Notes under the pieces: generated by a model
Databases searched by the model: none
What the model saw: only the letters and a program-made list of their open reading frames with translations
Told to the model about the DNA's origin: nothing
DNA from: Minisyncoccota bacterium
GTDB lineage: Bacteria > Patescibacteriota > Minisyncoccia > Phycocordibacterales > UBA1006
Direction: 5' to 3'
NCBI GenBank assembly: GCA_022763365.1
Contig: JALEGN010000007.1
Span: forward strand, 24,665 to 88,664
Length of the DNA: 64,000 nucleotides
Position numbers and translations under genes: made by a program
In this document: positions 1 through 64,000 of the stretch, one piece after another
How positions within the stretch are numbered: position 1 is the first letter of the stretch
Layout of the letters: every line of letters starts with the position of its first letter

Positions 1-239
1 GCTTGGCTTCGTGCTGCTTTAATTTCTTCTTCTGCTTTTTGTTTGGCAACTAACAATTCAGTTTCTGATTGTTGTGCTTGATCAATACCAGCTTGAATTT
101 TTTCTTTTCGCTCGCTAATGATTTTTCCAACAGGTCCGAAAACCCATTTTTTCAAAATCCAGAAGATAATAAGAAAGTTTATAAAGTTCGCCAGCGCAAC
201 CTGCCAATCAAATCCAATGTTTGAGAGTACTTCTAACAT
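1..239 (-). CDS. atpF: F0F1 ATP synthase subunit b, N-terminal part (runs off window start)
   Basis: Reverse translation from the ATG at 239 gives MLEVLSNIGFDWQVALANFINFLIIFWILKKWVFGPVGKIISERKEKI..., a single N-terminal TM helix followed by a charged coiled coil. It lies directly downstream of atpE in the canonical atpB-E-F order. Confidence 0.7.
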   Translation of the reverse strand, partial: MLEVLSNIGFDWQVALANFINFLIIFWILKKWVFGPVGKIISERKEKIQAGIDQAQQSETELLVAKQKAEEEIKAARSQ

Positions 240-264
240 AGTCTTTGCAGGTTAGGGCCAATGA

Positions 265-480
265 TTAAATAAGGAAGAATGCTACCAATGCGTAAATCGC
301 TGCTGACTCTACAAGAGCTACTCCAACGATCATTTTTGTAAAGATATCTCCTGATGCTTCTGGGTTTCGTCCCATTGCTTCTAGAGCTTTACCTACAAGG
401 TATCCTTCTCCAATAGCTGAACCGAACATTGATAGTGTTGCGATTCCTTTTGCAATATATTTTGCTGCTTCTGCTTCCAT
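265..480 (-). CDS. atpE: F0F1 ATP synthase subunit c
   Basis: 71-aa two-helix proteolipid with a Gly-rich helix 1 (GIATLSMFGSAIGEG), a polar loop (GRNPEA) and a conserved carboxylate in helix 2 (VALVESAAIYALV). Confidence 0.9.
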   Translation of the reverse strand: MEAEAAKYIAKGIATLSMFGSAIGEGYLVGKALEAMGRNPEASGDIFTKMIVGVALVESAAIYALVAFFLI

Positions 481-514
481 AAAATTTGTTTTTTGATTTA
501 ACTATTAACTAAAC

Positions 515-1309
515 TTATTTTTCGGTAATTTCCTTCACTGGTTTTAATGACAGTGTGTAATACACCGCAACCAATGCTGCAAATACCATCCCTTGTAAGA
601 TTCCGGTGAATCCACTCATAATTGTCCATACGGCTGGTAATGCATAAGCGAAGGCTCCCATAATAATGATGGCAAGCACTTGTCCGGCATATACATTACC
701 AAATAGACGAAATGATAGTGAAACAACTTTGGCAAGTTCGCCAATAATATCCAGTAGTCCTACAAAGAATTCAATGAGTCCAACAAAACCATCCATGACT
801 CCTTTTTTGAAACCATTAATAACTCCTTTAATATTAAAGAAATTATTAAGATATCCTAGAAATCCATACTCTTTAAATGCTACAGCATTCAGTACAACAA
901 CTGATGCTAATGACACTCCAAGAGCTGTATTAAAGTCTGATGTTGGTGTTCTAAAGATTGCAACTCCCTTATAGGTTATATCTGTTAACCCAGGAATGAT
1001 AGCAATCACATTTGCAAGAGCAAAGTACACCAGAATCGTTGCAATGATTGGAAAAATCTTTTTTGCATGATCACGATTACCAGTGATTTGCTCAACGAGC
1101 CCTACAATAGATTCATACACCATTTCGATCATGGATTGAAATTTTCCAGGAACAAGGGTGAATTTTGAAACAACAAAGATTCCTAATAATAGGAATGCTA
1201 CTGCTATTAACAGAATCATAAGGGTCGAGTTTGCAATACCAAAACCAAATACTTCAAAAACTATTTCAGGTTGTATTGGTGTTAATGTTCTTTCGAATCC
1301 TAAACTCAT
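515..1309 (-). CDS. atpB: F0F1 ATP synthase subunit a
   Basis: 264-aa polytopic membrane protein with the subunit-a signature around the essential Arg (LSFRLFGNVYAGQVL), positioned upstream of atpE. Confidence 0.9.
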   Translation of the reverse strand: MSLGFERTLTPIQPEIVFEVFGFGIANSTLMILLIAVAFLLLGIFVVSKFTLVPGKFQSMIEMVYESIVGLVEQITGNRDHAKKIFPIIATILVYFALANVIAIIPGLTDITYKGVAIFRTPTSDFNTALGVSLASVVVLNAVAFKEYGFLGYLNNFFNIKGVINGFKKGVMDGFVGLIEFFVGLLDIIGELAKVVSLSFRLFGNVYAGQVLAIIIMGAFAYALPAVWTIMSGFTGILQGMVFAALVAVYYTLSLKPVKEITEK

Positions 1310-1318
1310 ATTAAATAA

Positions 1319-1624
1319 CTAATTAGCATCACTCCCTTCAGTATTCTCTGAAGTCTCTTGATGCGTATCTTGATTACGGAGCTCTTTAATGCGTGCATCC
1401 AATGCACGTACCTCTTTTGCATATTTGCGGTAAAGGTAAATAACTCCTGACCAAGAAAGAATAAAAGCTGCGGGAAAAAGATAGAGGAAATTAATCCCCC
1501 AAATCTTAGTAATAGCAACACCGATTATTGCCGGAACTAAAAAAATCACTGCGATTTTAATCATCAGTGGTACCATTTTTCCGGCATATGCGTCTCGTTG
1601 CGCTATCAGTTTCTCGAGCTCCAT
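1319..1624 (-). CDS. small two-TM membrane protein immediately upstream of atpB (AtpI/AtpZ-like position)
   Basis: 101-aa ORF with two hydrophobic helices and a charged C-terminal tail. The assignment rests on position only. Confidence 0.35.
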   Translation of the reverse strand: MELEKLIAQRDAYAGKMVPLMIKIAVIFLVPAIIGVAITKIWGINFLYLFPAAFILSWSGVIYLYRKYAKEVRALDARIKELRNQDTHQETSENTEGSDAN

Positions 1625-1714
1625 AATAAAAATACGACATCGTTAAACAATGTCGGCATCAGTATAACATTATCGATTATATGGGCAAGAAAAAAACCTC
1701 TTTTTAATAAGAGG

Positions 1715-2125
1715 CTAGATACTGTGTTCTTCAAAACCATGACAATCTATGTTTTTCCCAAATGGTTTATCGCAAATTTGCTGAAATATTACTTGATACC
1801 CTTCATGTTTGGGCTGGCCGCCACTCAAGTATTCTCTATACCATTGTATAACCAAAAAGCGAGGTATTGAATCATCAAGTCTTTGATAACCTTTTTTCTT
1901 TTTAAGGAAAAGATTACCAAAAAGATACATTATAAGATATCGAGGTTTATAAATTTTTGTAGCCTCTATGTAAATACTCTTTTTTTGATCAAGATATTTT
2001 GATAAATTTGCATCTTCATTTTTAGCTGCAATTTTATCTTCTATGGAAATAAATACAGTAACGGTTTTTTTCTTGAGAAAACTTATCTGAGATAAGTTTT
2101 CAGAAATCTTATCCAGAAAGTTCAT
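1715..2125 (-). CDS. hypothetical protein
   Basis: 136-aa ORF with no recognisable motif. Confidence 0.3.
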   Translation of the reverse strand: MNFLDKISENLSQISFLKKKTVTVFISIEDKIAAKNEDANLSKYLDQKKSIYIEATKIYKPRYLIMYLFGNLFLKKKKGYQRLDDSIPRFLVIQWYREYLSGGQPKHEGYQVIFQQICDKPFGKNIDCHGFEEHSI

Positions 2126-2164
2126 ATAATATTATTTAAAGTTTACACAAGTATACTACAGTAG

Positions 2165-2656
2165 TTATTCTTTTACTAAATACTCTTTTAGTTCACGTTC
2201 TTTTAATTTTGAAACTTGATGAAAAGTATTAATGCTTCCATAAGGATTTAAGCCAACAAGATAATCATTTTCATCGTCAAAATAATCAGTACATCCATCA
2301 CAATAGAAATCTTTGATAATAATAGTATTTTCATTATTAATGATCATTATTGCAGCATTATAATATTCTTGTACTGAACTAACAGAAACACTATCTTTAT
2401 GTTTCTCATAATGGTGATAAAGATTTTGTTGTTGACTCTCAAAATCGCCAGAAGCCCAAGCAATATCATGAATATTAACACTACTAATGGTTTGATTGTC
2501 AGCACTCTCAGATATAAGGAATTCTTCTCCCGCTTGTACTAAAAATTCTTCAATTTGTTGTTCATCTAGATTAATATCTTGACCTCCCAAAAAAGTAGCA
2601 ATAAAACCAGCCAATACTGTGGCGATAATTGCAATTAATGATTTCTTCATAAACAA
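2165..2656 (-). CDS. hypothetical secreted/membrane-anchored protein
   Basis: 163-aa ORF with an N-terminal hydrophobic signal/anchor (MKKSLIAIIATVLAGFIATFLGG) and a CxxC pair (CDGC). Confidence 0.4.
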   Translation of the reverse strand: MFMKKSLIAIIATVLAGFIATFLGGQDINLDEQQIEEFLVQAGEEFLISESADNQTISSVNIHDIAWASGDFESQQQNLYHHYEKHKDSVSVSSVQEYYNAAIMIINNENTIIIKDFYCDGCTDYFDDENDYLVGLNPYGSINTFHQVSKLKERELKEYLVKE

Positions 2657-2725
2657 AGTATAGCAAATAACTTGCAGGAACGATTACATTTTGATACATT
2701 GTTTTTGTTCAGACGAACAAGAAAC

Positions 2726-2799
2726 GCGCGTGTAGCTCAGGTGGTTAGAGCGCATCACTGATAATGATGAGGTCCCAGGTTCAAGTCCTGGCATGCGCA
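2726..2799 (+). tRNA. tRNA-Ile (anticodon GAT)
   Basis: Cloverleaf folded by hand. Acceptor GCGCGTG/CATGCGC, D arm GCTC-AGGTGGTTA-GAGC, anticodon stem CATCA/TGATG with loop CTGATAA (GAT), T arm CCAGG-TTCAAGT-CCTGG, discriminator A. CCA is not encoded. Confidence 0.85.
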
Positions 2800-2802
2800 C
2801 AT

Positions 2803-2829
2803 AAAAAATCCCTGTTGGGATTTTTTTTG
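2803..2829 (+). terminator. intrinsic terminator after tRNA-Ile
   Basis: AAAAAATCCC-TGTT-GGGATTTTTTTT hairpin with a U-tract. Confidence 0.6.
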
Positions 2830-2855
2830 CTTTATATAAACTCACAATAGTCGTT

Positions 2856-3662
2856 TTACCCCTTTGTTCGTTTAATATTCGCAAACAATTCAGGAAAAGT
2901 TTCATCTAGGAAATGACCTCTGTTTTTGAATCTTATTAATTCTGAATTTTGAAGTTGTTTATGGTAAGACTCTGATTCCTGTAAAGGTACTTCAGGATCA
3001 TCTTCAGAATGGTAAATATAAATTTGCGGAATATTATTTTCACTAAAATTACCCGGGAACTCATTATTTATAAAATCTCCTAAATTATAATCTTCAGAAT
3101 TGTGATTATTTGTAGGCGCAACTAGGTGTAACTGCTTAATAGAAACAGGTAATATATTTATAGAAAGCCATTTCATTAAAAAACCTCCACCCAAAGAATG
3201 TCCAATCAAAATTACATTATCTCTTAAATATGGTATGACTTTTTCGAACCATATACTCCATGCTTGATAATTTGCATAGTCTTTATTTGGCATCTCTGGT
3301 CTTATTATTTCATAATTTTCATTTAAAAAATCTAAATATCTTTTGCTCCAACGATTACTTATTTTAAATGGGTCGTATGACCATGCACCAATCATGTTAA
3401 TATAATTTTCATGGTTGATTGCGGGCATTCCTCCATGAATATGTACAACTTGCTGTTTTTCTTTCATATAAAAATTATAGCAAAAAACCCAAGCCAAAGC
3501 CTGGGCTACTCTTGATAATGGAATTAACCTCACCTCACGGTTCAAGAGTCTATTAACTTTTTTAAAAAGGCTACCACAATTCAATTTACTTAAACCATCA
3601 ACATGAATATGACAGTCTTCAACTAACCAACCAAAAAACTCATATTTATTATACTTTATCAT
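2856..3662 (-). CDS. alpha/beta-hydrolase (serine hydrolase, RBBP9/YdeN-like)
   Basis: 268-aa ORF with the nucleophile-elbow motif GHSLGGG and downstream acid and His positions. Confidence 0.6.
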   Translation of the reverse strand: MIKYNKYEFFGWLVEDCHIHVDGLSKLNCGSLFKKVNRLLNREVRLIPLSRVAQALAWVFCYNFYMKEKQQVVHIHGGMPAINHENYINMIGAWSYDPFKISNRWSKRYLDFLNENYEIIRPEMPNKDYANYQAWSIWFEKVIPYLRDNVILIGHSLGGGFLMKWLSINILPVSIKQLHLVAPTNNHNSEDYNLGDFINNEFPGNFSENNIPQIYIYHSEDDPEVPLQESESYHKQLQNSELIRFKNRGHFLDETFPELFANIKRTKG

Positions 3663-3681
3663 AAAATAAAAACAAGTTATC

Positions 3682-4728
3682 TTATTCCTCGTTTTCTAAT
3701 TCGTCTTGTTTTTCACGTATTTTCTTTTGGATACGCTGGAAATCTCCTCCTAAAATTCCTTCGATGTTTGACCATGATTCTTTGATGCGATGATCGGTGA
3801 TACGGTCTTGTGGAAAATTATAGGTTCTAATTTTCTCTGACCTATCCCCTGTTCCAATTTGCTTTTTACGTTTATCAGCGTATCTGGCTTGCTCTTCCTC
3901 GTCTTTCATTTGTTGTAATTTTGATTTTAGAATAGACAGAGCGTTTTCTTTGTTTTTAAGTTGCGTTCGTTGAGCTGTTGAACGCACATCGATACCTGTT
4001 GGTTTGTGAATCACACGCACAGCTGTTTCCACTTTGTTAACACTTTGCCCGCCGGCACCACCTGACCGTGACGTTTCAAATTCTAAATCACTATCATTCA
4101 AAACAATGGTTGTTCGTTTAAATAGTGGCATAATAGCAACTGAAATTGTCGAAGTATGAATACGCCCCTGTTTCTCAGTTGCTGGGATACGCTGTACCCG
4201 ATGTACTCCTGTTTCCCATTGTAATTTGTCATAGACTCCTTCACCTTTGACCTCAAAAGATGCTTCTTTGTAGCCACCAATATCATTTTCTGAGCTGTCG
4301 ATAATACTCCAAGTATATCCTTCTGATTCAGCATAACGTTGGTACATTTCAGCCATTTCTTTCGCAAAGAGTGAGGCTTCGTCTCCTCCAGCTCCAGCTC
4401 TGATTTCTAGAACAATTTCAGAAGGTGATTCTTTATCAGCCTCCTCTTCTTTTTTAATAATATCTTCAGCTTGAGTGATATATGCATTAATTGAAATCGT
4501 TAAATTTTTGATTTCATTTTTGGCTAGTTCTGCCATTTCGGGGTCTTCAGCTAACTCTTGTGTTTCTTCGAGCTTTGCCAAAAATTCTTCAATTTGTGAT
4601 GCAAAAAACTGTGTAGAGTGATTATTTCTATATTTTTCTAAGTCGTACTCTAAAATTTCCATAGATACCATATAGCATAGCAAATATTGTAAAATAAAAA
4701 ACCTTGGTATTTCAAGGCTGTAGTCCAC
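3682..4728 (-). CDS. prfA: peptide chain release factor 1
   Basis: PAT tripeptide ([18 protein letters not shown]) and GGQ motif ([18 protein letters not shown]). The true start may be the internal Met (MEILEY..., about 4662), giving an N-terminus shorter than in E. coli RF1. Confidence 0.85.
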
Positions 4729-5308
4729 AAATTCGGTTGGACTGTAATGATTGTTTTCTTATTCTGTTACTGAGGTTCATTATTAAACGATACACAAATA
4801 ATGCATGGTCTTTAGATTGAATTTTATGAACTTTTGTCAGATGTTGTATTTCACTATTGAGGTTAAAGTCTGGGATAAAACTACCACCCATACAGCGACC
4901 TAAACGCAAGTAATACTGTGATGTCCAAGCATCATTTTTGTATACAATATCAAAAGTGTGAAAACTATATTCATAATTCATGTTAAATAACATGACACGT
5001 ACTCCATTTTCAGTTCTTTCAAAAATAAAAATATTTTTGAAAGAATCAATATATTCACTACACTCTTCTTTATTACTGCAGCTTTGCATATGAGGGTTAT
5101 AGAACATAAGGTTCTGTTTATTACCTAATATTCCCAAAAGCCAGTTCGTTGAGAAACGTAAGGATTGCTGTTGATACAAGGTATCATTTGTTACCTGTTC
5201 AAAGTCAAGATTCTGATATTGATTAACATAACTGTTTTCAAAAACATTATTATTTTGAGCATTTAAAGCACAAAAAAATAGATTAAAAATAAGAAATAAG
5301 TTTTTCAT
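4712..5308 (-). CDS. hypothetical secreted protein
   Basis: Signal peptide [18 protein letters not shown] if the start is the internal Met. No known domain. Confidence 0.4.
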
Positions 5309-5369
5309 GATATTAAGGTTGTTTGTATTTATTAAATCATGGTTAAAAGAAAAAGCCACAATTTAGTGG

Positions 5370-5867
5370 CTATATTTTTTTTATGAAAGTAGTTTTCTTG
5401 GTCTTTTGGTATTGCATAATTTTTTCTGTAAGAATAATGCATTCCCAAATCGATTCTTTTAAAAGAATAAGTTCTTCAAGAGTTCTAATATATTCATATT
5501 GTTCATGGTCAGGGTCTACTTTAACCAATCGCTCTAAACCTTCAACTTCTTGAACCTTAGTGAAATACCTGTCAACCTTCACTTTTCCCTTATCAATTAA
5601 AATATCAGTAGAAACAAATTGATTAATCATCTCACTTGAAGGAACCGAAAAGATAAAATTATCCAAAGATTTTTTTTCATAATTCACTAAAACCTTACGT
5701 TGATATACATCCTCAGCAGAAATATTTAAAAAAGGTTTATCTCCTAAATAAGTGTCTAGGAGTTGAAATCCTAGACGGAGTTCTTGAGCAGCAAGTTCAG
5801 ACGGCACAGGTGTTTGAGCAATAGTCATCAAGGGCACTATGGCAAATAATAGAATAAGTTTTTTCAT
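5370..5867 (-). CDS. hypothetical secreted protein
   Basis: Signal peptide MKKLILLFAIVPLMTIAQ at the internal Met. No known domain. Confidence 0.4.
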   Translation of the reverse strand: MKKLILLFAIVPLMTIAQTPVPSELAAQELRLGFQLLDTYLGDKPFLNISAEDVYQRKVLVNYEKKSLDNFIFSVPSSEMINQFVSTDILIDKGKVKVDRYFTKVQEVEGLERLVKVDPDHEQYEYIRTLEELILLKESIWECIILTEKIMQYQKTKKTTFIKKI

Positions 5868-5936
5868 AATATATGGTTTTAAAGTTCTTATATCTATCAA
5901 AGCATGATTTTAAATTTCAAGCAAAAGAAAAACCAC

Positions 5937-6269
5937 CTATTTATTTTTTTGGTAGTTTTCTAAGAGAATATCAAAATTTGGAACATCAGGCTGTACATCA
6001 TAATTTTTTTCTACATGCTCTGCTGCATGGTGTACCCGACGTTTACATTGCTCAATATCGAATGATAACTGATTGTGGAGTTCAAAATCATAATTATCAC
6101 TCTTGAAGTTTTTGTGATTTACCTGTTCTAGATACAAATCATATAAAGCATACATACGGTCAACTTCAGTCACCACAAGTTCTCGATAGTTTTCTAATGC
6201 TTGTTCTTTTTCTCGGTCTGAATAATGATGTTCAGAGCTATTTGATTTTTTAATTTTTGGAGTTCCCAT
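5937..6269 (-). CDS. hypothetical protein (trimmed to the internal Met to avoid overlap with rpmE)
   Basis: The tracked 178-aa ORF overlaps rpmE by 113 nt in another frame. The Met at about 6269 (MGTPKIKKSNS...) gives a non-overlapping ~110-aa product. Confidence 0.3.
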   Translation of the reverse strand: MGTPKIKKSNSSEHHYSDREKEQALENYRELVVTEVDRMYALYDLYLEQVNHKNFKSDNYDFELHNQLSFDIEQCKRRVHHAAEHVEKNYDVQPDVPNFDILLENYQKNK

Positions 6270-6360
6270 TACGCTTGGATTATAACATATAATTAAAAAA
6301 TGTAACAAAAAACCACTCGTGACGAATGGTTTTTTGTGTTGTCTTTTAAAAGATATGTCT

Positions 6361-6618
6361 TTACGCTTTTTTTGCAGCAGCCATTCGTTTTCGGAATTTT
6401 TCTGCTCGTCCAGCCGTATCAAGACGTTTTTCAGTTCCAGTGTAGAACGGGTGTGATGCTGATGAAATTTCAATTTTCACAAGCGGGTATTCTTTCCCAT
6501 CGGTCCATTTTGCTGTTTCTTCTGAGCTGATGGTAGATGAGATAAGAAATTGTTCTCCACTAGCGTTATCATGAAAGATAACTTTTCGATATTCTTCTGG
6601 GTGAGTGTCTTTCTTCAT
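6361..6618 (-). CDS. rpmE: 50S ribosomal protein L31
   Basis: [17 protein letters not shown]...HPFYTG is the canonical L31 N-terminus and C-terminal motif. It is followed by a hairpin terminator at about 6300-6335. Confidence 0.85.
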
Positions 6619-6663
6619 AATGATTCGATATTAGCACATTAGTCTAATTGTACAAGTATTTAT

Positions 6664-8019
6664 CTAGTCGATAAGATCAATATTCGCTTGAATTCTAATC
6701 GTCCTATCCATTACCCCATTTCCATAAAATGCATTCCTAACTGCAGGATCACTACAACCACGTCCTGAGTAATATTTACAAGCTGCTTCTCGCTCGGCGC
6801 TATAGGTTTGAGCTCCTGCTCCTAAATCAGATACATAGAGTGCCGTTGCATGGATTGCATGCCGTGCGTTCCATGGGTCTGCTGTTGTTGCTCCAACCGC
6901 TCGAGCAATTCTATCTTCGTAGCTTTCCCAGGTTGCTGGAATAAATTGTGATGGACCCATGGCTCCTCCCCAACCTGATGGTTTTCCATTAATTCTAATT
7001 GGACATGATAAGGGTGTCCCTACCAAAGGTCGCCCTAATTTTGCCATTAACCTTTTGTAAATTGTTTGATCATCACGCCATGACCCTGATGTTGGTCCTG
7101 GCATAATATCTGACCATATCGGTTCATTAGTATTTCTATTACAAGTACCAACATTTTTTCCCATATTTGATTCTTGCTCTAAAATAGCGAGGATGAAGGC
7201 TGGTCGTACGCCTGTTTTTCCTCCTGCTTCTTTGGCATATTTATAAGCATCCCCAAAGGCAATACCTCCGCCAGCCAGGTCACGTAGTTCGAAGAGCTTA
7301 TTGCTAATTTCTTGAGCTTCTTGCTGTCTGATCTGCCGTAATCGAGCGAGTGAGGCCTCTTTCTCTTCACTTGCTGCTAAAGCTTGGTCACGCTGTTTTT
7401 TCTGGGTCTCAATTTTTTGCTGTTCTATCTGAAGAGAATATTTAGCAGCATCTTCTTCTTTTTGTTTTTCTTCTAGTGATTGTTTTTCTCCATAAATTTC
7501 AACCTTTAAATTATCAATGATTTCAAAAGAGTCAGAAAGTGAACCTTGAATATATGAAAATGCTGGCGCATCTTCATAAAATTCTGAAATACTTTCGTTT
7601 GAGAGTAGCATTTCAAATAAAGTTGAATCTTCTAGTTCATGACGTTTTCGAATAATTTTTTCAAGAGACTCCTTTTCACGACGAAGACGTGCATTTAAAC
7701 TATCGAGGTTTTGCTCCTTATCAAGAATATCTTTTTTAATATTTTTAATAAGTGAATTTTTCTTCTTGATTTCTGAATCAGTTTTTCTAATTTCTCCCGT
7801 TAGTTGATTAATTTCTTGACCAATCACGGCCTGATTTTGATCCTCAATTTTAATACCCCCATCAAGAATTTGAATCTCTTGGTTCAGTTCACCAAGACGT
7901 TTTCTACAATCAGCCTCGTTTTCTTCTTGATTACACTTACTAATATCAAAGTTTTGAGCATACACATATGACGTTCCTATACCAATCATTGCTATACTTA
8001 TGAATAATATTTTTTTCAT
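6664..8019 (-). CDS. secreted coiled-coil protein with a C-terminal lytic transglycosylase (MltB/SLT_2-like) domain
   Basis: Signal peptide MKKILFISIAMIGIGTSYVYAQ, then about 250 aa of heptad-rich coiled coil. The C-terminus carries the catalytic-Glu motif ILAILEQESNMG and GAMGPSQFIPATW, resembling the MltB motif GAMGQTQFMPS. Confidence 0.6.
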   Translation of the reverse strand: MKKILFISIAMIGIGTSYVYAQNFDISKCNQEENEADCRKRLGELNQEIQILDGGIKIEDQNQAVIGQEINQLTGEIRKTDSEIKKKNSLIKNIKKDILDKEQNLDSLNARLRREKESLEKIIRKRHELEDSTLFEMLLSNESISEFYEDAPAFSYIQGSLSDSFEIIDNLKVEIYGEKQSLEEKQKEEDAAKYSLQIEQQKIETQKKQRDQALAASEEKEASLARLRQIRQQEAQEISNKLFELRDLAGGGIAFGDAYKYAKEAGGKTGVRPAFILAILEQESNMGKNVGTCNRNTNEPIWSDIMPGPTSGSWRDDQTIYKRLMAKLGRPLVGTPLSCPIRINGKPSGWGGAMGPSQFIPATWESYEDRIARAVGATTADPWNARHAIHATALYVSDLGAGAQTYSAEREAACKYYSGRGCSDPAVRNAFYGNGVMDRTIRIQANIDLID

Positions 8020-8102
8020 GACACTAGTATAGCAAAAAATAAGTCCTTCGGTAGCTGAAAAAACTTGCATAAACAATCAATGTGACTATAATTTGCTGTA
8101 TT

Positions 8103-8753
8103 ATGACTGAACTAAAATTTATAAAAAGAGATGCAGAAAAGACATCTCCTGAATTCTTACGTTCACAAGGACTTGTACCAGCCGTATGTTACGGAGCTGG
8201 AAACGAAACAACACTTGTTGCCGTAGAAGACGTTGAATTTAGAAAAGTATACCGAAAAGTAGGTACTTCAGGATTGATCGACATGACTGGAGATGTTTCA
8301 GGAGAACAATGCCTTGTACAAGATATGCAAGTACATGTTGTCAGCGGAGAATTACAACATATTGATTTCAAGTTTGTTGCAAAAGGACAAGCTACTGAAG
8401 TTACGGTACCTGTTGAAATTGTTGGTGAGTCACCGGCTGTTGTTAATAAAGTAGGACTTCTTAATATTTCACGAGATGAACTTGTTATTGAAACAATCCC
8501 AAGTAAAATTCCTGAATCAATTGAGGTTGACGGATCACTTCTTAAGGAAATAGGAGATTCAGTAAAAATTTCTGATCTTAAACTTGATTCTGCTATTGAG
8601 TTTACCGATGACCTTGATACTACTATTGTCAGCATCATCGCACCTCGAGAAGATGAACCAGAAGCTGAAACCGAAGAACCAGTTTCAATGGAACCTGAAC
8701 TTGTTGACCAAAAAGGTAAACAAGAAGACGATTCAGAATCAGAAGAAGCATAA
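8103..8753 (+). CDS. rplY: 50S ribosomal protein L25 / general stress protein Ctc
   Basis: L25 N-domain (LRSQGLVPAVCYGAG...) with an acidic C-terminal tail. The start is placed at MTELKF. Confidence 0.8.
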   Translation: MTELKFIKRDAEKTSPEFLRSQGLVPAVCYGAGNETTLVAVEDVEFRKVYRKVGTSGLIDMTGDVSGEQCLVQDMQVHVVSGELQHIDFKFVAKGQATEVTVPVEIVGESPAVVNKVGLLNISRDELVIETIPSKIPESIEVDGSLLKEIGDSVKISDLKLDSAIEFTDDLDTTIVSIIAPREDEPEAETEEPVSMEPELVDQKGKQEDDSESEEA

Positions 8754-8779
8754 TAAAAAACACCATTTGGTGTTTTTTA
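8754..8779. terminator. bidirectional intrinsic terminator (rplY / pheT convergent)
   Basis: AAAAAACACC-ATTT-GGTGTTTTTT palindrome flanked by A/T tracts. Confidence 0.6.
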
Positions 8780-8780
8780 T

Positions 8781-10688
8781 TTATCGAATAGTTGAATCAT
8801 TATCATCTAATACTTTTTCAATCTTTTTCATTTCAATAAGCACTTCTTCATCGGTAAGTGTTCTTGCGCTTGATTGAAATACTAATGAAAATCCATACGA
8901 TACGTCACCATCTTTTTCAAAGGTATCAAAGCAAAATACTTTTTGTAGCAAATCAGATGATGAGTCTTTAATTAATACTGATAGTTCTGACTTATCTAAT
9001 GATCCATGATGCCAAAACGAGATATCTCGAGTGACATATGGGTATGCTGAAAATTCATGGAAAACGGCATTTGTTCCGTAGCTTGCCCTAGAGAAAATAT
9101 CACCATACTCAGCTTTTGGACCTATGTTAACATCAGCAAGATTAAAGCTTACTGAGTTTTGTTCATAATGAACATCAAACTCGACACCAAAATAATCATA
9201 GAGTTCATGAATACAAGACTCTAAGGCAGCACGTTCAGTTCCATATTTTTTATTTGCTTTCTTGTCTTTGTTTGAAATAGCAATACAACAAATATTTTCT
9301 TCAGAATCTTTGGTATAAACACGCCCTATTTCAAACACACAGATTCTTTCTAAACCAAAATAATCAATATTCTTAGTGTTGTTTTCAAGAGCACCAAGTA
9401 CTCCCTGGTAAAGATTTTTTCGAAGAGCAGACTTATCATTTGCTAAGGCATTTTTAACATAACGATGTCCTTTTTTAACAAAACTATAGGTCTTAATTTC
9501 AGAGAATCCTCGCTCTGTTAAAAAGTTTTTGAGGGTATTTTCTATATAGGTTTCAGTATGAACCGCCGGAGTAAAAGAATACTCATCAAGATGTTTAATA
9601 GGAATATTATGGTATCCATAAATACGACCAATTTCTTCTATTAAATCTTCTGGTGCCAGAAGGTCTAATCTATCAAAAGGTATTGCTACATCATATATTC
9701 CATCTTTAGTAGTATATTGATAATCCAGTTTCGTAAAAATATTTTCAACCTCTAATGGTTCTAAATCAATTCCTAAGAGTGAACAAATATGAATATGCTC
9801 TACATTAACTCGGTGCTCTTCCTCTTTATTTGGATAAACGTCCACCACAACGCCAAGAGATTCAGTAGACATGATATCACTGATTAATCGTGATACTGCC
9901 TCCATAGCTTTAGGAGACAACTCTGAACTAATTTCATTTTCAAAACGTTTCGAAGAATCGGTTAAGATTTTTACTCGCCGTGAAGTTATTCTTGTTGTTG
10001 TTGGATTAAAATTTGCTACTTCAAGAATTATATTTTTAGTTTCTTGAGTAACCTCTGCAGCTTGGCTACCTTTAATGCCAGCTAAAGCAAGAATCTTTTC
10101 TTCATCAGCAATAACCAAATCTTCTTCTTGAAGTTCAATCTCTTCACCACTGAGAGTAATCATTTTTTCCCCTTGTTTTGCATTCCGCACCTGGATATCT
10201 CCTGAAACCTTATCAGCATCAAAAGCATGCATAGGATTTCCGTAATCAAACATCACATAATTTGTTGCATCAACAATGTTATTAATAGTTTTTTGACCAA
10301 TTGATTCTAAACGCTCTTTAAGCCAACTTGGTGAATCAGTAACCTCTACATTATTAATAACACGTGTCATGTAGCGTGAGCATTGATCAGGATTATTAAT
10401 ATGTGCATGTTTTGAACTATCACTGTATTGTATACTGCCGTGGTAATGATAGCGTTCTTTGATATATTCTTTTCCGGTCAAAGCAGCATATTCTCTTGCT
10501 ATTCCTCGATACGACAAACAATCATGTGCACGATTAGGAAGAACATCGATATCAATAATGACATCGTTATCTCTATATTCAATTGCTTCAAGCTCAAAAG
10601 AATGCAACATTAACGTTTCTGCAATTTCTTCTGCATTTGGTAATTCATCTTCAAAATAACTTTGAAGCCAATTTCGTGATACTAACAT
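8781..10688 (-). CDS. pheT: phenylalanine--tRNA ligase beta subunit (shortened form, 635 aa)
   Basis: Canonical PheT N-terminus MLVSRNWLQSYF..., B3/4 and B5 regions and a C-terminal catalytic-like domain. It sits immediately downstream of pheS. Confidence 0.9.
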   Translation of the reverse strand: MLVSRNWLQSYFEDELPNAEEIAETLMLHSFELEAIEYRDNDVIIDIDVLPNRAHDCLSYRGIAREYAALTGKEYIKERYHYHGSIQYSDSSKHAHINNPDQCSRYMTRVINNVEVTDSPSWLKERLESIGQKTINNIVDATNYVMFDYGNPMHAFDADKVSGDIQVRNAKQGEKMITLSGEEIELQEEDLVIADEEKILALAGIKGSQAAEVTQETKNIILEVANFNPTTTRITSRRVKILTDSSKRFENEISSELSPKAMEAVSRLISDIMSTESLGVVVDVYPNKEEEHRVNVEHIHICSLLGIDLEPLEVENIFTKLDYQYTTKDGIYDVAIPFDRLDLLAPEDLIEEIGRIYGYHNIPIKHLDEYSFTPAVHTETYIENTLKNFLTERGFSEIKTYSFVKKGHRYVKNALANDKSALRKNLYQGVLGALENNTKNIDYFGLERICVFEIGRVYTKDSEENICCIAISNKDKKANKKYGTERAALESCIHELYDYFGVEFDVHYEQNSVSFNLADVNIGPKAEYGDIFSRASYGTNAVFHEFSAYPYVTRDISFWHHGSLDKSELSVLIKDSSSDLLQKVFCFDTFEKDGDVSYGFSLVFQSSARTLTDEEVLIEMKKIEKVLDDNDSTIR

Positions 10689-10690
10689 AA

Positions 10691-11416
10691 TTACTTGTTA
10701 TCTTGATTATCTGAGTAAATAGCATCATGGAGTTTTAAATCTCCTTGATACATGAGGCGGATATCTTTAATACCGTATTTCATCATCGTTAATCTATCGA
10801 TACCAACTCCAAAGGCAAAGCCAGAATATTCTTCAGGATCAATACCAACATTCTTTAGTACATTTGGATGCACCATTCCAGCACCTAGAACTTCCATCCA
10901 TGTATCACCAAATTTTAAGTCAATTTCAATCCCCGGTTCAACAAAGGGAAAATATCCAGGTCTAAAACGAAATTCAATAGGACGTCCATAATATTTTTGT
11001 AGAAAAGTCTCAAGGGTTCCCTTTAGATGAGCCAATGAAATACCTTTTCCAACAACTAAACCTTCAACTTGATAAAATTGAGCCTCATGTGTTCTATCAG
11101 TTGCCTCTTGCCTGAATACTTTTCCTGGAGCGATAATTTTAAATGGAAATTCCTTGCCTGATTTTACAAACTCTTCCATAAAGCGAATTTGAACTGATGA
11201 GGTGTGCGTTCTCAAAACAGTATCTTCTTTTTTAAGAAAGAAAGTATCTTGCATATCACGTGCAGGATGATTTTTGGGAACGTTCAATGCGTCAAAATTA
11301 TGCCACTGATCTTCGATATGAGGGCCATCTGCAATTTCAAATCCCATATCAACAAAAATTTGAGATATGGTTCGAATGGTTTCTGAAAGTGGATGTAATT
11401 TTCCTTTAGTATTCAT
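10691..11416 (-). CDS. pheS: phenylalanine--tRNA ligase alpha subunit (minimal 241-aa form)
   Basis: Class II motifs FRPGYFPFVEPGIEID and GAGMVHPNVL. The N-terminal coiled-coil extension is absent. Confidence 0.9.
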   Translation of the reverse strand: MNTKGKLHPLSETIRTISQIFVDMGFEIADGPHIEDQWHNFDALNVPKNHPARDMQDTFFLKKEDTVLRTHTSSVQIRFMEEFVKSGKEFPFKIIAPGKVFRQEATDRTHEAQFYQVEGLVVGKGISLAHLKGTLETFLQKYYGRPIEFRFRPGYFPFVEPGIEIDLKFGDTWMEVLGAGMVHPNVLKNVGIDPEEYSGFAFGVGIDRLTMMKYGIKDIRLMYQGDLKLHDAIYSDNQDNK

Positions 11417-11510
11417 AGGAATAAGTGTACCTCAAATGAATTCTTTGTTAAGAAAGTTGACATAAACTAATAATTATGATATTAATTTATAGAATAAAAA
11501 TACTGTAATT

Positions 11511-11726
11511 ATGACAACTTCACAACTTAAAACCCTTGGACACACCGGAATTATTATTCTTTTGATAACACTTACACTTATCGCAGCTGCATCTGTTTCA
11601 ATTGGAGATATCTGGTCAGCCGAAATATTTATGATAACCATGTTGATTCTTGATTTCTGGTATTTCACGAAATACAAAGAAAAAGTGAGAAAAATACTGA
11701 TGGCTGTTGATAAAGTCTTTGGCTAA
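11511..11726 (+). CDS. small membrane protein (2 TM), hypothetical
   Basis: 71-aa ORF with two hydrophobic helices, followed by a hairpin terminator at about 11741-11770. Confidence 0.3.
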   Translation: MTTSQLKTLGHTGIIILLITLTLIAAASVSIGDIWSAEIFMITMLILDFWYFTKYKEKVRKILMAVDKVFG

Positions 11727-11765
11727 TCACAATTAAATAAAAACACCCTTTATCAAAGGGGTTTT

Positions 11766-13205
11766 TTATTTCAACATTTCTGTAAAAATCTCTGTAAGTA
11801 TTTTAGGGTTTCCTGAACCTTTTGTTTCTTTCATAGCCATTCCAACAAAGAATTTCATCAAGGTATCCTTACCAGCAATGAATTCTTTTACTTGTTCTGG
11901 ATGTTCAGCAATAATTTTTTGAACGACAGCTTTCATAGCTTCTGGATCATTATCTTGTTTTAACCCAAGTTTTTCAGCTAATTCCTCTGGTCCTTTTTTC
12001 AAAACAATCATTTTGAAAAGAATATCTTTAGCTCCACGTGAACCTAAGGTTCCATCGCTCACCATAGTAATCAATTTTGCAAAATCTTCTGAACTCAATT
12101 CATCCCATACGTTTTTTGTATAATTCTCAAATTCTTTTGATTTCATAATTCCTACAATATCTGAAGTGATGTAGTTAGAGGCTGTTTGGAGTAGCTCCTC
12201 TTCCTCATCTTTAAGATAGAAGGCGGTGTTTTCAAAGAAATACGCCATCCATGGAGTATGAATATAAACCTCAATATCTTGATCTTTAATACCATATTCC
12301 TTTTTCAATCGTTTACGTTTTGCATCTGGAAGCTCTGGTAACGATTCCTTCATCTGCTCTAGGTCAAAAATTTCATGCAAATAGAGTTTTGGTAAATCTG
12401 GCTCTGGAAAATAACGATAATCTTTAGCATTTTCTTTTGAGCGTTGTGAGAAGGTAATTTCTTTTTGATCATCCCAGCCACGAGTTTCTTGAACAAGCTC
12501 TTCCCCATTTTCAAGTGCTTCAATTTGCCTTTTAATTTCAAATTCAGTAGCTTTTCCAGCTGCTGAAATTGATCCTATATTTTTCACTTCGACTTTAGTT
12601 CCTAATTCTTTTGTTTTAGAAACTGATAAGTTTACCTCAACACGCATTTCTCCTTTTTCGATATTTGCATCCCCTGCCTCAAGATAACGAAGGAGTAATT
12701 GTAACTCACGAGCAAACTTCATAACATCATCTGAACTATGTAGAACCGGTTCGGTTACCAATTCCATCAGTGGTGCTCCAGCTCGGTTGTAATCAACTAG
12801 TGAATGATCATCAAAGTGTTTTGATGTAGCAGTATCTTCTTCAAGGTGGATACGGGTTAGCTCAAATCCTGCTAGTTTACCACCAGAGACAATAGGATAT
12901 TTATATTGAGAAATTTGATATCCTTTTGGAATATCAGGATAGAAATAATTCTTTCGATCAAACTCAGTGAAATTTGCGATATCACCATCAACTGCAAGCC
13001 CAATGCGAACCATATGTTCAACCGCCTTTTTATTTATCGTTGGCAAGGTTCCAGGATGAGCCATATCAATAGGAGAAATATTTTGATTTTGACCAGCATG
13101 ATGAGGGTCATTTAAAGACCGTGAAAACATTTTTGTTGTCGTTTTCAAATGAGCATGTATTTCTAGTCCAATCGTAGCCGTGTAGCCTTTCATATCTATA
13201 TTCAT
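11766..13205 (-). CDS. gatB: Asp/Glu-tRNA(Asn/Gln) amidotransferase subunit B
   Basis: GatB N-terminus (...TIGLEIHAHL), a conserved core and the C-terminal GatB/YqeY domain. The start is placed at an internal Met (MNIDMKGY...). Confidence 0.9.
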   Translation of the reverse strand: MNIDMKGYTATIGLEIHAHLKTTTKMFSRSLNDPHHAGQNQNISPIDMAHPGTLPTINKKAVEHMVRIGLAVDGDIANFTEFDRKNYFYPDIPKGYQISQYKYPIVSGGKLAGFELTRIHLEEDTATSKHFDDHSLVDYNRAGAPLMELVTEPVLHSSDDVMKFARELQLLLRYLEAGDANIEKGEMRVEVNLSVSKTKELGTKVEVKNIGSISAAGKATEFEIKRQIEALENGEELVQETRGWDDQKEITFSQRSKENAKDYRYFPEPDLPKLYLHEIFDLEQMKESLPELPDAKRKRLKKEYGIKDQDIEVYIHTPWMAYFFENTAFYLKDEEEELLQTASNYITSDIVGIMKSKEFENYTKNVWDELSSEDFAKLITMVSDGTLGSRGAKDILFKMIVLKKGPEELAEKLGLKQDNDPEAMKAVVQKIIAEHPEQVKEFIAGKDTLMKFFVGMAMKETKGSGNPKILTEIFTEMLK

Positions 13206-13245
13206 ACTTTTGATTCTATAGTAAGAATCAGCTAAACTCAATCAT

Positions 13246-13605
13246 TTGACATATCATCAAAGAATAGTAATTTTATATATGAATATAAAATGTATATACA
13301 TGACAACTAGATTACATCATCAAATTTTATTTAAAGAAAAGTCTAATGGACTTGTAACTTTGTATGTATTCCCTATCGGTACCAAAAAAAATCTTATAAA
13401 AGAAGTTATTGAAGGAAGCCTTAATGACTACACCCACGAACAAAAATGTATCTCAGAGGTATTACTCCAAGAGCAGCACAAAAATATTCGTGATAAATCA
13501 GGAGTAGTAGCAAGTGGTGGAAAAAACCCTTATCGTTTAATCAATAATCTGCTACCAAAAGAATTTAACGCTATCCTTGAAGGTAAAAAAATTAAACGAG
13601 ATTAA
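13246..13605 (+). CDS. hypothetical protein
   Basis: 119-aa ORF with no recognisable motif. Its terminator hairpin overlaps the 3' end of obg. Confidence 0.3.
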   Translation: MTYHQRIVILYMNIKCIYMTTRLHHQILFKEKSNGLVTLYVFPIGTKKNLIKEVIEGSLNDYTHEQKCISEVLLQEQHKNIRDKSGVVASGGKNPYRLINNLLPKEFNAILEGKKIKRD

Positions 13606-13629
13606 AAATCCCATATCAAAAAACCAAGG

Positions 13630-14625
13630 CTATTCTTGGTTTTCTTTTTTTTCTGACTCTAGATATTGAGTAAGAATATCTTTGAATGATTTGATACTAT
13701 CTTCATCATAAGCCGTCATAGTGTAGACCATATCGTGCCCTACATAGTCTTTGAATTGTTTGAGGACCTTATCTATTTCAGTAGCATCAACCATATCATT
13801 TTTAGAGAGTAAGATGATTTCACTTTTGATATCGAGCCCTTCTCCATATTCTTCAATTTCTTTTCGAATAGTTTTGTAATCTTCTAGAGGATGCTCTGAA
13901 TCCAAGCCTACTAAATGAACGAGTGCTTTTGTCCTTCTGATATGACGCAGGAATTTATGCCCAAGACCTTTTCCAGCTGATGCTCCTTCAATGATTCCAG
14001 GAATATCAGCAAGAACATATCCATGCATTGCTCCTAGATGTGGATCAAGGGTTGTAAAATGGTAGGCACCAACTTTTGATTTTGCATTCGTTAGAGCATT
14101 TAAGAGTGTTGATTTCCCTGCACTTGGTAAGCCAATAAATCCAACATCAGCAAAAAGTCTCAATTCAACATCAAAGGTTGCTTCCTCACCAGGTGTTCCT
14201 GGTGTCCATTCCATTGGTGTGGTGTTGGTTGAAGATTTAAAATGTTCATTACCAAGTCCTCCACGACCACCTTTTAAGATACAAGTACGTTCACCAATAT
14301 CACCTAATTCAAATTCTTGGCCAGTTTCAAGATTTTTAAGAACCGTTCCACGTGGAAATTTAAGGGTCAAATCTGAACCATTTTTTCCTTCTTTACCATT
14401 GTTTCCACCTGGATCACCATGTTCAGCTTTAAACTTCTTAGACCGAGTGTAGTAATCAAGGTAAGCTAAATCAGCAACAACCTCAGCATAGACGTCACCA
14501 CCGTCACCACCGTCACCACCTCCTGGTCCGTTTAAAGGTCTATATTTTTCTCTTCGCCAACGTACAACTCCATCACCTCCGTTTCCAGCGCTAATCTGTA
14601 ATTGGACTTCGTCAATAAATGCCAT
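13630..14625 (-). CDS. obg: GTPase Obg/CgtA
   Basis: Gly-rich Obg fold (SAGNGGDGVVRWRREKY...GGGDGGDGGDVY) followed by a G domain with GLPSAGKST, DIPG and SKND motifs. The C-terminal extension is absent. Confidence 0.9.
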   Translation of the reverse strand: MAFIDEVQLQISAGNGGDGVVRWRREKYRPLNGPGGGDGGDGGDVYAEVVADLAYLDYYTRSKKFKAEHGDPGGNNGKEGKNGSDLTLKFPRGTVLKNLETGQEFELGDIGERTCILKGGRGGLGNEHFKSSTNTTPMEWTPGTPGEEATFDVELRLFADVGFIGLPSAGKSTLLNALTNAKSKVGAYHFTTLDPHLGAMHGYVLADIPGIIEGASAGKGLGHKFLRHIRRTKALVHLVGLDSEHPLEDYKTIRKEIEEYGEGLDIKSEIILLSKNDMVDATEIDKVLKQFKDYVGHDMVYTMTAYDEDSIKSFKDILTQYLESEKKENQE

Positions 14626-14681
14626 AATAATACTAGTGTATGGTGAGCTGATAATTTTGCAAGAAAAAACACCTTTCGGTG

Positions 14682-15605
14682 TTATTCTGCATCAAGTGCT
14701 AATTTAGCAAGCTTATGAGCTCCTTCTTTAGATGCAGCGACCGCCATCCATAAAGCGTTGTGACAAAATAGAGCGTCCTCTACACCAGTCTCTTGAGCTA
14801 ATTCCTTGCCCCGTTTTCCTCCCCAGCTCGTTGGTAGCGATTTTCTATTTTCAAAAGAGCAGGCTTCTTTTCGCATCGCGAGTGCTTTCCAGTTTGTATT
14901 ACTTTTACACACAATAAACATAACCTCTTTATGTTTATCTAAGACCCTAATAAGTGACCCAACCGTTACATGGTATGGAATTTCAAGAATTGTTTTATCC
15001 TCTGCCGTATCATAGATATCTTGTATCATCGTCAACATTTCAAGCCGGTGACCTGATCGCTCAATCTCACGTTTAAGAATATTCTTAAAAAAATGAACAA
15101 GTGAAATAAATTTTTCTAACTGACATTTGGTATTACCTGCTTCTTTCCAGGTATTTTGGTAGGCTCCGATAATTCCATAAATACCATAATCACACAGACC
15201 ACTTTCAGTTGGTTCACTGATACTAATACCATTATCGATAGCATCAATTGGTTGAGCAATACGACGATCTATATCTGTGAAAATATCATTATCATTAACC
15301 AATAAGGGTCCAAATTTTTTCCAAACTAGACCAAATGAAGCGTAAGGGATTCCATTATCTCGCTTACCTGCACCACCTGGTTGATGGTGATCAAAACGAT
15401 TGTCTTCTGGATTATCAATCCCACCTACATCAACAACATAATCAGCTTTATTTATAATAACCTCATCACGTGTTCGTATAATTTTATATCCTAAACCTTG
15501 TTTCTCAAGATAGAGTCCTAAAACAGCGCAGGCAAATATATCATCTGCGTGAAAAGAACCATTATGAACAACAATGGTTTTTTTTCTTTGTAAAAACTTA
15601 AACAT
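14682..15605 (-). CDS. MYG1/UPF0160-family metal-dependent hydrolase
   Basis: N-terminal HNGSFHADD signature plus the DHH-like DVGG...DHH motif. Confidence 0.65.
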   Translation of the reverse strand: MFKFLQRKKTIVVHNGSFHADDIFACAVLGLYLEKQGLGYKIIRTRDEVIINKADYVVDVGGIDNPEDNRFDHHQPGGAGKRDNGIPYASFGLVWKKFGPLLVNDNDIFTDIDRRIAQPIDAIDNGISISEPTESGLCDYGIYGIIGAYQNTWKEAGNTKCQLEKFISLVHFFKNILKREIERSGHRLEMLTMIQDIYDTAEDKTILEIPYHVTVGSLIRVLDKHKEVMFIVCKSNTNWKALAMRKEACSFENRKSLPTSWGGKRGKELAQETGVEDALFCHNALWMAVAASKEGAHKLAKLALDAE

Positions 15606-15659
15606 ACCTCCAGTATAGCCTCAAATAAAAATACAATCAAAAAAGCACATAATCATGTA

Positions 15660-16277
15660 CTATTTTTCTGCAATCCAATAATCTGGAATTTCTGGGCAAG
15701 GACCTTCTCCACCTGATTGATCTTGCTCACACCAGTCATAGAGTGAATCATTAAGAAAGACTTCAACTCGATGTATAGAATCAAACTGTAATGCCGCACG
15801 GATTATTTGTTCACGTACCTCAGGTAAGGAGCAATGACCAGGTCCATAGAGACTACCTGTTAAATACACGTAGCCAATACCATCATTTAATTCAATCCTA
15901 TCGAAGTTTAATTGTGTATAGAACCCAAGAGGATTTCTTAATTCTTCATCTGGAAATTCAGATTCCGCCTTTATATCAAAAAGGAGTTTAAAAGTTGACG
16001 TGATTGGATTATTTGAATATGACAATACATGAGGACTCATAACAATTTCTGCACCGCAACCAAATTCCTCACCGTTTTGAACTAATGGTAAATACAGCCG
16101 CTCGAAACTAATTCCTTCTTCAATAAGACTTCCGTCACAAAATTCTCCTATACAGAAAAATTTTGTTGGTTTTCGTTCTTGAGAGTGAAAAATAATTAAT
16201 TCATGAATTGCCAAGACAACTGAAACTGCTGCAATAATACCAAGAAAAATAATAGCAATTTTCTTTTTCATAACCAT
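15660..16277 (-). CDS. hypothetical membrane-anchored protein (possible GerMN-like domain)
   Basis: N-terminal TM anchor. The extracytoplasmic domain has several Cys and a weak GerMN-like pattern. Confidence 0.35.
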   Translation of the reverse strand: MVMKKKIAIIFLGIIAAVSVVLAIHELIIFHSQERKPTKFFCIGEFCDGSLIEEGISFERLYLPLVQNGEEFGCGAEIVMSPHVLSYSNNPITSTFKLLFDIKAESEFPDEELRNPLGFYTQLNFDRIELNDGIGYVYLTGSLYGPGHCSLPEVREQIIRAALQFDSIHRVEVFLNDSLYDWCEQDQSGGEGPCPEIPDYWIAEK

Positions 16278-16309
16278 AAGTATATCAAAAAACAGAGATT
16301 ATATCTCTG

Positions 16310-16885
16310 TTATTTAACGAAGAAAATATGAATCGGTTTAATAATATTTGCGGTAATATTTTTAAACTGAAGAATACTCAAACAGGTTTTTTCACTATAA
16401 TTCTCAGGTTGTATTACAAGATATGATGCTTCAGGTTGATTAGAAACAGTTAATACATCAAGATCTCCTTGATTTTTAATATCATCTTGAAGTTGATCAG
16501 AAGATGCATCCCCTTTATAGCTACACGCGTCAAACTTATCAGCTATATTATTTAAATAAAACATTCCAACAACAAAAGGTTTCTTCATCGCATCTACAAT
16601 TCCTGAAGAACTTGATGATGAGTTAGTTGCTGCTCGAGAATTTTTTGCTGCTTCATTTGAAGCTTGGTTTGAGAATGATTCTGTTAATGGGGTATCTAAA
16701 ACATATTCTTCTCCATCAATAACTTCTCGATATTCTTTTTCTTCCGTTGGTTCCCAATAATCGTTATATGAACTATTATTAAACCAATAAATTCCTGTAC
16801 CAATAAGAAGTACTCCCGCAAGAGCCGTAGCAATATAATTCCATTTCATATATTTAAAATATACAATTAATTTAAGAAATTTCAA
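16310..16885 (-). CDS. hypothetical membrane-anchored protein
   Basis: 191-aa ORF with an N-terminal TM and a Ser-rich linker. Confidence 0.35.
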   Translation of the reverse strand: MKFLKLIVYFKYMKWNYIATALAGVLLIGTGIYWFNNSSYNDYWEPTEEKEYREVIDGEEYVLDTPLTESFSNQASNEAAKNSRAATNSSSSSSGIVDAMKKPFVVGMFYLNNIADKFDACSYKGDASSDQLQDDIKNQGDLDVLTVSNQPEASYLVIQPENYSEKTCLSILQFKNITANIIKPIHIFFVK

Positions 16886-16887
16886 TA

Positions 16888-16917
16888 AAAAAACAACTTA
16901 GACAAGTTGTTTTTTTA
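16888..16917. terminator. bidirectional intrinsic terminator after leuS
   Basis: AAAAAAACAACTT-AGAC-AAGTTGTTTTTTT. Confidence 0.55.
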
Positions 16918-16926
16918 TTGGTCAAA

Positions 16927-19900
16927 TTACCCAACAACAAGGTTAATAATCTTTCCAGGAACATGAATAAATTTTCTAATACTTTTCCCTTCTATCCATT
17001 TTTGTATTTCAGGCAATGCAATAACACGACCTTGGAGTAATTCATTATCTTCATCTTCTTGAACAACAATCTGTGCTCGAACTTTTCCATTAATTTGAAC
17101 TGGAAGAGCCTTTAGATTTGATGAAATTTTTGATTCATCTGCTATTGGAAAAGATTCTGTATGAATTGATGACTTATTATTTTGCATCCATAGATCCTCA
17201 CACATATGTGGTGCAAATGGAGCAAGAATTTGAATTAATAGGTCATAATCTGACCGGGAAATACTCTCAGATTTTTCAGCCTTGTTAACAAAGGTCATCA
17301 TTGATGAAATAGCTGTATTGAGTTTCAGTCGTTGGATATCTTCACCTACTTTCTTAATTGTTTGATGAAGATCTGACTGTAATTCTTCTGGTGTTATATC
17401 GCTAATCTTTTCCTGTAGTCGCCAAACGCGGTCCAAAAATCGACGGACTCCAACAACACCATTTGGATCCCATGGATAATTCCCTGGTTCGTTAAATGGA
17501 CCAATAAAGGCTAGGTACATTCGGACTGTGTCAGCTCCTACGTGCGCTACTACTTCGTCAGGATCAATCACATTTCCTTTTGATTTCGACATCTTTGCTC
17601 CATCTGGACCAAGGATAAGCCCACGATTTAATCGGCCCTTATAAGGTTCATTATCTGGTACATAGCCGAGTTTATGTAATGCCTTTACCCAAAAACGTGA
17701 ATACAAGAGGTGCATGGTGGTATGTTCTGCCCCACCAAAATACATATTAACCGGCATCCATGAATTTAATGATTCACTAGATGCAAATTGTTCATCATTT
17801 TGATTATCAAGATAACGATAGAAATACCATGATGAATCAACAAAGGTATCCATGGTATCTACCTCAGGAGTCCAACCCACGCCAAATATTTTTTCAGTTC
17901 GTTCTTTTAATTCTTTTGATCGAGCTAAAGGTGCCGTTCCATCAGGAGTAAAATCAACATCATCAGGTAATACCCATGGTAAATGTTCTTTTGGAATTGA
18001 ATGTGCATTTCCTTCTGGATCATACACAATTGGAATTGGGCAACCCCAATATCGTTGACGTGAAATTCCCCAATCACGTAAGCGATAGGTTTTAGCCATT
18101 TCACCTCCCACCATTTCAGTAATTATTCTTCGAGCTTCTTCAGAGTTTTTAGTATTTACCTCTTCGTTTCCATTAATAACCTTTCCTTCAAAAGTACAGC
18201 AAAATCGTTTCCCTTCAGGTAATACTCCACCTTGATCGTGGACTTCAGCTAAGAAATCATACATAGCATTCCATTCTGCATTAATCTCTTCCTGACTACC
18301 CTTTTTCTCAGTAACTCCAGCTGATTGAATAAAAGCATTCTCTCCTGAGGTTATAAGTGGTCTTGAGACCCCAGGTTCACCAGCCGATGGCAGACAAACA
18401 AATTTAAATGGTAAATCATATTTAATAGCAAATTCAGCATCCCGCTCATCATGTGCTGGAACTGCCATAACGGCTCCGGTTCCAAAATGTGCTAATACAT
18501 AATCTGCAATCCATACTGTAATAGGTTTTCCTGTTGCGGGATTAATTGCCTCGATACCCTTCAGCTCTACACCAGTTTTTTCTTTTGACTGTTGCCTGTC
18601 GAGATCTGATTTTTTCTCAACTTCTTTTAAATATGTTTCAACCTCATCCCAATTGTTAACTTGAGATTTTAAATTCTGAACCATGTCGTGCTCTGGAGCG
18701 AGAACAAGGTAGGTCGCACCAAATAAAGTATCTGCTCGAGTGGTAAACACTTTTACATCATCAAATTTTTGTATGTTAGCAGAGACAACTCGCCACGGAT
18801 AGCGCATATCCTCACGTTTTAGGAAGTCATTAACCTCAAGTCGTGGGATCCATAAAAAGTCTGCGATAGCTTGTTCTTCAGGGCTTCGTGCTACTTGTTC
18901 TAGGTCTTTTAGTTTTACATGCACAATTCGATAATTTGCGCGTCTGTTTTGTTGTTTAACAACATGCCAAAATAGTCCGTGTGATGATTGGTCATAAACT
19001 TTTATAATTTCTGGATTCTGATATCCGGTTTCCTCTCGAACTTCAGAGAGTGCTGTTTCTTCAATACTCATACCATCCTCAATTCCTCCGGTTACGAATC
19101 CTTGCCAATCTACCTGTTTCCATCTAGCACATAAGAATTCATCTTTTTCAGGATGCTCAATAATAACGACAACGTTATCTCGATCAACAATTTCTTCGCC
19201 TTCACGAAAGGCATCATCACCTGGACCAGTATTAACATCATAGACCTCTGATTCTTGAATCTTAAACGGAATTAATGAACCTTCTTTACGTCCGATCCAT
19301 TCACGTTGAGCGGCCTTAATTGAATGATCCCAATCTAGGTTTTCTAAATCATCATGGAGTTCATCAGCAAAATCAGTAATCTTGAGCATCCATTGCGCCA
19401 TATCTTTTTGTACTACCTCTGCTCCTGATCGCTCTGATCGCCCATTAATGACTTGTTCATTAGCTAGAATTGTTTTATCAACCGGATCCCAGTTTACCTT
19501 TGTAATATCTTTATAAACTAAGTCATTTTTATAAAACTTGATAAACATCCATTGAGTCCATTTGTAGTATTCAGGATCAGATGTCGCCAGCGTCCGCGAC
19601 CAATCAAAACTTGCCCCCATAGAACGTAATTGATTACGCATATAATCCATATTTTCATAGGTCCATTTTCGTGGATCAAGACCTCGCTTAATAGCTGCAT
19701 TTTCAGCAGGTAAACCAAAAGAATCAAAGCCCATTGGATACAGAACATTATATCCACTCATTCGCTTATACCGAGCGTAAATATCAGGTACTGCAAAAGC
19801 ATACCAATGCCCAACATGCAGGTTACCTGACGGGTAGGCAAATTCTGAAAGAGCATAGAAGTTTTCTTTTCCCTCTACCTTATTTTCTACTTTATAAGTA

Positions 19901-19968
19901 TTATTCTCTTCCCAGTATTGTTGCCATTTTTTCTCGATTTCTTGTGGATTGTATTCGTTTTGATTCAT
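16927..19968 (-). CDS. leuS: leucine--tRNA ligase with an inserted Nudix-like domain
   Basis: HVGH (HIGH) motif, KMSKS (AKMSKSKGN), and CP1 editing-domain motifs VFTTRADTLFGATY and GTGAVMAVPAHDERD. The 1013-aa length includes a ~170-aa insert between WIGRKEG and VFTTR that carries a Nudix-like box GGIEDGMSIEETALSEVREETGY. Confidence 0.9.
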   Translation of the reverse strand: MNQNEYNPQEIEKKWQQYWEENNTYKVENKVEGKENFYALSEFAYPSGNLHVGHWYAFAVPDIYARYKRMSGYNVLYPMGFDSFGLPAENAAIKRGLDPRKWTYENMDYMRNQLRSMGASFDWSRTLATSDPEYYKWTQWMFIKFYKNDLVYKDITKVNWDPVDKTILANEQVINGRSERSGAEVVQKDMAQWMLKITDFADELHDDLENLDWDHSIKAAQREWIGRKEGSLIPFKIQESEVYDVNTGPGDDAFREGEEIVDRDNVVVIIEHPEKDEFLCARWKQVDWQGFVTGGIEDGMSIEETALSEVREETGYQNPEIIKVYDQSSHGLFWHVVKQQNRRANYRIVHVKLKDLEQVARSPEEQAIADFLWIPRLEVNDFLKREDMRYPWRVVSANIQKFDDVKVFTTRADTLFGATYLVLAPEHDMVQNLKSQVNNWDEVETYLKEVEKKSDLDRQQSKEKTGVELKGIEAINPATGKPITVWIADYVLAHFGTGAVMAVPAHDERDAEFAIKYDLPFKFVCLPSAGEPGVSRPLITSGENAFIQSAGVTEKKGSQEEINAEWNAMYDFLAEVHDQGGVLPEGKRFCCTFEGKVINGNEEVNTKNSEEARRIITEMVGGEMAKTYRLRDWGISRQRYWGCPIPIVYDPEGNAHSIPKEHLPWVLPDDVDFTPDGTAPLARSKELKERTEKIFGVGWTPEVDTMDTFVDSSWYFYRYLDNQNDEQFASSESLNSWMPVNMYFGGAEHTTMHLLYSRFWVKALHKLGYVPDNEPYKGRLNRGLILGPDGAKMSKSKGNVIDPDEVVAHVGADTVRMYLAFIGPFNEPGNYPWDPNGVVGVRRFLDRVWRLQEKISDITPEELQSDLHQTIKKVGEDIQRLKLNTAISSMMTFVNKAEKSESISRSDYDLLIQILAPFAPHMCEDLWMQNNKSSIHTESFPIADESKISSNLKALPVQINGKVRAQIVVQEDEDNELLQGRVIALPEIQKWIEGKSIRKFIHVPGKIINLVVG

Positions 19969-20074
19969 AGAATCTATGGTACCTTAATGGTGCTTTTTTT
20001 CAAAAAGTTTGTTGAATAATTTGACAAATTGTATTTTATTTCAATAATTAATATTGATAATATACAACTAAATT

Positions 20075-20356
20075 ATGTTTGAAGAAAAAGAACTTAAAAA
20101 GAGAAATGATAAAATTTTATCAGAGATTCAAAGGCTCTTTCCAGAGGACACAAATATCCTCAATGTTGCTGAATCGAATCCAGGAAAGTATCAAGTAGGT
20201 AAATTTTTAAGATACCATAGAGCAAAAGGTGTCGATAATGATATTGTTTTAGAATCCAATAATCTAGATAAAGTCAAAGAACACGCTCAAAGAAACAAAG
20301 ATATAAATGAAGTATGGTCACTTTGGTATCATACTCATGAATATGATAAGCCTTAA
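20075..20356 (+). CDS. hypothetical protein
   Basis: 93-aa ORF preceded by a TTGACA-N17-ATAATT promoter-like sequence at about 20021-20050. Confidence 0.3.
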   Translation: MFEEKELKKRNDKILSEIQRLFPEDTNILNVAESNPGKYQVGKFLRYHRAKGVDNDIVLESNNLDKVKEHAQRNKDINEVWSLWYHTHEYDKP

Positions 20357-20401
20357 AGTAATGAGGTTTTTTTTATTATCTAAAACAAGTAAGGTAAAGT
20401 C

Positions 20402-21766
20402 ATGAATTCACACATTGTGAAAATTGAATCACTTGCCCCTAGTGGTCACGGAATTGCTGAAAATGGTTGGTATATCCTCGGTGCTTTTCCTGAGGATACT
20501 GTAAGAGCTAAGAGATACAAAGAAGCTGAAGAAATTATCTATGCAGAATTGATTGAAATTATTGAGCCATCACCTAATCGAACTTACTCTCCTACCAAAT
20601 CGCCATTTTTTGACCCCAATGCCCCATGGCAATATTTAGATATTGACGCTGAAGATAGATTTAAAAAAAATATAATTCGAAATATTTTTAAGAAATATAA
20701 TATCAATATTAATTCAGAGATTGCTTCGCAAACTCGCAATGACAATAGTCTACTTACAGAGGGTTACCGTAATAAGGCAGCCTATGCTTTTACTTATGAT
20801 AGTGACAATAAGTTATCATTCGCATTATTTACCAGAGGTATTTCACAGCCTGGTAAAATTTCACAGTCTGAAAATATCCTTGTTCACCCAGTCATTAATA
20901 AAATTGGGAAACAATTTCTAGAATTTTTTAATCAAAAAAAGGTTCCTTTGGAAACACTTAAATACCTAACCTTACGTTATTCGTATTATACGAATACTGT
21001 TGTTGCGCAAATTCTTGTAACCGAAAGTAGTCGCAAGAAACTACCTTGGAAAAAATCAGATCTTAAAACATTTATACATCAACATTCTGAAATTCAAGGA
21101 ATAATCGTTTCTCAATCAGAGCCACAGGTGCGTAGCGCAAACATTATCAAAGATTTTTATACTCTTGGAGATATTGAAATAACCGAAGAAATCCTTGGTA
21201 AAAAATATACCTATCACCCATCACAATTTTTTCAAATTTATCCTGATGCATTTGCGCAAATTCTCACTGATTGTGAAAATCTTATTACAAGTATCCCGAA
21301 TCATCATCAATATGAATTACTCGATTTCTTTGCAGGAATTGGGATTATTGGATTGCATATATCTGATTTGGTACAAAGTATTCATGGTGTTGAACAAAGT
21401 GCTCTCGCAAGCAAATACGCACTGATAAATGCACAACAGAACAATATAGAGATCTCCGATCAAGCCGGAGACGCGAGCGACTTTCAATTCACTGAGGCAA
21501 ACGTTGATGAGGCTTTAGAATATATTAAGTCTGATCAAATTCTTATTGTAGATCCAGCTCGAAGTGGATTAACCAAAAAATCACTCGAGAAAATAGTACA
21601 AGTTCAACCAGAATATATTATCTACATCTCATGTAATCCAGAAACTCAGGCTCGAGATTACAAGGTATTACATGATGTTTACGATATTAAATGGTCACGA
21701 GCTTATAACTTATTCCCAAAAACACCACATATTGAGCATGTATTATTTCTCAAAAGAAAAAACTAG
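20402..21766 (+). CDS. 23S rRNA (uracil-C5)-methyltransferase, RlmD/RumA family (cluster-less type)
   Basis: N-terminal TRAM-like domain, SAM-binding LDFFAGIGIIGL, DPARSGL, and the nucleophile motif YISCNPETQARD. The Fe-S ligand cysteines are absent. Confidence 0.8.
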   Translation: MNSHIVKIESLAPSGHGIAENGWYILGAFPEDTVRAKRYKEAEEIIYAELIEIIEPSPNRTYSPTKSPFFDPNAPWQYLDIDAEDRFKKNIIRNIFKKYNININSEIASQTRNDNSLLTEGYRNKAAYAFTYDSDNKLSFALFTRGISQPGKISQSENILVHPVINKIGKQFLEFFNQKKVPLETLKYLTLRYSYYTNTVVAQILVTESSRKKLPWKKSDLKTFIHQHSEIQGIIVSQSEPQVRSANIIKDFYTLGDIEITEEILGKKYTYHPSQFFQIYPDAFAQILTDCENLITSIPNHHQYELLDFFAGIGIIGLHISDLVQSIHGVEQSALASKYALINAQQNNIEISDQAGDASDFQFTEANVDEALEYIKSDQILIVDPARSGLTKKSLEKIVQVQPEYIIYISCNPETQARDYKVLHDVYDIKWSRAYNLFPKTPHIEHVLFLKRKN

Positions 21767-21786
21767 CTTTCTGCTAGTTTTTTTAT
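21757..21786. terminator. intrinsic terminator
   Basis: AAAAACTAGC-TTTCT-GCTAGTTTTTTT. Confidence 0.5.
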
Positions 21787-22551
21787 GAGCCAAGTATCAA
21801 TAATATTTTTTAATTCCTCTAATTGTTCAGGTTCACGAGGTGTATGACTAGAATCAGATAACATTTTAATTTCTTTGTCTTGCGATAGAGCATCATAAAA
21901 AATTTTAATGTGTTCATGCTGGCATGAATGATCAAATTCACATGTAATAAGAAGCATAGGTGGATTAATATTATTTTCTTTAAGAAGAGAATGATTTAAC
22001 ATTTCAGTCATTACCTGCCAAGGTTCTTTTCTTATCCTTCCTGGTACAGATTTTGATTCTCTAATTTGAATACCATCTTTTTCCCATTTGCTAAAAAGAT
22101 CAGGATAAAACTTTCTTTTAGTAGCGTATGATAATTCGCCTGAAACAACTGGAGCAAATGGAATAGCAAAATTAACCTTCTCTAGATTACGAAGTGCATA
22201 TCGAGCAGACGCAAAACCACCCATAGAATGACCTGAAACGAGTAATTTTCCAGTAAACCATTCTTGTTCCTGAACCCAATTAGCCACATCTTCAAAGTCA
22301 TCTGTGTGCAAACCAAGACGTGCGTCTTCATATTTACCTTCTGACTCACCAAAAGAATGAGGAGCATCAAAATTAAATACCTGAAATTGATTTTGCAGCA
22401 AAGCATCTTGTATCACTTGGATATGAGGATTTTCTTTAGCGCCACCATATCCATGCTGAAGCACTGCTGTTCCAATAATGTTATCTTCAGGTTTTAGTAA
22501 TATTCCAATGATATTTTGATCTCTTCTATTTTGTAATGTTAGTTTTTGCAT
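21763..22551 (-). CDS. alpha/beta-hydrolase
   Basis: GHSMGG nucleophile elbow and an HGYGG oxyanion-region motif. Confidence 0.6.
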   Translation of the reverse strand: MQKLTLQNRRDQNIIGILLKPEDNIIGTAVLQHGYGGAKENPHIQVIQDALLQNQFQVFNFDAPHSFGESEGKYEDARLGLHTDDFEDVANWVQEQEWFTGKLLVSGHSMGGFASARYALRNLEKVNFAIPFAPVVSGELSYATKRKFYPDLFSKWEKDGIQIRESKSVPGRIRKEPWQVMTEMLNHSLLKENNINPPMLLITCEFDHSCQHEHIKIFYDALSQDKEIKMLSDSSHTPREPEQLEELKNIIDTWLIKKLAES

Positions 22552-22680
22552 ACTTCCACTATATCAAAATTAAAATTCTTAAACGAAATGAAATTCAAGG
22601 AAGTGAGCGAAAATTTTATAAGTCGTAGTTATCTACGGTGAATATAATTTTCTCTAAGCCGACACAGAAGTTCGTTCTCT

Positions 22681-24345
22681 TTAAGATTTTAACCCTGCTT
22701 TTAAAAAAGCTGTGAAGATAGGATGAGGATCAAGAGGTCTCGCCTGTAATTCAGGATGAAATTGAACAGCAATGAAAAACGGATGAATCTTTTGATTTAA
22801 TTCTATAATCTCTGGTAACAATCCATCAGGTGACGTTCCAGAAATAATAAAGCCTTTCTTTTCAAACCTTTCTTTGTGTTCATTGATTGTTAATTCATAG
22901 CGATGCCTATGTCGTTCACTAATAACATCAGTTTTGTAAATTTTTCGAGCTAAAGTTCCTCTTTTAAGATGAGCCTTATACGAACCTAATCGCATTGAAC
23001 CCCCATAATCTCCCTTCTTCATTTTTTCTTTTTGTTCAGGAAGAATATCTACAATTGGATAGAAGGTTTTTGGATAGACCTCGGTACTATGTGCATCATT
23101 TAGTTTCAGTACGTTTCGAGCAAACTCAACAGATGCCATTTGCATACCTAAACAAATACCAAAAAACGGAATCTTATTTTTACGTACATACTCAATAACG
23201 TTAATCTTTCCCTCGATACCTGAATTACCAAAACCACCAGGGACGAGTACACCATCATATTTTTTTAATTGTTTTAGATTTTTGTTTTTATCAGAACCTT
23301 CAAAATCTTGAGCTTGGAGCCAATCAATTTTAATTTTTATCTTTAATTGTGCTGCTGAAAATTTTAGAGCTTCAATGACTGATACATAAGCATCAGATAA
23401 TACAAAATCTCCTGTTCCAAAATATTTCCCAACCACAGCAATAGACACTTCATTACTAGATTCTTTTGTATTTTTAACAAAAGTATTCCATGCTTTTTTA
23501 TCAAAATCACCTTTTTTATTTGTTTTCTTTCGTAATTTTAGTTTTTTAAGAAGCTTAATATCTAATTCTTCTTTCAAAAAATATTCTGGTAAATCATAGA
23601 TACTATCTAGATTTGGAGCAGAAATAATATCAGAATCTTCAAGCATCGATGAAGTTGCAATTTTTGACTTACGACGATCATCCATACTTCCAGGACTCCG
23701 TCCAACAATAATATCAGGAAATACCCCAGATTCTTGCAATGTCCGTACTGCCTGTTGAGTAGGTTTTGTCTTCATTTCTCCAAGCGTATTTGGAACAGGT
23801 AAGTACGAAACTAACACAAAAGCAACATCTTCTGAATTTTTGCGTTTCATCATTCGTGCGGCCTCGAGGAATAAAATATTTTCATATTCTCCAACAGTTC
23901 CACCAATTTCAACAATGGTAATATCAGCTTCTTCTTTTTTGGCTGCTTTTTTAATTTGTTCAATCACCGCAAGTGGGACATGAGGAACAACTGATACTGT
24001 TTTACCTTTATATCCGAGTGAGCGTTCTTTATGGATAACTTTTTGATAAATAGAACCTGTCGTCATATAAGATTCACGACATAATGAGGTATTTAAAAAA
24101 CGCTCATAATTTCCCATATCTTGATCAGTTTCGTAGCCATCTTCTAAAACGAAAGTCTCGCCATGTTCAGTCGGATTCATAGTTCCAGCATCGACATTAA
24201 CATACGGATCAATTTTTACTGCTGACACCTTATACCCTGTAAATTGAAGCATTTTTCCTATTGATGAGGCTGTAACACCCTTACCTACACCTGACATCAC
24301 ACCACCTACAACAAATATAAATTTTTGATTTTTTAGTTTTTTCAT
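22681..24345 (-). CDS. pyrG: CTP synthase
   Basis: N-terminal synthetase P-loop (VVGGVMSGVGKG) and C-terminal class I glutamine amidotransferase (GICLGMQ, HPE). Confidence 0.9.
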   Translation of the reverse strand: MKKLKNQKFIFVVGGVMSGVGKGVTASSIGKMLQFTGYKVSAVKIDPYVNVDAGTMNPTEHGETFVLEDGYETDQDMGNYERFLNTSLCRESYMTTGSIYQKVIHKERSLGYKGKTVSVVPHVPLAVIEQIKKAAKKEEADITIVEIGGTVGEYENILFLEAARMMKRKNSEDVAFVLVSYLPVPNTLGEMKTKPTQQAVRTLQESGVFPDIIVGRSPGSMDDRRKSKIATSSMLEDSDIISAPNLDSIYDLPEYFLKEELDIKLLKKLKLRKKTNKKGDFDKKAWNTFVKNTKESSNEVSIAVVGKYFGTGDFVLSDAYVSVIEALKFSAAQLKIKIKIDWLQAQDFEGSDKNKNLKQLKKYDGVLVPGGFGNSGIEGKINVIEYVRKNKIPFFGICLGMQMASVEFARNVLKLNDAHSTEVYPKTFYPIVDILPEQKEKMKKGDYGGSMRLGSYKAHLKRGTLARKIYKTDVISERHRHRYELTINEHKERFEKKGFIISGTSPDGLLPEIIELNQKIHPFFIAVQFHPELQARPLDPHPIFTAFLKAGLKS

Positions 24346-24354
24346 AATTCTTTA

Positions 24355-24392
24355 AAAGAAAAAACCGAGGTCATTAAAAACCTCGGTTTATA
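24355..24392 (-). terminator. intrinsic terminator after the SPFH gene
   Basis: AAAACCGAGGT-CATTAAAA-ACCTCGGTTT with a T-tract on the minus strand. Confidence 0.5.
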
Positions 24393-24448
24393 TATCTACT
24401 GATGAAATTATCAGTTTTTTCTTCATAAAATAATTATATCAGAAAAAT

Positions 24449-25198
24449 TTATTTTTTTATATGATTACTAATATCCTTCACCGCCTCAAGAACCTCAATT
24501 GGTAACATCCAAATAGTAGTGTTTGATTGATCAGATGATAAGTCATTCACTGCCTGTAGAGTCCGCAAGTGCATCGCTCCTGGGGTTGAATTTAACGTAT
24601 GCGCTGCCTCAGCTAGATTCAGCGCCGCTTCTTTGTCTCCTTGGGCCTTAATAATAACGGCTCGTTTTTCACGTTCAGCCTCAGCTTCTTTGGAGATGGT
24701 ACGTTTTAAATCATCAGGAATGATTACATCTTTTAATTCAAGCATTTCAACATCAATTCCCCATGGATCTGTTTTATAATCAAGTTCAAGTTTAATTTTC
24801 TCAGCAATCTCGTTTCGATTTTGTAATAACTCATCAAGCGTTCGTTCTCCCACCGCATTTCGCATTGTCGTTTGAGCCAATTGTGATACCGCATAACGGA
24901 AATCTTCAACTTCAATAATTGATTTTGCTGCATCAGTGATTTTGTAATACACCACCGCATTAATATACACTGGAATATTATCACGGGTGATTACTTCTTG
25001 GTTTGGAACATCAACCGTTTTTGTTCGAATATCAACCTTATAGAGTTTCTGAACTACAGGAATGATCGGTCGCCATCCTGGCATCCGTGTACCTGAGAAT
25101 TTACCGAGCGTAAAGACAACTCCTCGCTGATACTGATTAATTTGTTTAATAATAGAAAAGAACAGAATAACTCCAATTCCTAGAATATATCCAATCAT
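24449..25198 (-). CDS. SPFH/band-7 (stomatin/HflK/C-like) membrane protein
   Basis: N-terminal TM, band-7 core and a coiled-coil C-terminal region (EAEAEREKRAVIIKAQGDKEA). Confidence 0.8.
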   Translation of the reverse strand: MIGYILGIGVILFFSIIKQINQYQRGVVFTLGKFSGTRMPGWRPIIPVVQKLYKVDIRTKTVDVPNQEVITRDNIPVYINAVVYYKITDAAKSIIEVEDFRYAVSQLAQTTMRNAVGERTLDELLQNRNEIAEKIKLELDYKTDPWGIDVEMLELKDVIIPDDLKRTISKEAEAEREKRAVIIKAQGDKEAALNLAEAAHTLNSTPGAMHLRTLQAVNDLSSDQSNTTIWMLPIEVLEAVKDISNHIKK

Positions 25199-25273
25199 AA
25201 ATGTTATTGATTAATGGTTAATACACTTAGTATACCAATTTTTATAGATTTTTTTCTCAGGTATACTAGTACT

Positions 25274-26731
25274 ATGAAAAAGCCTGATATCAAAGAAATT
25301 TATAATGCCATGCGAGAGGCTCCAAAGAAAAAAGAAAGGGAGCTTATTGAAAAAGCTTATTCAGTAGCGTTTGAGGCTCACAAACCTCAAAAACGATCTA
25401 GTGGTGAGCCTTATTTCAACCACGTTTTTGCTACGGCAAAAAATTTAGCTGAATATGGACTTGACGCAACAACAATTGCAGCAGGATTTCTTCATGACAC
25501 CATCGAAGATACACCTGTTACCGAAAAAGAAATTCAAGAACAATTTGGTGATGAAATTGTTTTTTTGGTAAACGGTGTAACCAAACTTGGAACCTTAAAA
25601 TACCAAGGACGAAAACGACACGTAGAATCATTACGTAAATTCTTCATTGCAACAGCTGAAGATTATCGTGTTGTTATTATTAAATTAGCTGACCGATTAC
25701 ATAATGTTCAAACACTTGAACACGTAAAACCAGAGAAACAAAAACGAATTGCTTTGGAGACAATTGAAATTTATGCTCCACTGGCCTATCGCCTAGGAAT
25801 GGGACGAATGGTTGGAAAATTGCAAGATGCCGCCTTCCCTTTTGCTTACCCAGAAGAATCAAAAATGGTTGATGAACTCATGCGTCAAAAGAAAAAATTA
25901 AATGAAAAATATCTTGAAAAAGTTTGGCGCACCTTAAAAGCTGAGATGGCAGAACATAAAATCAATGATATTACGACACACCAACGCGTGAAGGGTCGCT
26001 ATAGTCTTTGGAAAAAACTTCAACGGAAAAATATGGATATCGAACAAATGTACGATATTGTTGCCTTGCGTGTTATTGTTCCAAATATTGATGATTGTTA
26101 TCGGGTTTTAGGAATCATTCATTCAAAATGGCGTCCATTACCAGGTCGGATCAAAGACTATATTGCTTTACCAAAAGTTAATGGTTATCAATCACTTCAT
26201 ACCACTATCTTTACTGGTGATGGTGGTATTGCTGAAATTCAAATCAGGACGCAGGCAATGCATGATTTTGCGGAATATGGATTTGCAGCGCATCATATTT
26301 ATAAAGCGCAAAGCACCGATGCGAATGTATCTGAGCGTTATTCACTACATTGGCTTGAACAACTCAAAGAATTACAAAATCTTGAAGAGCAAAAAGATTT
26401 CTTAAAAGATTTCAAAACTGACCTATTTGAAGATCGTATTTTTGTTTTTACTCCTGAAGGTGATGTATTAGATTTACCCAAAGACGCATCAGCTATAGAT
26501 TTTGCCTATACTGTTCATAGTGAAATCGGTAACCAAGCCCAAGCTGCTATTATCAATGGTAAAAACTCAGCTCTTAAAACTATTTTAAAAAGTGGTGACA
26601 TCGTTGAAATTCAAACGAATAAAAAAGGTGTCCCTTCTGCAAAATGGTTAAAATTTGCGAAAACCTCAATTGCTCGAAAACATATTGAAAAACATGCTGA
26701 GGACGGTATCATTGCACGAATATTTAAATAA
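25274..26731 (+). CDS. rel: bifunctional (p)ppGpp synthetase/hydrolase Rel (short form: HD + synthetase + TGS)
   Basis: HD motif FLHDTIEDT, KLADRLHNVQTL, synthetase-domain RxKxxxS-like region (YQSLHTTIF) and a C-terminal TGS domain. The start is placed at MKKPDIKEIY. Confidence 0.85.
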   Translation: MKKPDIKEIYNAMREAPKKKERELIEKAYSVAFEAHKPQKRSSGEPYFNHVFATAKNLAEYGLDATTIAAGFLHDTIEDTPVTEKEIQEQFGDEIVFLVNGVTKLGTLKYQGRKRHVESLRKFFIATAEDYRVVIIKLADRLHNVQTLEHVKPEKQKRIALETIEIYAPLAYRLGMGRMVGKLQDAAFPFAYPEESKMVDELMRQKKKLNEKYLEKVWRTLKAEMAEHKINDITTHQRVKGRYSLWKKLQRKNMDIEQMYDIVALRVIVPNIDDCYRVLGIIHSKWRPLPGRIKDYIALPKVNGYQSLHTTIFTGDGGIAEIQIRTQAMHDFAEYGFAAHHIYKAQSTDANVSERYSLHWLEQLKELQNLEEQKDFLKDFKTDLFEDRIFVFTPEGDVLDLPKDASAIDFAYTVHSEIGNQAQAAIINGKNSALKTILKSGDIVEIQTNKKGVPSAKWLKFAKTSIARKHIEKHAEDGIIARIFK

Positions 26732-26755
26732 AAAACACCAAAATGGTGTTTTTTA
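26728..26755. terminator. bidirectional intrinsic terminator (rel / parB-like convergent)
   Basis: AAAAACACC-AAAAT-GGTGTTTTTT. Confidence 0.6.
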
Positions 26756-26757
26756 TG

Positions 26758-28257
26758 TTACCCAAATATTTTCCCAAAAAATCCCTTTTTCTTAGGCGCT
26801 GGTTGCGCTTGGTAATATTGTTGATTCTGATAGGTATATTGCCCTCCTGAACTATTTTGCTGCGTGTAATCAGTATTCTGAGGTTCAGGTTGTGCCATGC
26901 CAATAGTCTGCGTTTGGTTGTACCTTACAGATTCTTGATCTTGAGGAGTATAATTTTGATCCTGCCCATAAGCCATATTCGATTCGTAGCTATTCTCTAC
27001 TTTTTGTTGTTGAGTATTATTTGCAGAATATATAGCCTGTTCATTAACTTCATGGTTTACCGAAAACCTTTGAGTTTCTAGTGATTGAGGCTTTCTATCA
27101 TTCAAAGTTTCAGGAATTGAAAAAGCATCTTCTTGTTCAGATTCTAGCTCTGAATGTTGATTTATTTTTTCTAAGGGAGCTTCTATCTCCTCGTGATACT
27201 CTTGAATATCAGTATTTGGTATTTTGTGATATTCAGGAAGTGATTGATGATATTCTTGGACTTCTTTTTGAATATTTTCTTCAGTTTTCGATTCTAAACT
27301 GTGAAAATTAACTCCTGTTGATTGAGATAATTCTTCTTGTTCTTTTTTTGTAGAAATAGTTGGTTGAGATTCAGCGACCTGTAATGGTTTTTTATTCTCT
27401 AAATAACGCTCCATCATGTTTTGCTCATGCTCAACTTTTTTCATAGAACTAAGAATTTCTTCAAGATCTTTGATAGTAAAGTAATCAATAGTAATTTGAC
27501 CACCGTTTTCCTTTGGTTCGATATGGACGCGTGTTCCAAGATTTTCAGAAAGTTTTTTCTCGAAATCTCTGATTCGTGGATCAATTTTAAATTCTTTTTT
27601 ACGAACCTTATCTTGGGCAATATTTCGAGCCACCTTTTCGGCATCACGAACAGACATTTTCTTGACCATGATTTCTTTGTATAAGGTAGTTTGTTCTTCT
27701 GGTCTATCTGAGAGCATCAACAGTGGTCTCGTGTGACCCTCTGTAATCCGACCAGCCATCAAACCTTGTTTAATTTCTTCAGGTAGTGAAAGAAGTCTTA
27801 GTGTGTTTGAAACATATACACGACTCTTTCCCATACGTTTTCCGATTTCAACATGAGTTAAATTGAACTCTTTGTAGAGCTGTTCAAAAGCAAGAGCTCG
27901 ATCAATAGGATTAAGGTCTTCCCGTTGCAGGTTTTCAATAATTGCTAACTCAAGTTTTACCTTATCATCAGTTTCTTTTCTAATGATCACTGGAACCTGA
28001 GCAAGCCCAGCAATTTTAGATGCGCGCAAGCGTCGTTCCCCAGCAATCAATTCATAATGAACATCCATTCCATGATTATCAGGACGTAGTGTTTCTTTAC
28101 GAGTTACCACGAGTGGTTGCAGTACTCCATATTGCCTGATTGAATCAGCTAAATCCTCTAAAGCTTTAGGTTCAAATTCTTTTCGCGGCTGAAAAGGATT
28201 TGGTTTAATCTTCATTGTTTCGACCCAAAAAATAGAATTGTTCTGGTATTCTGACAT
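26758..28257 (-). CDS. parB: ParB/Spo0J-family protein with a long Q/N/Y-rich low-complexity C-terminal extension
   Basis: ParB N-domain (KPNPFQPRKEF, YELIAGERRLRASKIAG) plus HTH. The region from about aa 285 to 499 is compositionally biased (Q, N, Y, E, S, T) with QEYH repeats and ends in KKKGFFGKIFG. Confidence 0.75.
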   Translation of the reverse strand: MSEYQNNSIFWVETMKIKPNPFQPRKEFEPKALEDLADSIRQYGVLQPLVVTRKETLRPDNHGMDVHYELIAGERRLRASKIAGLAQVPVIIRKETDDKVKLELAIIENLQREDLNPIDRALAFEQLYKEFNLTHVEIGKRMGKSRVYVSNTLRLLSLPEEIKQGLMAGRITEGHTRPLLMLSDRPEEQTTLYKEIMVKKMSVRDAEKVARNIAQDKVRKKEFKIDPRIRDFEKKLSENLGTRVHIEPKENGGQITIDYFTIKDLEEILSSMKKVEHEQNMMERYLENKKPLQVAESQPTISTKKEQEELSQSTGVNFHSLESKTEENIQKEVQEYHQSLPEYHKIPNTDIQEYHEEIEAPLEKINQHSELESEQEDAFSIPETLNDRKPQSLETQRFSVNHEVNEQAIYSANNTQQQKVENSYESNMAYGQDQNYTPQDQESVRYNQTQTIGMAQPEPQNTDYTQQNSSGGQYTYQNQQYYQAQPAPKKKGFFGKIFG

Positions 28258-28481
28258 AATTATTTCAATTATATCACAGTCATTTTTCTTCTAAAACTTG
28301 CAGGAAAAAACCCTTTTTAGTACTATCAAGTGGTTGATAGAAATCAATTAATATTTGCCGGAGTGTGCGACCTAAAAACGAATGAACGTAGTGAATATCG
28401 TTTTGAAAGTGCTCTTGTAGTAGAATTGGTAGGTGAGACAATCCTGCGAATTGTACAGCGGCGACTCTTTAAAAACAAAGT

Positions 28482-28563
28482 GCTGGAGTGGCGGAATTGG
28501 TAGACGCGTGCGACTCAAAATCGCATATCTACGGGTGTGCGGGTTCGATTCCCGCCTCCAGCA
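28482..28563 (+). tRNA. tRNA-Leu (anticodon CAA), type II
   Basis: Acceptor GCTGGAG/CTCCAGC, anticodon stem TGCGA/TCGCA with loop CTCAAAA (CAA), long variable arm, T arm GCGGG-TTCGATT-CCCGC, discriminator A. Confidence 0.85.
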
Positions 28564-28650
28564 CTTTGTTTTTAAAACTAAAATCGCACTACAAGAGTAT
28601 TTCCATTTTATATTCGCAGAAGCTCATTAAAAATTAGGTCACAGCTCTTC

Positions 28651-28681
28651 GGGCGTGCGGGTTCAAGTCCCGCCTCCGGCA
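28651..28681 (+). pseudogene. tRNA 3' fragment (T arm + acceptor 3' strand + discriminator) without a 5' half
   Basis: GCGGG-TTCAAGT-CCCGC-CTCCGGC-A is a complete T arm plus 3' acceptor strand. The matching 5' strand GCCGGAG occurs only at 28357, upstream of tRNA-Leu(CAA). Confidence 0.4.
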
Positions 28682-28880
28682 CATAGCGGGACAAGGTTAA
28701 ACTTTGTACGGTTTTTGTCCGAATGAATAATTTTGCTTGGTAAAGTTAGACCTGTGTCCCTATTACGGGCACAATTACAATGCACACTAAAAATGTGTAT
28801 TTTCGTTTGAGGAAATATACATCACATGAGATACTGTAATTGATAAACATTGCTACATGTTTACATAATCATTTAATTAT

Positions 28881-29261
28881 ATGGAAGAAATTTTAAGTTT
28901 ACTTTATTTTGTTATTGCAATTATTATTATTGCGTCAATGTGGAAAGTTTTTACCAAAGCAGGACGTCCTGGTTGGGAAGCAATTATCCCAATCTACAAC
29001 CTTTATATTATTCAAAAATTAATTAAAAAACCTTGGTGGTGGATTCTCCTGATGTTCATTCCGTGGCTTGGACTTATTTGGACTATTTGGTCAACAAATT
29101 TACTTGCAAAAAGTTTTGGTAAAACTGAAGGATTCACAGCTGGTATGATTCTATTACCTTTTGTATTCTATCCCATCTTAGGGTTTGGTAATGCACGGTA
29201 TACAGAACCACAATCAAATTCTCATGAATCAATATTAGAAGCTGAAATTATTGAAGAATAA
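28881..29261 (+). CDS. small polytopic membrane protein (DUF5684-like)
   Basis: KAGRPGWEAIIPIYN...KKPWWWILL...GFGNARY pattern recalled for DUF5684 proteins. Confidence 0.45.
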   Translation: MEEILSLLYFVIAIIIIASMWKVFTKAGRPGWEAIIPIYNLYIIQKLIKKPWWWILLMFIPWLGLIWTIWSTNLLAKSFGKTEGFTAGMILLPFVFYPILGFGNARYTEPQSNSHESILEAEIIEE

Positions 29262-29290
29262 AAAAAACACCAATATGGTGTTTTTTTATT
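29259..29290. terminator. bidirectional intrinsic terminator
   Basis: AAAAAAAACACC-AATAT-GGTGTTTTTTT. Confidence 0.6.
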
Positions 29291-29994
29291 TATTCTTCTG
29301 TTTCAGATTGGTCTCCTTCAAGAACTTCTTCAACTTCAATTTCAATTTCACTATCTGATTCGTCGCTTTCTTCAGTATCAACAAGAGTTCGATACAGACG
29401 AGCGTAAAGAATCGCTGTCATTGGAATTGTAATAACTAACCCAATAACGAGTGCCAATAATCCAAAGAGATTAAAGAATGCAACTACAATCATGAACCAA
29501 AGGATTTTCCATGCATTTCCTTTCGTTGCGTTCCAGCTAATTTTTAATGATTCAAAAATACCTGCTTTTTCTTCTGCAGCAATATATTGAGCAAAGACTA
29601 ATCCGATAGTTAGTACAATCCCTGGAATAATGAACAATAGTGTTCCAAGGCCAATCAACGCTGATGTAAGCAATGAAACAACCACGAATGAAAGAAAATG
29701 TGTCCATGAATGTGCTCCATGGAATAATTGTTCGATTTTTGCTTCTTTATTATCTACAACATTAAGAACAAATTTAATATATCCGAGAGTAATGAAAATT
29801 TGGAGTAGCCATGCAAGAATTCCAACAATTGGTGACTGAGAAACATATCCTTCAGGACTCACACTTACTCCTAGATTTCCTAAGAATCCAACAAGGAGGA
29901 AAATAATTCCTACTAAAATGAATAATGTCCAATGTTTTTTATAATCAACCCATGAATCTTTAAAGAGTTGATTAATGCTAAATGTTTTTTTCAT
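29290..29994 (-). CDS. polytopic membrane protein with an acidic C-terminal tail, hypothetical
   Basis: Five or six predicted TM helices and a C-terminal DTEESDESDSEIEIEVEE tail. Confidence 0.4.
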   Translation of the reverse strand: MKKTFSINQLFKDSWVDYKKHWTLFILVGIIFLLVGFLGNLGVSVSPEGYVSQSPIVGILAWLLQIFITLGYIKFVLNVVDNKEAKIEQLFHGAHSWTHFLSFVVVSLLTSALIGLGTLLFIIPGIVLTIGLVFAQYIAAEEKAGIFESLKISWNATKGNAWKILWFMIVVAFFNLFGLLALVIGLVITIPMTAILYARLYRTLVDTEESDESDSEIEIEVEEVLEGDQSETEE

Positions 29995-30035
29995 ACACCA
30001 GAATTATATCAAAAAAAGAGATTTTTACATCTCTT

Positions 30036-31508
30036 TTAATCTTTACGTTCCCTCATTATTGGAAAGAATATAACATCACGTAGATTTTTTTGATTCGTAA
30101 AAAACGCAATCAATCGATCGATTCCCATACCAAAACCAGTCATTGGTGGCATACCATGTTCCATAGCTGTTAAGAATACTTCGTCAACCTCCATAGCTTC
30201 AACATCACCATCCGCCTTTGCTTGAGCTTGAGCCTCTAAGAGTTCTCGCTGCTTAATTGGGTTTACTAATTCGGCATACTGATTTGTTATTTCAGCTCCT
30301 CCAATAATCAATTGAGCAACTTTCGCTGTTCCATCATTATTCTGCTGCGCAAGTGGTTTAAGATCGCCAGGATAATCAACAATAAAGGCAGGTCCAATAA
30401 TGTTATTCCGTGAAGATTTTTTGTAAATAAAATCAAGAAGATTTGCACGTCCTGTCTTTGAAACCTCATCACTGTCCATTCCCCATTCTTTTGCTTTTTC
30501 TTGAATTTTTTCAAGGCTTGCTGTTTCAATATTAATGTTTGCGTTTTCTTTCAATAAATCTGGAAAACGTAGACGTGGCCACTTACCACTTACATCGACT
30601 TGAATCTCATTATCATTTTTATCCCAAATACTAAATACCGATTCACCAACTACATCTTTAGCAAGATGTTTAATGAGTTCCTCAGTCCATTGCATATTCT
30701 GTTCGAGACTTTGATAGGCAGCATACCACTCAATCATTGTAAACTCCTGCAAGTGCGTTGGATCAGATCCTTCGTTGCGGAAATTTTTTCCAATTTCGTA
30801 TATACGTGGGTAACCACCTGCCATAATCATTTTATGCTCAAGCTCAAGAGAAATCCGCAGCACCATGTCCATATCATAATCATTATGATATGTGTTAAAT
30901 GTTTCCGCCATAGCACCACCAGCTTGATTTTGAAGAATTGGTGTTTCTATCTCCATAAATTCTCGATCATCAAAGAATCGACGAATAGCAGAGATGACTT
31001 TCGAACGTATTTGGAATCGCTTATAGGATTCTTCATTTGAAATGACATCAAGGTAACGCTTTCGGTAAATTTCTTCTTGATCTTGGAGTCCTGAATGTTT
31101 ATCAGGTAATGGTAGAAGTGACTTCCCTGCCATTTTCCATTCCTTAACTAAAAGACTTTCAGCCCCACGTTTCGTCACAAAAAATTCTCCCGAACACTGA
31201 ATAAAATCACCAATATCAACCGTATCTTTAAACAATTGCATAAGTGATTCATCGATTGAGTCTTTTTTCAAAACCACCTGAAAATCAGCCGTTCCATCAT
31301 TGAGTACTACAAACATAATAGCCCCAGCACCACGAATAGCCATAACACGGCCTGTTGCAGTAACTTCTTTTCCCTCTTCAAAAGAATCTGTAATAGTTTT
31401 TAGATTAATTTCTTGAACAATATCTTCGGGGAACGCCTTCATTCCGGCAGCTTCTAGTTTTTCAATTTTCTCAAGTCGCACTGACCGCAATTCATCAAGT
31501 GATGCCAT
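30036..31508 (-). CDS. lysS: lysine--tRNA ligase (class II)
   Basis: N-terminal OB anticodon-binding domain and class II motifs (FRNEG, GGAMAETF, GMGIDRL). Confidence 0.9.
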   Translation of the reverse strand: MASLDELRSVRLEKIEKLEAAGMKAFPEDIVQEINLKTITDSFEEGKEVTATGRVMAIRGAGAIMFVVLNDGTADFQVVLKKDSIDESLMQLFKDTVDIGDFIQCSGEFFVTKRGAESLLVKEWKMAGKSLLPLPDKHSGLQDQEEIYRKRYLDVISNEESYKRFQIRSKVISAIRRFFDDREFMEIETPILQNQAGGAMAETFNTYHNDYDMDMVLRISLELEHKMIMAGGYPRIYEIGKNFRNEGSDPTHLQEFTMIEWYAAYQSLEQNMQWTEELIKHLAKDVVGESVFSIWDKNDNEIQVDVSGKWPRLRFPDLLKENANINIETASLEKIQEKAKEWGMDSDEVSKTGRANLLDFIYKKSSRNNIIGPAFIVDYPGDLKPLAQQNNDGTAKVAQLIIGGAEITNQYAELVNPIKQRELLEAQAQAKADGDVEAMEVDEVFLTAMEHGMPPMTGFGMGIDRLIAFFTNQKNLRDVIFFPIMRERKD

Positions 31509-31544
31509 AATATTTAAAGTATAAATGATATAGTTAATTGTTCA

Positions 31545-31580
31545 ATATATATTGACATAATAATAATATGTTATAATATA
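31545..31580 (+). promoter_or_regulatory. sigma70-like promoter (TTGACA ... TATAAT) for the 31611 ORF
   Basis: ttgacataataataatatgttataatataat lies upstream of the ORF starting at 31611. Confidence 0.4.
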
Positions 31581-31610
31581 ATTTATGAAAATAACTTTAA
31601 AAAACTAATC

Positions 31611-31979
31611 ATGGAAACAGTTGAACTAAATTTTGTTATCTTAACTAAAATTATGTTGTTCTTCTGGATCGTACTAGAAACAGCATTCTGGACCCATTTT
31701 CTTAGAGATTCTTCCTTTAAAAAAGTAGAAAGACTCAATATGCAATTAGTGCATCAGAATTTTTTTGAACTAGTTGTTGTATTAAGTGCTATCTTAAGTA
31801 TTATAACTTTTCTAAACTTTATAACGTTTCCTTTTTCTGACACTAAGTTAATTAAATACTTGTCAGGCTGGGATACAATACTTCTTGTAATAACATGCAT
31901 ATTTAGATCAGCAACATTATTTTTTGTTTTAGGCACAAAAATTGAAAGGGATGTACCACTATTAAAAGAAAATAATTAA
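31611..31979 (+). CDS. hypothetical membrane protein
   Basis: 122-aa ORF with about 3 TM helices. Confidence 0.35.
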   Translation: METVELNFVILTKIMLFFWIVLETAFWTHFLRDSSFKKVERLNMQLVHQNFFELVVVLSAILSIITFLNFITFPFSDTKLIKYLSGWDTILLVITCIFRSATLFFVLGTKIERDVPLLKENN

Positions 31980-31982
31980 AGA

Positions 31983-32090
31983 TGAGAACAATTATATTCT
32001 TTATCATAGCAGGTTTTATAACTGACGATTTTGGGTCAGCATTCTGGCTTACTCTAGCCTACCTCTTTCTCAGAGGCGATTCTGAATAAA
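31983..32090 (+). CDS. possible 35-aa membrane micropeptide
   Basis: MRTIIFFIIAGFITDDFGSAFWLTLAYLFLRGDSE, followed by an AGAGCG..CGCTCT-TTTTT terminator at about 32100-32130. Speculative. Confidence 0.2.
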
Positions 32091-32200
32091 AACTAAATAG
32101 AAAGAGCGAATAAACCCGCTCTTTTTTGTTGAAATTATTTTTACAAATTGACAAAAAATTATCAAATTATATTGTTAATATAAATCTAAAAACAAAGTAA

Positions 32201-32530
32201 ATGAAATTAAAAATCAAAGCAAAAAACCATGAGTTATTTGAAATGTATCTCACCAATATCTTAAATCTTTTAGGTATGATTGAAATGGGAGGCACAATTC
32301 TTAATGAATCAGGAAGAGAAACCTTAGGTTATTGGCATCAGGACCCTGACGATAAAACTCGTTATTTTCTAGGGCATGGAAATAATGCATGGCTCAATGT
32401 AAAGAATAAAGGTAAAAATTTTATAGATTGTGAAATAAATTTTCGTTATGACAAAAACTTTGAAAAGAAAAAAACAGTTACTAAATTGATGAATGTATTA
32501 TTTGAAGATAATACTGAATTAATTGACTAA
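32201..32530 (+). CDS. hypothetical protein
   Basis: 109-aa ORF with no motif. A bidirectional terminator follows at about 32540-32575. Confidence 0.3.
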   Translation: MKLKIKAKNHELFEMYLTNILNLLGMIEMGGTILNESGRETLGYWHQDPDDKTRYFLGHGNNAWLNVKNKGKNFIDCEINFRYDKNFEKKKTVTKLMNVLFEDNTELID

Positions 32531-32572
32531 TCTAATATAAAAGACCTCATATCTAATGAAGTCTTTTTTATA

Positions 32573-33043
32573 TTATTGAACTGAATTAATTTGGTAGTGA
32601 GTGACTCCCTTTGGTGTTTCAACACTCACCTCATCACCCTTTGATTTATTCATTACTGCAGCACCGATTGGTGACTCAAATGAGATTTTCCCTGATGAAA
32701 AATCAGCTTCTTCGTTTCCTACAATCTGATAGGTTTTTTCTTCTCCTGTTTCTTTTTTAAGAAGGATAACGGTTGAACCTAAACCAATCGTTCCATCGGT
32801 ATTAGCCTCCACGACAACAGCATTCTTTAAAATAGCTTCAATTTGAGAAATGCGTGCTTCGTTTTTACCCTGAGCATCTTTTGATGAATGATATTCAGCA
32901 TTTTCAGAAAGATCACCAAGAGATTTAGCAAAAGCGAGGCGCTCTAAAATTTCTGCTCGAACCGTTGTTTTAAGATGTTCAAGTTCTTTTTCAAGTTCCT
33001 CTTTTTTCTCTTGTGTTAAAAATTCCTGTGTTTCCATATTCAA
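32573..33043 (-). CDS. greA: transcription elongation factor GreA
   Basis: N-terminal coiled coil with acidic tip residues (LGDLSENAEY) and a C-terminal FKBP-like domain. Confidence 0.85.
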   Translation of the reverse strand: MNMETQEFLTQEKKEELEKELEHLKTTVRAEILERLAFAKSLGDLSENAEYHSSKDAQGKNEARISQIEAILKNAVVVEANTDGTIGLGSTVILLKKETGEEKTYQIVGNEEADFSSGKISFESPIGAAVMNKSKGDEVSVETPKGVTHYQINSVQ

Positions 33044-33098
33044 TTAGTATATGAATCTTTAATCTTTGTGCAAGATAAAAACTCCTCAAAAGGAGTTT

Positions 33099-33233
33099 TT
33101 ATTGTGCGCGTACCATTACTATCTCTTCAGTATCAGCCAACATTTCAGTTTTGTGATGTGAAGAAGGATTAGCTGAAGCATGCACAACAAATATTGCCAA
33201 AGCAATAAATACACATTGTATAAATATTTTCAT
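33099..33233 (-). CDS. possible small secreted peptide (44 aa)
   Basis: MKIFIQCVFIALAIFVVHASA | NPSSHHKTEMLADTEEIVMVRAQ reads as a signal peptide plus a 23-aa mature peptide. A terminator hairpin lies at about 33070-33105. Speculative. Confidence 0.2.
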   Translation of the reverse strand: MKIFIQCVFIALAIFVVHASANPSSHHKTEMLADTEEIVMVRAQ

Positions 33234-33308
33234 GCTTATAAAGAGTTAATGATTAATAGGAAGATACTATCTATCCTCACTCTATATAACGTATCAAAGT
33301 AGAAAATA

Positions 33309-34997
33309 TTACAATGATGTCCAAAATTCTGAATATTCTTCACTTACGGTATCAATAAAATTACGCATGGCTCGGCCTGCAGACCCTTCACTATCTTCGG
33401 GAGCGCGTTCCATAACGATAGCATAAGAATATTGTGGGTTTTCATATGGGAAGAAACCAATAATCCATGAATTATAAAATTCATTATTAACACCAACTTG
33501 TGCTGTACCTGTTTTAGCAGCCATAGACACCTCAGGAACATTAATAATACGTGCCGTTCCTTCTGTTACCGTATCTCGCATACCTGAGCGTATCGTTTGA
33601 TAATCATCAGGAGAAATTGAAATGTCTACTTGTTTTTCTTCTGGTTCAGCTTTTACCAAGAGCGGCGTTAAGAGATTTCCATTATTAGCCAAAGCTGCCG
33701 TTGCCCGCGTCATTTGCAGGGGATTTACCTGAAAACCAAACTGACCAATAGAGGTAATATAGGTATCCCCTAGTCGCCACGTCCCGTCATCAAATACTCG
33801 TTCTTTCCAAGAAGGACTTGGAATGGTTCCCGTTGCTTCATTTCCGAAATCAATACCTGTAGGTTCTGCAATATCAAAGGCACGAATGTAGCGCTCTATT
33901 TGAGAAATACCGAGGCCTTCTTGGTTTTGATAACCACCACCAATGGCGTAGAAAAAGGTATTCACTGAATCTGCAATCGCAAAACGAATATCACTAAGTC
34001 CATGTCCTTCCCTACGCCAATCTCTAAATACTGAACTATTTGAAGGATTGAATCGATTAGGGATTTCAATCCGGCCAGTACTCATAATCGTCGTATTTTC
34101 GGTAATAAGATTTTCATTTAAGGCAGCTAAACCAAGAAAGGGTTTTACCGTCGACCCCGGTGTATAGAGTCCAGAAACAACTCTATTCAAAAATGGTTTT
34201 TGAGGATTAGTGAAGAATCCATTAATAGCCTCTACATCTTCGCCCTCAGCAAGGGTATATGGATCGAATTCAGGATAACTGGTAAAAGCAATCAATTCGC
34301 CGGTCTCTATATCCATGATACTAGCAGCAGCCCCTACAAAGCCAGCTTCTTCGGCTTGGGTTTCAATTGCACGATACAAGGCATGTTGAATGTAGGTATC
34401 AATTGTTGTTGTGAGATTATCACCATCGTCAGGTTCAGCAATACGATTATTCGACAAGGATTCTCCTAAGGCATCCACCTCAATAAGAGTTGCCCCATTT
34501 TCTCCTGCCAATAGGTCATTATATTTTTTCTCAATACCAGCTTGCCCACCAATTTCTCGGCGCCAGAAAAATCCACTGGAATCTCGTTCAGGATAATTAA
34601 CGTAGCCTAATAAGTGACCATGACCACTTCTATCAGTATAAGCTCGATTCAGAAAGTCTTCCTCACCTTCAGTATTCCAAGCAATTTCAATACCATTGCG
34701 ATCATAAATAACACCTCGCTCGGCAAAAATAGGATTACTACGAAGTCTATTATTTTCTGAACGTTCTAAATATGAATCGCCTTCTGCCAATTGAAGATAC
34801 ACCAGTTGCCCAGAGAAAATCAAAAGACATAGTCCAAAAAAACCTCCAAGGAATTGTAGGGCTTTTTGTGCAATAGGTTTTTCAATAACACCTTCAAATT
34901 GCTGTTTATCAAGATTAGAAACATTTGCATCATCAAGAAAAATTTCATCTGGCAAAATTTCATAATCACGGTATTTTCGTTTAAACCATTTACGCAT
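33309..34997 (-). CDS. mrdA: penicillin-binding protein 2 (class B transpeptidase, elongation-type)
   Basis: N-terminal TM, dimerisation domain, SxxK (STVK), SxN (SVN) and KTG (KTGTA) motifs. It is not in the dcw cluster, unlike the second class-B PBP at 55341-57062. Confidence 0.75.
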   Translation of the reverse strand: MRKWFKRKYRDYEILPDEIFLDDANVSNLDKQQFEGVIEKPIAQKALQFLGGFFGLCLLIFSGQLVYLQLAEGDSYLERSENNRLRSNPIFAERGVIYDRNGIEIAWNTEGEEDFLNRAYTDRSGHGHLLGYVNYPERDSSGFFWRREIGGQAGIEKKYNDLLAGENGATLIEVDALGESLSNNRIAEPDDGDNLTTTIDTYIQHALYRAIETQAEEAGFVGAAASIMDIETGELIAFTSYPEFDPYTLAEGEDVEAINGFFTNPQKPFLNRVVSGLYTPGSTVKPFLGLAALNENLITENTTIMSTGRIEIPNRFNPSNSSVFRDWRREGHGLSDIRFAIADSVNTFFYAIGGGYQNQEGLGISQIERYIRAFDIAEPTGIDFGNEATGTIPSPSWKERVFDDGTWRLGDTYITSIGQFGFQVNPLQMTRATAALANNGNLLTPLLVKAEPEEKQVDISISPDDYQTIRSGMRDTVTEGTARIINVPEVSMAAKTGTAQVGVNNEFYNSWIIGFFPYENPQYSYAIVMERAPEDSEGSAGRAMRNFIDTVSEEYSEFWTSL

Positions 34998-35253
34998 GAA
35001 AACTGAGTCGACTTTTAATTGGATTTAAGAGGAGGAAAATAATACATGAAATAATGGTATAGATAGGAATGGTGATGATACCGAATTCATACATGCTGTT
35101 ATACATAATATCAATAACAACACCAATAATAATTATTTCATAAAATGCATATCGCATACTTAATCCAATAATAAGTCCCAAAAGTATAGCAAAGATAGGA
35201 TTAATAAAAACGACGACGCTCAGAAGGAGGAACAAAATAAATAAACGTTTCAT
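34990..35253 (-). CDS. small polytopic membrane protein (MreD-like position, unverified)
   Basis: 87-aa very hydrophobic ORF immediately upstream of PBP2. Confidence 0.3.
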   Translation of the reverse strand: MKRLFILFLLLSVVVFINPIFAILLGLIIGLSMRYAFYEIIIIGVVIDIMYNSMYEFGIITIPIYTIISCIIFLLLNPIKSRLSFHA

Positions 35254-35256
35254 AGT

Positions 35257-36516
35257 TTATTTATTCCCACGAAGCTCTGCAGCTTTGGCAACACGTTCAA
35301 CTGCAATTTTGAACCCTGCCGTTCGCAGCGAAATATCTTCTTTTTGAGAAAGAGCGTAGACCTTTTCTGTTGCAGCTACCATGATGCTGTGTAATCGATC
35401 ATCTACCTCTTTTGCTGACCAATAGTACTGTTGACGATTTTGTACCCATTCGAAATAACTCACGGTTACACCACCAGCATTAGCAAGGAAATCAGGAACG
35501 AGAATAATATTATTTTTTTCTAAAATTTCATCAGCTTTGGTGCTGGTTGGATTATTCGCTAGCTCAAGAATAAGTGAAGCTTGAATATCAGCAGCGTTAT
35601 CTTCAGTAATTTGATTTTCAAGTGCTGCAGGAATTAAAATATCACATGATTGAATCAAGAGTTCTTCATTTGATATTTTTTGAACATCCTCATTATCATT
35701 AAATAATTCATGAAGAGAAATTCGTTTTTCTTGTTTTGCTTCTTGAATTGCATGAACATCAAATCCTGAATCTTTATAAATTGCCCCTTTAGAGTCTGAA
35801 ATTCCTACGATTCTAAATCCTTCATCAGCTAAAATTGTAGCAGCATAAGAACCAACATTTCCAAAACCTTGAATAACAACCTTTCGTTCGCCAGCAAGTT
35901 CTGGTTTAAACTCAAGAATCTTTAAAAGAGAATACACACCACCTTGTGATGTTGCTTCGGTTCGTCCTTTTGAACCACCAAGCTCAAGTGGTTTTCCAGT
36001 AATGACTCCAGGCTCTGATCGACCAACCGTTTTTTCGTATTCATCAAGCATATACGACATTGTCTGACCGTTAGTATTAACGTCAGGTGCTGGAATATCT
36101 TGGTCAACACCAATATAGTCACTCATTGATCGTGCCCACGCTCTGGCTACACCTTCGATTTCTTTATCGTTGTAATCACGTGGATTAATCGTTGCACCAC
36201 CTTTGGCACCACCTAATGGAATACCAACAAGTGAACATTTCAACATCATCGTGATCGCCAGTGTTTTAACTTCGTCTAAATCTACATCTGGATGAAAACG
36301 AATCCCTCCTTTATAGGGTCCAAGCGCATTATTAAATTGTACGCGGTACATATCAACCTCTTTTCCTAATTCTGGAACCATTACTGAGATATCAATAACT
36401 TTGTAGGGATGAGTAATATTATTAATGGTTTCTTTGCTGAAGCCTAATTCCTCTCCAGCTTTTGCAATAGCATCCTGAATATTTTTGTAGATGCTTTCTT
36501 TTTTTTCTGTATTCAT
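35257..36516 (-). CDS. gdhA: NAD(P)-dependent glutamate dehydrogenase (Glu/Leu/Phe/Val dehydrogenase family)
   Basis: Catalytic Lys region KGGIRFHPDVDLDEVKTLAITMMLKCSLVGIPLGGAKGG and a Rossmann motif GFGNVGS. Confidence 0.85.
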   Translation of the reverse strand: MNTEKKESIYKNIQDAIAKAGEELGFSKETINNITHPYKVIDISVMVPELGKEVDMYRVQFNNALGPYKGGIRFHPDVDLDEVKTLAITMMLKCSLVGIPLGGAKGGATINPRDYNDKEIEGVARAWARSMSDYIGVDQDIPAPDVNTNGQTMSYMLDEYEKTVGRSEPGVITGKPLELGGSKGRTEATSQGGVYSLLKILEFKPELAGERKVVIQGFGNVGSYAATILADEGFRIVGISDSKGAIYKDSGFDVHAIQEAKQEKRISLHELFNDNEDVQKISNEELLIQSCDILIPAALENQITEDNAADIQASLILELANNPTSTKADEILEKNNIILVPDFLANAGGVTVSYFEWVQNRQQYYWSAKEVDDRLHSIMVAATEKVYALSQKEDISLRTAGFKIAVERVAKAAELRGNK

Positions 36517-36577
36517 AATATATCCAGTATATACCTGCAAAAACAAAAAACAAAAAAACCTGATGAAATATCAGGTT

Positions 36578-36760
36578 CTAAAAATAAATAATGTGTCCAC
36601 TGAGTTGAAGCTCATTAGCAAGTTCTTTTTCAGAAAGTTGCTCGAGAGTTCTGAGCGGGTAAATATTAGATCGAGTTTTTGCCAGCCATTTTTTGGCTCG
36701 TTTTTTGCTTTCACAAAATCCAAAAAGAAAATTTCTCAAGGATGCTGAATACTTTTTCAT
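36578..36760 (-). CDS. small basic protein (60 aa), hypothetical
   Basis: Start overlaps the stop of the upstream small ORF (TAATATG). A hairpin terminator (AACCTGAT-GAAATA-TCAGGTT) lies at about 36559-36580. Confidence 0.25.
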   Translation of the reverse strand: MKKYSASLRNFLFGFCESKKRAKKWLAKTRSNIYPLRTLEQLSEKELANELQLSGHIIYF

Positions 36761-36761
36761 A

Positions 36762-36933
36762 TTACACAGATTTAAGTTTCACAATTCCACTATGAGCAGT
36801 TCGATTTTGAGAAATAGTACCAAACAATTGAGCTCTTTTTTCTCGCCAGTTTTTCCTTGTTTCTGAAAGGTCAGCCCCAACAAAACCGAATGGTCCTGCA
36901 TTAATGATTCTCTCTTTAATATCTTTTTTCATT
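36762..36933 (-). CDS. small protein (56 aa), hypothetical
   Basis: MKKDIKERIINAGPFGFVGADLSETRKNWREKRAQLFGTISQNRTAHSGIVKLKSV, translationally coupled to the next small ORF. Confidence 0.25.
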
Positions 36934-36992
36934 GTATCGAGTGTTTTTATTATAAAACACTAATTTAAAATAAAAGTCAATTATAGAAATAA

Positions 36993-37841
36993 TTAGATAA
37001 GATCTTTCACTTCTTCAACGAGTTTTTTTGATAAAGTACGGCTGAGTTCAAATTTCTTCATAAAATCATTTTCACTGACACCAGCAAGTTCTTTAACCAA
37101 AATAATTCCTTCTGCTGAAAACTTTTTAAGAGCTTTCTTTGTAATAGATGGCAGAGTTGTTACAGGATACAAACTACGTTCTGAAACAATCTTTTTCAGA
37201 TTAATGTATTTCGGATAATCCCAGCCCATTAACTGCATATCACGATGTGCTACATAATTTATAGCGTTATCAGTAAACTGTGTGTTGGTTACTACCCATT
37301 CATAAAACTCTCGTGTATCGCCGACTTTTTTGGCTTGTCTTCTAATATCTTGAACTTTAGCGTCCGCGTACATTACCTGATTGATGTGAGTTTTACTACG
37401 ATAATCATTTCGATACTTAGCCTCGATAATATACACGACATTCCCCTTCTCTGCCCATACATCAATTTCATGTGAGACTCCTTCCCCACTGACATAAACA
37501 TTTGTCTGAACATAATATCCCATTTCTTTAAACAGAGCTGCGACATATTGTTCAAAAATAAATCCTGATGGTCCTAAGGCTGTTAGTCCTCGTTCAAGAC
37601 CATAAAGAGCCGCAAGTTTAGGATTAAATTCATTAATATATTTTCGTGTGGTCACAAAAATTTTATCAGTTGAAACACCTGAATCAATACTCTCATCAAC
37701 AATACTACATACCTGATTCGCTAGATTGTCAGGTACTCCTACCGCCATAACTGAATGACATAATTTTTCAGGCTGAAACAACTCTTCTTGTCCATTTTGC
37801 TTTACAATCTTTCGTTTCCTTCTCTGTGATCTTCGCGACAT
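36993..37841 (-). CDS. ATP-cone domain protein fused to a PD-(D/E)xK (Mrr-like) restriction-endonuclease-fold domain
   Basis: N-terminal ATP-cone (IVKQNGQEELFQPEKLCHSV). The central region has the D...EAK nuclease core (HEIDVWAEKGNVVYIIEAKYR). Confidence 0.6.
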   Translation of the reverse strand: MSRRSQRRKRKIVKQNGQEELFQPEKLCHSVMAVGVPDNLANQVCSIVDESIDSGVSTDKIFVTTRKYINEFNPKLAALYGLERGLTALGPSGFIFEQYVAALFKEMGYYVQTNVYVSGEGVSHEIDVWAEKGNVVYIIEAKYRNDYRSKTHINQVMYADAKVQDIRRQAKKVGDTREFYEWVVTNTQFTDNAINYVAHRDMQLMGWDYPKYINLKKIVSERSLYPVTTLPSITKKALKKFSAEGIILVKELAGVSENDFMKKFELSRTLSKKLVEEVKDLI

Positions 37842-37906
37842 AACTCCAATAATTATACCATAGGAATCAATGCTCGATTATCAATATTACGTGCTATAAT
37901 TTCGCT

Positions 37907-38629
37907 ATGCAAAAAAATAATAGAAAGACACTGAAAGAAATTACTACTGAATGTATTGAAAAATATGATAGCGTAACTGATTCACGAATGTGTATTATCG
38001 ATGCTGAATTTCGTCGAGGATTTAACCTCATGAAAGACTATCCAAAATCAGTAACTATTTTTGGATCAGCTCGATTGAAACCCGAAACAGAAGCCTATCA
38101 AAAAGTTGAAGCGTTAGCTAAAAAAATTGCAAATATGGATTACACCGTTGTTACCGGTGGAGGACATGGAATTATGGGGGCTGCAAATAAAGGAGCTTTT
38201 GAAGCTGAAAAAGGTTCGTCATTAGGAATTAATATTGAATTACCTTTTGAACAAACAACGAATCCTTACCTTGATGACACAATTGAATTCCATCATTTCT
38301 ACTCACGTAAGGTAACCTTGGCCTACGCTGCAGAAGCCTATGTTTATTGCCCAGGAGGATTTGGTACACTAGATGAGTTTTTTGAAATTCTTACGCTTGT
38401 TCAAACACGAAAAATTCCCAACACACCAATTATTTTATATGGATCAGAATTCTGGAAGCCTCTTGAGGAATACTTTAAAAAGGTGATGCTTCAAGAAGGG
38501 CAAGAAACAATTAGTAAGGAAGACTTATCGCTTTATACAATTACTGATAATGATGATGAGGTGTTGGAAATTATTAAAAATGCACCAGTACGAACTGATA
38601 TTTCAAGTACCTATCATTTAGGACAATAA
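37907..38629 (+). CDS. LOG-family (cytokinin riboside 5'-monophosphate phosphoribohydrolase-like / TIGR00730) protein
   Basis: VTIFGSAR, VVTGGGHGIMGAANKGA and PGGFGTLDEFFE motifs. Confidence 0.8.
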   Translation: MQKNNRKTLKEITTECIEKYDSVTDSRMCIIDAEFRRGFNLMKDYPKSVTIFGSARLKPETEAYQKVEALAKKIANMDYTVVTGGGHGIMGAANKGAFEAEKGSSLGINIELPFEQTTNPYLDDTIEFHHFYSRKVTLAYAAEAYVYCPGGFGTLDEFFEILTLVQTRKIPNTPIILYGSEFWKPLEEYFKKVMLQEGQETISKEDLSLYTITDNDDEVLEIIKNAPVRTDISSTYHLGQ

Positions 38630-38652
38630 AAAAACGCATGTGCGTTTTTTTA
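38627..38652. terminator. bidirectional intrinsic terminator
   Basis: AAAAAACGCA-TG-TGCGTTTTTTT. Confidence 0.55.
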
Positions 38653-38916
38653 TTTCTTTAGTTGCTTGTTATAGAGAACATATGACATAAGCATAACAAT
38701 AAGCCCCACAAGCGCTCCCATATGTTGACCATCTCCTACATAAATATGGGCAAGGAATGCCAATGACAAGAGATAAAAGAATCCTGCATAAGCCCATTCT
38801 TTAATACTCGAACGGGTTGGAATCCATAATGCAACAACTCCCGCAATTTTAGCAATTGCAAGTACCCAAATCAAGTAGGCTGGGTAACCAACGGCTTCCA
38901 TGTAACCAACTACCAT
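38650..38916 (-). CDS. DoxX-family membrane protein, C-terminal 88-aa ORF (gene apparently interrupted upstream by an in-frame TAA)
   Basis: EMVVGYMEAVGYPAYLIWVLAIAKIAGVVALW matches the DoxX core (PEMVEGFAKLGYPAWF...). The same frame upstream encodes ...TWYYIVTAIFSLMILSGVVN-TAA-NLNYE, a DoxX TM1, with no ATG. Confidence 0.5.
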   Translation of the reverse strand: MVVGYMEAVGYPAYLIWVLAIAKIAGVVALWIPTRSSIKEWAYAGFFYLLSLAFLAHIYVGDGQHMGALVGLIVMLMSYVLYNKQLKK

Positions 38917-39010
38917 TTCATAATTAAGGTTTTAATTAACAACACCCGATAAAATCATTAGTGAAAAAATTGCGGTTACAATGTAATACCATGTTTTAGT
39001 TTTCTTTATA

Positions 39011-39436
39011 CTATTTTTTGAGTGAATCTCTGATTTCCGCCAAGAGTTCAACTTCAGTTGGTCCCTTTGGTTCCTCTGATTCTGTTTCCGGTTCTGCTTC
39101 TCGTTTTAGCTTATTAATACCTTTTACCAACATAAATACCGCAAAAGCAACAATTAAAAACGCAATTACCTCATTAATAAAGGTTCCGTAGGCTAGTACT
39201 GATGCCCCTGCCTCACGTGCAGCCTCAACTGAAGTAAAGCTCTCTCCTGGAACGCCCTTAACAACAATAAAGAGATTAGAAAAATCAGGTACTGTGAGAA
39301 TACCAGAAACAACTGGCATGATAACATCAGCTACCAATGATTTTACAATGGTTCCAAAGGCTCCCCCAATGATAATACCAACTGCCATATCTATCATGTT
39401 TCCTTTGATGGCAAATTCTTTGAATTCTTTTAACAT
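39011..39436 (-). CDS. mscL: large-conductance mechanosensitive channel
   Basis: MLKEFKEFAIKGNMIDMAVGIIIGGAFGTIV is the canonical MscL N-terminus and TM1, followed by TM2 and a charged C-terminal helix. Confidence 0.85.
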   Translation of the reverse strand: MLKEFKEFAIKGNMIDMAVGIIIGGAFGTIVKSLVADVIMPVVSGILTVPDFSNLFIVVKGVPGESFTSVEAAREAGASVLAYGTFINEVIAFLIVAFAVFMLVKGINKLKREAEPETESEEPKGPTEVELLAEIRDSLKK

Positions 39437-39550
39437 ATTTTTTTGATTAGATATTTGCCGAATTGCAAATAGTAAATAAATTATAATATTTATTATGAAC
39501 TAAAATCAAGTATCTTTATTTTTTATACCAATAATTTATAGTAGTGATAT

Positions 39551-39621
39551 TGCTCGATCGTCTAATGGTAGGACATCAGTTTCTGGCACTGAGAATCTAG
39601 GTTCGATCCCTAGTCGAGCAG
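39551..39621 (+). tRNA. tRNA-Gln (anticodon CTG)
   Basis: Acceptor TGCTCGA/TCGAGCA (U1-A72 as in tRNA-Gln), anticodon stem TCAGT/ACTGA with loop TTCTGGC (CUG), T arm CTAGG-TTCGATC-CCTAG, discriminator G. Confidence 0.8.
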
Positions 39622-39799
39622 CACTTAAAGAAAAGACTGGCTTCTGCTAGTTTTTTCTATTAGCATTGATTAATAGATAAAATCTCTCAAAGAGCAAAGC
39701 GATTATGAAATTTTCAGGTACAGTAATTCCTAGTCAAACTAGTGTATAAAAACCACCCCACAAAGCTATAAATAAAATTATTTTTGCTATACTAATAGC

Positions 39800-40315
39800 G
39801 TGAAATATATAGAAAATAATAGAGCTTTTACCTTGATTGAGTTACTTGTAGTCATATCGATTATTAGTATCCTTTCTGCTATCGTCATAGGATCACTAGC
39901 AGGAGCAAGAGCTAAATCAAGAGATGCTCGAAGGATTTCTGATATGAGAATGATTCAACAAGCCCTTTTTACATATCATCTTGATAATGGATTCATTCCG
40001 ATTACATCTAGTTATAATGCTTCTGATTCGGGAGGATGGGATACCTCATTTGAAGGAGATTTTCTCTCTTTTCTCGTTGAAGATGGGTATTTGTCTACTG
40101 TCCCAGTTGACCCATTGAATAATGCAAATTCAGCGCACCTCAACGATGGATATGGGTATCTTTATTATTGTTATAGTGTGGGTGGAAATAGAGGGCTTGC
40201 ACTAAGATTCAAAAGAGAGTCAGATCAATCAATAGTGAATTATGTTACCATCTCTTCTTTTGGCAATAGGCATGGCTCAGGAGATGATTACTTTGAGTGC
40301 GGAAATCATTCTTAA
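39800..40315 (+). CDS. type IV pilin / pseudopilin-like protein (class III signal peptide)
   Basis: GTG start. MKYIENNRA|FTLIELLVVISIISILSAIVIGSL has the prepilin FTLIE motif and a hydrophobic helix, with Ala at -1 instead of Gly. A hairpin terminator follows at about 40394-40418. Confidence 0.65.
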   Translation: MKYIENNRAFTLIELLVVISIISILSAIVIGSLAGARAKSRDARRISDMRMIQQALFTYHLDNGFIPITSSYNASDSGGWDTSFEGDFLSFLVEDGYLSTVPVDPLNNANSAHLNDGYGYLYYCYSVGGNRGLALRFKRESDQSIVNYVTISSFGNRHGSGDDYFECGNHS

Positions 40316-40393
40316 CTCATCAATAGAGTATCAGATATTGAATATTTCATTTGAGAAATGAGTATTTAATTTAAAATATTAAATTAAAGATAA

Positions 40394-40418
40394 TAAAAAA
40401 CACCTCTCGGTGTTTTTA
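40394..40418. terminator. bidirectional intrinsic terminator
   Basis: AAAAAACACC-TCTC-GGTGTTTTTAT. Confidence 0.55.
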
Positions 40419-41339
40419 TATTTTCAAATATTTTTTCGTTGCAATACGTGATGAAATAATTCCGATCAACATACCAACCGTTACGAGAATTATAAATATC
40501 GGTAGTATATTTCCAGCATAGTAGCTGGCAATATCCATACCGCCAAAGAATGAGCTGGTGTAATTCCCTATCCATCTGGTCATTGGATAAAGTACGAGCA
40601 TCGTAAGGATTGCTGACACAAGCCCATACATACCTCCCATAACCAGAAAGGGTCCACGAACATATCGATGTTCTGCCCCTACCAGACGTTTAATTCGAAT
40701 CTCTTTTTTAGCTGCAAAAATTGCAATACGCATCGTTGAAAGAATAACCAGTAAAGCAACAACACTAAAGAATACGACAACAGCATATCCAATCAATCTA
40801 ACAACTCCCGTAAATTGATTTAAGCGTTCGATAATCGTTTTATTATCGTAGTAATTAATTCGTTCAACAAAATCTGAATTCGTCACGACAGGCTCTGACT
40901 CAATAGCTGCAATCACTGCCTCGTATTGCGTTGATTCAAATGCTCGAATATTTAATGAGGCTCCAAGAGGGTTATCACCTAATTCTTCAAGTGACCGTGT
41001 GATCAAATCATCATTTCTGTGGCGTTCTTGAAAATCTAGGAACGCTTGTTCACGTGAAATATATTGCACATCTCGAATTTCAGGAACGAGTTGAAGTTTA
41101 CTCTGCAAGGTTAATATCTCAGTTTCTGGGACATCAGGGAAGAAATAAATATTTACATCTACCCTGTCTTGTAATTGAACTAATGAGAAATCAAGAACGG
41201 CATTCATAAATAACAGTGAACTCATCACGACCATTGCCATGGTCATTACCATAATTGTTGAAAATGATACTAGTTTATTTCGCCAAAAATTTATTAATCC
41301 TTCTCTGAGGATTCTTTGTATATCTAATCGAAGTGACAT
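40416..41339 (-). CDS. ftsX: cell-division ABC transporter permease FtsX
   Basis: Four-TM FtsX topology with a large extracytoplasmic loop. The start MSLRLDIQRIL lies 4 nt downstream of the ftsE stop. Confidence 0.75.
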   Translation of the reverse strand: MSLRLDIQRILREGLINFWRNKLVSFSTIMVMTMAMVVMSSLLFMNAVLDFSLVQLQDRVDVNIYFFPDVPETEILTLQSKLQLVPEIRDVQYISREQAFLDFQERHRNDDLITRSLEELGDNPLGASLNIRAFESTQYEAVIAAIESEPVVTNSDFVERINYYDNKTIIERLNQFTGVVRLIGYAVVVFFSVVALLVILSTMRIAIFAAKKEIRIKRLVGAEHRYVRGPFLVMGGMYGLVSAILTMLVLYPMTRWIGNYTSSFFGGMDIASYYAGNILPIFIILVTVGMLIGIISSRIATKKYLKI

Positions 41340-41343
41340 AATA

Positions 41344-42030
41344 CTATTTTCGAGGGTGGTAACCACCTTTATGATCATCACGGGTAATACGACCATGTTC
41401 AATACGGACAATACGCCTGTCTGATGCATCTACCACATCTCTATCATGTGTTGCTAAAATAACCGTCGTACCTAAATCGTTAATTTTATTCAAAATATTC
41501 AGAACATTTTTGGAACTCTCTGGGTCAAGTGATCCAGTTGGCTCGTCAGCAATTAACACATCAGGCTGATTGATAATGGCACGTGCAATAGCCAAGCGCT
41601 GTTGTTCACCACCTGAGAGCTGGTGCGGGAAACTAAATCCTTTATTTTCTAGTCCGACAAGCTCAAGTGCGTATGGAACATCTACCTTAATTTCAGCATC
41701 AGTTTTTCCAATCATTTCCATGGCAAAAGCGACATTTTCAAAGACGGTTTTTCCTTCAAGGAGTTTATAGTCCTGAAAAACAACTCCAATACGTTGGCGA
41801 TATTTTGGAATATCTGATTTTCTGAGATTATGAATGTTTACCGTATCAAAATACAGAGAACCACTGGTTGGTTTTTCTTCTGCCAAAAGAAGACGTAGTA
41901 ATGTTGTTTTCCCTGCTCCTGATGGACCAATCAAAATAACAAATTCTCCTTTTTCTATTTTTAAATCAATTCCATGAACCGATACATTTTTTGATTCATA
42001 GCTTTTTGAAATATTATCAAATTTAATCAT
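41344..42030 (-). CDS. ftsE: cell-division ABC transporter ATP-binding protein FtsE
   Basis: Walker A GPSGAGKTT, signature LSGGEQQR, Walker B ILIADEPTGSLD, and the typical ~228-aa FtsE length. Confidence 0.9.
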   Translation of the reverse strand: MIKFDNISKSYESKNVSVHGIDLKIEKGEFVILIGPSGAGKTTLLRLLLAEEKPTSGSLYFDTVNIHNLRKSDIPKYRQRIGVVFQDYKLLEGKTVFENVAFAMEMIGKTDAEIKVDVPYALELVGLENKGFSFPHQLSGGEQQRLAIARAIINQPDVLIADEPTGSLDPESSKNVLNILNKINDLGTTVILATHDRDVVDASDRRIVRIEHGRITRDDHKGGYHPRK

Positions 42031-42052
42031 TATGCTTCTATTTTACCACAAC

Positions 42053-42080
42053 TAAAAAACACCCCAAAAGGTGTTTTTTA
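42053..42080. terminator. bidirectional intrinsic terminator
   Basis: AAAAAACACCCC-AAAA-GGTGTTTTTT. Confidence 0.55.
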
Positions 42081-42097
42081 GTAAATATATTGTCATA

Positions 42098-42958
42098 TTA
42101 ATCAGTAATAAAAATATCAATGCCTCCAGCAAAAACATCATCAATTTTTGCTGTTTCAATACCTTTATCATGGTCTTTGACCATTTGGTATGGATCCATG
42201 ACATATGAACGCATCTGGCTTCCCCATTCAATTGAAACCTTATCAGAGATAGAGAGTCCTTTGGCTCGCTTTTCTTCATCATCAAGATGTTTTTGATATA
42301 ATTTTGCACGCATAATTTCAAAAGCTCGGGCTCGATTCGATTCTTGAGTTCGTCCTTCAGAAACAAATACTGAAATACCAGTTTGAGGATGTACCATGCG
42401 GACTGCGGTTTCTCGTTTATTTACATTCTGACCACCTGCGCCACCTGATTTTGCAAAACTAATATCTAAATCAGATTCTGATAATTCAAAATCTTGAGTA
42501 GGAATTATTGGCAGAACCTCAACTAAGGCAAAACCTGTTTGGCGTTTACCTTGTTTGTTAAAGGGAGATTTACGAACAAGCCTATGAACACCTGATTCTC
42601 CTCGTAATTTACCAAAGACCCCATTTCCTGAAATCTCAAATGAAATACTGCGGTAACCATTGAGGTTATTTGGACTCTCATCAATCAGCATTAGTTGATA
42701 AGAATGATTTCCTGCAAAAGATTGGTACATTTCAAATAACATACGTACAAAATCCTCAGCATCATCACCACCTGCGCCTGCATAAATTGATACAATAGCA
42801 TTACCTTTATCGTATTTTTTATCACCTAAGAGTTCTTTTTTTAAACGTTCAATTTCAGCAATCACAAATTGAGCACGTTCCTTATCATTCCAAAACGTTG
42901 GTGAATACATTTCTTGCTCGAGTTGTACAATATTTTCTGATACTTCTTCGCTATTCAT
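42098..42958 (-). CDS. prfB: peptide chain release factor 2 (N-terminally minimised, 286 aa, no programmed frameshift)
   Basis: SPF tripeptide (LVRKSPFNKQGKRQTGFA) and GGQ (SGGAGGQNVNKRETAVRMVH). The SPF sits about 74 residues closer to the N-terminus than in E. coli RF2. Only 45 bp separate the start from the upstream gene, and that gap holds its terminator plus an RBS. Confidence 0.85.
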   Translation of the reverse strand: MNSEEVSENIVQLEQEMYSPTFWNDKERAQFVIAEIERLKKELLGDKKYDKGNAIVSIYAGAGGDDAEDFVRMLFEMYQSFAGNHSYQLMLIDESPNNLNGYRSISFEISGNGVFGKLRGESGVHRLVRKSPFNKQGKRQTGFALVEVLPIIPTQDFELSESDLDISFAKSGGAGGQNVNKRETAVRMVHPQTGISVFVSEGRTQESNRARAFEIMRAKLYQKHLDDEEKRAKGLSISDKVSIEWGSQMRSYVMDPYQMVKDHDKGIETAKIDDVFAGGIDIFITD

Positions 42959-43003
42959 ATCTCCAGTTTAATACAAAGAAAAAAAACCTACCACTGGTAG
43001 ATT

Positions 43004-46000
43004 TTATTTACTAAATTTGTCATACAACATTGGAATAAGAACCAAGGTCAGTGTTGTCGCAAAGGAGAGACCAATAATAACCGCAAAAGCAAATGGTTCC
43101 CATAATGGTGACACAAAGAGTAATGGAATCATTCCAAGAACCGTTGTTATCGTTGTTACAATAACAGGTCGTAATCGTGCTGTTGCTCCTTCGATAACAA
43201 CATCTCGTTTTGGTTTATCTGGATTTTCTTTCCTGATTGAATTCATCACGTCAACCAAAATAATAGAATCGTTGACGACTATACCAACTAAGGCTATAAA
43301 CCCTAAGAGTGCCGTGAAAGACAAAGTTTTATCTCCAATTAATAATCCAAAGAGGACTCCAATAAGACCAAGAGGAATCACTGAAATAATAAATAAAGTA
43401 TCCCGAATAGATCCAAATTGCCAGATCAACACTCCGAATATAAGGAGTATCCCAAACCCTAATGATGCAATCAGTTCAGCTGATGATTCGTCATTTTCAT
43501 CTTGTGCTCCAGCGAGTTCTAGCTCAATCCCTTCAGGTAATTCTAAGCTATCTCTATTTTCTTCAAACTGATTAATTAAATCAGCCGGTAAGAATCCTGT
43601 TTCCGTATAAGCGGTTACCGTTATGAGGCGGTTACCGTTTCTGTGATTTGCCGCAGAAGTTGATTGAATAATCGCTGGTTCAACGAGCGACCCTAAAGCA
43701 ATCTCTCCACGCATAGTCTGCAGTGTAAACCCAGTTATATTATCAAGGCTAATTTCATTATTCTCTCGATGACTGAGAGCTGAGTTACTCAAAGCGACCT
43801 TTACAATAACGTCAGTTTCTCCACTATCAGGCAATGTTAAGGTTGTAGCCTCGGTACCAAAAATTGCGGTACGCAAGGTTGAAGAAAGATCAAGAGCACT
43901 CAAACCGTATTCTGCTAATTTTTCGTGATCAACATTAAATTGAATATCAGTCACTCCAGTATCAACACCTGAATCAATATCACGCGAACCATTAAAATTT
44001 CTAATATATTCCGCAACGTTTACCGCTGCAATATTAATATCTGACCAATTATCACCAATCACGCGTACTTGAAGAGGTGCTCCTACTGGTGGTCCTGACT
44101 CTGGTGTGAGGACTTGGGTATCAATTTGAAGGTCAGCTAGACGTTCACGTGCAATATCAGCTGCTTCAAGTCCATAGCTTTTATCTTCTAGATTAATGGT
44201 GATATTTGCATAATTTGCACCGCTTTGACCACCTCCTACAAATACACTTTCACTTCCTATAACCGTTGTAAACGAGGTCATGTACTCCATGCCAACTAAG
44301 GTTTCTTCTACAGCTATTGTTTGTTCACTTGTGATTTCAAGGGGCGTTCCTTTTGGAAATTCTATGTTAACGTACACCTGATCAGTTTCATCAGGCGGGA
44401 AGAATTCTGACTGAATCAATCCTGTCCCAACGAGTGCAAAAGACCCAAAGAACAAGAATACAAAGAGTCCAATCAAGGTTCTTTTGGCTCGGCTATTTTT
44501 AAGAAGTTTTTCAAGGAATCTTTTATACCAAGTACGTAATTTTCTAAATAATTTTTCTCGTTTAGCAACGAGCTTTTTCGGTTCATTAATATTAATGGCG
44601 TAAATACCAGTTGCAACCAATGGAATAAATACCAAAGCTACTATAACTGCCATAATTAATACAATATTTACAACCTGCGGAATTCCACCAATAAACTGAC
44701 CAGTTACCCCAGAAAGAAGAAGGAGTGGGACAAAAATTGAAATAGTCGTCATGGCTCCGGCGGTTACAGGCTTCGCAAATTCCTTAAGCGTCAGCTTAGC
44801 AGATTCAAAAGATGAATAACCTTTTGCACGGTAATCGTAGATTCCTTCAACAATAACAATTGAAGAATCAATAAGAATACCAATCACTAAAATTAAGGAG
44901 AATAAGGTAATAAAGTTAATCGTAATTCCTAAGACCATCATACCAATAAAGGTTAGTACAAACGATAAAGGTACTGCAATCGCAGCAATCAGTGATTCTT
45001 TGAATCCAACCATGAATCCCATCACTATAAGTACCAAGATAATAGTTTGAAGACCACTTGAAATAAGATCCGAGAGGTTCACGCGAATTTCATCCCCTGC
45101 ATTAAAAATAGTAACAAAATTAACATCAGGAGATTCAATTCGCAAATCATTTATAACAGCAGATACAGCATCAGTCACTTCGGTAATGTCTGCACCATCT
45201 TGTTTTCGAATATCGAAAATAATGGCTTGCTGGGTATTTTCGCCTGTGGCTGCGATACGAGCTTCTGAGGTATATATCGCAAGCCCATCTTCAAGCGTCT
45301 TTAGTACATCAACCAGGTAAATGTAGCTTCCTGGTGCTGTTTCAGTAATAATAACTGAAGATAAATCAGCTGGTTCATCAATACCACTTTCAAAATCAAT
45401 GCGGTAATTTCTATCATTAATAACAACATCTCCAACCGGCAAGGTTTGCTCGGCACGCGAGATTGCTCTGGCAACGTCACTAGGATTAAGACTATATTGA
45501 GAGAGTTTATTTGGATCTAAAAGAACGGTTACTTCACGCTCTGGAATACCACTAATTTCAATACTTGAAACACCTGGTATTTTTTGTAATTGATCCTCAA
45601 TAGCGTCTGCCTTCCTTCGCAATTGAGTTAAGGCTTCTTGACTACTTAAGGCAATCGTAAATATAGGTTCATCAGAGAAACTTACCTCTGTAACAATTGG
45701 CTCTAATGCATCATCTGGTAAATCACTTTGCACTTCTTCCACCTTATCTTTTACATCAACTAAGGCTTCATTAACATTCACATCGTCAAAAAATTGAATA
45801 CTTACTACCGATGATCCTTCTGATGAAGTTGAAGTGATTTCATCTACTCCATCTAAAGCACCAATTAATGAGTCTTCAAGGATATTTGTAACACTCTCTT
45901 CAATGTCTGTAGGTGACGCTCCAGGGTAAACTGTACGCACCAACACAACAGGAACTTTAATTTCTGGATAGAATTCCAAAGGAATACTCAGCATTGAATA

Positions 46001-46066
46001 GAGTCCTCCTGCCACTGAGAGAATGAGGAGGAATATCGTAAAGATTTTTCGTTTTAAGAAATACAT
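43004..46066 (-). CDS. RND-family efflux transporter permease (AcrB/AcrD/AcrF-like)
   Basis: 1020-aa ORF with 12-TM topology, two large periplasmic loops and duplicated-halves architecture. Confidence 0.85.
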   Translation of the reverse strand: MYFLKRKIFTIFLLILSVAGGLYSMLSIPLEFYPEIKVPVVLVRTVYPGASPTDIEESVTNILEDSLIGALDGVDEITSTSSEGSSVVSIQFFDDVNVNEALVDVKDKVEEVQSDLPDDALEPIVTEVSFSDEPIFTIALSSQEALTQLRRKADAIEDQLQKIPGVSSIEISGIPEREVTVLLDPNKLSQYSLNPSDVARAISRAEQTLPVGDVVINDRNYRIDFESGIDEPADLSSVIITETAPGSYIYLVDVLKTLEDGLAIYTSEARIAATGENTQQAIIFDIRKQDGADITEVTDAVSAVINDLRIESPDVNFVTIFNAGDEIRVNLSDLISSGLQTIILVLIVMGFMVGFKESLIAAIAVPLSFVLTFIGMMVLGITINFITLFSLILVIGILIDSSIVIVEGIYDYRAKGYSSFESAKLTLKEFAKPVTAGAMTTISIFVPLLLLSGVTGQFIGGIPQVVNIVLIMAVIVALVFIPLVATGIYAININEPKKLVAKREKLFRKLRTWYKRFLEKLLKNSRAKRTLIGLFVFLFFGSFALVGTGLIQSEFFPPDETDQVYVNIEFPKGTPLEITSEQTIAVEETLVGMEYMTSFTTVIGSESVFVGGGQSGANYANITINLEDKSYGLEAADIARERLADLQIDTQVLTPESGPPVGAPLQVRVIGDNWSDINIAAVNVAEYIRNFNGSRDIDSGVDTGVTDIQFNVDHEKLAEYGLSALDLSSTLRTAIFGTEATTLTLPDSGETDVIVKVALSNSALSHRENNEISLDNITGFTLQTMRGEIALGSLVEPAIIQSTSAANHRNGNRLITVTAYTETGFLPADLINQFEENRDSLELPEGIELELAGAQDENDESSAELIASLGFGILLIFGVLIWQFGSIRDTLFIISVIPLGLIGVLFGLLIGDKTLSFTALLGFIALVGIVVNDSIILVDVMNSIRKENPDKPKRDVVIEGATARLRPVIVTTITTVLGMIPLLFVSPLWEPFAFAVIIGLSFATTLTLVLIPMLYDKFSK

Positions 46067-46068
46067 AG

Positions 46069-47556
46069 TTAGTTTTCTTGAGTCATTAAGGTAACAGAAG
46101 AACCTTCTTGAAGACCTCGTGCATCTTTAATAACTGACTGTTCATTCAGTCCAAACACTTCAACCTCAGATCCAAATAATGCTCCTAACTCAACAGATAC
46201 TGGAGACACGGTGCCGTCATTGTTATAGATAAATACATACGAATCAGTTCCGATAATTGATACGGCTGACAGAGGTAAACGAAATGCTCCATTTGAAGAA
46301 ATGGTAATTTCAGCACTACGAGTTATTGAACAATTAACCTGTTCATTTTCAGTGAGCTCAATTCCTTCTGGTGCCTCAATAACAACGCGACTACGGTTTG
46401 TTGTTGTATCAATACCTCGATTAACCCGTATGATCACTGTTTCTACATCTTCAACCATTACCATTGAACCAACTTCTAAGAATCGTAATTCCTCTGGTCG
46501 TACATTGGCAACCAGTTCAAAATTATCGATTGTTTTTACCGAACCTAGTGATTCCCCTATTTGAATAAAGTTTCCTTCATCAATATTAAATCCTGTTACG
46601 ATTCCATCAACCTCAGCACGTACTTGAGTTTTATTCAAGTTATCTAAAGCTAATTCATATCCTAACTGAGCTTGACGAACTCGTCCCCTGGCTTGAGCAA
46701 TAGCTTCATCAGAAACAGTTGACTGATTTAATGCAAGGTCTTTGTTTGATTCAGCTAATTCAAGTGCTTCTTCTACTTGAGTAAATTGAGAACTTCGCTT
46801 ATTTGGCACAGGAATAATCCAATCTTCGTTTCTATCAAAACCATCTTCAAAAACAAGCTCAAGCCCACAATTTCCTAAATCAGTTCCAAAAGCTGTTGTT
46901 GACACCGTACTAGTTCCTGATTCAAGTCCAGTAAATCTAAATGATGCACCTGAATCTGCTGAAGATGAATATACCTCAACACGATACTCTCCTTCTCTTC
47001 CACAGGTATAATCACCAGTAACTTGAGGTGCTGGACGTAACGTTTCCTCAGCCTCTCCATCTGCTGGGTACGCCCGCAGATCAGTATTAAAATATGCGTT
47101 TTGCGCTTGGGCTAAGGCTGCTTCCTGTTGGGCCCTTGTTTGTGCGGCTAATGATCCACTATTACTGAAATCATTTTCATCAAGTAAATCTTGTAGTGCT
47201 AGTTCAGCGGTATCAATAGCAACTGCCGCATCCTGAAGAGATACTCGTTGTCTGATATTTTCAACCTCTAATAAGAGGTCACCTTCTTCTACCTCAGCAC
47301 CATCTTCAACATAAATAGTTTCAATGGTTCCACTTGTTTCAGACTGAATAAGCACATTTGACTGTGGTTCAACGCGACATGAGGCTTCGAGACTACTGAG
47401 TTCAGAACTAAGGATATCCAATAATTCTACCTCAGGAACAGTCGCTATATTTTGAGCTTCTTTTGGTGCATAAAATCGTTGGTAGGCGCGAAGTCCAATA
47501 ATCCCAACGATAATGACAACGAGTATAATTTTCCAATATGATAATAATTTTTTCAT
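46069..47556 (-). CDS. efflux transporter periplasmic adaptor (membrane fusion protein, HlyD/AcrA-like)
   Basis: N-terminal TM anchor, coiled-coil hairpin, and lipoyl/beta-barrel-like segments. It sits immediately upstream of the RND pump with a 2-nt gap. Confidence 0.7.
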   Translation of the reverse strand: MKKLLSYWKIILVVIIVGIIGLRAYQRFYAPKEAQNIATVPEVELLDILSSELSSLEASCRVEPQSNVLIQSETSGTIETIYVEDGAEVEEGDLLLEVENIRQRVSLQDAAVAIDTAELALQDLLDENDFSNSGSLAAQTRAQQEAALAQAQNAYFNTDLRAYPADGEAEETLRPAPQVTGDYTCGREGEYRVEVYSSSADSGASFRFTGLESGTSTVSTTAFGTDLGNCGLELVFEDGFDRNEDWIIPVPNKRSSQFTQVEEALELAESNKDLALNQSTVSDEAIAQARGRVRQAQLGYELALDNLNKTQVRAEVDGIVTGFNIDEGNFIQIGESLGSVKTIDNFELVANVRPEELRFLEVGSMVMVEDVETVIIRVNRGIDTTTNRSRVVIEAPEGIELTENEQVNCSITRSAEITISSNGAFRLPLSAVSIIGTDSYVFIYNNDGTVSPVSVELGALFGSEVEVFGLNEQSVIKDARGLQEGSSVTLMTQEN

Positions 47557-47560
47557 AATT

Positions 47561-47827
47561 TTAATCTAGTAATTTACAAATTTGTGTAATATTTTTCTTA
47601 ATATCTGCTAATTGTTCTTTTGGATCAGTGTCCTTTTCATGAGATAACTCTTTTTCAAGGAGTATCCAGATAACTGATCGAAGGGCTGATTTTACCGCCT
47701 TCATCTGCGTTAATACCTTTGGCATGTCAGCATCTTGGTCAATGAGTTTTTCAATTCCTCGTATTTGACCTTCAGCACGACGAAGCCTATTTGATATCTT
47801 TTTTTTATCTTCTAAGCTTGTTTTCAT
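47561..47827 (-). CDS. CsoR/RcnR/FrmR-family (DUF156) transcriptional repressor lacking the canonical Cys/His metal ligands
   Basis: RLRRAEGQIRGIEKLIDQD...VLTQMKAVKSAL matches the CsoR helix-1/2 signature. The ligand positions read M, E, E instead of C, H, C. Confidence 0.6.
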   Translation of the reverse strand: MKTSLEDKKKISNRLRRAEGQIRGIEKLIDQDADMPKVLTQMKAVKSALRSVIWILLEKELSHEKDTDPKEQLADIKKNITQICKLLD

Positions 47828-47884
47828 ATACTTAACAAGTTTACTATTTTTATATAAAAAAACAAGTACCCTATAGGGGTACTG

Positions 47885-48418
47885 TTAACACACTAATGGT
47901 TTATTCATCTGTTTGAGCAAATAAAAAGTTGAAGTCCAGATGATGATAATTCCTAACACCAAGAACTCTTTTCCAAAAAACGGTAGTATTTGCAAAAAGC
48001 CCAATAATCCTAGACTAGTTAATAATGGCGCCAAGACAATAGCCCCACAAGAAATACAACCTACACCAAAAGTCGCTAATACGATTCCCCCAGTTGTCGC
48101 TAGAAATGAACCTTTGTTAAGAGCTTTTTTCTGCCGTTTAATATAGTAAATAAAAACCAAGACATTAATCATTATTGAAATACAGAGTAATAGTAGAAAT
48201 ACACTATCAAATACATACCATAGTGAATATTCTCCAAAGCTATAGTCATAAAGTATTTCGATTTTACGTGCGAAACTTACGCCTTTAAGTTGCCAAAAAT
48301 CTCGTACAATATGAATGTTAGGTAATAATTTAAAAATACTAAGTATTACACCTGATCCAATAATTATCGCAAAAATATTTTTTGGTTGCTTAATTATTGA
48401 AATAAATATTTTTTTCAT
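47885..48418 (-). CDS. polytopic membrane protein with an intramembrane CxxC (GCISCG), hypothetical
   Basis: About 4 TM helices. The start is set at the internal Met MKKIFISII to avoid overlap with the upstream DsbA-like gene. Confidence 0.4.
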   Translation of the reverse strand: MKKIFISIIKQPKNIFAIIIGSGVILSIFKLLPNIHIVRDFWQLKGVSFARKIEILYDYSFGEYSLWYVFDSVFLLLLCISIMINVLVFIYYIKRQKKALNKGSFLATTGGIVLATFGVGCISCGAIVLAPLLTSLGLLGFLQILPFFGKEFLVLGIIIIWTSTFYLLKQMNKPLVC

Positions 48419-48467
48419 ACTTGTACTATACCTCAAAACAAAAAAGACCTCTAAGGTCTTTTTTATG

Positions 48468-49265
48468 TTATTGCAATTCGTCGATTGCTGCTTGAATAGC
48501 TTCGATTGGATATGCTCCTGGTAGAAACCGTACTTCACCTGTTTCGTTATTTCGAATGATGTTTCCTGGAGTTCCTGTTACACCAGCTTCAGCTCCTGAT
48601 GCAATATCTTCTTGAACCTTATCAATATGACGACGTGAGTCATAACATGAATTAAATTCACTCATATTTAGGTCGATATCTTCTGCAATTCTTTGGATTT
48701 CTCCGGCTGGAATTTGTTTATTTGAATTCGTTCGTTCAAAGTATAAATCATGGTATTCCCAGAATTTACCTTGATCAGCTGCACACTCAGTCGCAAGAGC
48801 TGCATTCGTTGCCTCTGGATCGTGGAATCCTAGTGGGAAGTGTCGGAATACTGAATTTACCACTCCTGGATTTGCTGCGATAGCTTGTTTTGGAGTCTCT
48901 GCAAATCGTTTACAGAATGGACATTCGAAATCTGAATATTCGATAATTGAAATTAATGCATCACGTTCTCCTAGAATATGATCATCATCATTTGGAGGAA
49001 GAACTCCTTTTGCTTGTTCTTGGGCAAGACGTTCTTGTTCAGCTTGGGCTTCTAATTGGGCTTGTTGTTGCTGCGCTTCGTATTCAGCCAACTGTTCTGC
49101 AAAGCTCATTCCTGAAGCATTCCCCCCACCACTGTTTCCTAGGCGAATTCCAAGGAATACTAATGATCCAGCGATTAATATTGCTGCAGCAAGGATAACG
49201 ACAATAATTTTATTATCAGCTAACCATGATGCAGATGTTTGTGTATTTTTTGTTTCTTCTGACAT
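48468..49265 (-). CDS. membrane-anchored DsbA/BdbD-like thiol:disulfide oxidoreductase
   Basis: N-terminal TM, Q/E-rich linker, and a thioredoxin fold with active site FECPFCKRF. Confidence 0.7.
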   Translation of the reverse strand: MSEETKNTQTSASWLADNKIIVVILAAAILIAGSLVFLGIRLGNSGGGNASGMSFAEQLAEYEAQQQQAQLEAQAEQERLAQEQAKGVLPPNDDDHILGERDALISIIEYSDFECPFCKRFAETPKQAIAANPGVVNSVFRHFPLGFHDPEATNAALATECAADQGKFWEYHDLYFERTNSNKQIPAGEIQRIAEDIDLNMSEFNSCYDSRRHIDKVQEDIASGAEAGVTGTPGNIIRNNETGEVRFLPGAYPIEAIQAAIDELQ

Positions 49266-49335
49266 GTAATTAATAGTTATGAATAAAGTACATCAATGAG
49301 TATATCAAGATTGAGAATCTGGGTAAAGAAAACAC

Positions 49336-49677
49336 CTATGAGGTGAGTTTATCAGTGAGCCAATTAACGAAAGTTAATGCCAATGCTCCCCAAAGTGCTG
49401 TCATAAAATCAGCGACGGTGAATCCATCTATAACTGAGGCTACAAACCAGAATAACAGTACGTTTACAATCAATCCAAAGATTCCAAAGGTAAGCACATT
49501 TAAAGGTAGCGTAATAATTTTTAAAATTGGTTTAACAGCAAAATTAATAACAGCAAATAAGACGGCTGCAATAATTGCGGTACGTGGTTCATCAATGGTA
49601 ATACCTGAAATAAATTCTGGGAGTAAATAATATACCGATAATGAGAGAACAATAATTTGAATGATAAATTTTTTCAT
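49336..49677 (-). CDS. DUF360 / phage-holin-4-like small membrane protein
   Basis: 113-aa ORF with 4 TM helices in a family-typical arrangement. Confidence 0.45.
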   Translation of the reverse strand: MKKFIIQIIVLSLSVYYLLPEFISGITIDEPRTAIIAAVLFAVINFAVKPILKIITLPLNVLTFGIFGLIVNVLLFWFVASVIDGFTVADFMTALWGALALTFVNWLTDKLTS

Positions 49678-49730
49678 ATACTAAAATTCTCTCATGTTCA
49701 CATATGTTTTGCAAAATAAAAAACCTGGAA

Positions 49731-50180
49731 TTATCCAAGTAGTTCATCAACAACTTCTTTTACGTCGTTTCCATCAGCTTGTCCCTTTAACTCTCCCATT
49801 AAAGCTCCCATGACTTGTCCCTTGTTGGCACCATCGCCGAGTTCTGCAATTTTAGCTTCTGCTTTTACCTTGATATCTTCTTTTGACATCATTTCTGGAA
49901 GATAAGCTTCGATAATAGCTAATTCAGCCTTTTCGTCTTCGGCCAATTCTGGACGTCCTGCATCTTCAAATTGTTTGATAGCGTCTTTTCGTTTTTTAGA
50001 TTCTTTCGTTAATACATCCATTGCCATATCATCTGATACTGGGGTATCAGGTGCTTTTCCCTCAGCTACAACGGCATTCGTCATCGCTGACATAAGCCCT
50101 CGATAGGTAGTAACCGCAGCCATATTTCGTTCTTTCATAGCTGCTTTCATATTTTCTTTCATTTGTTCTTGTAGTGTCAT
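49731..50180 (-). CDS. GatB/YqeY domain protein
   Basis: 149-aa ORF with the YqeY pattern (MKENMKAAMKERN...ELAIIEAYLP...GALMGELKG). Confidence 0.8.
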   Translation of the reverse strand: MTLQEQMKENMKAAMKERNMAAVTTYRGLMSAMTNAVVAEGKAPDTPVSDDMAMDVLTKESKKRKDAIKQFEDAGRPELAEDEKAELAIIEAYLPEMMSKEDIKVKAEAKIAELGDGANKGQVMGALMGELKGQADGNDVKEVVDELLG

Positions 50181-50237
50181 ATAAAATTAGTATAGATGAA
50201 ATAGTTTCATATTCAAGCTTTTTGGTATACTGAAACT

Positions 50238-50957
50238 ATGAAGCATACACTTATTTTTATTGATACTGAAACAACTGGTGCAGGATACGATGACCGTTTG
50301 ATCCAGGTTGGCTATCGAACAACTGACGGGACTGATGTTAATGAACTTTATAGCCCAGGAAGAAAAATTGAGATTGGAGCAATGGCGGTTCATCATATCA
50401 CCGAGAAAATGATTACAGATAAGCCAGCATTTAAAGATAGCCCTGTATATAAAGAATTAGAAGAACGATTTGAAAAAAATCATGTCTTTATAGCCCATAA
50501 TGCACCTTTTGATGTATCGATGATCGAACGAGAAGGATTAAAGGTAGGTCCGGTTATTGATACCTTAAAAATTGCTCGGGTTCTTGATCCAAATGGAAAA
50601 ATTGAATCCTATGCCTTACAATACCTGCGCTATTTATTAGGTATTGAAGTTGAAGCTATTGCTCATGATGCCTGGGGTGACATCTTGGTTTTAGAGCAAT
50701 TATTTTATCGCCTCTTAAAAAAAGTCGTTGAAGAAACGGGTATGAATCAAGATGACGCCGTGACATGGATGATTGAAGAATCAAAAAAACCAATCCTCTA
50801 CCGAACGATGCGCTTTGGTAAATATAAAGATAAGCATATAGCTGATATTGCTAACGATGACCCTGGGTATTTACGCTGGCTCCTTGGACAGAAGGAACAA
50901 GAAGAAGTACCTGATGAAAATTGGTTATATACCCTTAAACACTATTTAAATATTTAA
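50238..50957 (+). CDS. DEDDh 3'-5' exonuclease (DnaQ/exonuclease X-like) with an ExoX-type C-terminal domain
   Basis: Exo I FIDTETTG, Exo II FIAHNAPFDVSM, Exo III HDAWGD. The C-terminus has YRTMRFGKYKDKHIADIANDDPGYLRWLL. Confidence 0.75.
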   Translation: MKHTLIFIDTETTGAGYDDRLIQVGYRTTDGTDVNELYSPGRKIEIGAMAVHHITEKMITDKPAFKDSPVYKELEERFEKNHVFIAHNAPFDVSMIEREGLKVGPVIDTLKIARVLDPNGKIESYALQYLRYLLGIEVEAIAHDAWGDILVLEQLFYRLLKKVVEETGMNQDDAVTWMIEESKKPILYRTMRFGKYKDKHIADIANDDPGYLRWLLGQKEQEEVPDENWLYTLKHYLNI

Positions 50958-51013
50958 AAAGATCTATTGATAGGTCTTTTTTTACTGATGAGGTCACATG
51001 TTATAATTCACCT

Positions 51014-52099
51014 ATGTTAAATATTATTTTATTGATTATCGGGATTCTTATTGTTGGGCTCTTGATATATCTCATTCTTGAAACTAAAAAAAATAAACAA
51101 CCTCAAGAAGATTCAAATGCTATGCAGATGCTGATGCAGCAAATGAATGATCTGAGAGCAAATATGGACAAGAAGATTTCTGGATCCCATAAAGACATGA
51201 ATGAAGCTGTCAGAACACAGTTTTCTGAATCTCAGCGTTTAATTCAACGCATCAATAAGCAAATGTCTGATAATTTATTGCACGTTGCCAAAGAAATTAC
51301 TGAAACTAAAGAAATGAACAAACAAGTCTTTAACCTTGCAGATTCGTTGGCCGATTTAGAAAAAGTTCTCAAAAACCAAAAAACACGTGGGAATTTGGGT
51401 GAAATGGGACTTGAACTGATTCTTTCAAATATTCTCTCACCTATGAATTATCAAATGCAATACTTGTTTAAGGATGGAAAACAAGTAGATGCCATTATCA
51501 GAACTGAAGCTGATAAATTCATTCCCGTTGACGCAAAATTTTCATTAGATAATTATCGAAGGTTGGTTGATGAAACTGATGAAGATAAAAAGTCAGAACT
51601 AGAAAAAGCCTTTAAGGCAGACCTCAAGAAACGTATTGATGAAACAGCACAATATATTAGAACCGATGAAGGTACGCTTCCCTTTGCATTCATGTTTATT
51701 CCGGCAGAAGGAATCTATTATGATTTATTGGTGAATGAGGTAGGAGCTGTTAAAGCAAACACCCGTAACCTCATTGATTACGCCTATAAAGACAAAAAGG
51801 TGATTATTGTTTCTCCGACAACGTTCTCGGCATATCTACAATCTGTTCTCTATGGATTTAAAGCTTTCCAGATTGAGAAATCAGCTGTTGAAATTCAAAA
51901 AAATGTTCAAAAATTAGGACGACATTTATCAGCCTATCACGAAGCCTTTGAGAAAATTGGAAATACCTTAGGGACAACCGTAAATCATTACAATAAAGCC
52001 TCAAGTGAGCTAAAGAAAGTTGATAAGGATATTACGAAAATAACCGGTGAATCACCTGAACTTGAGACATTGCAATTAGATAAACCTCAAAAAGATTAA
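51014..52099 (+). CDS. rmuC: DNA recombination protein RmuC
   Basis: N-terminal TM, a long coiled coil, and the RmuC core (QKTRGNLGEMGLELILSNIL...). Confidence 0.7.
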   Translation: MLNIILLIIGILIVGLLIYLILETKKNKQPQEDSNAMQMLMQQMNDLRANMDKKISGSHKDMNEAVRTQFSESQRLIQRINKQMSDNLLHVAKEITETKEMNKQVFNLADSLADLEKVLKNQKTRGNLGEMGLELILSNILSPMNYQMQYLFKDGKQVDAIIRTEADKFIPVDAKFSLDNYRRLVDETDEDKKSELEKAFKADLKKRIDETAQYIRTDEGTLPFAFMFIPAEGIYYDLLVNEVGAVKANTRNLIDYAYKDKKVIIVSPTTFSAYLQSVLYGFKAFQIEKSAVEIQKNVQKLGRHLSAYHEAFEKIGNTLGTTVNHYNKASSELKKVDKDITKITGESPELETLQLDKPQKD

Positions 52100-52170
52100 G
52101 CACTCTATTTAGAGTGTTTTTGACTATATATAATAGTATGTTATAGTGATTTCTAAATAATTAATAGTTT

Positions 52171-52467
52171 ATGTCAGAAAATTCTATACTTAGTATTTAC
52201 ATTATTTCATTTATCTTATTAGCTTCACCACTAATCATGGTGACCATAAGAAGTTATCAGAGAAAAAAGAAAAGAAAAAGATTTGAGCAAGCTCCTCCTT
52301 TTCTCAGCCTCAAAGAAGGAAATTTTATTTTTGAAGGTATTGAACATGATGATAGAGGAGATAATCCTCGTGTAAGTATTTCTTACCCAGAGAAACCTGA
52401 TAAAAAATTTCTCTTCAGGCTACCGCAAGACCCTGAGATACGAAAAAAAATGAATATCACAAAATAA
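52171..52467 (+). CDS. hypothetical protein with an N-terminal TM
   Basis: 98-aa ORF with one TM and a KRKR stretch. Confidence 0.3.
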   Translation: MSENSILSIYIISFILLASPLIMVTIRSYQRKKKRKRFEQAPPFLSLKEGNFIFEGIEHDDRGDNPRVSISYPEKPDKKFLFRLPQDPEIRKKMNITK

Positions 52468-52489
52468 ACCACTCGCTAGAGTGGCTTTT

Positions 52490-54007
52490 TTATTTGAGTA
52501 TTTCAAAAATTTGTTCAAGATAATTTCGTTTATTAGAGAGTTTTGGAATTTTATGTTGCCCACCTAATTTCCCTCGCTGCTCCATCCAATTAATAAAGGT
52601 TCCTTCAGGCACTGAATGAAGTTTTAATAACTGAAGCGCAATGTCATCTTGTCGTTTAGCTTTATAGTCAGAATTAAGATCTTGTAAGGTAGTATCTAAA
52701 TCTTGAATAAAACCATTTAGGTCTTCTGGTTCTTCTTCAAATTCAATAATCCATTCATGACCACCCTTCCCTTCGGTATTCATGAAAACTGGGCCAGCAG
52801 TATAATGTTTAATGACAACATTGTGCTGTTCACTAACTACCTGTATTGCTTCATCAGTATTCCCTACCATAAGCTCTTCCCCAAAAACATTAATAAAATG
52901 TTTTGTTCTTCCAGAGATTTTTATTCGGTAAGGATCTTTTGATGTAAAACAAACCGTATCTCCAAGGTCATATCGCCATAATCCAGCATTAGTGGTAATA
53001 ATTATAGCGTAGTCTTTTCCTAATTCCACTTCAGCCAAGGTACAAATATTTTGAGTATCATGACCATAAGTATCCATATCAATAAATTCATAAAAAACAC
53101 CGTGGTCAGTCAGGAGCAACATCTCACCTAGTTTTTTTGAATTGTCCTGAATAGCAAAAAATCCTTCAGAAGCATTATAAACCTCCATATATTTCATATC
53201 ATCAAAGGGTAATAAGTCATTGAATATTTTCCGGTAAGGTCCAAAAGCTACTGCACCATGAATAAACAACTCAAGGTTTGGCCAGATATCACGAAGCGTA
53301 GTAAAAGGTTTTTCCTTTTTTATTTCCTCAAACAATGAAACAAACCAGGTTGGTACCCCTGAAAGATGAGTAATATTTTTTTCAAGAGTGTCATTAATAA
53401 TAGCTGGTATTTTATCTTTCCATTCTGATAACAAAGCGACATCTAAACGTGGTTCTCGATAATTTTCAGCCCATTTTGGAGCCTCAGACATTAAAATAGC
53501 CGACACATCACCAACCTTCATACCGTGGTCATTTACTTCAAAACTACCCCCTAAAGAAAGCATAGATCCCTTATTATCGAATAAATCACTATCAGGATAG
53601 TTACCAAAGTATATCGTATATAAATCACGTCCCGCCATATAATTATTTTTATAGAGAGAATCATGTGAGACAGGTAAATATTTACTGACGTCATTAGTCG
53701 TACCAGATGATTTTGAAAAATGATGCATCAACCCTGGCCACAAAATATCCTGCTGACCTTTTAGCATTTTTGAAATATAAGGTTCTATGTCTTCATAACG
53801 TACGAGTGGGACATTTTTCTGAAATTGTTCATAGGTCATGATGTTTTCAAAATCATAATATTTCCCATATTCAGTACCCTTTGCTTTGAATAATAAATCA
53901 TGAAGAATAAATTCTTGTGATACCAGCTGATTTTTCTTAAAAGATTCGACTTTATATTTTCTCATTCGGAAATATGTCTTCATTGAGGTTTCAATGATGT
54001 TTTTCAT
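52490..54007 (-). CDS. GH3 (auxin-responsive promoter) family acyl-adenylate-forming enzyme
   Basis: N-terminal GH3 pattern (FKKNQLVSQEFILHDLLFKAKGTEYGKYYDFENIMTYEQFQKNVPLVRYEDIEPYISKM...SSGTT) and the ~500-aa length typical of bacterial GH3 proteins. Confidence 0.7.
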   Translation of the reverse strand: MKNIIETSMKTYFRMRKYKVESFKKNQLVSQEFILHDLLFKAKGTEYGKYYDFENIMTYEQFQKNVPLVRYEDIEPYISKMLKGQQDILWPGLMHHFSKSSGTTNDVSKYLPVSHDSLYKNNYMAGRDLYTIYFGNYPDSDLFDNKGSMLSLGGSFEVNDHGMKVGDVSAILMSEAPKWAENYREPRLDVALLSEWKDKIPAIINDTLEKNITHLSGVPTWFVSLFEEIKKEKPFTTLRDIWPNLELFIHGAVAFGPYRKIFNDLLPFDDMKYMEVYNASEGFFAIQDNSKKLGEMLLLTDHGVFYEFIDMDTYGHDTQNICTLAEVELGKDYAIIITTNAGLWRYDLGDTVCFTSKDPYRIKISGRTKHFINVFGEELMVGNTDEAIQVVSEQHNVVIKHYTAGPVFMNTEGKGGHEWIIEFEEEPEDLNGFIQDLDTTLQDLNSDYKAKRQDDIALQLLKLHSVPEGTFINWMEQRGKLGGQHKIPKLSNKRNYLEQIFEILK

Positions 54008-54098
54008 ATCTTGATAGTACCATAACTTTTTAAGGCTTAAGATACTTGCTTTTTTATTAAAAAATGTAAAAATTAAAATAAGACATAAATATTAAATT

Positions 54099-54650
54099 AT
54101 GAAAAAGTTAATAATTCTCATTATTTTATCCCCTTTTAGTATTATCTGGGCACAAAATGATGGTTCGCATGTTCTACGTTTACAGCGTACAACTACTACC
54201 TACGAAATAGAAAATCCAAGGCAAAGTGGTTCGTATTATACTTATAATCAACCTATTCAAAGGAGAAATGATTACAATGTAGAGCGAAATGCATACCAGA
54301 GGGGATTTACTGATGCACGACATGATAATTATTTACGTGAAGCAAATAGGACGGCTAATCGAGTCGCTCTACTCAGCTTTGGGTCCGCCCTATTACAATC
54401 ACGCTGGCGTGATGGAAGATTTATTAATCCTGTAATTTGGCAACCATCTCGAGTACGGTATCGACCTCAGGATTTCTTCTATTATCCGACCTACCATGAG
54501 CCTACTGGTTCATTCCTCAATCAATTTGATCGAGCAAGGTACTTGAATAACTGGAATGGAGGATATCCTATTTACAGACGTCCTGGCCGTCAATTTCTTG
54601 GTAATAATGGTTTTCTTATTGGAAACCCACCTTTAAATTGGGGATTCTAA
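54099..54650 (+). CDS. hypothetical secreted R/Y/N-rich protein
   Basis: Signal peptide MKKLIILIILSPFSIIWAQ. A terminator follows at about 54668-54698. Confidence 0.35.
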   Translation: MKKLIILIILSPFSIIWAQNDGSHVLRLQRTTTTYEIENPRQSGSYYTYNQPIQRRNDYNVERNAYQRGFTDARHDNYLREANRTANRVALLSFGSALLQSRWRDGRFINPVIWQPSRVRYRPQDFFYYPTYHEPTGSFLNQFDRARYLNNWNGGYPIYRRPGRQFLGNNGFLIGNPPLNWGF

Positions 54651-54742
54651 AAAATAATACACTCTCACATTAGTGAGAGTTTTTTATTTCATCCAAAGTA
54701 TTCATATTTTTTCACTAAAAAGACCTAAAACTAATATTAGAA

Positions 54743-55282
54743 TTAGGTCTGATAAAAAATTTGAATAATGAGAATTTCTTTCAGTTCATCATTATATGAG
54801 ACGATAACTGTTGTGTAGTCATAGTCTCTCTCTAAAATATTGTGTTTGTGGGTCTCTGATTGCATCCACAATTCTACAGGATTTAAAGTAGAGTTGTACG
54901 GAATCGTTATTGTGTTTTCTGCAATCTTCCGCAGTGGTTTCATCATTTCATTACATGATCTAAATTCAGAAACATCATCTGAAAAATTATCGTGATTATA
55001 GTATGCTGACATACCGTGATCAATAATATGATTTTCCAAAGCTTTTATCCGATTGGTTCTGAAGCCTTCAAGGCAAACTGAATTATTTTCGAAACTACGT
55101 AAAGGCTCTACACCTCGCGCAATTCTCTCCTGATTGATTGCACTAAAAACAGTGAGTTCAGATATTTTTGGCTCAGAGTTTATCTCAGTAAGAGCGATAC
55201 CAATATTCGATGCATAAAATACATCACTTGAAATCAATAAAATCGCAAGACCTAGCACAACACATGTAAGTAGCTTTTTCAT
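54743..55282 (-). CDS. secreted CAP (SCP/PR-1-like) domain protein
   Basis: Signal peptide, then INQERIARGVEPL ... ELWMQSETHKHNIL, which resembles the CAP motifs. Confidence 0.5.
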   Translation of the reverse strand: MKKLLTCVVLGLAILLISSDVFYASNIGIALTEINSEPKISELTVFSAINQERIARGVEPLRSFENNSVCLEGFRTNRIKALENHIIDHGMSAYYNHDNFSDDVSEFRSCNEMMKPLRKIAENTITIPYNSTLNPVELWMQSETHKHNILERDYDYTTVIVSYNDELKEILIIQIFYQT

Positions 55283-55340
55283 AATAAAAGATTAATTTAA
55301 ATTAATAATAACATTTAAAAATAAAAAAGCAATTACTGCC

Positions 55341-57062
55341 TTATCTATCTGGAGCGACCTTATAATAATTAATAAGATATTTTGTAACATCAACAAATGG
55401 ATCGATAAGAGTTTGTGATGCATATTTCACCCCTTTTGGATGCACCGTGTACATAAGAATAATAAATTCTGGGTCATAAGCTGGGAAGTATCCCACGAAT
55501 GAGTGAAGATTTCTATCATCATAGTAACCACCTTGAGGATTAGGTATTTGAGCTGTTCCTGTTTTTGCAGCCACACTATAGTTATCTAGCTTTACCGTTC
55601 CATTACGATAAGCATCAAAAGCATTTACGAGCATACGAGAAACTTCTCCTGCTGAATCTTCTGATAAAGCTATTTGTTGTTCTACTTCATAATCAAAGGT
55701 TTTTGAAAATCCATTAGTATATTCAATTTTTTTAACAAGATGTGGTTGTACGGTTTTACCACGGTTAGCCAATGTTCCTAATGCTTGAATCATTGAAATA
55801 GGAGTTACTGCAATACCTTGTCCAAATGACATGTTTGCAAATTCGATATCGCGATTGCTTTTTAGGTTATTGGTTAGATTCGTTCCTTCGTTTGGAAGAT
55901 CAATATTCGTTTGACTCGTAAATCCAAATTTTTCAAAATACTCTCTAAAGTCTGGTTTTGGAATTTGTTCTGCAATATGCACCATTCCTGTGTTGAGTGA
56001 TTGATTAAGGATTTCTTGAACTGATACCCAGCCACGTCCGCGTCCATCAAAGTTGCTAATGGTATGTGGTCCAACCTCAACTGATCCGCTGTCATAATAC
56101 TCTAGTTCTTTGTGGTCAATATTTTCATTATCAATGGCAATTCCTACAATTAAAGGCTTTACAATTGAGCCAAATTCGTGAACGTTTTCCACCAGTGGAT
56201 TTTTAAAATACTCTGTTTTAGCATCACGGAAATTATTGTTATCAAAATTTGGAAATGCTCCCATTGCATAAATCTCTCCATTTTTTGGATTCATAATAAT
56301 CCCAGCAACTGATTCAGAATTCCATGTACTTTGAATACCTTTAAGTTGATTTTCAAAATAGAGCTGAACTTGAGGGTCAATAGTTGTCACAATGTCCCCT
56401 TCAGGAACCTTTTCAGGATCTACAAAATTTTGAACATTATGAAATATACGAGCAAAGAAATTAGTATATACATCAACATCTTCTCGTTTCAACGTTGATT
56501 CGTATTGACGTTCAAGACCATAGCGTCCTGCTAATTCATCACCTTGATATCCTAAAAACCCTAATGCATGCGCAGCAGAACCTTTTAGAGGATATACACG
56601 CCATTTCTCAGCGTGTAATGATATTGCCGAACCAAGAGCTTCTTTTAAAATGATACCGTCTTCTTTAGATACATTATTTGCAATTTCGAAATAGGTTCTA
56701 TTACTACGACTGAGTCCATCTCTAAAACGTTCATCATCAAACTCAATAACATCTGAAATAGTTTGAGATACTTCGTCAGCATCAGCATTAAAATTCGAAG
56801 GATTGATTGAAATCTTATATCCTGTTCGTTGTCCTGCAGCACTGATTTTTGTTCCATCTTGTTGCTCGAAATAAATAGATCCTCGTTCAAAAGAATTATA
56901 CGTTGCTACAACATATTGTCCGTCAGCTTGAGCACGAAAACGATGACCATTTGAAATTTGTATGTAAAAAAGATTCGCAATCAATACGAATCCAATACTC
57001 GCCACGAAAGCAAAAATGCAGCGTAAACGAAATAGAAATTGTTTTTCATTTCGCTTTTTCAT
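55341..57062 (-). CDS. ftsI: class B penicillin-binding protein (FtsI/PBP3-type, dcw cluster)
   Basis: SxxK (GSIVKP), SxN (SNF) and KTG (AKTGTA) motifs. It is downstream of mraZ-rsmH-ftsL. Confidence 0.8.
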   Translation of the reverse strand: MKKRNEKQFLFRLRCIFAFVASIGFVLIANLFYIQISNGHRFRAQADGQYVVATYNSFERGSIYFEQQDGTKISAAGQRTGYKISINPSNFNADADEVSQTISDVIEFDDERFRDGLSRSNRTYFEIANNVSKEDGIILKEALGSAISLHAEKWRVYPLKGSAAHALGFLGYQGDELAGRYGLERQYESTLKREDVDVYTNFFARIFHNVQNFVDPEKVPEGDIVTTIDPQVQLYFENQLKGIQSTWNSESVAGIIMNPKNGEIYAMGAFPNFDNNNFRDAKTEYFKNPLVENVHEFGSIVKPLIVGIAIDNENIDHKELEYYDSGSVEVGPHTISNFDGRGRGWVSVQEILNQSLNTGMVHIAEQIPKPDFREYFEKFGFTSQTNIDLPNEGTNLTNNLKSNRDIEFANMSFGQGIAVTPISMIQALGTLANRGKTVQPHLVKKIEYTNGFSKTFDYEVEQQIALSEDSAGEVSRMLVNAFDAYRNGTVKLDNYSVAAKTGTAQIPNPQGGYYDDRNLHSFVGYFPAYDPEFIILMYTVHPKGVKYASQTLIDPFVDVTKYLINYYKVAPDR

Positions 57063-57066
57063 AGTC

Positions 57067-57384
57067 TTAACGATTATATGCTACCTTAGTTTCTTGTTCA
57101 AGATGAGCGTATAAGACTTTTTTATCTTCTACCATTCCTAGTACCCCAGCTTCTTCTAATGATAATGCATTAATACGTTCGAAGTATTCAATTTCTAATT
57201 CGGCAATTTCTGTTTGTAATTCGGCAATTGAATGGTTGTGTGTTTTTGCATCTGCAACGCTGATGGTTGTACTTGCAATTCCAAAACCATACATTAAAAA
57301 TGAACAGCAAATACCACCTACAAGAGCAAGAAAGATTTTCTTGCGATTGTTTTCTTTGTTCATTTGTAATGCTGCTTGTTTCAT
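57067..57384 (-). CDS. cell-division protein FtsL-like (bitopic coiled-coil)
   Basis: 105-aa ORF with a single TM (IFLALVGGICCSFLMYGFGI) and a periplasmic heptad region, positioned between rsmH and ftsI. Confidence 0.5.
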   Translation of the reverse strand: MKQAALQMNKENNRKKIFLALVGGICCSFLMYGFGIASTTISVADAKTHNHSIAELQTEIAELEIEYFERINALSLEEAGVLGMVEDKKVLYAHLEQETKVAYNR

Positions 57385-58277
57385 ATTTTTTCTAAGATGC
57401 GAAGTTTTGCACTTCGCGAACGTTTATTTTCTAATAATTCTTCATCGGTTGCCGTTATTGGCTTTTTGGTCAGGATTCTTGCTGATCCGTTATTTTTTTG
57501 CTCTCGATAGAATTTTTTTACAATTCTATCTTCGATGCTATGGAAAGAAATTATGACCATTCTTCCTCCTTTTGATAATTTTTCAAAAGATGATTCTAGA
57601 ATTTCTTTAAGAGCTCCCATTTCATCATTGACGGCTATTCTCAGCGCTTGAAAGGTTTGGGTTGCTGGATGAATTCGTCCGTTTTTAAATTTTCCAGGGA
57701 CTGCATTCTTAATGATATCTGCTAACTCAAGAGTACTATTAATGGGTTTAATCGCTCGAGCTTCTGTTATTGCTCTGACAATACGTCCGGTAAACCGTTC
57801 TTCACCGTAACCTTTAATGATGTCAGTCAGAGATTCCTCACTCCAATCATTAACGATATCGTAGGCAGTAAATGGAGCCTGTGAACTATCATCAGCCAAA
57901 GTCATTGTAAGTGGACCATCATGCATAAATGAGAAGCCACGTTCTGGATTTTCAAACTGATTTGAGGACCAGCCTAAATCAAGAAGAATCTTATCAATAC
58001 TATCAATACTCAGATTTTCTAAGATATCATTAAGGTTTCTGGTGTTATCATGAACCAAACGAACCCCACATGTGGCATCAGATAATCGTTTTTCTGATTC
58101 ATTAAGACCATTGATGTCTTGATCAATACCAATCAGTGTTCCTTTCTCATCAAGATTTTTACTTATCTCATAAGCATGTCCACCACCATTAATAGTTCCA
58201 TCAACGATAGTGTCACCCTCTTTGATATCAAGTCCTTCAATAACCTCATTCATTAAAACTGAAATATGAACTGACAT
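57381..58277 (-). CDS. rsmH: 16S rRNA (cytosine1402-N4)-methyltransferase
   Basis: VDGTINGGGHA SAM motif and RsmH core (DLGWSSNQFE). Confidence 0.9.
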   Translation of the reverse strand: MSVHISVLMNEVIEGLDIKEGDTIVDGTINGGGHAYEISKNLDEKGTLIGIDQDINGLNESEKRLSDATCGVRLVHDNTRNLNDILENLSIDSIDKILLDLGWSSNQFENPERGFSFMHDGPLTMTLADDSSQAPFTAYDIVNDWSEESLTDIIKGYGEERFTGRIVRAITEARAIKPINSTLELADIIKNAVPGKFKNGRIHPATQTFQALRIAVNDEMGALKEILESSFEKLSKGGRMVIISFHSIEDRIVKKFYREQKNNGSARILTKKPITATDEELLENKRSRSAKLRILEKI

Positions 58278-58278
58278 A

Positions 58279-58713
58279 TTAAATCATTCCAATATCACCC
58301 AGTTTCTCTGCGACCAAATCGGCTTTCTTTTCAAGTTCTGATTGATAAGTATTCCAGCGCTCTTCATCCCATAGCTCAACACGCGTTCCAATACCAACGA
58401 CCATAACTTTTGTTTGTAAATGTGCTAAATCTTTCAAGAAATCTGGAATCAAAATTCTTCCTGCTGAGTCAATATCAACCTCTGCAGCTCCTCCCATAAA
58501 ATATCGAGTGAATGCCCGGGTATCACCTTGCCCCATTGATAGTTCGCCAAGTTTTTCAGAAAACTTCTTCCATTCTTTTGTTGAATAAACAAAGAGACAT
58601 GAATCAAGACCTTTGGTAATAACCACTGTCTTTCCCAGCTCCTTTCGAAATTTTGATGGTAGTGATAGTCGTTTTTTCGAATCGAGCGTATGTGTGTGTT
58701 CTCCTATTAACAT
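58279..58713 (-). CDS. mraZ: transcriptional regulator MraZ
   Basis: MLIGEHTHTLDSKKRLSLPSKFR... is the first of the two MraZ repeats; the second is DSAGRILIP. The start is set at the internal Met. Confidence 0.85.
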   Translation of the reverse strand: MLIGEHTHTLDSKKRLSLPSKFRKELGKTVVITKGLDSCLFVYSTKEWKKFSEKLGELSMGQGDTRAFTRYFMGGAAEVDIDSAGRILIPDFLKDLAHLQTKVMVVGIGTRVELWDEERWNTYQSELEKKADLVAEKLGDIGMI

Positions 58714-58840
58714 AAGCGTGAATAATATAAGCAACCAGATCTCGCGAATTAGATTGTTTGTACCGATGAATCGGTAGATAACAGTGAAACCAAATGGATT
58801 TATTGCTACATGAATACATTTGAGTGGTTTCACCGTTATC

Positions 58841-58880
58841 TACCACTTCATCCCACTTTAATTATATTCTATCCCACCAA
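58841..58880 (-). promoter_or_regulatory. putative MraZ operator / Pmra region (GTGGGA direct repeats)
   Basis: On the minus strand: GTGGGAT-N14-GTGGGATGAAGTGG with a TATAAT between the repeats. Repeats 2 and 3 have 10-bp phasing. Confidence 0.3.
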
Positions 58881-58994
58881 CTTTGCAAACATGAAACCAG
58901 ATAATAATTAATCATTCTGTGGATAACTTTGATTAATTGAAAAAACACGACTTAATAAATCGTGAATTTTATAATGAACATGTATAGTGTGCAT

Positions 58995-59924
58995 ATGGTA
59001 TTACTAAGTAAACTTATCTCATACTTTACTCTAAAGAAAAAAGTCATTGTCATTTGTGGACCTACAGCAACAGGTAAAACCTCCCTTTCTATTATGTTAG
59101 CTAAAAAATTTAATGCTGAAGTCATTTCTGCTGATTCAAGACAAATATATAAAGGTCTTGATATTGGTACCGCTAAGGTAACCGAAGAAGAAAAAGAAGG
59201 TGTTCCTCATCACATGCTCGATATTGCAGGCCCACAAGATATTTACTCAGTTCAAGAGTATGTTCAAGAAGCAACAAAAATTATTAGACAACTTCATAAA
59301 GAAAACAAAATTCCCATTATCTGCGGTGGTTCAGGTATGTATATTGATTCATTAGTATGTGGAACTCAATTCCCTAAGGTTCCACCAAATTACGCATTAC
59401 GAAAAGAGCTAGAAAAAAAATCTACCGATGAACTATATTCTCTCCTTAAACAACAAGATCCTAGGCGGGCTAAAACTATTGACCCCGATAACCCTGTTCG
59501 TTTAGTCCGGGCTCTTGAAGTAATCAATGCAATTGGTGTGGTACCAAAAATTAAAAAACAATCAGAATATAAAACCTTATATATTGGACTTGATCTACCT
59601 AAAGAACAATTAAACGAACGTATTAAAAAACGTATTGTTGAACGTTTCGAAAATGAAGGGATGCTCCAAGAAGCAATTGATTTGCATACAAACGGTCTCA
59701 ATTATGAACGCATGGAGCAACTTGGCTTAGAATACCGGTATATGGCCAGATACTTAGAAAAGAAAATTAGTTATGATGAAATGATTGAACAACTGACTAC
59801 TAAAACTATTCAATTTGCGAAACGCCAACGAACATGGTTTAAACGAAATAAAAACATTCAATGGTTTGATCCGCAAAAAGATAGTAGCCAAATAGTTAAG
59901 TTAACGAAAAAATTTTTTAAATAA
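58995..59924 (+). CDS. miaA: tRNA dimethylallyltransferase
   Basis: P-loop ICGPTATGKTSLS, ADSRQIYKGLDIGTAK, and the HHMLDI region. The start is uncertain and is placed at MVLLSKL. Confidence 0.85.
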   Translation: MVLLSKLISYFTLKKKVIVICGPTATGKTSLSIMLAKKFNAEVISADSRQIYKGLDIGTAKVTEEEKEGVPHHMLDIAGPQDIYSVQEYVQEATKIIRQLHKENKIPIICGGSGMYIDSLVCGTQFPKVPPNYALRKELEKKSTDELYSLLKQQDPRRAKTIDPDNPVRLVRALEVINAIGVVPKIKKQSEYKTLYIGLDLPKEQLNERIKKRIVERFENEGMLQEAIDLHTNGLNYERMEQLGLEYRYMARYLEKKISYDEMIEQLTTKTIQFAKRQRTWFKRNKNIQWFDPQKDSSQIVKLTKKFFK

Positions 59925-60318
59925 AAAGAAAGCATATGCTTTCTTTATTTTTTAAGATAATTTGATTACTTTCATTTTCAATAATAAAAGAATTTTCATT
60001 CTCTTCTATTGTTAATTCTTCGATTGAGTCTGTCGTCTTGAGAATTACTTCAAAATTTCTACTGCTCACAAGGTAATTGTATTTTTCAGTATACAATTTT
60101 AAGAAATTGTCGTTACTGGTTGCTTCTGCAGAATAACTAAACAAAGAACGATTTCCTTCCTCAAGCTCAAAAGGTATAACATCACCACCTTTTTCAAGTG
60201 CCCATAACTCTACCATCCATTCTCTTTTGGTTTCACCAGTAAGAGTTAGATACACGGAGTTGATTTCTGAAGTTAGCGGTTTCTTCTCAAGTACCTCAAA
60301 TATTTCTGTAATTTTCAT
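59917..60318 (-). CDS. hypothetical protein
   Basis: 133-aa acidic ORF with no motif. Confidence 0.3.
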   Translation of the reverse strand: MKITEIFEVLEKKPLTSEINSVYLTLTGETKREWMVELWALEKGGDVIPFELEEGNRSLFSYSAEATSNDNFLKLYTEKYNYLVSSRNFEVILKTTDSIEELTIEENENSFIIENESNQIILKNKESICFLFI

Positions 60319-60371
60319 AGGTATTTATTTTATATAATTAAAACATAAATTATAATTATTTCAATAAAAAT

Positions 60372-60397
60372 AAAACACCTATGCGGTGTTTTATTTT
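60372..60397 (-). terminator. intrinsic terminator immediately 3' of tRNA-Trp
   Basis: AAAACACC-TATGC-GGTGTTTT hairpin with a T-tract on the minus strand. Confidence 0.55.
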
Positions 60398-60398
60398 G

Positions 60399-60469
60399 CG
60401 GGCGATGAGGGAATCGAACCCCCAACTAAGGTTTTGGAGACCTCTATTATACCATTTAACTAATCGCCC
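60399..60469 (-). tRNA. tRNA-Trp (anticodon CCA)
   Basis: Reverse complement GGGCGAT-TA-GTTA-AATGGTA-TAAT-A-GAGGT-CTCCAAA-ACCTT-AGTT-GGGGG-TTCGATT-CCCTC-ATCGCCC-G folds as a canonical cloverleaf. Confidence 0.85.
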
Positions 60470-60537
60470 AAATTGGTCAGCGTTTTGACCATAGGAAAAA
60501 GGAAGTTACCTCCCTTCTCCTTGCGTTAAGAAATATA

Positions 60538-60714
60538 CTATTTCTTTTTATGCATTTTTTTTGTTTCTACGTACTCAACGTGTTTTTTTAGTTTTTTACT
60601 AAACTTTCGAAGGGTTAATTTTGCAGCATTTGCAAATTTCTTTTTATTTCGAGAAGTAACTACGTGTTCATCTGCTTCTTTTGAGTACAGTGTAATGAGG
60701 TTATCTTGTGACAT
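60538..60714 (-). CDS. rpmG: 50S ribosomal protein L33 (Cys-less, non-zinc-ribbon form)
   Basis: MSQDNLITLYSKEADEHVVTSRNKKKFANAAKLTLRKFSKKLKKHVEYVETKK aligns with L33 ITLECTEC..NY.TKNKRN.PERLELKKYCP.C.KHVLHRETK. The four Cys are replaced by Y, S, F and S. It sits directly upstream of tRNA-Trp, as is common for rpmG. Confidence 0.6.
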   Translation of the reverse strand: MSQDNLITLYSKEADEHVVTSRNKKKFANAAKLTLRKFSKKLKKHVEYVETKKMHKKK

Positions 60715-60789
60715 AATAATTCTAGAATTACGACTAATGTGTCAGTAATGAGTCCAGATTACCTGAATGCATGAAAAAATCAACCGATA

Positions 60790-61191
60790 TTAGATTTCTT
60801 TACATGAATACCCTCTTGGAGGCTGGTGTGCAACCTCACACTCAACCCCAAGATAATCAACACAATAATGATTTTCATTCTTTAATTCAGCACAAACAAT
60901 TACTTGATTATTTATTGGTGCATTTGTTTTACAGTGCAATGAGGTAGTCTTATTTTTAATAAGATCAAGAACGATACCGTTTACCTCACCTGTCGTACAA
61001 AAATTAGTAAAAGTATTTTGACGTACAGATACAAATAACATTTCTGCCTGCATGCGTGATAACTCTGATTTAATATAGTTATCACTTACATCAGCAAAGG
61101 AGTTCTTCATAAACGGTAAGGCAGCAAAAGCCATAGCTGCAATACCAATAAAAACAATGAAAAAGGTTGATTGAAATAGATAATAATTCAC
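60790..61191 (-). CDS. hypothetical Cys-rich secreted/membrane-anchored protein
   Basis: N-terminal hydrophobic segment and five Cys in the C-terminal half. Confidence 0.3.
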   Translation of the reverse strand: MNYYLFQSTFFIVFIGIAAMAFAALPFMKNSFADVSDNYIKSELSRMQAEMLFVSVRQNTFTNFCTTGEVNGIVLDLIKNKTTSLHCKTNAPINNQVIVCAELKNENHYCVDYLGVECEVAHQPPRGYSCKEI

Positions 61192-61246
61192 CTAAAAAGT
61201 ATATCAAAAAAACCCTTAATTTTCATTAAGGGTTTGTATGCATAAT

Positions 61247-61876
61247 TTAATTTTTTACGATTTCATAAGACTTATGAATTTCATTTTCCAAAATATTATT
61301 TAGATCATTTCCTAAAATAGGATCAAATCGTATTAACGCCTTGGTAAGATCAAAGAAATATTCACGAGCCTCATTTCGGTATCGCTCTTTTTTATCATCA
61401 TCCCAAACTTCATTCATTGTTCTAAGATTATGAATCCTATCAGCGACTTTTACCGCAAGTACCTGCCATATTTTGGTTTCTAGCATTGAACCAAAATATT
61501 GAGCTAATTGTTCTTCTTTAGAAGAATACGATTCCTTAGGCAATTTTGATAGCATATGAGCACCCGTTCCAATATCTTTCCCAAAAATATGAGTAAGGCG
61601 ACCTGGTACTCGCCAAATGTACGTATCCTCTGGGATATCATGAAGAAGAGCTAAACATATAGCAACATAATCAGTAACGCCAAATTCATCAATGAGAATG
61701 AGAGCTACTGAGCGCACATGTTCAAAATATCGTTCACCCCCATCACGTTCCTGATTGAGATAACCATGACCCTCTTTAGCAATATCATAAGCTAACTCCA
61801 CTAAGAATAGTTCTTGGGGTTTTAGACCAGCTAGTCTTTTAATAAACTTCTCTCGATTTTCAGTAACATTTCTCAT
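61247..61876 (-). CDS. stand-alone HD-domain protein resembling the RelA/SpoT ppGpp-hydrolase domain (SAH/Mesh1-like)
   Basis: LALLHDIPEDT and KVADRIHNLRTM match the SpoT hydrolase motifs (LHDVIEDT, KLADRLHNMRT). Confidence 0.6.
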   Translation of the reverse strand: MRNVTENREKFIKRLAGLKPQELFLVELAYDIAKEGHGYLNQERDGGERYFEHVRSVALILIDEFGVTDYVAICLALLHDIPEDTYIWRVPGRLTHIFGKDIGTGAHMLSKLPKESYSSKEEQLAQYFGSMLETKIWQVLAVKVADRIHNLRTMNEVWDDDKKERYRNEAREYFFDLTKALIRFDPILGNDLNNILENEIHKSYEIVKN

Positions 61877-62023
61877 TTTCTGAAATTTTAAAGGTTAAAC
61901 TTAATTTAATTAAAACAAATATAGAAAATAAATCAACAAACTAAAAACTATTTTAAAAAATATAAACTATGCAAATTAAAATCATATGCTATACTCTTTT
62001 CTGTTAAATTAATAACACAACTG

Positions 62024-62105
62024 CGTCGATGGCAGAGCGGTCAAATGCACGGGACTGTAAATCCTGCGACACTAGTCTACGGGGGTTCGAATCCCTCTCG
62101 GCGCA
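62024..62105 (+). tRNA. tRNA-Tyr (anticodon GTA), type II
   Basis: Acceptor GCGTCGA/TCGGCGC, anticodon stem CGGGA/TCCTG with loop CTGTAAA (GUA), long variable arm, T arm GGGGG-TTCGAAT-CCCTC, discriminator A. Confidence 0.85.
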
Positions 62106-62111
62106 CAAAAT

Positions 62112-62137
62112 AAAAAATCACCTCTTGGTGATTTTTT
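62112..62137. terminator. bidirectional intrinsic terminator (tRNA-Tyr / clpB convergent)
   Basis: AAAAAATCACC-TCTT-GGTGATTTTTT. Confidence 0.6.
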
Positions 62138-64000
62138 ATTTACTCTTAGTTGCTTTCTTAGCTACTTTTACTTTTGAGCGAACGGCTTTCTTTTTAACGA
62201 CAATCTCTCCATTTTTATCAATATCCAAGGTTATTTTTGCACCATCCTTGATGTCTTTTTTAATCATCTGCATAGCAAGGTGATTAAGAATATCATTTTG
62301 AATAAGTCGTTTTAATGGACGTGCTCCATATTGTGGATCAAACCCTTTCTCTGCTAAATAGTTAATAAGCTTCTTCGAATAGGTTACCGAAATATCTTTT
62401 TGTGATAGACGTTTGGTTACTAACTCTAGCTGGTTAACAACAATATCTTTGATCACTTTTTCTGGAAGCGTATCAAAGATAACAATATCATCGAGCCGAT
62501 TCAAAAATTCAGGTCTAAAGAAATCTTTGAGGGATTCCATGACTTTCTTTTTCGTATCGTCATATGTTTGTACGTCAGAGTTATCAGAGAATCCAATTGA
62601 TTGCATTTTCTGGAGATGATGTGAACCAAGGTTTGAAGTCATAATGATAATCGTATTTTTGAAATCAATCTTACGACCCTTTCCATCTGTTAGGTGACCA
62701 TCATCAAGGACCTGCAGAAGGATATTAAATACATCAGGGTGTGCCTTTTCAATTTCATCAAAAAGTACTACTGAATATGGTCGGTGACGTACTGCCTCGG
62801 TAAATTTACCAGCTTCATCATGACCAACATATCCTGGAGGTGAACCAATCAATTTTGACACCGAGTGTTTCTCCATGAATTCAGACATATCAACCCGGAT
62901 TAATGCCTTTTCATCGTCAAACATAAATTCGGTTAAAGCCTTAGTGAGTTCTGTTTTTCCTACTCCTGTTGGGCCAAGAAAGATAAATGAACCAATTGGT
63001 CTATTCGGGTCTCCAATACCAACACGTGAACGTCTGATGGCATGAGAAATTTTCTCAATAGCTTCATCTTGACCTTTCACGCGGTTTTGAAGGTCTTCTT
63101 CCATACGCGCTAATTTATCAGTCTCTTCTTCAATCATTCGCTGTACCGGAACCCCTGTCCAGCGTGCAACGACATGAGCAACGTCCTCTTCATTCACCTC
63201 TTCACGCAAGATACGAGATTTCTTTTGTAACCGAGCAAGTTTCTTAGATTCTTTCTCCAAACGTTTTTCAGTAACAGGAATAATTCCATAAATAATTTCA
63301 GCTACTTTTCCTAAGTCACCTTCCATTTCTGCATTTTCTGCATCCTTGGCATATTTTTCAAGTTGCTCTTTTAGTTCTGCAATAGTGGCCAAAATAGTTT
63401 TTTCATTTTTCCATTTGAGTTCTAGCTCTCTAGTGCTTTCCCTCAAATTTGCAATTTCGGCATCAATATTTTTATTTCGTTCTATTGCTTGTTTTTGTTT
63501 TGCATCTACATCTTTAGATAAAGATTCTTTTTCAATCTCAAGGCGCATGATTTTTCGATGTGCTTCCTCAAGTGCCGCAGGTTTATTTTCCAAAGAAATT
63601 TTTAACGCTGAAGCTGCCTCGTCAACAAGGTCAACCGCCTTATCAGGAAGATATCGATTCGTAATATATCGTGATGATAGTGTTACTGCAGCAACAATAG
63701 CATCATCAGTAATCTGTACTCCATGATAAAGTTCGTATTTAGATTTTAAACCTCGAAGAATTGCCGTTGCATCCTCAATCGAAGGTTCATTAACCGTAAT
63801 TGGTTGAAAACGTCTTACTAAGGCTGCATCTTTTTCAAAATGTTTTTGATACTCTGCCAGCGTAGTTGCACCAATAGCTCTAAATTCTCCACGAGCAAGA
63901 GCTGGTTTTAACATATTCGCAGCGTCCATTGATCCCTCTGAAGCTCCTGCACCAATCATGGTATGTATTTCGTCAATAAACAGAATAACCTGCCCTTCTG
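62136..64000 (-). CDS. clpB: ATP-dependent chaperone ClpB (Hsp100), C-terminal ~620 aa; gene continues past the window end
   Basis: Second AAA+ module (GPTGVGKTE, sensor [17 protein letters not shown], Walker [12 protein letters not shown]), coiled-coil M-domain, and [16 protein letters not shown] from the first module at the window edge. Confidence 0.85.

Follow-up and report, generated by a model that had tools for sequence, protein, structure and literature searches.

The leucyl-tRNA synthetase (LeuRS) encoded in the window, as the whole analysed stretch of 64,000 nucleotides is called here, carries a domain of the Nudix fold inside the first β-hairpin of its CP1 editing domain, and the structural models show this domain as an independently folding unit. 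On the sequence comparisons and the models, it is probably an active, dispensable Nudix pyrophosphohydrolase module, tethered in-frame to a bacterial-type LeuRS that is normal in other respects. Few enzymes have been studied as well as the aminoacyl-tRNA synthetases, and the domains added to them usually mean extra biology, like editing, signalling or complex formation; in this case, the LeuRS editing domain houses a hydrolase of a second kind across much of Patescibacteria.

Regarding the host gene, it comes from an uncultured Paceibacteria (Patescibacteria/CPR) bacterium, and its landmarks outside the insertion are the following:

16927..19968, minus strand: leuS, bacterial-type leucyl-tRNA synthetase of 1013 aa (open reading frame and TIGR00396)
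19807..19818, minus strand: HVGH (HIGH) signature of the synthetic site, aa 51-54 (motif search)
18439..18453, minus strand: HDERD motif of the editing site with its conserved Asp, aa 506-510 (motif search)
18223..18372, minus strand: site B insertion, clade-specific, helical and smaller, aa ~533-582 (T. thermophilus alignment and model)
17581..17595, minus strand: KMSKS signature of the synthetic site, aa 792-796 (motif search)

The protein scored 873.8 bits with the NCBIfam equivalog model TIGR00396 (leuS_bact), whose cut-off is 548.4, and the editing domain matched Pfam PF13603 with 159.8 bits. Both the synthetic (HIGH, KMSKS) and the editing (TTRxDT, HDxRD) sites are intact, as is the overall fold: the full-length AF2 model had a pLDDT of 88.5 and superposed on E. 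coli LeuRS (4aq7) with a TMt of 0.85 and an rmsd of 3.5 Å. WIGRKEG spans aa 224-230 and VFTTRADT aa 407-414, with TTRADT starting from 409; TTRxDT is retained by nearly all the relatives, with or without the insert. The catalytic and editing signatures and the domain order are common to the bacterial enzymes from T. thermophilus (1H3N/2BYT) and E. coli (4AQ7/4ARC), whereas the window LeuRS has no leucine-specific domain (T. thermophilus 580-636). As for site B, its ~50 residues fall between residues 368 and 369 of the T. thermophilus enzyme and form two helices in the full-length model (H545-549 and H559-577); no Pfam match was found for them, while in many other Paceibacteria LeuRS this same site holds a Nudix domain.

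The Nudix module itself is placed at a different position, hereafter site A, and it is bounded by the two strands of the first CP1 hairpin:

19252..19287, minus strand: host strand 1 of the CP1 hairpin, EGSLIPFKIQESE, aa 228-239, N-terminal of the insert (strand E228-239 in the model)
18754..19260, minus strand: inserted module, namely the Nudix domain with an N-terminal extension and a C-terminal helix, aa 237-405, missing in close short-loop relatives
18727..18756, minus strand: host strand 2 of the CP1 hairpin with the threonine-rich editing motif VKVFTTRADT, aa 405-414 (strand E405-409 in the model)

The first two CP1 strands are separated by about 167 extra residues (aa ~238-404), where insert-less relatives have a loop of ~10 residues, that of P0030 being PFTLSNNEIVQVFTT. 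Accordingly, 185 residues separate the W of WIGR from the first T of TTRxDT, compared to 22-27 in 40-odd insert-less relatives, and the unusually wide spacing reported in the preliminary description from the sequence alone is real; all the strings quoted there belong to the 1013-aa open reading frame of the minus strand, and the proposed limits of the insert, 18754..19260, correspond in frame to exactly aa 237-405. The insertion point needs a correction: it was described as lying in LeuRS just before CP1, next to the editing domain, and the host protein and the vicinity to this domain are right, but the insert is inside the first β-hairpin of CP1. The Pfam LeuRS-editing model picks up again at profile position 18 after the insert, and the alignment to T. 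thermophilus LeuRS, which lacks the insert, is interrupted between residues 241 and 243.

Two features define the Nudix identity of the module:

18814..19182, minus strand: match to Pfam NUDIX (PF00293), aa 263-385, 40.4 bits, E 3.7e-10
19021..19089, minus strand: Nudix box variant GGIEDGMSIEETALSEVREETGY, aa 294-316, read as G294 x5 M300 x7 S308-E309-V-R-E312-E313-T-G315-Y316

The PF00293 score was 40.4 bits with the whole protein and 44.7 bits with the excised insert, both to be read against a gathering cut-off of 21.1. The AF2 model of the excised insert was confident (pLDDT 92.2, pTM 0.87), and the same region had a pLDDT of 85-96 inside the full-length model. Foldseek searches of the PDB with the insert gave a probability of 1.0 and a TM of ~0.65 to 2azw, 6dt3, 4mpo, 3i7u and RppH; there were 487 matches at E <= 0.001, the 50 listed were all of the Nudix fold, and the neighbours include Ap4A hydrolases, NTP hydrolases and RppH. 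Hence, the Nudix assignment proposed earlier goes beyond a chance similarity and holds by the profile search, the structure prediction and the fold search alike, and neither the lack of a significant match nor a linker of unrelated fold was found. Compared to small Nudix hydrolases (Aq_158, 3I7U; CT771, 4MPO; NudI, 6DT3; RppH, 4S2X), the insert has the same fold (TM 0.6-0.66), the EUxEE metal-binding helix and an X-loop aromatic residue ~17-18 residues past the box. Sequence identity is 14-23%, and these enzymes are free domains, whereas the insert is embedded in a synthetase, its box is devoid of the first Glu and of the Arg, and it has motifs that are proper to its own family, W-K-x3-W and K-x2-N-R.

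The Nudix box matches the consensus at 7 of the 9 specified positions. The metal-binding glutamates of REUxEE are present (E309, E312 and E313), while the full 23-residue consensus, GX5EX7REUXEEXGU, is interrupted by M300 in place of the first Glu and by S308 in place of Arg; the preliminary description had the Glu-Glu pair and the Arg to Ser change right, and it missed the loss of the first Glu. In the alignment of 217 family domains, conservation is nearly complete for E309 (99%), E312 (96%), E313 (100%), G294 (99%) and G315 (99%), and the copies at site A keep the three glutamates in 39/39, 38/39 and 39/39 cases, respectively. R263, K338, N341, R342, E365 and W373 are also nearly invariant in the embedded Nudix copies. 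Positions 300 and 308 behave differently: they are Glu and Arg in most of the site B copies, most site B members of the family have the full canonical box, and the two positions are variable in the site A clade to which the window protein belongs.

The insert is as conserved as the LeuRS core, and strong purifying selection, no weaker than that on the core, acts over the whole domain. Its identity to relatives is 79-90%, where that of the C-terminal core is 68-82%, and it follows the core identity with r = 0.92; pN is 0.08-0.12 and pS 0.75-0.79, with synonymous sites saturated like those of the flanks, and its GC3 equals that of the host gene. The idea of a degenerate insert, offered at the beginning as an alternative, is disfavoured by this purifying selection and by the invariant catalytic glutamates. 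A recent horizontal transfer of the insert in the clade of the window was also considered, and it was ruled out by the saturated synonymous sites and the identical composition. Cassette replacement does happen elsewhere, as seen for P0066 and P0084, whose cores are 92.4% identical and whose site B Nudix domains share only 32% identity.

Regarding the distribution of the family, 70 of the 80 best loci in GTDB species-representative genomes sit inside LeuRS, at three insertion sites and with up to three copies per protein. The survey of related genomes recovered the same family of insert, and the architecture, initially judged as not standard, is unusual with respect to textbook bacteria and typical in Patescibacteria, as the Pfam annotations and the GTDB survey indicate. 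Similarly, LeuRS and its fragments account for 95 of the 150 best-scoring cluster representatives, out of 1.84 billion; ~5 are further fragments of the LeuRS editing domain, and at least one is a prolyl-tRNA synthetase (ProRS); five clusters of archaeal-type ProRS carry the Nudix family, and these carriers belong to DPANN-like archaea. Some LeuRS relatives have tandem inserts, in which the second Nudix matches the Nudt16-like family. Independent genes represent the minority state: the free-standing Nudix proteins from Patescibacteria MAGs (P0002-P0013, ~170 aa, one of which is annotated by JGI as '8-oxo-dGTP pyrophosphatase MutT (NUDIX family)') are 42-50% identical to the insert over ~90% of the length and share with it the N-terminal extension, the C-terminal helix and the family motifs. 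In their gene neighbourhoods, no linkage to leuS was found, and the neighbours are miscellaneous small genes; the exception is L078, where a class I synthetase gene follows the free-standing copy at a distance of ~290 nt.

Presence of the insert varies between proteins that are otherwise very similar, and it is frequently lost among the LeuRS relatives. P0020, with the insert, and P0030, without it, have cores that are 97.5% identical, and P0030 occupies the syntenic locus; the core identity is 95.5% for another presence/absence pair, P0023 and P0041. In some close relatives, site A is occupied by Ham1, HAD, ASCH, DUF559 or serine-hydrolase (Ser_hydrolase) domains, which brings the occupants to at least five unrelated domain families plus two unknown domains; P0053, with a Ham1 domain, and P0054, with no insert, have cores that are 95.2% identical.

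These data could be read in another way, with the permissive CP1 loop of an essential and constitutively expressed protein carrying a Nudix enzyme that cleans the nucleotide pool and has no connection with LeuRS or tRNA; tiny genomes would keep small autonomous 'house-cleaning' hydrolases (Nudix, Ham1/ITPase, HAD, serine hydrolase) as in-frame cassettes. The variety of domains at site A, the swaps between near-identical LeuRS (P0053/P0054 and P0066/P0084), and the frequent loss of the insert together with the unrelated hydrolases found in the same loop all suit a loop that is merely permissive, as do the miscellaneous small genes around the free-standing homologs. Yet, permissiveness alone does not predict the bias for LeuRS and ProRS as hosts: the family is overwhelmingly embedded in LeuRS, at three independent sites, and it recurs in ProRS, an unrelated class II synthetase, so that such a passenger enzyme appears rather unlikely. 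A connection with tRNA is instead at the centre of the proposal that the module is an RppH/NudC/Dcp2-like pyrophosphohydrolase whose target would be the tRNA bound to the synthetase, either at its 5' end (a 5'-triphosphate, or an NAD or Np4N cap) or at some other modified terminus. Its placement on the CP1 domain, which handles the tRNA acceptor, and its presence in ProRS agree with this proposal; RppH is among the fold neighbours, the second Nudix of the tandem inserts is Nudt16-like, and the weak best matches are enriched in Nudix enzymes of RNA 5' ends (RppH in NCBIfam; NUDT12, Dcp2, AvrM14 and RppH in the PDB). However, these matches are far below the family cut-offs, Ap4A and NTP hydrolases are equally fold neighbours, and nothing accounts for why tRNA-Leu or tRNA-Pro alone should have such a need, which makes this role doubtful.

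Other explanations do without a resident enzyme. The loss of two of the nine specified box positions in the site A clade (M300 and S308), together with the existence of non-enzymatic Nudix domains (PMC5389931), would be compatible with a catalytically dead fold, structural or regulatory (ligand-sensing), that modulates LeuRS or mediates protein contacts; this is improbable when set against the near invariance of the three metal-binding glutamates and of six more residues in the embedded copies, the full canonical box of the ancestral or site B copies, and the strong purifying selection along the whole domain. A selfish mobile insertion, of the intein or homing type, or an assembly artefact might be suspected from the patchy distribution among close relatives and from the DUF559 domains, of endonuclease fold, at site A in some of them; both are essentially refuted by the composition of the insert, equal to that of the host gene, by its saturated synonymous divergence and its co-divergence with the host, and by the recovery of the architecture in dozens of independent assemblies. 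An intein or an intron was ruled out, given the lack of a Pfam match to a Hint/intein or homing-endonuclease domain, the continuous reading frame and the folded domain. The search for direct or inverted repeats and target-site duplications at the flanks of the insert gave nothing beyond short chance matches, and thus no hint of a transposon-like mechanism. PADLOC found no defence-system match for the insert, and only a marginal match to PDC-S07 for one free-standing homolog.

The tethered Nudix hydrolase is therefore the reading retained here, and it can be outlined as follows. A complete module homologous to the ~170-aa free-standing proteins sits in-frame at the tip of the first CP1 β-hairpin; it is predicted to be a catalytically competent, metal-dependent hydrolase, because it keeps the E-x2-EE glutamates along with R263, K338, N341, R342, E365 and W373 despite the lost structural Glu/Arg pair, although the box, with M300 instead of the first Glu and S308 instead of the Arg, suggests that activity could be reduced or altered in the site A clade. 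The module would be an accessory, presumably unneeded for aminoacylation since near-identical LeuRS alleles exist without it, and, being tethered, it would give the synthetase a third active site. Since the family occurs at three LeuRS sites, in ProRS and, once, with a class I synthetase gene directly downstream, selection seems to act on its being linked to an aminoacyl-tRNA synthetase, physically or through expression, and not on one exact geometry.

As for the substrate, synthetases produce Ap4A from the aminoacyl-adenylate and ATP, and major Ap4A hydrolases include Nudix enzymes (NUDT2/RppH-type). In known systems, synthesis and hydrolysis of Ap4A reside on separate proteins; the LeuRS-Nudix fusion would join producer and consumer. 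Leu-AMP is not known as a typical Nudix substrate. An adenine-nucleotide NDP-X tied to the synthetase chemistry, such as by-products of the Ap4A/ApnA type, is put forward as a tentative guess, more probably wrong than right, with a pyrophosphate or a cap at an RNA (tRNA) 5' end as the next candidate. In Ap4A/ApnA hydrolases a Tyr is found ~16-18 residues past the Nudix box (Dunn et al. 1999, summarised in PMC5389931), in the 'X-loop' of Nudix enzymes (PMC5389931). The insert has an aromatic pair, F333-W334, at +17/+18, and across the 217 family copies position +18 mostly holds Tyr (103 copies), Phe (83) or Trp (19). An Ap4A-type substrate is compatible with the data and would be a plausible one. 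No Ap4A model of NCBIfam was matched, and the Ap4A hydrolases of the PDB (3i7u and 1f3y) gave weak sequence matches (E 0.002-0.006). No HMM of a characterised Nudix subfamily in NCBIfam reached its cut-off with the insert; the best match was the RppH equivalog NF001936, with 28.7 bits against 118. In the PDB, the best sequence matches reached only E ~5e-5 and belong to enzymes as different as NUDT12, Dcp2, RppH, Ap4A hydrolase and ADP-sugar pyrophosphatases; assignment of the substrate from sequence or fold neighbours was ruled out, these matches being too distant and too mixed.

A bolder version holds that the embedded Nudix truly adds a third catalytic site, working in cis on a ligand held by the synthetase, and that the CP1 loops serve as a 'tool rack' in which tRNA/nucleotide repair enzymes can be exchanged. 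Dinucleotides derived from the adenylate might then be destroyed at source or, alternatively, a tRNA terminus might be repaired or uncapped (5'-triphosphate, NAD/Np4N cap, or a 3'-pyrophosphate installed by a toxin). This is speculative and unlikely; if true, the other hydrolase cassettes of the CP1 loops would share the same logic in ultra-small symbiotic bacteria and archaea, as a layer of quality control or defence, linked to synthetases, that has so far gone unrecognised. A coupling of the Nudix to the synthetase chemistry would represent a natural fusion between an Ap4A/adenylate producer and its consumer, or a new step of tRNA-end processing, and it would offer a direct experimental handle on the clean-up needs of unculturable, nucleotide-scavenging organisms. 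Even with a passenger enzyme, the two or three CP1 loops behave as hot spots where whole enzyme domains are gained, lost and swapped between near-identical alleles, an unusual carriage of accessory functions that is relevant to the protein engineering of permissive insertion sites.

No description of a Nudix domain within LeuRS or other synthetases, including those from Patescibacteria/CPR, was found in the literature; the LeuRS-Nudix architecture is not mentioned in the Nudix clan review (PMC5389931), in AARS Online (PMC11580382) or in the 2026 survey of domain insertions (PMC13114784). Going by its model name, NCBIfam NF040702 ('isoleucine--tRNA ligase, N-acetyltransferase domain-containing') is another class I synthetase with an extra catalytic domain, likened here by this name only and differing in host and in guest fold. 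Finally, the window LeuRS is identical to P0015, whose NCBI label, 'class I tRNA ligase family protein [Candidatus Pacebacteria bacterium]', leaves the Nudix domain unmentioned and is an annotation issue; the Nudix-in-LeuRS architecture is already visible in the precomputed Pfam annotations of public proteins.

Regarding the host of the insert, in every feature tested it is a bacterial-type leucyl-tRNA synthetase (LeuRS), and the relevant features of the window are as follows.

16927..19968, minus strand: leuS, ORF of 1013 aa, bacterial-type LeuRS
18223..18372, minus strand: second clade-specific insertion in leuS, ~50 aa (aa ~533-582), at site B, the loop after HDERD in CP1, the LeuRS editing domain
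20402..21766, plus strand: TrmA-like tRNA (U5) methyltransferase gene
21763..22551, minus strand: alpha/beta hydrolase gene, 262 aa
28482..28564, plus strand: tRNA-Leu(CAA) gene, ~8.5 kb from leuS

The ORF scored 873.8 bits with the NCBIfam model TIGR00396 (cut-off 548.4), and it contains the Pfam domains tRNA-synt_1, LeuRS editing domain PF13603 and Anticodon_1; the signatures of the synthetic site (HVGH 51, KMSKS 792) and of the editing site (TTRADT 409, HDERD 506) are unbroken. The full-length model had pLDDT 88.5 and pTM 0.77, and superposition of E. coli LeuRS 4aq7 on its LeuRS body gave a TMt of 0.85 with an rmsd of 3.5 Å. At NCBI, an identical public MAG protein (P0015) has no more specific name than [quoted passage not shown]. 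Compared with the T. thermophilus enzyme, the leucine-specific domain is absent (aa 787-791, window ~17596..17610, minus strand): T. thermophilus residues 580-636 are unmatched, the alignment skipping from aa 788 to aa 791. The ~50-aa insertion at site B, predicted to be helical and matching no Pfam family, has no counterpart in T. thermophilus LeuRS (between residues 368 and 369); many other Paceibacteria have a Nudix domain in its place in this loop. The methyltransferase and hydrolase genes upstream of leuS are convergent with a 4-nt overlap, and the same three-gene arrangement surrounds the insert-less leuS of a relative (locus L005). Four more tRNA genes (Ile, Gln, Trp, Tyr) occur in the window, with no other Rfam family at threshold.

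As for the insert, the preliminary description had placed a Nudix-like domain at 18754..19260, which is exactly aa 237-405, in frame, and the motifs it quoted were all found: WIGRKEG at aa 224-230, VFTTRADT at aa 407-414 and the Nudix-box-like stretch at aa 294-316. The enlarged spacing held as well, with 185 residues from W(IGR) to T(TRxDT) against 22-27 in those of the 120 best relatives without an insertion. The insertion does lie at the editing domain, but not just before CP1 as proposed: the alignment with T. thermophilus LeuRS is interrupted between residues 241 and 243, five residues ahead of the threonine-rich editing motif, and the Pfam editing-domain model picks up again at profile position 18 past the insert; therefore, the module lies within CP1, where it occupies the tip of the first beta-hairpin (site A). 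In the full-length model, the host strands bordering it are 228-239 and 405-409.

HMM and fold both place the guest in the Nudix superfamily; its Nudix box is a variant one. Pfam NUDIX PF00293 matched aa 263-385 with 40.4 bits (gathering cut-off 21.1), and the excised insert with 44.7 bits; AlphaFold2 on the insert alone, supplied with an alignment of 13 free-standing homologs, gave pLDDT 92.2 and pTM 0.87, and the same region had pLDDT 85-96 within the full-length model. Foldseek against the PDB returned Nudix enzymes with TM ~0.65 at just 14-23% identity, headed by the MutT/Nudix protein 2azw, NudI, the Ap4A hydrolases CT771 and Aq_158, and RppH. The insert is not demonstrably assignable to a characterised subfamily: it reached none of the NCBIfam subfamily models (RppH came closest, 28.7 bits versus 118), and its best PDB sequence matches, with E values no better than ~5e-5, were scattered over NUDT12, Dcp2, RppH, Ap4A hydrolase and ADP-sugar pyrophosphatases.

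The Nudix box reads G294-x5-M300-x7-S308-E309-V-R-E312-E313-T-G315-Y316; thus the Arg-to-Ser change already pointed out (S308) is accompanied by Met in place of the first Glu (M300), which had gone unmentioned. In an alignment of 217 domains from LeuRS sites A, B and C (the third LeuRS site), prolyl-tRNA synthetases (ProRS) and free-standing proteins, the metal-binding glutamates E309, E312 and E313 are conserved at 99%, 96% and 100%, G294 and G315 at 99%, and R263, K338, N341, R342, E365 and W373 at 89-100%. In most site-B copies the box is fully canonical (Glu in 92 and Arg in 98 of 115), and the clade of the window's site-A domain has lost constraint at precisely these Glu and Arg positions, where it shows M/Q/K/D/E and S/A/T/E/D/R, respectively. 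The pattern is consistent with a functional metal site without the usual Glu-Arg structural pair; judged by its residues, the domain does not look like one in decay, and the conservation argues against a dead structural or sensor domain.

A whole-LeuRS search showed that the architecture is common among Patescibacteria MAGs. Among the 119 relatives with 700 aa or more, 72 have at least one Nudix domain: 25 at site A, as in the window, 51 at site B (after the HDxRD motif) and four at both; some LeuRS also carry it at site C (reference positions ~469-484). Copies reach three in some proteins, with tandem domains at site A, the second sometimes of a different, Nudt16-like subfamily, or with up to three over sites A and B in proteins of 1150-1570 aa (tandem or multiple copies: P0017, P0020, P0023, P0024, P0069, P0135, P0136, L048, L062). 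In one GTDB genome, a LeuRS with two copies appears to be broken into three overlapping or adjacent ORFs (L042:686-4431); a frameshift, a pseudogene or an assembly error could explain this.

Searched on its own, the insert matched 13 free-standing Nudix proteins of ~170 aa, 45-52% identical by BLAST (37% for one remoter member), along with a single LeuRS fragment; the free-standing genes are next to miscellaneous small genes with no leuS nearby. The family profile gave 294 matches at E <= 1e-10 among 1.84 billion cluster representatives, and the best 150 comprised 95 LeuRS or LeuRS fragments, ~5 further LeuRS editing-domain fragments, 42 short proteins and one ProRS (P0240). On GTDB contigs, one genome per species, 70 of the 80 best loci were within LeuRS and eight were free-standing; their labels were Nomura-, Kaiser-, Taylor-, Vogel-, Adler-, Moran-, Komeili-, Buchanan- and Gracilibacteria, with a few Woesearchaeota. 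One free-standing gene (L078, 2932-3444) precedes by ~290 nt, on the same strand, another class I synthetase gene (3738-5861), of Ile/Val type by Pfam. In five archaeal-type ProRS clusters (P0240, P0285-P0288; also the fragment P0183), a member of this Nudix family is found between the anticodon-binding domain and the C-terminal one; relatives of these ProRS without the insert bear Nanoarchaeota or Woesearchaeota labels. The family is thus tied to synthetases, repeatedly and overwhelmingly.

Public data already include a precomputed Pfam architecture for such MAG proteins, and synthetases with an added enzyme domain do exist, one example being the NCBIfam model for IleRS with GNAT. Full-text literature searches turned up no account of a synthetase, LeuRS included, that contains a Nudix domain, and a Nudix clan review (PMC5389931), the AARS Online paper (PMC11580382) and a 2026 domain-insertion survey (PMC13114784) do not mention it; the architecture is real, widespread within one radiation and apparently undescribed, and it poses a testable question of function.

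In comparisons with relatives, the insert is 79-90% identical and the C-terminal LeuRS core 68-82%; in a codon analysis with two insert-bearing relatives, its pN was 0.08-0.12 and its pS 0.75-0.79, with synonymous saturation equal to that of the flanks. Insert identity follows core identity (r = 0.92 over 17 insert-bearing LeuRS), and therefore the module is old, vertically co-inherited within the window's clade and under strong purifying selection. Its GC3 is 0.247 (0.252 in the remainder of leuS), no repeats flank it, and a selfish element or artefact is essentially excluded.

Insert-bearing and insert-less alleles are intermixed in a neighbour-joining tree of LeuRS cores, and near-identical cores differ in their inserts: P0020 (tandem Nudix) and the insert-less P0030, which shares the window's syntenic locus (hydrolase, methyltransferase, then leuS), are 97.5% identical, P0023 (insert) and P0041 (none) 95.5%, and P0053 (Ham1 domain) and P0054 (none) 95.2%. 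Other whole domains occupy site A in further close relatives (P0038, P0044, P0051, P0053, P0055, P0074, P0084, P0089, P0091, P0111, P0116, P0117, P0121, P0122), namely Ser_hydrolase PF06821, Ham1-like PF01725, ASCH PF04266, DUF559/REase PF04480 and HAD PF13419, and site B in P0101 and P0106; two more CP1-loop domains have no family, one being shared by P0074 (site A) and P0106 (site B). P0066 and P0084 have cores 92.4% identical and site-B Nudix modules just 32% identical, and the P0066 module shares 63% identity with the site-A module of the window, which looks like a cassette replacement between sites or genes. Thus, the CP1 loops behave as hot spots for whole-domain loss, gain and replacement, presumably by homologous recombination across conserved flanks.

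The enzyme is therefore a normal LeuRS displaying on its CP1 hairpin a Nudix domain that folds independently, is strongly conserved and is dispensable for LeuRS as such. The module would be an active pyrophosphohydrolase, probably acting as a tethered third active site of the synthetase, or at the minimum as a partner expressed together with it. The main rival reading is a passenger housekeeping enzyme, supported by the diversity of cassettes at the CP1 loops and the frequent loss of the insert, and weakened by the extreme host bias of the family and its recurrence in ProRS. A pyrophosphohydrolase for RNA or tRNA ends is compatible with the weak matches and otherwise unsupported.

Concerning the substrates proposed at the outset, Leu-AMP is unlikely because it is a mixed anhydride and not an NDP-X compound, and its hydrolysis belongs to HIT-family rather than Nudix chemistry. 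An Ap4A/ApnA-type compound is the preferred guess, held tentatively and at less than even likelihood, because synthetases make these compounds and because class I and class II synthetases both host the module. The guess draws as well on an aromatic pair at +17/+18 past the box (Tyr at +18 in 103 of the 217 copies), since ApnA hydrolases have been associated with this X-loop position (PMC5389931).

Follow-up and report, generated by a model that had tools for sequence, protein, structure and literature searches.

A chromosomal ParB of a Paceibacteria-type bacterium with a long disordered tail and a predicted C-terminal membrane-targeting helix

Described systems and their relation to the window ParB

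How chromosomes are segregated in bacteria lacking ParA is an open question that has been tackled only recently, in cocci, where RocS (S. pneumoniae) and RicO (S. aureus) were described as tethers of the origin or chromosome to the membrane in cells without ParA. Each of them joins a DNA-binding module to an oligomerisation element and has a MinD-like amphipathic helix at its C-terminus. The membrane-targeting sequence (MTS) of RocS is KKGFFARLFG, and solid-state NMR has demonstrated membrane binding by a synthetic RocS MTS peptide, AKEEVQATKKGFFARLFGGK (PMC13042908). Noc of Bacillus and Staphylococcus is a ParB-family CTPase that brings DNA to the membrane only once it is assembled on DNA. 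Its conserved amphipathic helix is N-terminal (residues 1–15), weak and dependent on nucleoprotein assembly (PMC4331003), and the protein is confined to Firmicutes (PMC7383237). The MTS of MinD lies at the extreme C-terminus, and in E. coli membrane binding by this sequence needs dimerisation. In canonical ParABS systems, ParA is engaged by a motif in the unstructured N-terminal region of ParB, a short aliphatic stretch with a central R or K, the deletion of which abolishes the interaction (PMC12462528). The residues that specify parS binding are R173 and G201 in Caulobacter numbering (PMC7383237). The CPR/Patescibacteria are uncultured and ultra-small, make up a large share of bacterial diversity and have a cell cycle that is almost unstudied; literature on the ParA or cell-division gene content of CPR/Parcubacteria, or on a ParB with a C-terminal membrane helix, yielded only Noc, RocS and RicO as relevant.

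The protein analysed here is a ParB encoded in a 64-kb stretch of DNA, referred to below as the window. Like RocS and RicO, it combines DNA-binding and oligomerisation elements with a C-terminal MinD-like helix, which here is predicted. The RocS/RicO core is, however, a small MerR-type HTH with a coiled coil, whereas the window protein has a ParB fold, which is not homologous; the MerR-type winged HTH and coiled coil of the RocS/RicO/RacA family were not found in it, and the likeness is functional and limited to the terminal helix. RocS and RicO are also separate proteins from a different phylum, RocS interacting with ParB, whereas in the window protein the helix is fused to ParB through a disordered linker of ~200 aa. 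Noc is a ParB-family protein with a weak amphipathic helix, but there the helix is N-terminal, sits where the ParA-binding peptide would otherwise be and is freed when CTP binds, whereas the window helix is C-terminal on a long linker. Noc binds NBS sites through Q173/K179/K184/R201, and the window ParB has R/T/S/G at these positions. The E. coli MinD ending KKGFLKRLFGG resembles the KKKGFFG[RK]LFG of the ParBs, and for both proteins at least two helix copies would be expected to be needed for stable binding; the MinD sequence, however, sits on a ParA/MinD ATPase that dimerises in an ATP-dependent manner, whereas here it sits on a ParB DNA clamp dimerised constitutively by the ParB C-domain. 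With canonical ParB/Spo0J the window protein shares the three domains, the CTP motifs and the parS-type residues. It differs in having neither a ParA-binding peptide, nor a parAB operon, nor a nearby parS, and in carrying a tail of ~215 aa.

The ParB core, its N-terminus and its locus

The parB gene forms a transcription unit of its own, facing a convergent Rel gene on one side and a divergent tRNA-Leu gene on the other (Table 1). Its product is 100% identical to an NCBI protein annotated as [quoted passage not shown]. Matches above the curated cut-offs were obtained for the Pfam architecture of three-domain chromosomal ParB/Spo0J proteins (ParB_N + HTH_ParB + ParB_C) and for TIGR00180 (173 bits, cut-off 58.45); the closest PDB matches were Spo0J and ParB, and the ParB core was confidently modelled by AF2. 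The Noc model TIGR04285 gave 203 bits, below its cut-off of 315, and was still the best-scoring NCBIfam model by bits. Because the C-terminal dimerisation domain lies at residues 226–271 and its last helix runs on to about residue 289 in the AF2 model, the window protein is a complete chromosomal ParB in which all domains are finished before the tail begins. An earlier note on this DNA had described the first ~285 aa as a standard ParB N-domain plus HTH; both domains were borne out by the PF02195 and PF17762 matches, but the dimerisation domain had been overlooked. The interval 26758–27405, to which that note was attached, holds the stop codon and residues 285–499.

Table 1. Features of the parB locus, in window coordinates
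Feature	Residues	Position	Strand	Basis or remark
Whole parB gene		26758..28257	-	Single uninterrupted 499-aa ORF, 499 codons plus stop
Short N-terminus MSEYQNNSIFWV	1-12	28222..28257	-	Without K/R, without LG[RK]GL ParA-binding motif
ParB N-terminal (CTPase) domain	13-111	27925..28221	-	PF02195, E 1e-27, 96.5 bits
GERRLRA	73-79	28021-28041	-	Inside N-terminal domain
ENLQRE	108-113	27919-27936	-	Straddles N-domain/HTH boundary
ParB HTH DNA-binding domain	113-213	27619..27921	-	PF17762, E 2e-31, 108.5 bits
ParB C-terminal dimerisation domain	226-271	27445..27582	-	PF23552, E 1.4e-10, 40.9 bits
MMERYL, conserved, in last helix of dimerisation domain		27400-27417	-	Homolog comparison
Disordered acidic linker	287-488	26794..27399	-	AF2 pLDDT, composition, homolog comparison
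STGVNF, conserved island in linker		27304-27321	-	
LPEYH/EYHxEIxAP block, conserved island in linker		27175-27264	-	
ETLNDRK, conserved island in linker		27091-27111	-	
Q/N/Y-rich stretch	413-488	26794-27021	-	
Predicted membrane-targeting amphipathic helix KKKGFFGKIFG	489-499	26761..26793	-	Extreme C-terminus, Pro just before
Rel gene		ends 26731	+	Convergent neighbour of parB
tRNA-Leu		28482-28564	+	Divergent neighbour of parB

The motifs for CTP binding and hydrolysis, GERRxRA, ENLQRE and Q47 (the Q of GxLQPL), are present and were invariant in 47 homologs. By structure alignment and the residue definitions of PMC7383237, the specificity positions R146, T152, S157 and G174 are of the parS type (RxxG), R146 and G174 corresponding to R173 and G201 of Caulobacter ParB and T152 and S157 occupying the two variable positions. 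Core identity to the outgroup ParBs described below, which are encoded in parAB operons, is 40–47%. No second ParB was found in the window, and the synteny of parB is conserved in relatives. On these two grounds the protein looks like the ParB ortholog of its clade, and its earlier designation as a paralog was dropped. A functional tie of ParB, a CTPase, to the nearby CTP synthase gene pyrG was also considered; the proximity recurred in just 2/62 clade loci and was attributed to coincidence.

Upstream of the parB start, the frame continues for 11 codons before a stop, with no start codon among them. About 14 residues precede the first residues aligned with ParB structures, and none of them is K or R; window residue 15 aligns with residue 29 of the Thermus Spo0J chain, and window residue 17 with residue 42 of the Caulobacter ParB chain. 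The unstructured N-terminal ParA-binding motif was not found in the window ParB, and from the alignments we conclude that the peptide that engages ParA is lost from this protein. No N-terminal amphipathic helix was found either, the N-terminus MSEYQNNSIFWVE containing no basic residues. A search for the ParA-type Walker A (KGGxGK[ST]) in all frames of the 64-kb window gave no match, in agreement with the earlier remark that no parA is adjacent. No canonical parS was found in the window; the one 3-mismatch match, at 41046, is at chance level (47/100 shuffles).

For comparison, 62 clade loci (Paceibacteria-type) and 21 outgroup loci were analysed with flanks of up to 10 kb on each side. The N-terminal LG[RK]GL motif was found in 0/62 clade loci versus 18/21 outgroup loci, and the ParB C-terminal tails measured 27–498 aa in the clade versus 1–11 aa in the outgroup. 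A ParA Walker A was found within none of the 62 clade loci (up to 10 kb each side), and parA was upstream on the same strand in 20 of the 21 outgroup loci, in 19 of them ~0.8–1.5 kb away. Canonical parS (at most 1 mismatch) was absent from all 62 clade loci over the same flanks and was present beside parAB in 6 of 21 outgroup loci. Three changes, loss of the ParA-binding peptide, loss of parA/parS adjacency and gain of a tail, co-occur in the clade and are missing from the 21 outgroup loci.

The tail and its terminal motif

The tail of ~215 aa that follows the complete core is acidic and ends in PKKKGFFGKIFG. Its Q+N content was 23% over residues 276–499 and 35% over residues 400–488, compared with 9% over the 64 window ORFs of at least 100 aa, and the most Q/N-rich 80-aa stretch among these ORFs lies in it; residues 400–488 contain 9% ILVFMW. 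EYH occurs three times within residues 332–361 (EVQEYHQSLPEYHKIPNTDIQEYHEEIEAP). Residues 321–486 had pLDDT values of ~36–40 and no secondary structure in the AF2 model. The features quoted in the earlier note, GERRLRA, the EYH repeats, the QQNSSGGQYTYQNQQYYQAQ run and the terminal KKKGFFGKIFG, were all found, and its description of the tail as strongly biased agrees with the Q+N composition, the region also being predicted as disordered by AF2. The net charge is -19 over residues 276–499 and +4 over the last 11 residues.

The 120 top homologs were surveyed for the terminal motif. The consensus K-K-K-G-F-F-G-[RK]-[LI]-F-G was present in 50 of them (47 distinct), always 0–2 residues from the C-terminus and preceded by tails of 115 to 417 aa that were otherwise unalignable; the terminal helix is the only strictly conserved tail element. 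Since the motif is kept at the C-terminus in 50/120 homologs despite very different tails, its conservation indicates that it is not a chance occurrence. When ~1.3 Mb (the window plus the loci) was searched with the C-terminal regular expression, only ParB ORFs were matched, apart from 2 loose matches in short spurious ORFs. The window ParB carries the MinD/RocS-type pattern, a basic cluster followed by G-F-[FL]-x-[KR]-[LI]-F-G at the extreme C-terminus, and the earlier proposal that this basic-hydrophobic segment could bind membrane is plausible by its match to this type of MTS. The family consensus is identical to the E. coli MinD ending at 8/10 positions, with the hydrophobic spacing i, i+1, i+4, i+5 common to both. 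Homologs P0042 and P0044 end in KKGFFARLFG, identical to the RocS MTS at 10/10 positions, and the KKGFFGKIFG of the window protein differs from it at 3/10 positions. In the AF2 model residues 493–497 form a helix, with a modest mean pLDDT of ~68 over residues 490–499. The hydrophobic moment (muH) of the terminal 11-mer was 0.40, close to the 0.424 given for MinD in the RocS paper (PMC13042908), but it ranked 97th of the 489 11-mers in the window ParB and was not an outlier, and hydrophobic moment was therefore dropped as a discriminator. For this reason the argument for a membrane helix is built on the sequence identity shared with characterised MTSs and on the conserved position of the motif.

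In a neighbor-joining (NJ) tree of ParB cores, the MTS-bearing proteins formed one clade (50 class A, 4 class C, 11 others, 0 class B) nested above a class-B grade, and because they group in this way the tree indicates that the terminal helix has a single origin. The class B sister ParBs have short, acidic tails without Q/N/Y enrichment that end in a conserved acidic motif, DLYNINNFTI. As such a motif would be unable to bind lipid, the ancestral role of the tail was probably protein binding, not membrane binding. AIYSANNT, which follows ETLNDRK in the window protein, was considered as a possible vestige, inside the tail, of the class B ending and was rejected, being absent from other class A tails.

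Proposed membrane tethering and alternative readings

The window protein is a chromosomal ParB of a Paceibacteria-type (Patescibacteria/CPR) bacterium with both ends remodelled. Since its ParA peptide is lost and a tail with a MinD/RocS-type helix is gained, the chromosome is probably pinned to the cell membrane directly by ParB. We favor, with some confidence, the reading that this ParB tethers its DNA complexes directly to the membrane as a single-polypeptide analogue of ParB+RocS or of Noc; its membrane binding, CTP/parS clamp activity, avidity gating and ParA independence are all inferred. Since the core keeps GERRxRA, ENLQRE, the residues of parS type and its dimerisation domain, it would be expected to go on loading at parS as a dimeric clamp that depends on CTP. 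Each subunit would extend a ~200-aa acidic disordered linker, a flexible spacer repelled by DNA and by lipid, that ends in the 11-residue basic amphipathic helix. A single helix would bind weakly to anionic membrane, but two would be present per dimer and many per parS-nucleated ParB assembly. Because the helices are many per assembly and each one is weak, avidity would make the partition complex, and not ParB on its own, adhere to the cytoplasmic membrane. DNA near the origin would in that case be held at the membrane and, with no ParA gradient, be parted by envelope growth and division or alternatively kept clear of the septum, and one polypeptide would do the job of ParB+RocS in pneumococcus, of RicO in S. 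aureus or of Noc in Bacillus.

The terminal KKKGFFGKLFG could instead be a relocated ATPase-interaction peptide that binds and activates a ParA/MinD-family ATPase encoded elsewhere in the genome, segregation remaining ParA-driven and the point of contact shifting from one end of ParB to the other. The class A motif is basic and hydrophobic, as are the short ParA-binding motifs (aliphatic with a central R/K; PMC12462528), and the tail appears in the same proteins that have lost the N-terminal peptide. The residues and spacing nevertheless fit the MinD (8/10) and RocS (10/10) helices and not LG[RK]GLxALL, the triple-lysine cluster ahead of the helix is typical of lipid-headgroup binding, and no ParA Walker A was found in the window or the 62 clade loci; we regard this reading as unlikely. 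We think it quite unlikely that the tail is chiefly a prion-like, condensate-forming domain whose Q/N/Y region drives phase separation of ParB-DNA, the terminal motif being secondary. That region is predicted to be disordered, its Q+N content (35% over residues 400–488) is the highest among window ORFs of at least 100 aa, and in most class A homologs the motif follows a stretch rich in Q, Y and P. Outside the Q/N/Y region, however, the tail is strongly acidic (net -19) and poorly conserved; the Q/N/Y content is variable and tail length differs 3–4-fold, the terminal helix alone being strictly conserved, and class B tails lack the enrichment. Composition was the only basis for the earlier suggestion of condensate association, which is not supported.

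A Noc-type nucleoid-occlusion factor, which would bind many chromosomal sites, take them to the membrane and mainly block division over the nucleoid, would follow the same general logic of a ParB fold with an amphipathic helix, and Noc is the best NCBIfam model by bits. We consider it very unlikely here, as the score (203 bits) is below the Noc cut-off (315), the window helix sits at the C-terminus behind a 200-aa linker instead of being N-terminal and gated by CTP, the specificity residues follow the parS-type RxxG pattern and not QKKR, the protein is the sole ParB in the window with conserved synteny, and Noc is confined to Firmicutes (PMC7383237). The earlier label "Noc-like" therefore does not hold as family membership, given the score, the specificity residues and the lack of an N-terminal amphipathic helix. 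An artefact, in which parB was fused to a downstream ORF by frameshift or assembly, or in which the tail is untranslated low-complexity read-through, is effectively refuted. Mis-assembly often yields low-complexity tails, but independent assemblies (NCBI, JGI, ENA and Logan) yield the same architecture and motif in ~60 distinct proteins, and the motif is kept at the amino-acid level across sequences that are 50–90% divergent. Competing ORFs are absent, the alternative frames across parB containing ORFs of only 74–87 aa. The earlier note had named a frameshifted fusion of two genes, or related genomes with parB ending at ~290 aa and followed by a separate ORF, as findings that would count against its reading; the ~60 independent homologs come from different assemblies, and the relatives carry the tail within the ParB ORF.

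Direct tethering by a self-anchored ParB would, if true, be a one-protein link from centromere to membrane, a reading supported by the joint loss of the ParA-binding peptide and the parAB-parS operon. Extended to the whole group, we offer only tentatively the possibility that a large Paceibacteria-type clade dropped ParA-driven segregation and attaches the origin region to the envelope by a modular disordered ParB tail, in class A directly through a MinD/RocS-type lipid-binding helix and in class B through docking of the acidic peptide DLYNINNFTI on a partner. The C-terminal extensions of ParB are organised as series of short linear motifs, which can serve in the search for new ParB partners. 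If the clade-wide reading is true, these ultra-small cells would segregate their chromosomes by a minimal Jacob-style membrane attachment, and the solution of RocS, RicO and Noc would have been reinvented independently inside ParB.

ORF and domain architecture of the window ParB

The gene encoding the window ParB was read as a single uninterrupted frame, and its product was identical (100%) to the NCBI entry 'ParB/RepB/Spo0J family partition protein [Candidatus Pacebacteria bacterium]' (contig 100 kb). The span 26758-27405 assigned in the earlier note took in residues 285-499 together with the stop codon, and the sequence features quoted there (GERRLRA, the EYH repeats, the run QQNSSGGQYTYQNQQYYQAQ and the terminal KKKGFFGKIFG) were all found. 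The ParB N-domain and HTH described there were recovered, and Pfam gave three domains rather than these two. The protein passed the general NCBIfam ParB model (173 bits, cut-off 58), and its closest solved structures were Thermus Spo0J, B. subtilis Spo0J and Caulobacter ParB. In 47 homologs the nucleotide-binding motifs GERRLRA, ENLQRE and the Q of GVLQPL were unchanged.

The positions that distinguish ParB from Noc in DNA specificity (Caulobacter R173, T179, A184, G201; Noc Q, K, K, R; PMC7383237) were carried onto the window protein via PDB alignment and were occupied by R146, T152, S157 and G174, the 'RxxG' pattern seen in parS-specific proteins (PMC7383237). These residues, the complete domain set and the retained nucleotide-binding motifs mark the core as an ordinary, complete, parS-type chromosomal ParB, predicted to bind parS and to act as a CTPase.

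An AlphaFold2 model built from an alignment of 47 sequences was confident in the core (mean pLDDT 85-98 for most ten-residue blocks in residues 11-210). The final C-domain helix reached residue 289 and a weak helix was predicted at 304-314, followed by residues 321-486 at pLDDT ~36-40 without secondary structure and a short helix at 493-497 (mean pLDDT ~68 for the last ten residues, 490-499).

Features of the window parB locus and of ParB tails
Feature	Location	Strand	Remarks
parB	window 26758-28257	-	one continuous 499-codon ORF
ParB_N	residues 13-111		Pfam
HTH_ParB	residues 113-213		Pfam
ParB C-terminal dimerisation domain	residues 226-271		Pfam
GERRLRA	residues 73-79		
EYH, three copies ('EYH repeats')	residues 332-361; window 27175-27264		LPEY[HQ] / EYHxEIxAP, 1-3 copies per tail in classes A and B
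MM[DE]xY[LI] island	end of C-domain helix		
[ST]T[GA][IV]xF island	tail		
[LM]LDDR island	tail		ETLNDRK in window protein
Class A ending			50/120, window included; Q/Y/P-rich stretch, then P-K-K-K-G-F-F-G-[RK]-[LI]-F-G
Class B ending			52-54/120, pattern-dependent; shorter acidic tail, end DLYNI[NK]NF[ST][ILV]
Class C ending			4/120; DPYLEPI[ST]DED
Two small membrane-protein genes	window 28881-29994; L001 8439-9705		
DUF975-like gene, then unannotated 142-aa ORF	L002 5986-7202		
CTP synthase (pyrG)	window 22681-24345	-	
pyrG of a 636-kb relative	L001 14185-15903		
198-aa ORF	window 4712-5308	-	

A conserved tail with three types of ending

The Q/N-rich bias proposed for the tail was confirmed: Q+N made up 23% of residues 276-499 and 35% of residues 400-488, against a mean of 9% for the 64 window ORFs with 100 aa or more, among which the tail held the most Q/N-rich 80-aa stretch. 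The runner-up (30%) was the N-terminus of the 198-aa ORF. The tail was acidic overall (net charge -19), while its last 11 residues carried +4.

All 120 closest relatives listed were ParBs reaching past the dimerisation domain (total length 323-682 aa); the organism names, given for few of them, were almost all of Patescibacteria. The tail is thus kept among homologs as a module, and the shared extension excluded a frameshift or assembly fusion as its origin. Whole tails could not be aligned, yet they held conserved islands, and the order of LPEY[HQ] ... EYHxEIxAP relative to the LDDR island was constant in classes A and B; the 'EYH repeats' are copies of this conserved short linear motif. Some tails also contained an [FY][IL][ST]GNPY[KQ] island.

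Class B endings, found in ~50 of the 62 Paceibacteria-type parB loci (GTDB species representatives; hereafter the clade), were strictly terminal, with an acidic run before the motif and a conserved EPEM...MLDDRS island further upstream (homologs P0065-P0120; loci L004-L061 and L074). Being acidic, this ending cannot bind lipid, and it resembles a docking peptide that some partner would recognise. Four homologs nested in the class A clade (P0028, P0032, P0034, P0036) ended in a third motif, DPY[LR]E[PD]I[ST][DN]E, which a number of class A tails (P0005, P0024, P0025, P0046, P0048) carried at an internal position.

When core domains were placed in a neighbor-joining tree with canonical ParBs as the root, a single clade took in the 50 class A proteins together with 4 of class C, 11 whose endings were variant or truncated, and none of class B; it sat above a paraphyletic class B grade. 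By this topology the lipid-type ending arose a single time, in a lineage whose ParB was already tailed.

The ParA interface and the parB neighbourhood

In canonical ParB the ParA-binding motif, in which aliphatic residues surround a central R/K, lies in the unstructured N-terminal ~20-40 residues, and ParA binding is lost when this region is deleted (PMC12462528). The window protein had ~14 residues (MSEYQNNSIFWVET), none basic, before its first structure-aligned residues (residue 15 aligned to Thermus Spo0J chain residue 29, residue 17 to Caulobacter ParB chain residue 42). There was no alternative upstream start, the stop-to-stop frame adding just 11 codons, and the N-terminal start was alike in all 120 homologs listed. 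The protein stays within the chromosomal ParB family, minus one functional hallmark, the ParA-binding peptide.

Loci were collected from a one-genome-per-GTDB-species scan (80 loci) plus three further loci and separated cleanly into the 62 of the clade (core identity at least 54%; labels including Paceibacterota, Parcubacteria, Nomurabacteria, Yonathbacteria, Kaiserbacteria and Wolfebacteria) and 21 outgroup loci in parAB operons (40-47%; other phyla, plus Saccharimonadia, Liptonbacteria and Moraniibacteria within Patescibacteria). The N-terminal LG[RK]GL motif was present in 0/62 clade and 18/21 outgroup loci, and tails past the dimerisation domain measured 27-498 aa and 1-11 aa, respectively. 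A ParA Walker A motif (KGGxGK[ST]) occurred in none of the clade loci (up to 10 kb each side), whereas 20 of the 21 outgroup loci had one on the same strand and upstream of parB, at a distance of ~0.8-1.5 kb in 19 cases. A canonical parS (TGTTTCACGTGAAACA, with no more than one mismatch) adjoined parAB in six outgroup loci (L066, L070, L073, L075, L078, L083), with three perfect copies ~37 bp apart in L078, and was not found in the window or any clade locus. Its absence there suggests that in the clade either parB has relocated from the centromere or the latter has diverged.

The window parB was a stand-alone unit: a Rel/SpoT-type gene converges on it, tRNA-Leu is divergently oriented, and no other window ORF contains GERRxRA. 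The window and its relatives shared the order LysRS, DUF975-like membrane protein, DUF5684, ParB, Rel; the two small membrane-protein genes (a DUF5684 member and a DUF975/DUF7847-like gene) lay directly upstream of parB in the window and in L001, between it and LysRS. In the window and in the 636-kb relative, CTP synthase lay 2.4 kb from the gene for this predicted CTP-dependent protein, probably by coincidence, since this proximity was seen in only 2/62 clade loci.

The terminal peptide as a predicted membrane anchor

The class A motif ended 0-2 residues from the C-terminus in every case. Column counts in 47 distinct class A sequences were K34/R7/Q6, K44, K38, G33/S11, F41, F31/L13, G29, R24/K19, L30/I11, F46 and G31/S10. 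The family consensus KKGFFGRLFG matched the E. coli MinD C-terminus (...EEEKKGFLKRLFGG, translated from MG1655) at 8/10 positions with the same hydrophobic spacing (i, i+1, i+4, i+5). For S. pneumoniae RocS, solid-state NMR showed its membrane-targeting peptide, AKEEVQATKKGFFARLFGGK, to bind bilayers as a kink-helix (PMC13042908), and the C-termini of two homologs (P0042, P0044) read PKKKGFFARLFG, a ten-residue identity with the RocS core. Another (P0060) ends in ...SDFLKRFLGGDT, nearer the MinD version (GFLKRLFGG) than the family consensus, which suggests that the anchor tolerates MinD-like variation. The hydrophobic moment of the terminal peptide was 0.40 (net charge +4), compared with 0.424 for E. 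coli MinD (PMC13042908), but ranked 97th among the 489 11-mers of the window protein and alone was not discriminating. In a control over ~1.3 Mb (window plus fetched loci), the C-terminal pattern picked out nothing but ParB ORFs, except for two loose matches that fell in short, spurious ORFs. The motif is identified as a MinD/RocS-type membrane-targeting sequence, predicted to bind membrane, by its sequence identity with characterised anchors, its strictly terminal placement and its conservation while the rest of the tail runs free. This supports and sharpens the membrane association first suggested for the tail end.

Like Noc, the window protein joins a ParB fold to a (predicted) amphipathic helix. 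The Noc-like paralog of the earlier note was nevertheless not supported, and Noc family membership was rejected: the protein scored 203 bits against a Noc-model cut-off of 315 (NCBIfam), carries its helix at the opposite terminus and has parS-type specificity residues. A Noc-like occlusion role is accordingly of lower probability. The same grade applies to two further readings: that the terminal peptide is a relocated ATPase-binding peptide, set against its identity to MinD and RocS, and that the Q/N/Y stretch is mainly condensate-forming, a reading of the tail that was not supported despite its composition. The combination of origin-binding protein and MinD-like C-terminal helix recalls ParB+RocS or RicO, from ParA-less cells; homology to RocS and RicO was rejected because the core fold differs.

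In the proposed mechanism the core, judged by its conserved motifs, would load at parS and close as a CTP-dependent clamp, dimerised via the C-domain, and each subunit, judged by the identity to RocS and MinD, would end in a weak lipid-binding helix. The Noc helix depends on nucleoprotein assembly (PMC4331003) and that of E. coli MinD on dimerisation; by analogy, a lone helix or lone dimer would bind poorly and many clamps gathered around parS would bind well, so that the partition complex would be selectively pinned to the membrane. The acidic disordered linker of ~200 aa may act as a flexible spacer, repelled by DNA and by anionic lipid. CTP gating of the anchor is less likely, as the anchor, unlike that of Noc, lies far from the CTP-binding N-domain. 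Speculatively, with the ParA-binding peptide missing and no parA at its customary position, segregation may rely on membrane attachment together with envelope growth or division, and on SMC, as proposed for RocS/RicO in ParA-less cocci.

In the literature searched, of which coverage was incomplete, no ParB was found described as ending in a membrane-targeting sequence, and neither 'amphipathic' nor 'Patescibacteria' occurs in a survey, dated 2025, of domain fusions to the ParB fold. What is new is a ParB that combines a built-in, predicted MinD/RocS-type anchor with a coordinated loss of its ParA interface, an arrangement that a subclade of Patescibacteria conserves.

Follow-up and report, generated by a model that had tools for sequence, protein, structure and literature searches.

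On sequence comparison, one intergenic region in a 64,000-nucleotide window of DNA from a Minisyncoccota bacterium is built of three nested layers of tRNA-Leu: an outer relic encloses a middle relic, which encloses an intact tRNA. The layout is rare and resembles what mobile DNA would leave behind after delivering a replacement tRNA. We consider it fairly probable that nested insertion into the single chromosomal copy of tRNA-Leu(CAA) left this scar, and that the insert twice supplied a replacement tRNA of the same isotype. The working gene would then lie inside the broken halves of two older copies because an insert in the anticodon arm brought a complete tRNA-Leu(CAA). The original prediction had offered two readings, a decayed or rearranged tRNA-Leu around an intact gene or a recombination or integration scar, and this analysis agrees with both. 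The features of the region are collected in Table 1.

Table 1. Features of the tRNA-Leu(CAA) region in window coordinates
Feature	Positions	Strand	Sequence, repeats and basis
Promoter-like site for parB	28268..28295	-	TTTAGA-16-TG-TATAAT; consensus scan; back to back with the putative tRNA promoter
Promoter-like site for the tRNA-Leu transcript	28298..28326	+	TTGCAG, 17 nt, TACTAT; start inferred near 28333
Outer relic, 5' piece	28357..28377	+	GCCGGAG, TG, TGCGA, loop-like CCTAAAA; repeats D5, D11, I8, I19
Spacer between outer and middle relics	28378..28405	+	GTGAATAT (28391-28398) can pair with ATATTCGC (28610-28617); MFE fold and sequence
Middle relic, 5' half	28406..28467	+	AAAGT, GCTCTTG, TA, D-arm-like GTAGAATTGGTAGG (28420-28433), TGAG, 17-nt hairpin, ACAGCG-GCGA-CTC; direct repeat D2 with the leader and 5' part of the intact tRNA
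Hairpin in the D-arm region of the middle relic	28438..28454	+	ACAAT-CCTGCGA-ATTGT; alignment with L001
Leader-trailer helix, 5' arm	28468..28481	+	TTTAAAAACAAAGT; inverted repeat I1
Intact tRNA-Leu(CAA), presumed working gene	28482..28563	+	ARAGORN 28482-28564; Rfam RF00005 28482-28563
Leader-trailer helix, 3' arm	28564..28576	+	CTTTGTTTTTAAA; A73 pairs with T at position -1
Middle relic, 3' part	28577..28597	+	ACT-AAAA-TCGCA-CTACAAGAG; inverted repeat I2; variable and T arms missing
Spacer	28598..28633	+	ends in CTCATTAAAAA, direct repeat (D10) of CTCTTTAAAAA at 28465-28475
Outer relic, 3' half	28634..28681 (tRNA part 28639-28681)	+	TTAGG, TCACA, variable arm GCTCTTCGGGCG, T arm TGCGGGTTCAAGTCCCGC, CTCCGGC, A73; D1, I8, I19
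Extra 98 nt	28683..28780	+	missing in the closest simple-state relatives; sequence comparison
Weak hairpin and ATTTTCGTTT	28780..28810	+	about where relatives have an intrinsic terminator; by-eye comparison with L023/L022

The intact tRNA and the relics around it

ARAGORN and Rfam agreed on the predicted intact tRNA-Leu(CAA), with an RF00005 score of 61.4 bits against a gathering score of 29. This copy is a class II tRNA with A73 as its discriminator and a long variable arm, and CCA is not encoded; it was the sole cloverleaf at the locus accepted by the tRNA finders. Its acceptor stem, GCTGGAG/CTCCAGC, carries U-A at pair 3:70, compared with C-G in all relatives. The nearest allele was that of L053, with 4 differences, compared with 9 from the allele common to the loci closest by ParB (L014/L022/L023) and 11 from L024. 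The start of its trailer, CTTTGTTTTTAA, also follows the tRNA in the simple-state locus L004. These allele distances and the matching trailer suggest that the working copy is foreign or distinct in origin. A search for tmRNA with ARAGORN and Rfam returned a sole tmRNA_permuted match of 13.3 bits on the T arm, which was not accepted as a tmRNA.

The flanks of the intact tRNA extend its acceptor stem, as had been predicted. Inverted repeat I1 (28468-28488 with 28556-28576) is 100% complementary over 21 nt with the acceptor stem included, and the leader-trailer duplex itself comprises 14 bp. The predicted length of about 24 bp was too great, as the four positions beyond these 21 bp are unpaired. 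When 28258-28880 was shuffled by mononucleotides 300 times, no perfect inverted repeat exceeded 14 nt. The number of contiguous extension pairs was 14 in the window versus 0-2 in sixteen related single-copy (simple-state) tRNA-Leu(CAA) genes, and the remaining four tRNAs of the window had no such stem extension. In L001, a separately assembled MAG, the extension contains 14 Watson-Crick pairs and one G-U pair out of 16. Thus, by the shuffles and the simple-state loci, the extended helix is real and specific to the rearranged state. Shuffling of the leader arm gave a predicted acceptor-stem probability of 0.81-0.91, compared with 0.91 for the wild type, under an energy model that folds no cloverleaf. 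The helix most likely represents a putative processing or folding stem, such as a site cut by an RNase III-type enzyme before RNase P and 3' trimming act.

In the outer relic, GCCGGAG is followed directly by the anticodon-arm-like sequence that had been described, in the form TG-TGCGA-CCTAAAA, and exactly the 18-nt D arm is missing between TG and TGCGA. The position and leader of this 5' piece are homologous to those of the simple-state genes of L022 and other loci, and the ancestral distance is kept. Its downstream counterpart, previously taken for a T arm with the 3' acceptor strand and discriminator, is longer than that and comprises a whole tRNA 3' half: from the 3' strand of the anticodon stem through the discriminator (28639-28682), it is 82% identical to the 3' half of the intact tRNA. 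It differs from the 3' halves of L010 and L014/L022/L023 at 3-4 of 43 nt, and on reading of the sequences its T arm and acceptor strand are identical to those alleles. The two pieces remain complementary, with GCCGGAG matched at 28674-28680, TTAGG matched by CCTAA at 28371-28375, and a junction helix, TGCGACCTAA/TTAGGTCACA (I19), that is continuous save for one mismatch. The claim that GCCGGAG occurs only at 28357 holds within the intergenic region, but not across the window, where 6 matches were found on both strands versus 1.3 expected.

Reading CCTAAAA as a UAA anticodon proved wrong, since the corresponding loop of the relatives is CTCAAAA, with anticodon CAA. Judged against these related sequences, CCTAAAA is a mutated relic of the CTCAAAA loop, and the outer pair is the ancestral tRNA-Leu(CAA) at its ancestral position rather than a second tRNA-Leu(UAA). 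The outer gene is split in the anticodon arm by a non-coding, tRNA-derived insert of about 260 nt. Its frame (28357-28377 with 28639-28681) has no D arm, the insert stands in place of the anticodon loop, and ARAGORN makes no call. The exact junctions are ambiguous by a few nucleotides, and the outer 5' piece may retain the whole loop and some of the 3' stem strand.

The middle relic has its own two parts. A D-arm-like segment had been predicted as a piece of the outer pair; the segment exists, but it belongs to the 5' half of the middle relic, where AAAGT-GCTCTTG-TA-GTAGAATTGGTAG (28406-28432) is 78% identical to 28477-28503. GCTCTTG corresponds to GCTGGAG in L001, and ACAGCG-GCGA-CTC represents the 5' strand of the anticodon stem and the first three loop bases. 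On the other side, ACT-AAAA-TCGCA represents the 3' part of the anticodon loop and the 3' strand of its stem, and CTACAAGAG pairs with CTCTTGTAG at 28412-28420. The middle relic is split between CTC and AAAA, that is, between anticodon positions 34 and 35, by a complete tRNA-Leu(CAA) cassette. Because the D-arm-like piece has its own partner at 28577-28597, the locus contains three layers and not a single shuffled gene.

Inverted repeats I8, I19, I2 and I1 are strictly nested, and direct repeats D1, D2, D5 and D11 link the pieces to parts of the tRNA. As opposite strands of what were once acceptor and anticodon stems, the halves of each relic pair with one another, which results in a nested rod; folding of the whole region, as had been proposed, gave one such rod across 28340-28700 (z = -7.75 versus shuffles). 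All four junctions carry loop-like sequences of the form CyyAAAA or CTCwTTAAAA (CCTAAAA, CTCATTAAAAA, CTCTTTAAAAA and CTAAAA), which are AT-rich and mutated. CTCATTAAAAA and CTCTTTAAAAA look like junction sequences derived from the anticodon loop.

Simple and nested alleles

When the locus was compared with about 25 related Patescibacteria loci or lineages, these carried a single tRNA-Leu(CAA) at the same position (GCCGGAG...CTCCGGCA, anticodon loop CTCAAAA). This simple state consists of a conserved promoter adjoining parB, one tRNA-Leu(CAA) and a terminator. These include the three closest relatives by ParB; all further loci reached through 11 contigs of ParB relatives and through ORF match P0121 were in the simple state, and the anticodon of the ancestral gene is CAA in the related loci examined. 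In L053, the tRNA cassette is inverted. Thus, relatives show a simple tRNA gene and not an unrelated conserved ncRNA, the outcome that would have spoken against the original prediction. Protein searches with ORFs translated across the complex returned one distant simple-state locus and no other match, and a metagenome pattern scan with the middle-relic signature GAATTGGTAGNTGAGN{4,6}CCTGCGAA gave 0 matches. Only two nested alleles are known, those of the window and L001.

Upstream, the TGTGATATAAT block of the parB promoter-like site is kept in aligned relatives. A second block, TTGCA ... TTTTAGTAsTAT, is also kept upstream of the tRNA in the aligned relatives, although L006/L028 show it less clearly; in simple-state relatives its distance from the tRNA is 8-50 nt. 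This site, the putative promoter of the tRNA-Leu transcript, was missed by the consensus scan because its -35 hexamer has 3/6 matches. Transcription of the whole array probably starts from this conserved promoter, which precedes the outer relic by about 25 nt, and the tRNA would therefore have to be cut from a leader of about 150 nt. Downstream, the extra 98 nt contain two hairpins, GGGACAA...TTGTCC and TGTGTCCC...GGGCACA, and begin with GCGGGAC, the reverse complement of the 3' strand of the T stem. By weak resemblance, this stretch may be a degenerate copy of element X, which other lineages have behind tRNA-Leu; aligning element X with 28683-28790 and folding their consensus established no relationship. 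The weak hairpin beyond it was not reported by a terminator scan.

The complex in L001 is homologous to that in the window, with 78% mean column identity, and its fold is also non-random (z = -6.03). The junction flanks are the same, GACTC preceding and AyTAAAATCGCAC following the helix-tRNA-helix unit. The outer frame is almost gone in L001 and the inner tRNA is perfect. Pairing in the stems of the inner tRNA (helices 3-7) is kept via double changes, and in the middle helix GTAG/CTAC in the window versus GTGG/CCAC in L001 represents a compensatory change; TAAAATCGCAC-ACAA of the middle 3' part is kept. L001 has a working tRNA that matches the ordinary allele of L003/L027/L028 at every position, and therefore gene conversion or a native donor is required. 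By ParB and aaRS identities, the two hosts are not sister lineages. The nested alleles could have a single origin spread by recombination or could reflect two insertions.

The comparison with L001 also bears on what the structure does at present. The leader and trailer, derived from tRNA, may have been exapted as a functional structured precursor kept by selection, a possibility that we entertain tentatively. In such a scaffold, a rod tipped by the tRNA, the conserved hairpin and the leader-trailer stem would control how tRNA-Leu(CAA) is processed, stabilised or expressed. Its descent from relics would be history and not present function, and the idea is compatible with an insertion scar. Consistent with exaptation, both folds are strongly non-random, the extension helix is found in the nested alleles only, and 94% of cells were paired between the window and L001, with 11 pairs changed on both sides (of these, the leader-trailer extension accounts for 3 and the hairpin and the middle helix for 2 each); these values were equalled in 1/500 shuffles and slid controls gave 0-2, in a test of two sequences with a structure derived from one of them. 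By hand count from the alignment, the middle 5' half is identical at 45/62 positions (about 73%), compared with about 40% in the adjacent leader; it is better conserved than its neutral neighbours, which suggests that it is more than debris. Within it, the hairpin loop and flanks (AATCCTGCGAATT) are identical at 13/13 positions, and the stem covaries (GGTAAT/ATTACC in L001), with 2/6 pairs changed on both sides and pairing kept. However, L001 lacks the outer helices and four pairs of the middle helix are broken there. The AT-rich helix arms may not be homologous between the two alleles, since their identity of 9/14 is near chance at such base composition. Templated mutation, in the form of intrastrand template switching at quasi-palindromes, could preserve inverted repeats without RNA function, and about 23 lineages manage without the structure.

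Origin of the nested arrangement

Under the nested-insertion reading, each layer would have formed by entry of foreign DNA into the anticodon loop of whichever gene was functional at the time; that gene would not have been rebuilt, and a carried tRNA of the same isotype would have taken over, a takeover that would parallel the tRNA-dependent lysogeny of actinobacteriophages. Reductive decay would then have stripped away all but the tRNA on which the cell depended. Since the anticodon arm is the same in the replacement tRNA, that tRNA would become the next target, which would explain the recursion.

Searches for the source of such DNA were negative. In agreement with the earlier remark that no integrase is nearby, Pfam scans of ORFs from 11.7 to 43 kb detected only housekeeping genes, with no integrase, transposase or phage gene within about 15 kb. 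The insert holds no ORF of note, and a tyrosine integrase and prophage genes are absent from it, so any lysogeny at this locus would survive as a decayed relic only. Exact-pattern scans of IMG/VR for the inner tRNA and the insert returned nothing relevant and no intact donor element. Scans of viral contigs with the hairpin motif, a GCTGGAG-type tRNA, the tRNA 3' end, the anticodon arm and element X as queries gave one chance antisense match in a phage tRNA array (L026) and 19 chance matches in GC-rich coding DNA.

A protein-free origin was also considered. In our estimation, the insert is unlikely to be a miniature mobile cassette, alive now or until recently, that homes, without proteins of its own, into its own isoacceptor gene at the anticodon loop. 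Such a cassette would consist of a tRNA-Leu(CAA) clamped by the leader-trailer helix and flanked by tRNA-half sequences. Naturally transformed DNA could recombine through the halves as homology arms, or the folded hairpin could be the substrate of a recombinase from the host or a helper; the cassette would replace the resident gene and then become the next target. If true, this would be a selfish gene-replacement element made only of a tRNA, and it would account for the recursion, the patchy spread in non-sister lineages and the maintained helices.

Classical att-site scars were judged quite unlikely. Here, elements restoring the 3' part of the tRNA would have integrated repeatedly in the anticodon loop (the P4-type sublocation), displaced 3' fragments would have been left downstream of a rebuilt tRNA, and the elements would later have been deleted. 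The general mechanism is documented in the Islander database paper (PMC4383910). Both 3' fragments start at the anticodon loop or stem, and the outer one reaches the very 3' end, as attR fragments do. Further, in L005, L011 and L021 the tRNA 3' end recurs downstream of the same tRNA in att-like direct repeats, and the tRNA-Leu gene is therefore a recombination hotspot. However, the model yields no 5' fragments, and the two upstream 5' pieces at this locus are strictly nested with their 3' partners. Acceptor complementarity and position already largely show that the 5' and 3' pieces flanking the insert share ancestry, which speaks against this model. Nor was the native 5' half reused, as GCCGGAG remains upstream and the working gene begins with GCTGGAG, and the ORFs from 11.7 to 43 kb contain no integrase.

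The window derives from a metagenome-assembled genome and tRNA genes are repeat-like, so strain variants might have been mis-joined at a repeated tRNA sequence. This explanation is very improbable, given a homologous, diverged complex in the independent assembly L001 and layers that differ by many substitutions, deletions and compensatory changes and are not chimeric copies.

It is hardly credible that the outer frame is a functional tRNA-Leu(UAA or CAA) gene whose 260-nt insert is a group I intron or another intron, self-splicing or removed by enzymes. Patescibacteria tRNAs often carry group I introns in the anticodon loop, and position 34/35 is the classical site in tRNA-Leu (PMC13011429); the insert lies in the anticodon arm and within the length range of introns. 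However, with relaxed filters and E <= 10, Rfam detected only tRNA in 28150-28950, with no Intron_gpI, ribozyme, tmRNA or known sRNA, and the insert is wholly explained by tRNA-derived segments. The outer frame has no D arm and a C-A mismatch in its anticodon stem, no U|...G| splice restores a 7-nt outer loop, and the frame is nearly lost in L001, where the inner tRNA is perfect.

Repeated duplication in tandem of the 5' and 3' halves was rejected, as four events would all have to end in one loop and the layer leaders are not copies of the native leader, and Campbell-type integration of a tRNA-bearing circle would give tandem rather than nested genes.

Given the minimal tRNA sets of CPR bacteria, a single-copy tRNA gene is both essential and a favoured landing site for mobile DNA. 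The nested insertion scar, as read here, would mean that an essential tRNA gene can twice be destroyed and have its function taken over from within, with the events preserved in layers. The locus also offers a test case for release of a tRNA from a long, structured, tRNA-like leader in a bacterium with a reduced RNase repertoire. For annotation, nested relics of this kind can mislead through pseudo-halves, a false UAA reading and false intron calls.

Comparison with known systems

RNase III processing stems flank the rRNAs in bacterial precursors. The locus resembles them in its long, perfect leader-trailer duplex around a mature RNA, a duplex whose role is putative here. Such stems are not known to be a regular feature of single bacterial tRNA genes.

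Split and permuted tRNAs depend on the archaeal or eukaryal splicing endonuclease, which joins their halves at bulge-helix-bulge motifs and so yields the only functional copy. Such disrupted genes, whether split, tri-split or permuted, occur in archaea and red algae and have been reviewed (PMC4390854). As in these genes, the halves at this locus lie apart in the DNA and complementary flanks could unite them as RNA; unlike them, the locus is bacterial, the halves are decayed and a complete gene lies between them.

Williams reportedly distinguished anticodon-loop and T-loop integration sublocations in 2002. Genomic islands and prophages integrated in tRNA genes have ends marked by displaced tRNA fragments (Islander database, PMC4383910). 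As at this locus, fragments from the loop to the 3' end lie downstream of an intact tRNA, and the anticodon loop with its symmetric stem is a typical crossover site. In canonical islands, the gene is regenerated from the host 5' half and an element 3' part, and only 3' fragments are left. Unlike them, both old halves remain here and flank a complete new gene with its own 5' half.

Group I introns in the tRNA anticodon loops of Patescibacteria, described as frequent by Nakagawa et al. (2026; PMC13011429), share with the insert the phylum, the kind of target and a similar size, and like it they have no ORF. In contrast to these introns, the insert has neither a group I fold nor splice-site logic and is tRNA sequence containing a tRNA, and the interrupted outer gene is not restorable because its D arm is absent.

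In tRNA-dependent lysogeny, described for mycobacteriophage Fionnbharth and others (Guerrero-Bustamante & Hatfull 2024; PMC10865867), the host tRNA is split over a core of about 10 bp and the element supplies a tRNA whose isotype matches. The gene is not rebuilt because the two sides share just a short core. Since no donor element was found for the locus described here, a link to this process is one that we infer. The insert differs from those prophages in that it is only about 260 nt, with no nearby integrase, repressor or phage genes, and the locus differs in its two nested events, its CPR host and a split in the anticodon arm. As in tRNA-dependent lysogeny, however, insertion splits an essential single-copy host tRNA gene, the host tRNA is remade at neither junction, and a tRNA-Leu(CAA) of the same isotype lies inside the insert. 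If this reading is true, the phenomenon reaches CPR bacteria, beyond the phages of Actinobacteria, and the locus shows its end state after genome reduction.

Nested tRNA-Leu fragments between parB and the DUF5684 gene

The window comes from the chromosome of a Patescibacteria (CPR) bacterium, where housekeeping genes (pyrG, a Band-7 protein gene, relA/spoT, parB, DUF5684, DUF975, a class II aaRS, LeuRS and greA) surround the locus; the ParB encoded here matches, at 100% identity, a protein from a "Candidatus Pacebacteria" MAG. In the 623 non-coding bases separating parB from the DUF5684 gene, ARAGORN and Rfam detected a sole tRNA, tRNA-Leu(CAA) at 28482-28563. A repeat search identified four inverted repeats, strictly nested around this tRNA, together with direct repeats of its parts. 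The longest perfect inverted repeat in 300 shuffles of the region was 14 nt, and 21 nt was reached in 0/300. The predicted fold of 28340-28700 was a single rod (z = -7.75) whose tip is the tRNA.

Coordinates of features, within the window unless a related locus (L number) is named
Feature	Location	Strand	Details
parB	26758-28257	minus	
DUF5684 gene	28881-29261		
Inverted repeat, outermost	28352-28363 / 28674-28685		repeat search
Inverted repeat, second	28366-28375 / 28634-28643		repeat search
Inverted repeat, third	28404-28421 / 28588-28605		repeat search
Inverted repeat, innermost	28468-28488 / 28556-28576		21 nt, perfect; repeat search
Direct repeat	28639-28682		whole 3' half of tRNA, 82%
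Direct repeat	28406-28432		leader, acceptor and D loop, 78%
Direct repeat	28365-28383		anticodon arm
Direct repeat	28356-28365		acceptor 5' strand
Middle relic, 5' half	28406-28467		AAAGT-GCTCTTG-TA-GTAGAATTGGTAGG, then 17-nt hairpin 28438-28454, then GCG-GCGA-CTC
Middle relic, 3' part	28577-28597		ACT-AAAA-TCGCA-CTACAAGAG
Element X	L005 2545-2692; L011 90-237		
Element X	L006 3595-3757; L021 1147-1279; L008 713-850	minus	
Element X	L030		cut by contig end

On sequence comparison, the outer fragment pair is the ancestral tRNA-Leu(CAA) gene, broken in the anticodon arm, because GCCGGAG at 28357 keeps the ancestral spacing from the homologous leader upstream of it and the outer 3' half, closed by CTCCGGCA at 28674-28681, has only 3-4/43 differences from the 3' halves of the related loci L010 and L014/L022/L023. 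Its T arm and acceptor, compared by eye, are identical to those alleles. The outer relic lacks exactly the 18-nt D arm (GCCGGAG-TG|TGCGA).

The outer halves enclose another broken tRNA gene, the middle relic, in which GCGA-CTC|...|AAAA-TCGCA is a tRNA-Leu(CAA) anticodon arm severed between positions 34 and 35. The gap holds the intact tRNA, a 14-nt leader arm and the complementary trailer. The intact tRNA has the pair U3-A70, which is C-G in all relatives. Against the alleles of the ParB-closest relatives (L014/L022/L023, L024) it shows 9-11 differences, against the L053 allele only 4, and the start of its trailer, CTTTGTTTTTAA, is shared with L004. The intact tRNA is therefore no plain duplicate of the resident gene.

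The tRNA calls and repeat search confirmed the original prediction of a tRNA-Leu with flanking fragments and an inverted repeat, and its interpretation as a decayed tRNA-Leu gene around an intact one, and as a recombination scar, was upheld. Three details were not: the supposed UAA anticodon of the outer relic, CCTAAAA, is a mutated CTCAAAA, the relatives all being CAA; the D-arm-like piece assigned to the outer pair belongs to the middle relic 5' half; and the helix of roughly 24 bp corresponds to a perfect repeat of 21 nt.

Other features of the neighbourhood were observed. The ParB C-terminal part (26758-27400, minus) is a long low-complexity extension rich in Q/Y/N/E (e.g., YQNQQYYQ); among close relatives ParB length is 323-682 aa, and the N-terminal ~290 residues stay 85-93% identical. 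The palindrome TAAACAT-TGCTAC-ATGTTTA (28844-28863) overlaps a promoter-like site of the DUF5684 gene (28840-28869) and may be an operator or promoter element. It is conserved on this gene's 5' side in L003 and L023, and L022 and L027 carry a variant of it there. In L024/L025 (~830-1200) this gene has no ATG at the homologous start, contains in-frame stops with only a 31-aa ORF called, and is probably a pseudogene in that lineage. In the 1013-aa leucyl-tRNA synthetase (16927-19968, minus), a NUDIX domain (residues 263-385, E = 3.7e-10) separates the catalytic core from the editing domain.

The simple state and a second nested allele

ParB relatives were drawn from GTDB genomes, JGI metagenomes and the assemblies behind the protein database. 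Among ~25 distinct lineages with the same neighbourhood, all but one had a single tRNA-Leu(CAA); these include the three lineages nearest in ParB, 91-92% identical across its N-terminal 290 residues. In this simple state the acceptor GCCGGAG/CTCCGGC is invariant and the anticodon arm is TGCGA-CTCAAAA-TCGCA, or TACGA...TCGTA in the L013/L030/L055 allele. A promoter-like block (TTGCA, 17 nt, TAsTAT) is conserved, with the tRNA beginning 8-50 nt 3' of it; most of the loci have a hairpin terminator directly after the tRNA. In L053 (978-1060), L005 (2428-2512) and L011 (1-54), tRNA-Leu(CAA) is on the parB strand or displaced from parB, being divergent elsewhere; in L053 the gene is turned around together with the promoter-like block. 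This is a rearrangement-prone locus.

A homologous complex was found in one GTDB MAG (L001, CALBVO010000053), and this independent occurrence excludes an assembly artefact. L001 shares the middle 5' half (AAAGT-GCTGGAG-TG-GCTGAATTGGTAGC-TGAG-hairpin-...GTGA-CTC) and the 3' junction (ATT-AAAA-TCGCA-CCACAA), and a 16-bp leader-trailer helix encloses its intact tRNA. Its outer layer is more decayed (GCCTGGA... upstream, AAAAAAATCACAG downstream). In a MAFFT alignment of the two loci, 94% of cells were paired and 11 pairs were changed on both sides, including 3 in the leader-trailer extension, 2 in the hairpin stem and 2 in the middle helix; the count in slid controls was 0-2. The hairpin stem is ACAAT/ATTGT in the window and GGTAAT/ATTACC in L001, with the loop CCTGCGA unchanged. 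Because two sequences were compared and the structure came from one of the pair, this covariation is suggestive rather than proof. The extension helix was absent from 16 simple-state lineages (0-2 contiguous pairs).

ParB and aaRS identities do not make sister lineages of the window and L001, and each has closer simple-state relatives. Near the locus it is L001 that most resembles the window (86% in the promoter, 88% over parB's first 150 nt), the ParB-closest relatives having 70-85% identity to it there; further into parB this order reverses and L001 is no longer closest. This reversal hints that the nested allele moved by recombination. Its history could be either one origin with transfer or two insertions.

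A conserved element downstream of tRNA-Leu(CAA)

A non-coding element of ~120-190 nt, termed X, is conserved 3' of tRNA-Leu(CAA) in several related lineages, and 28683-28780 of the window is possibly a copy. X begins with the T loop and T stem of the same genome in reverse complement, as GTGGGACTTG, GGGAGTTG or GGGAATT, and ends with a repeat of the tRNA's own 3' end (CAAGyCCCACCTCCGGCA); the core holds ...AAAAGnCGCAGG...CCGAG..GGGGTCGCG... plus a variable hairpin. Just upstream there is an acceptor-like 5' strand, which is GACGGAG, GGTGGAG or GCCCAAG, so that X looks like a tRNA-like frame with a T-loop insert. The closing stem and 3' hairpin show some compensatory changes, and X had no Rfam match at gathering thresholds or at E <= 10. 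X might be an undescribed tRNA-like ncRNA, or else an att-type scar left by a small integrative element. In L021, a more distant relative (~1147-1413, minus), an exact 18-nt direct repeat of the tRNA-Leu(CAA) 3' end (CAACTCCCACCTCGGGCA) occurs ~170 nt downstream, and this att-like duplication brackets X.

Origin of the nested state

We propose that an insertion split the tRNA gene and brought a same-isotype tRNA that took over its function, after which decay would have stripped all but the now essential tRNA. Because the replacement would keep the same anticodon arm, it could become the next target, giving nested layers. Loop-like motifs persist at all four junctions (CCTAAAA, CTCATTAAAAA, CTCTTTAAAAA, CTAAAA); they are consistent with a short common core and too degenerate to serve as proof. 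This mechanism is put forward as a hypothesis, since no integrase lies within ~15 kb of the locus and scans of IMG/VR found no donor element. One IMG/VR phage contig (L026, 5652-7748) carries a nine-tRNA array; it is unrelated, with a chance antisense match to the hairpin motif.

A transcript from the conserved promoter would have to carry a ~150-nt structured leader, and the leader-trailer helix is best explained as a putative processing or folding stem. Alternatively, templated mutation at quasi-palindromes could account for the helix by keeping its arms paired. A classical island scar alone was rejected, as under that model the host 5' half is reused and no fragments other than 3' ones are left. 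Patescibacteria carry group I introns in tRNA anticodon loops, 34/35 being the classical tRNA-Leu site (PMC13011429); the intron reading was rejected because Rfam gave no group I or other ribozyme match in the locus region, even at E <= 10, the insert is built of tRNA pieces and the outer frame is unable to yield a tRNA. ARAGORN and Rfam led to rejection of a tmRNA.

The use of tRNA genes as insertion targets, their loss complemented by an insert-borne tRNA, is of a known kind. In tRNA-dependent lysogeny (PMC10865867) a split host tRNA is replaced by a same-isotype tRNA that the insert carries, as is proposed here; what is unusual in this locus is the recursion, the minimal size and the maintained structure.
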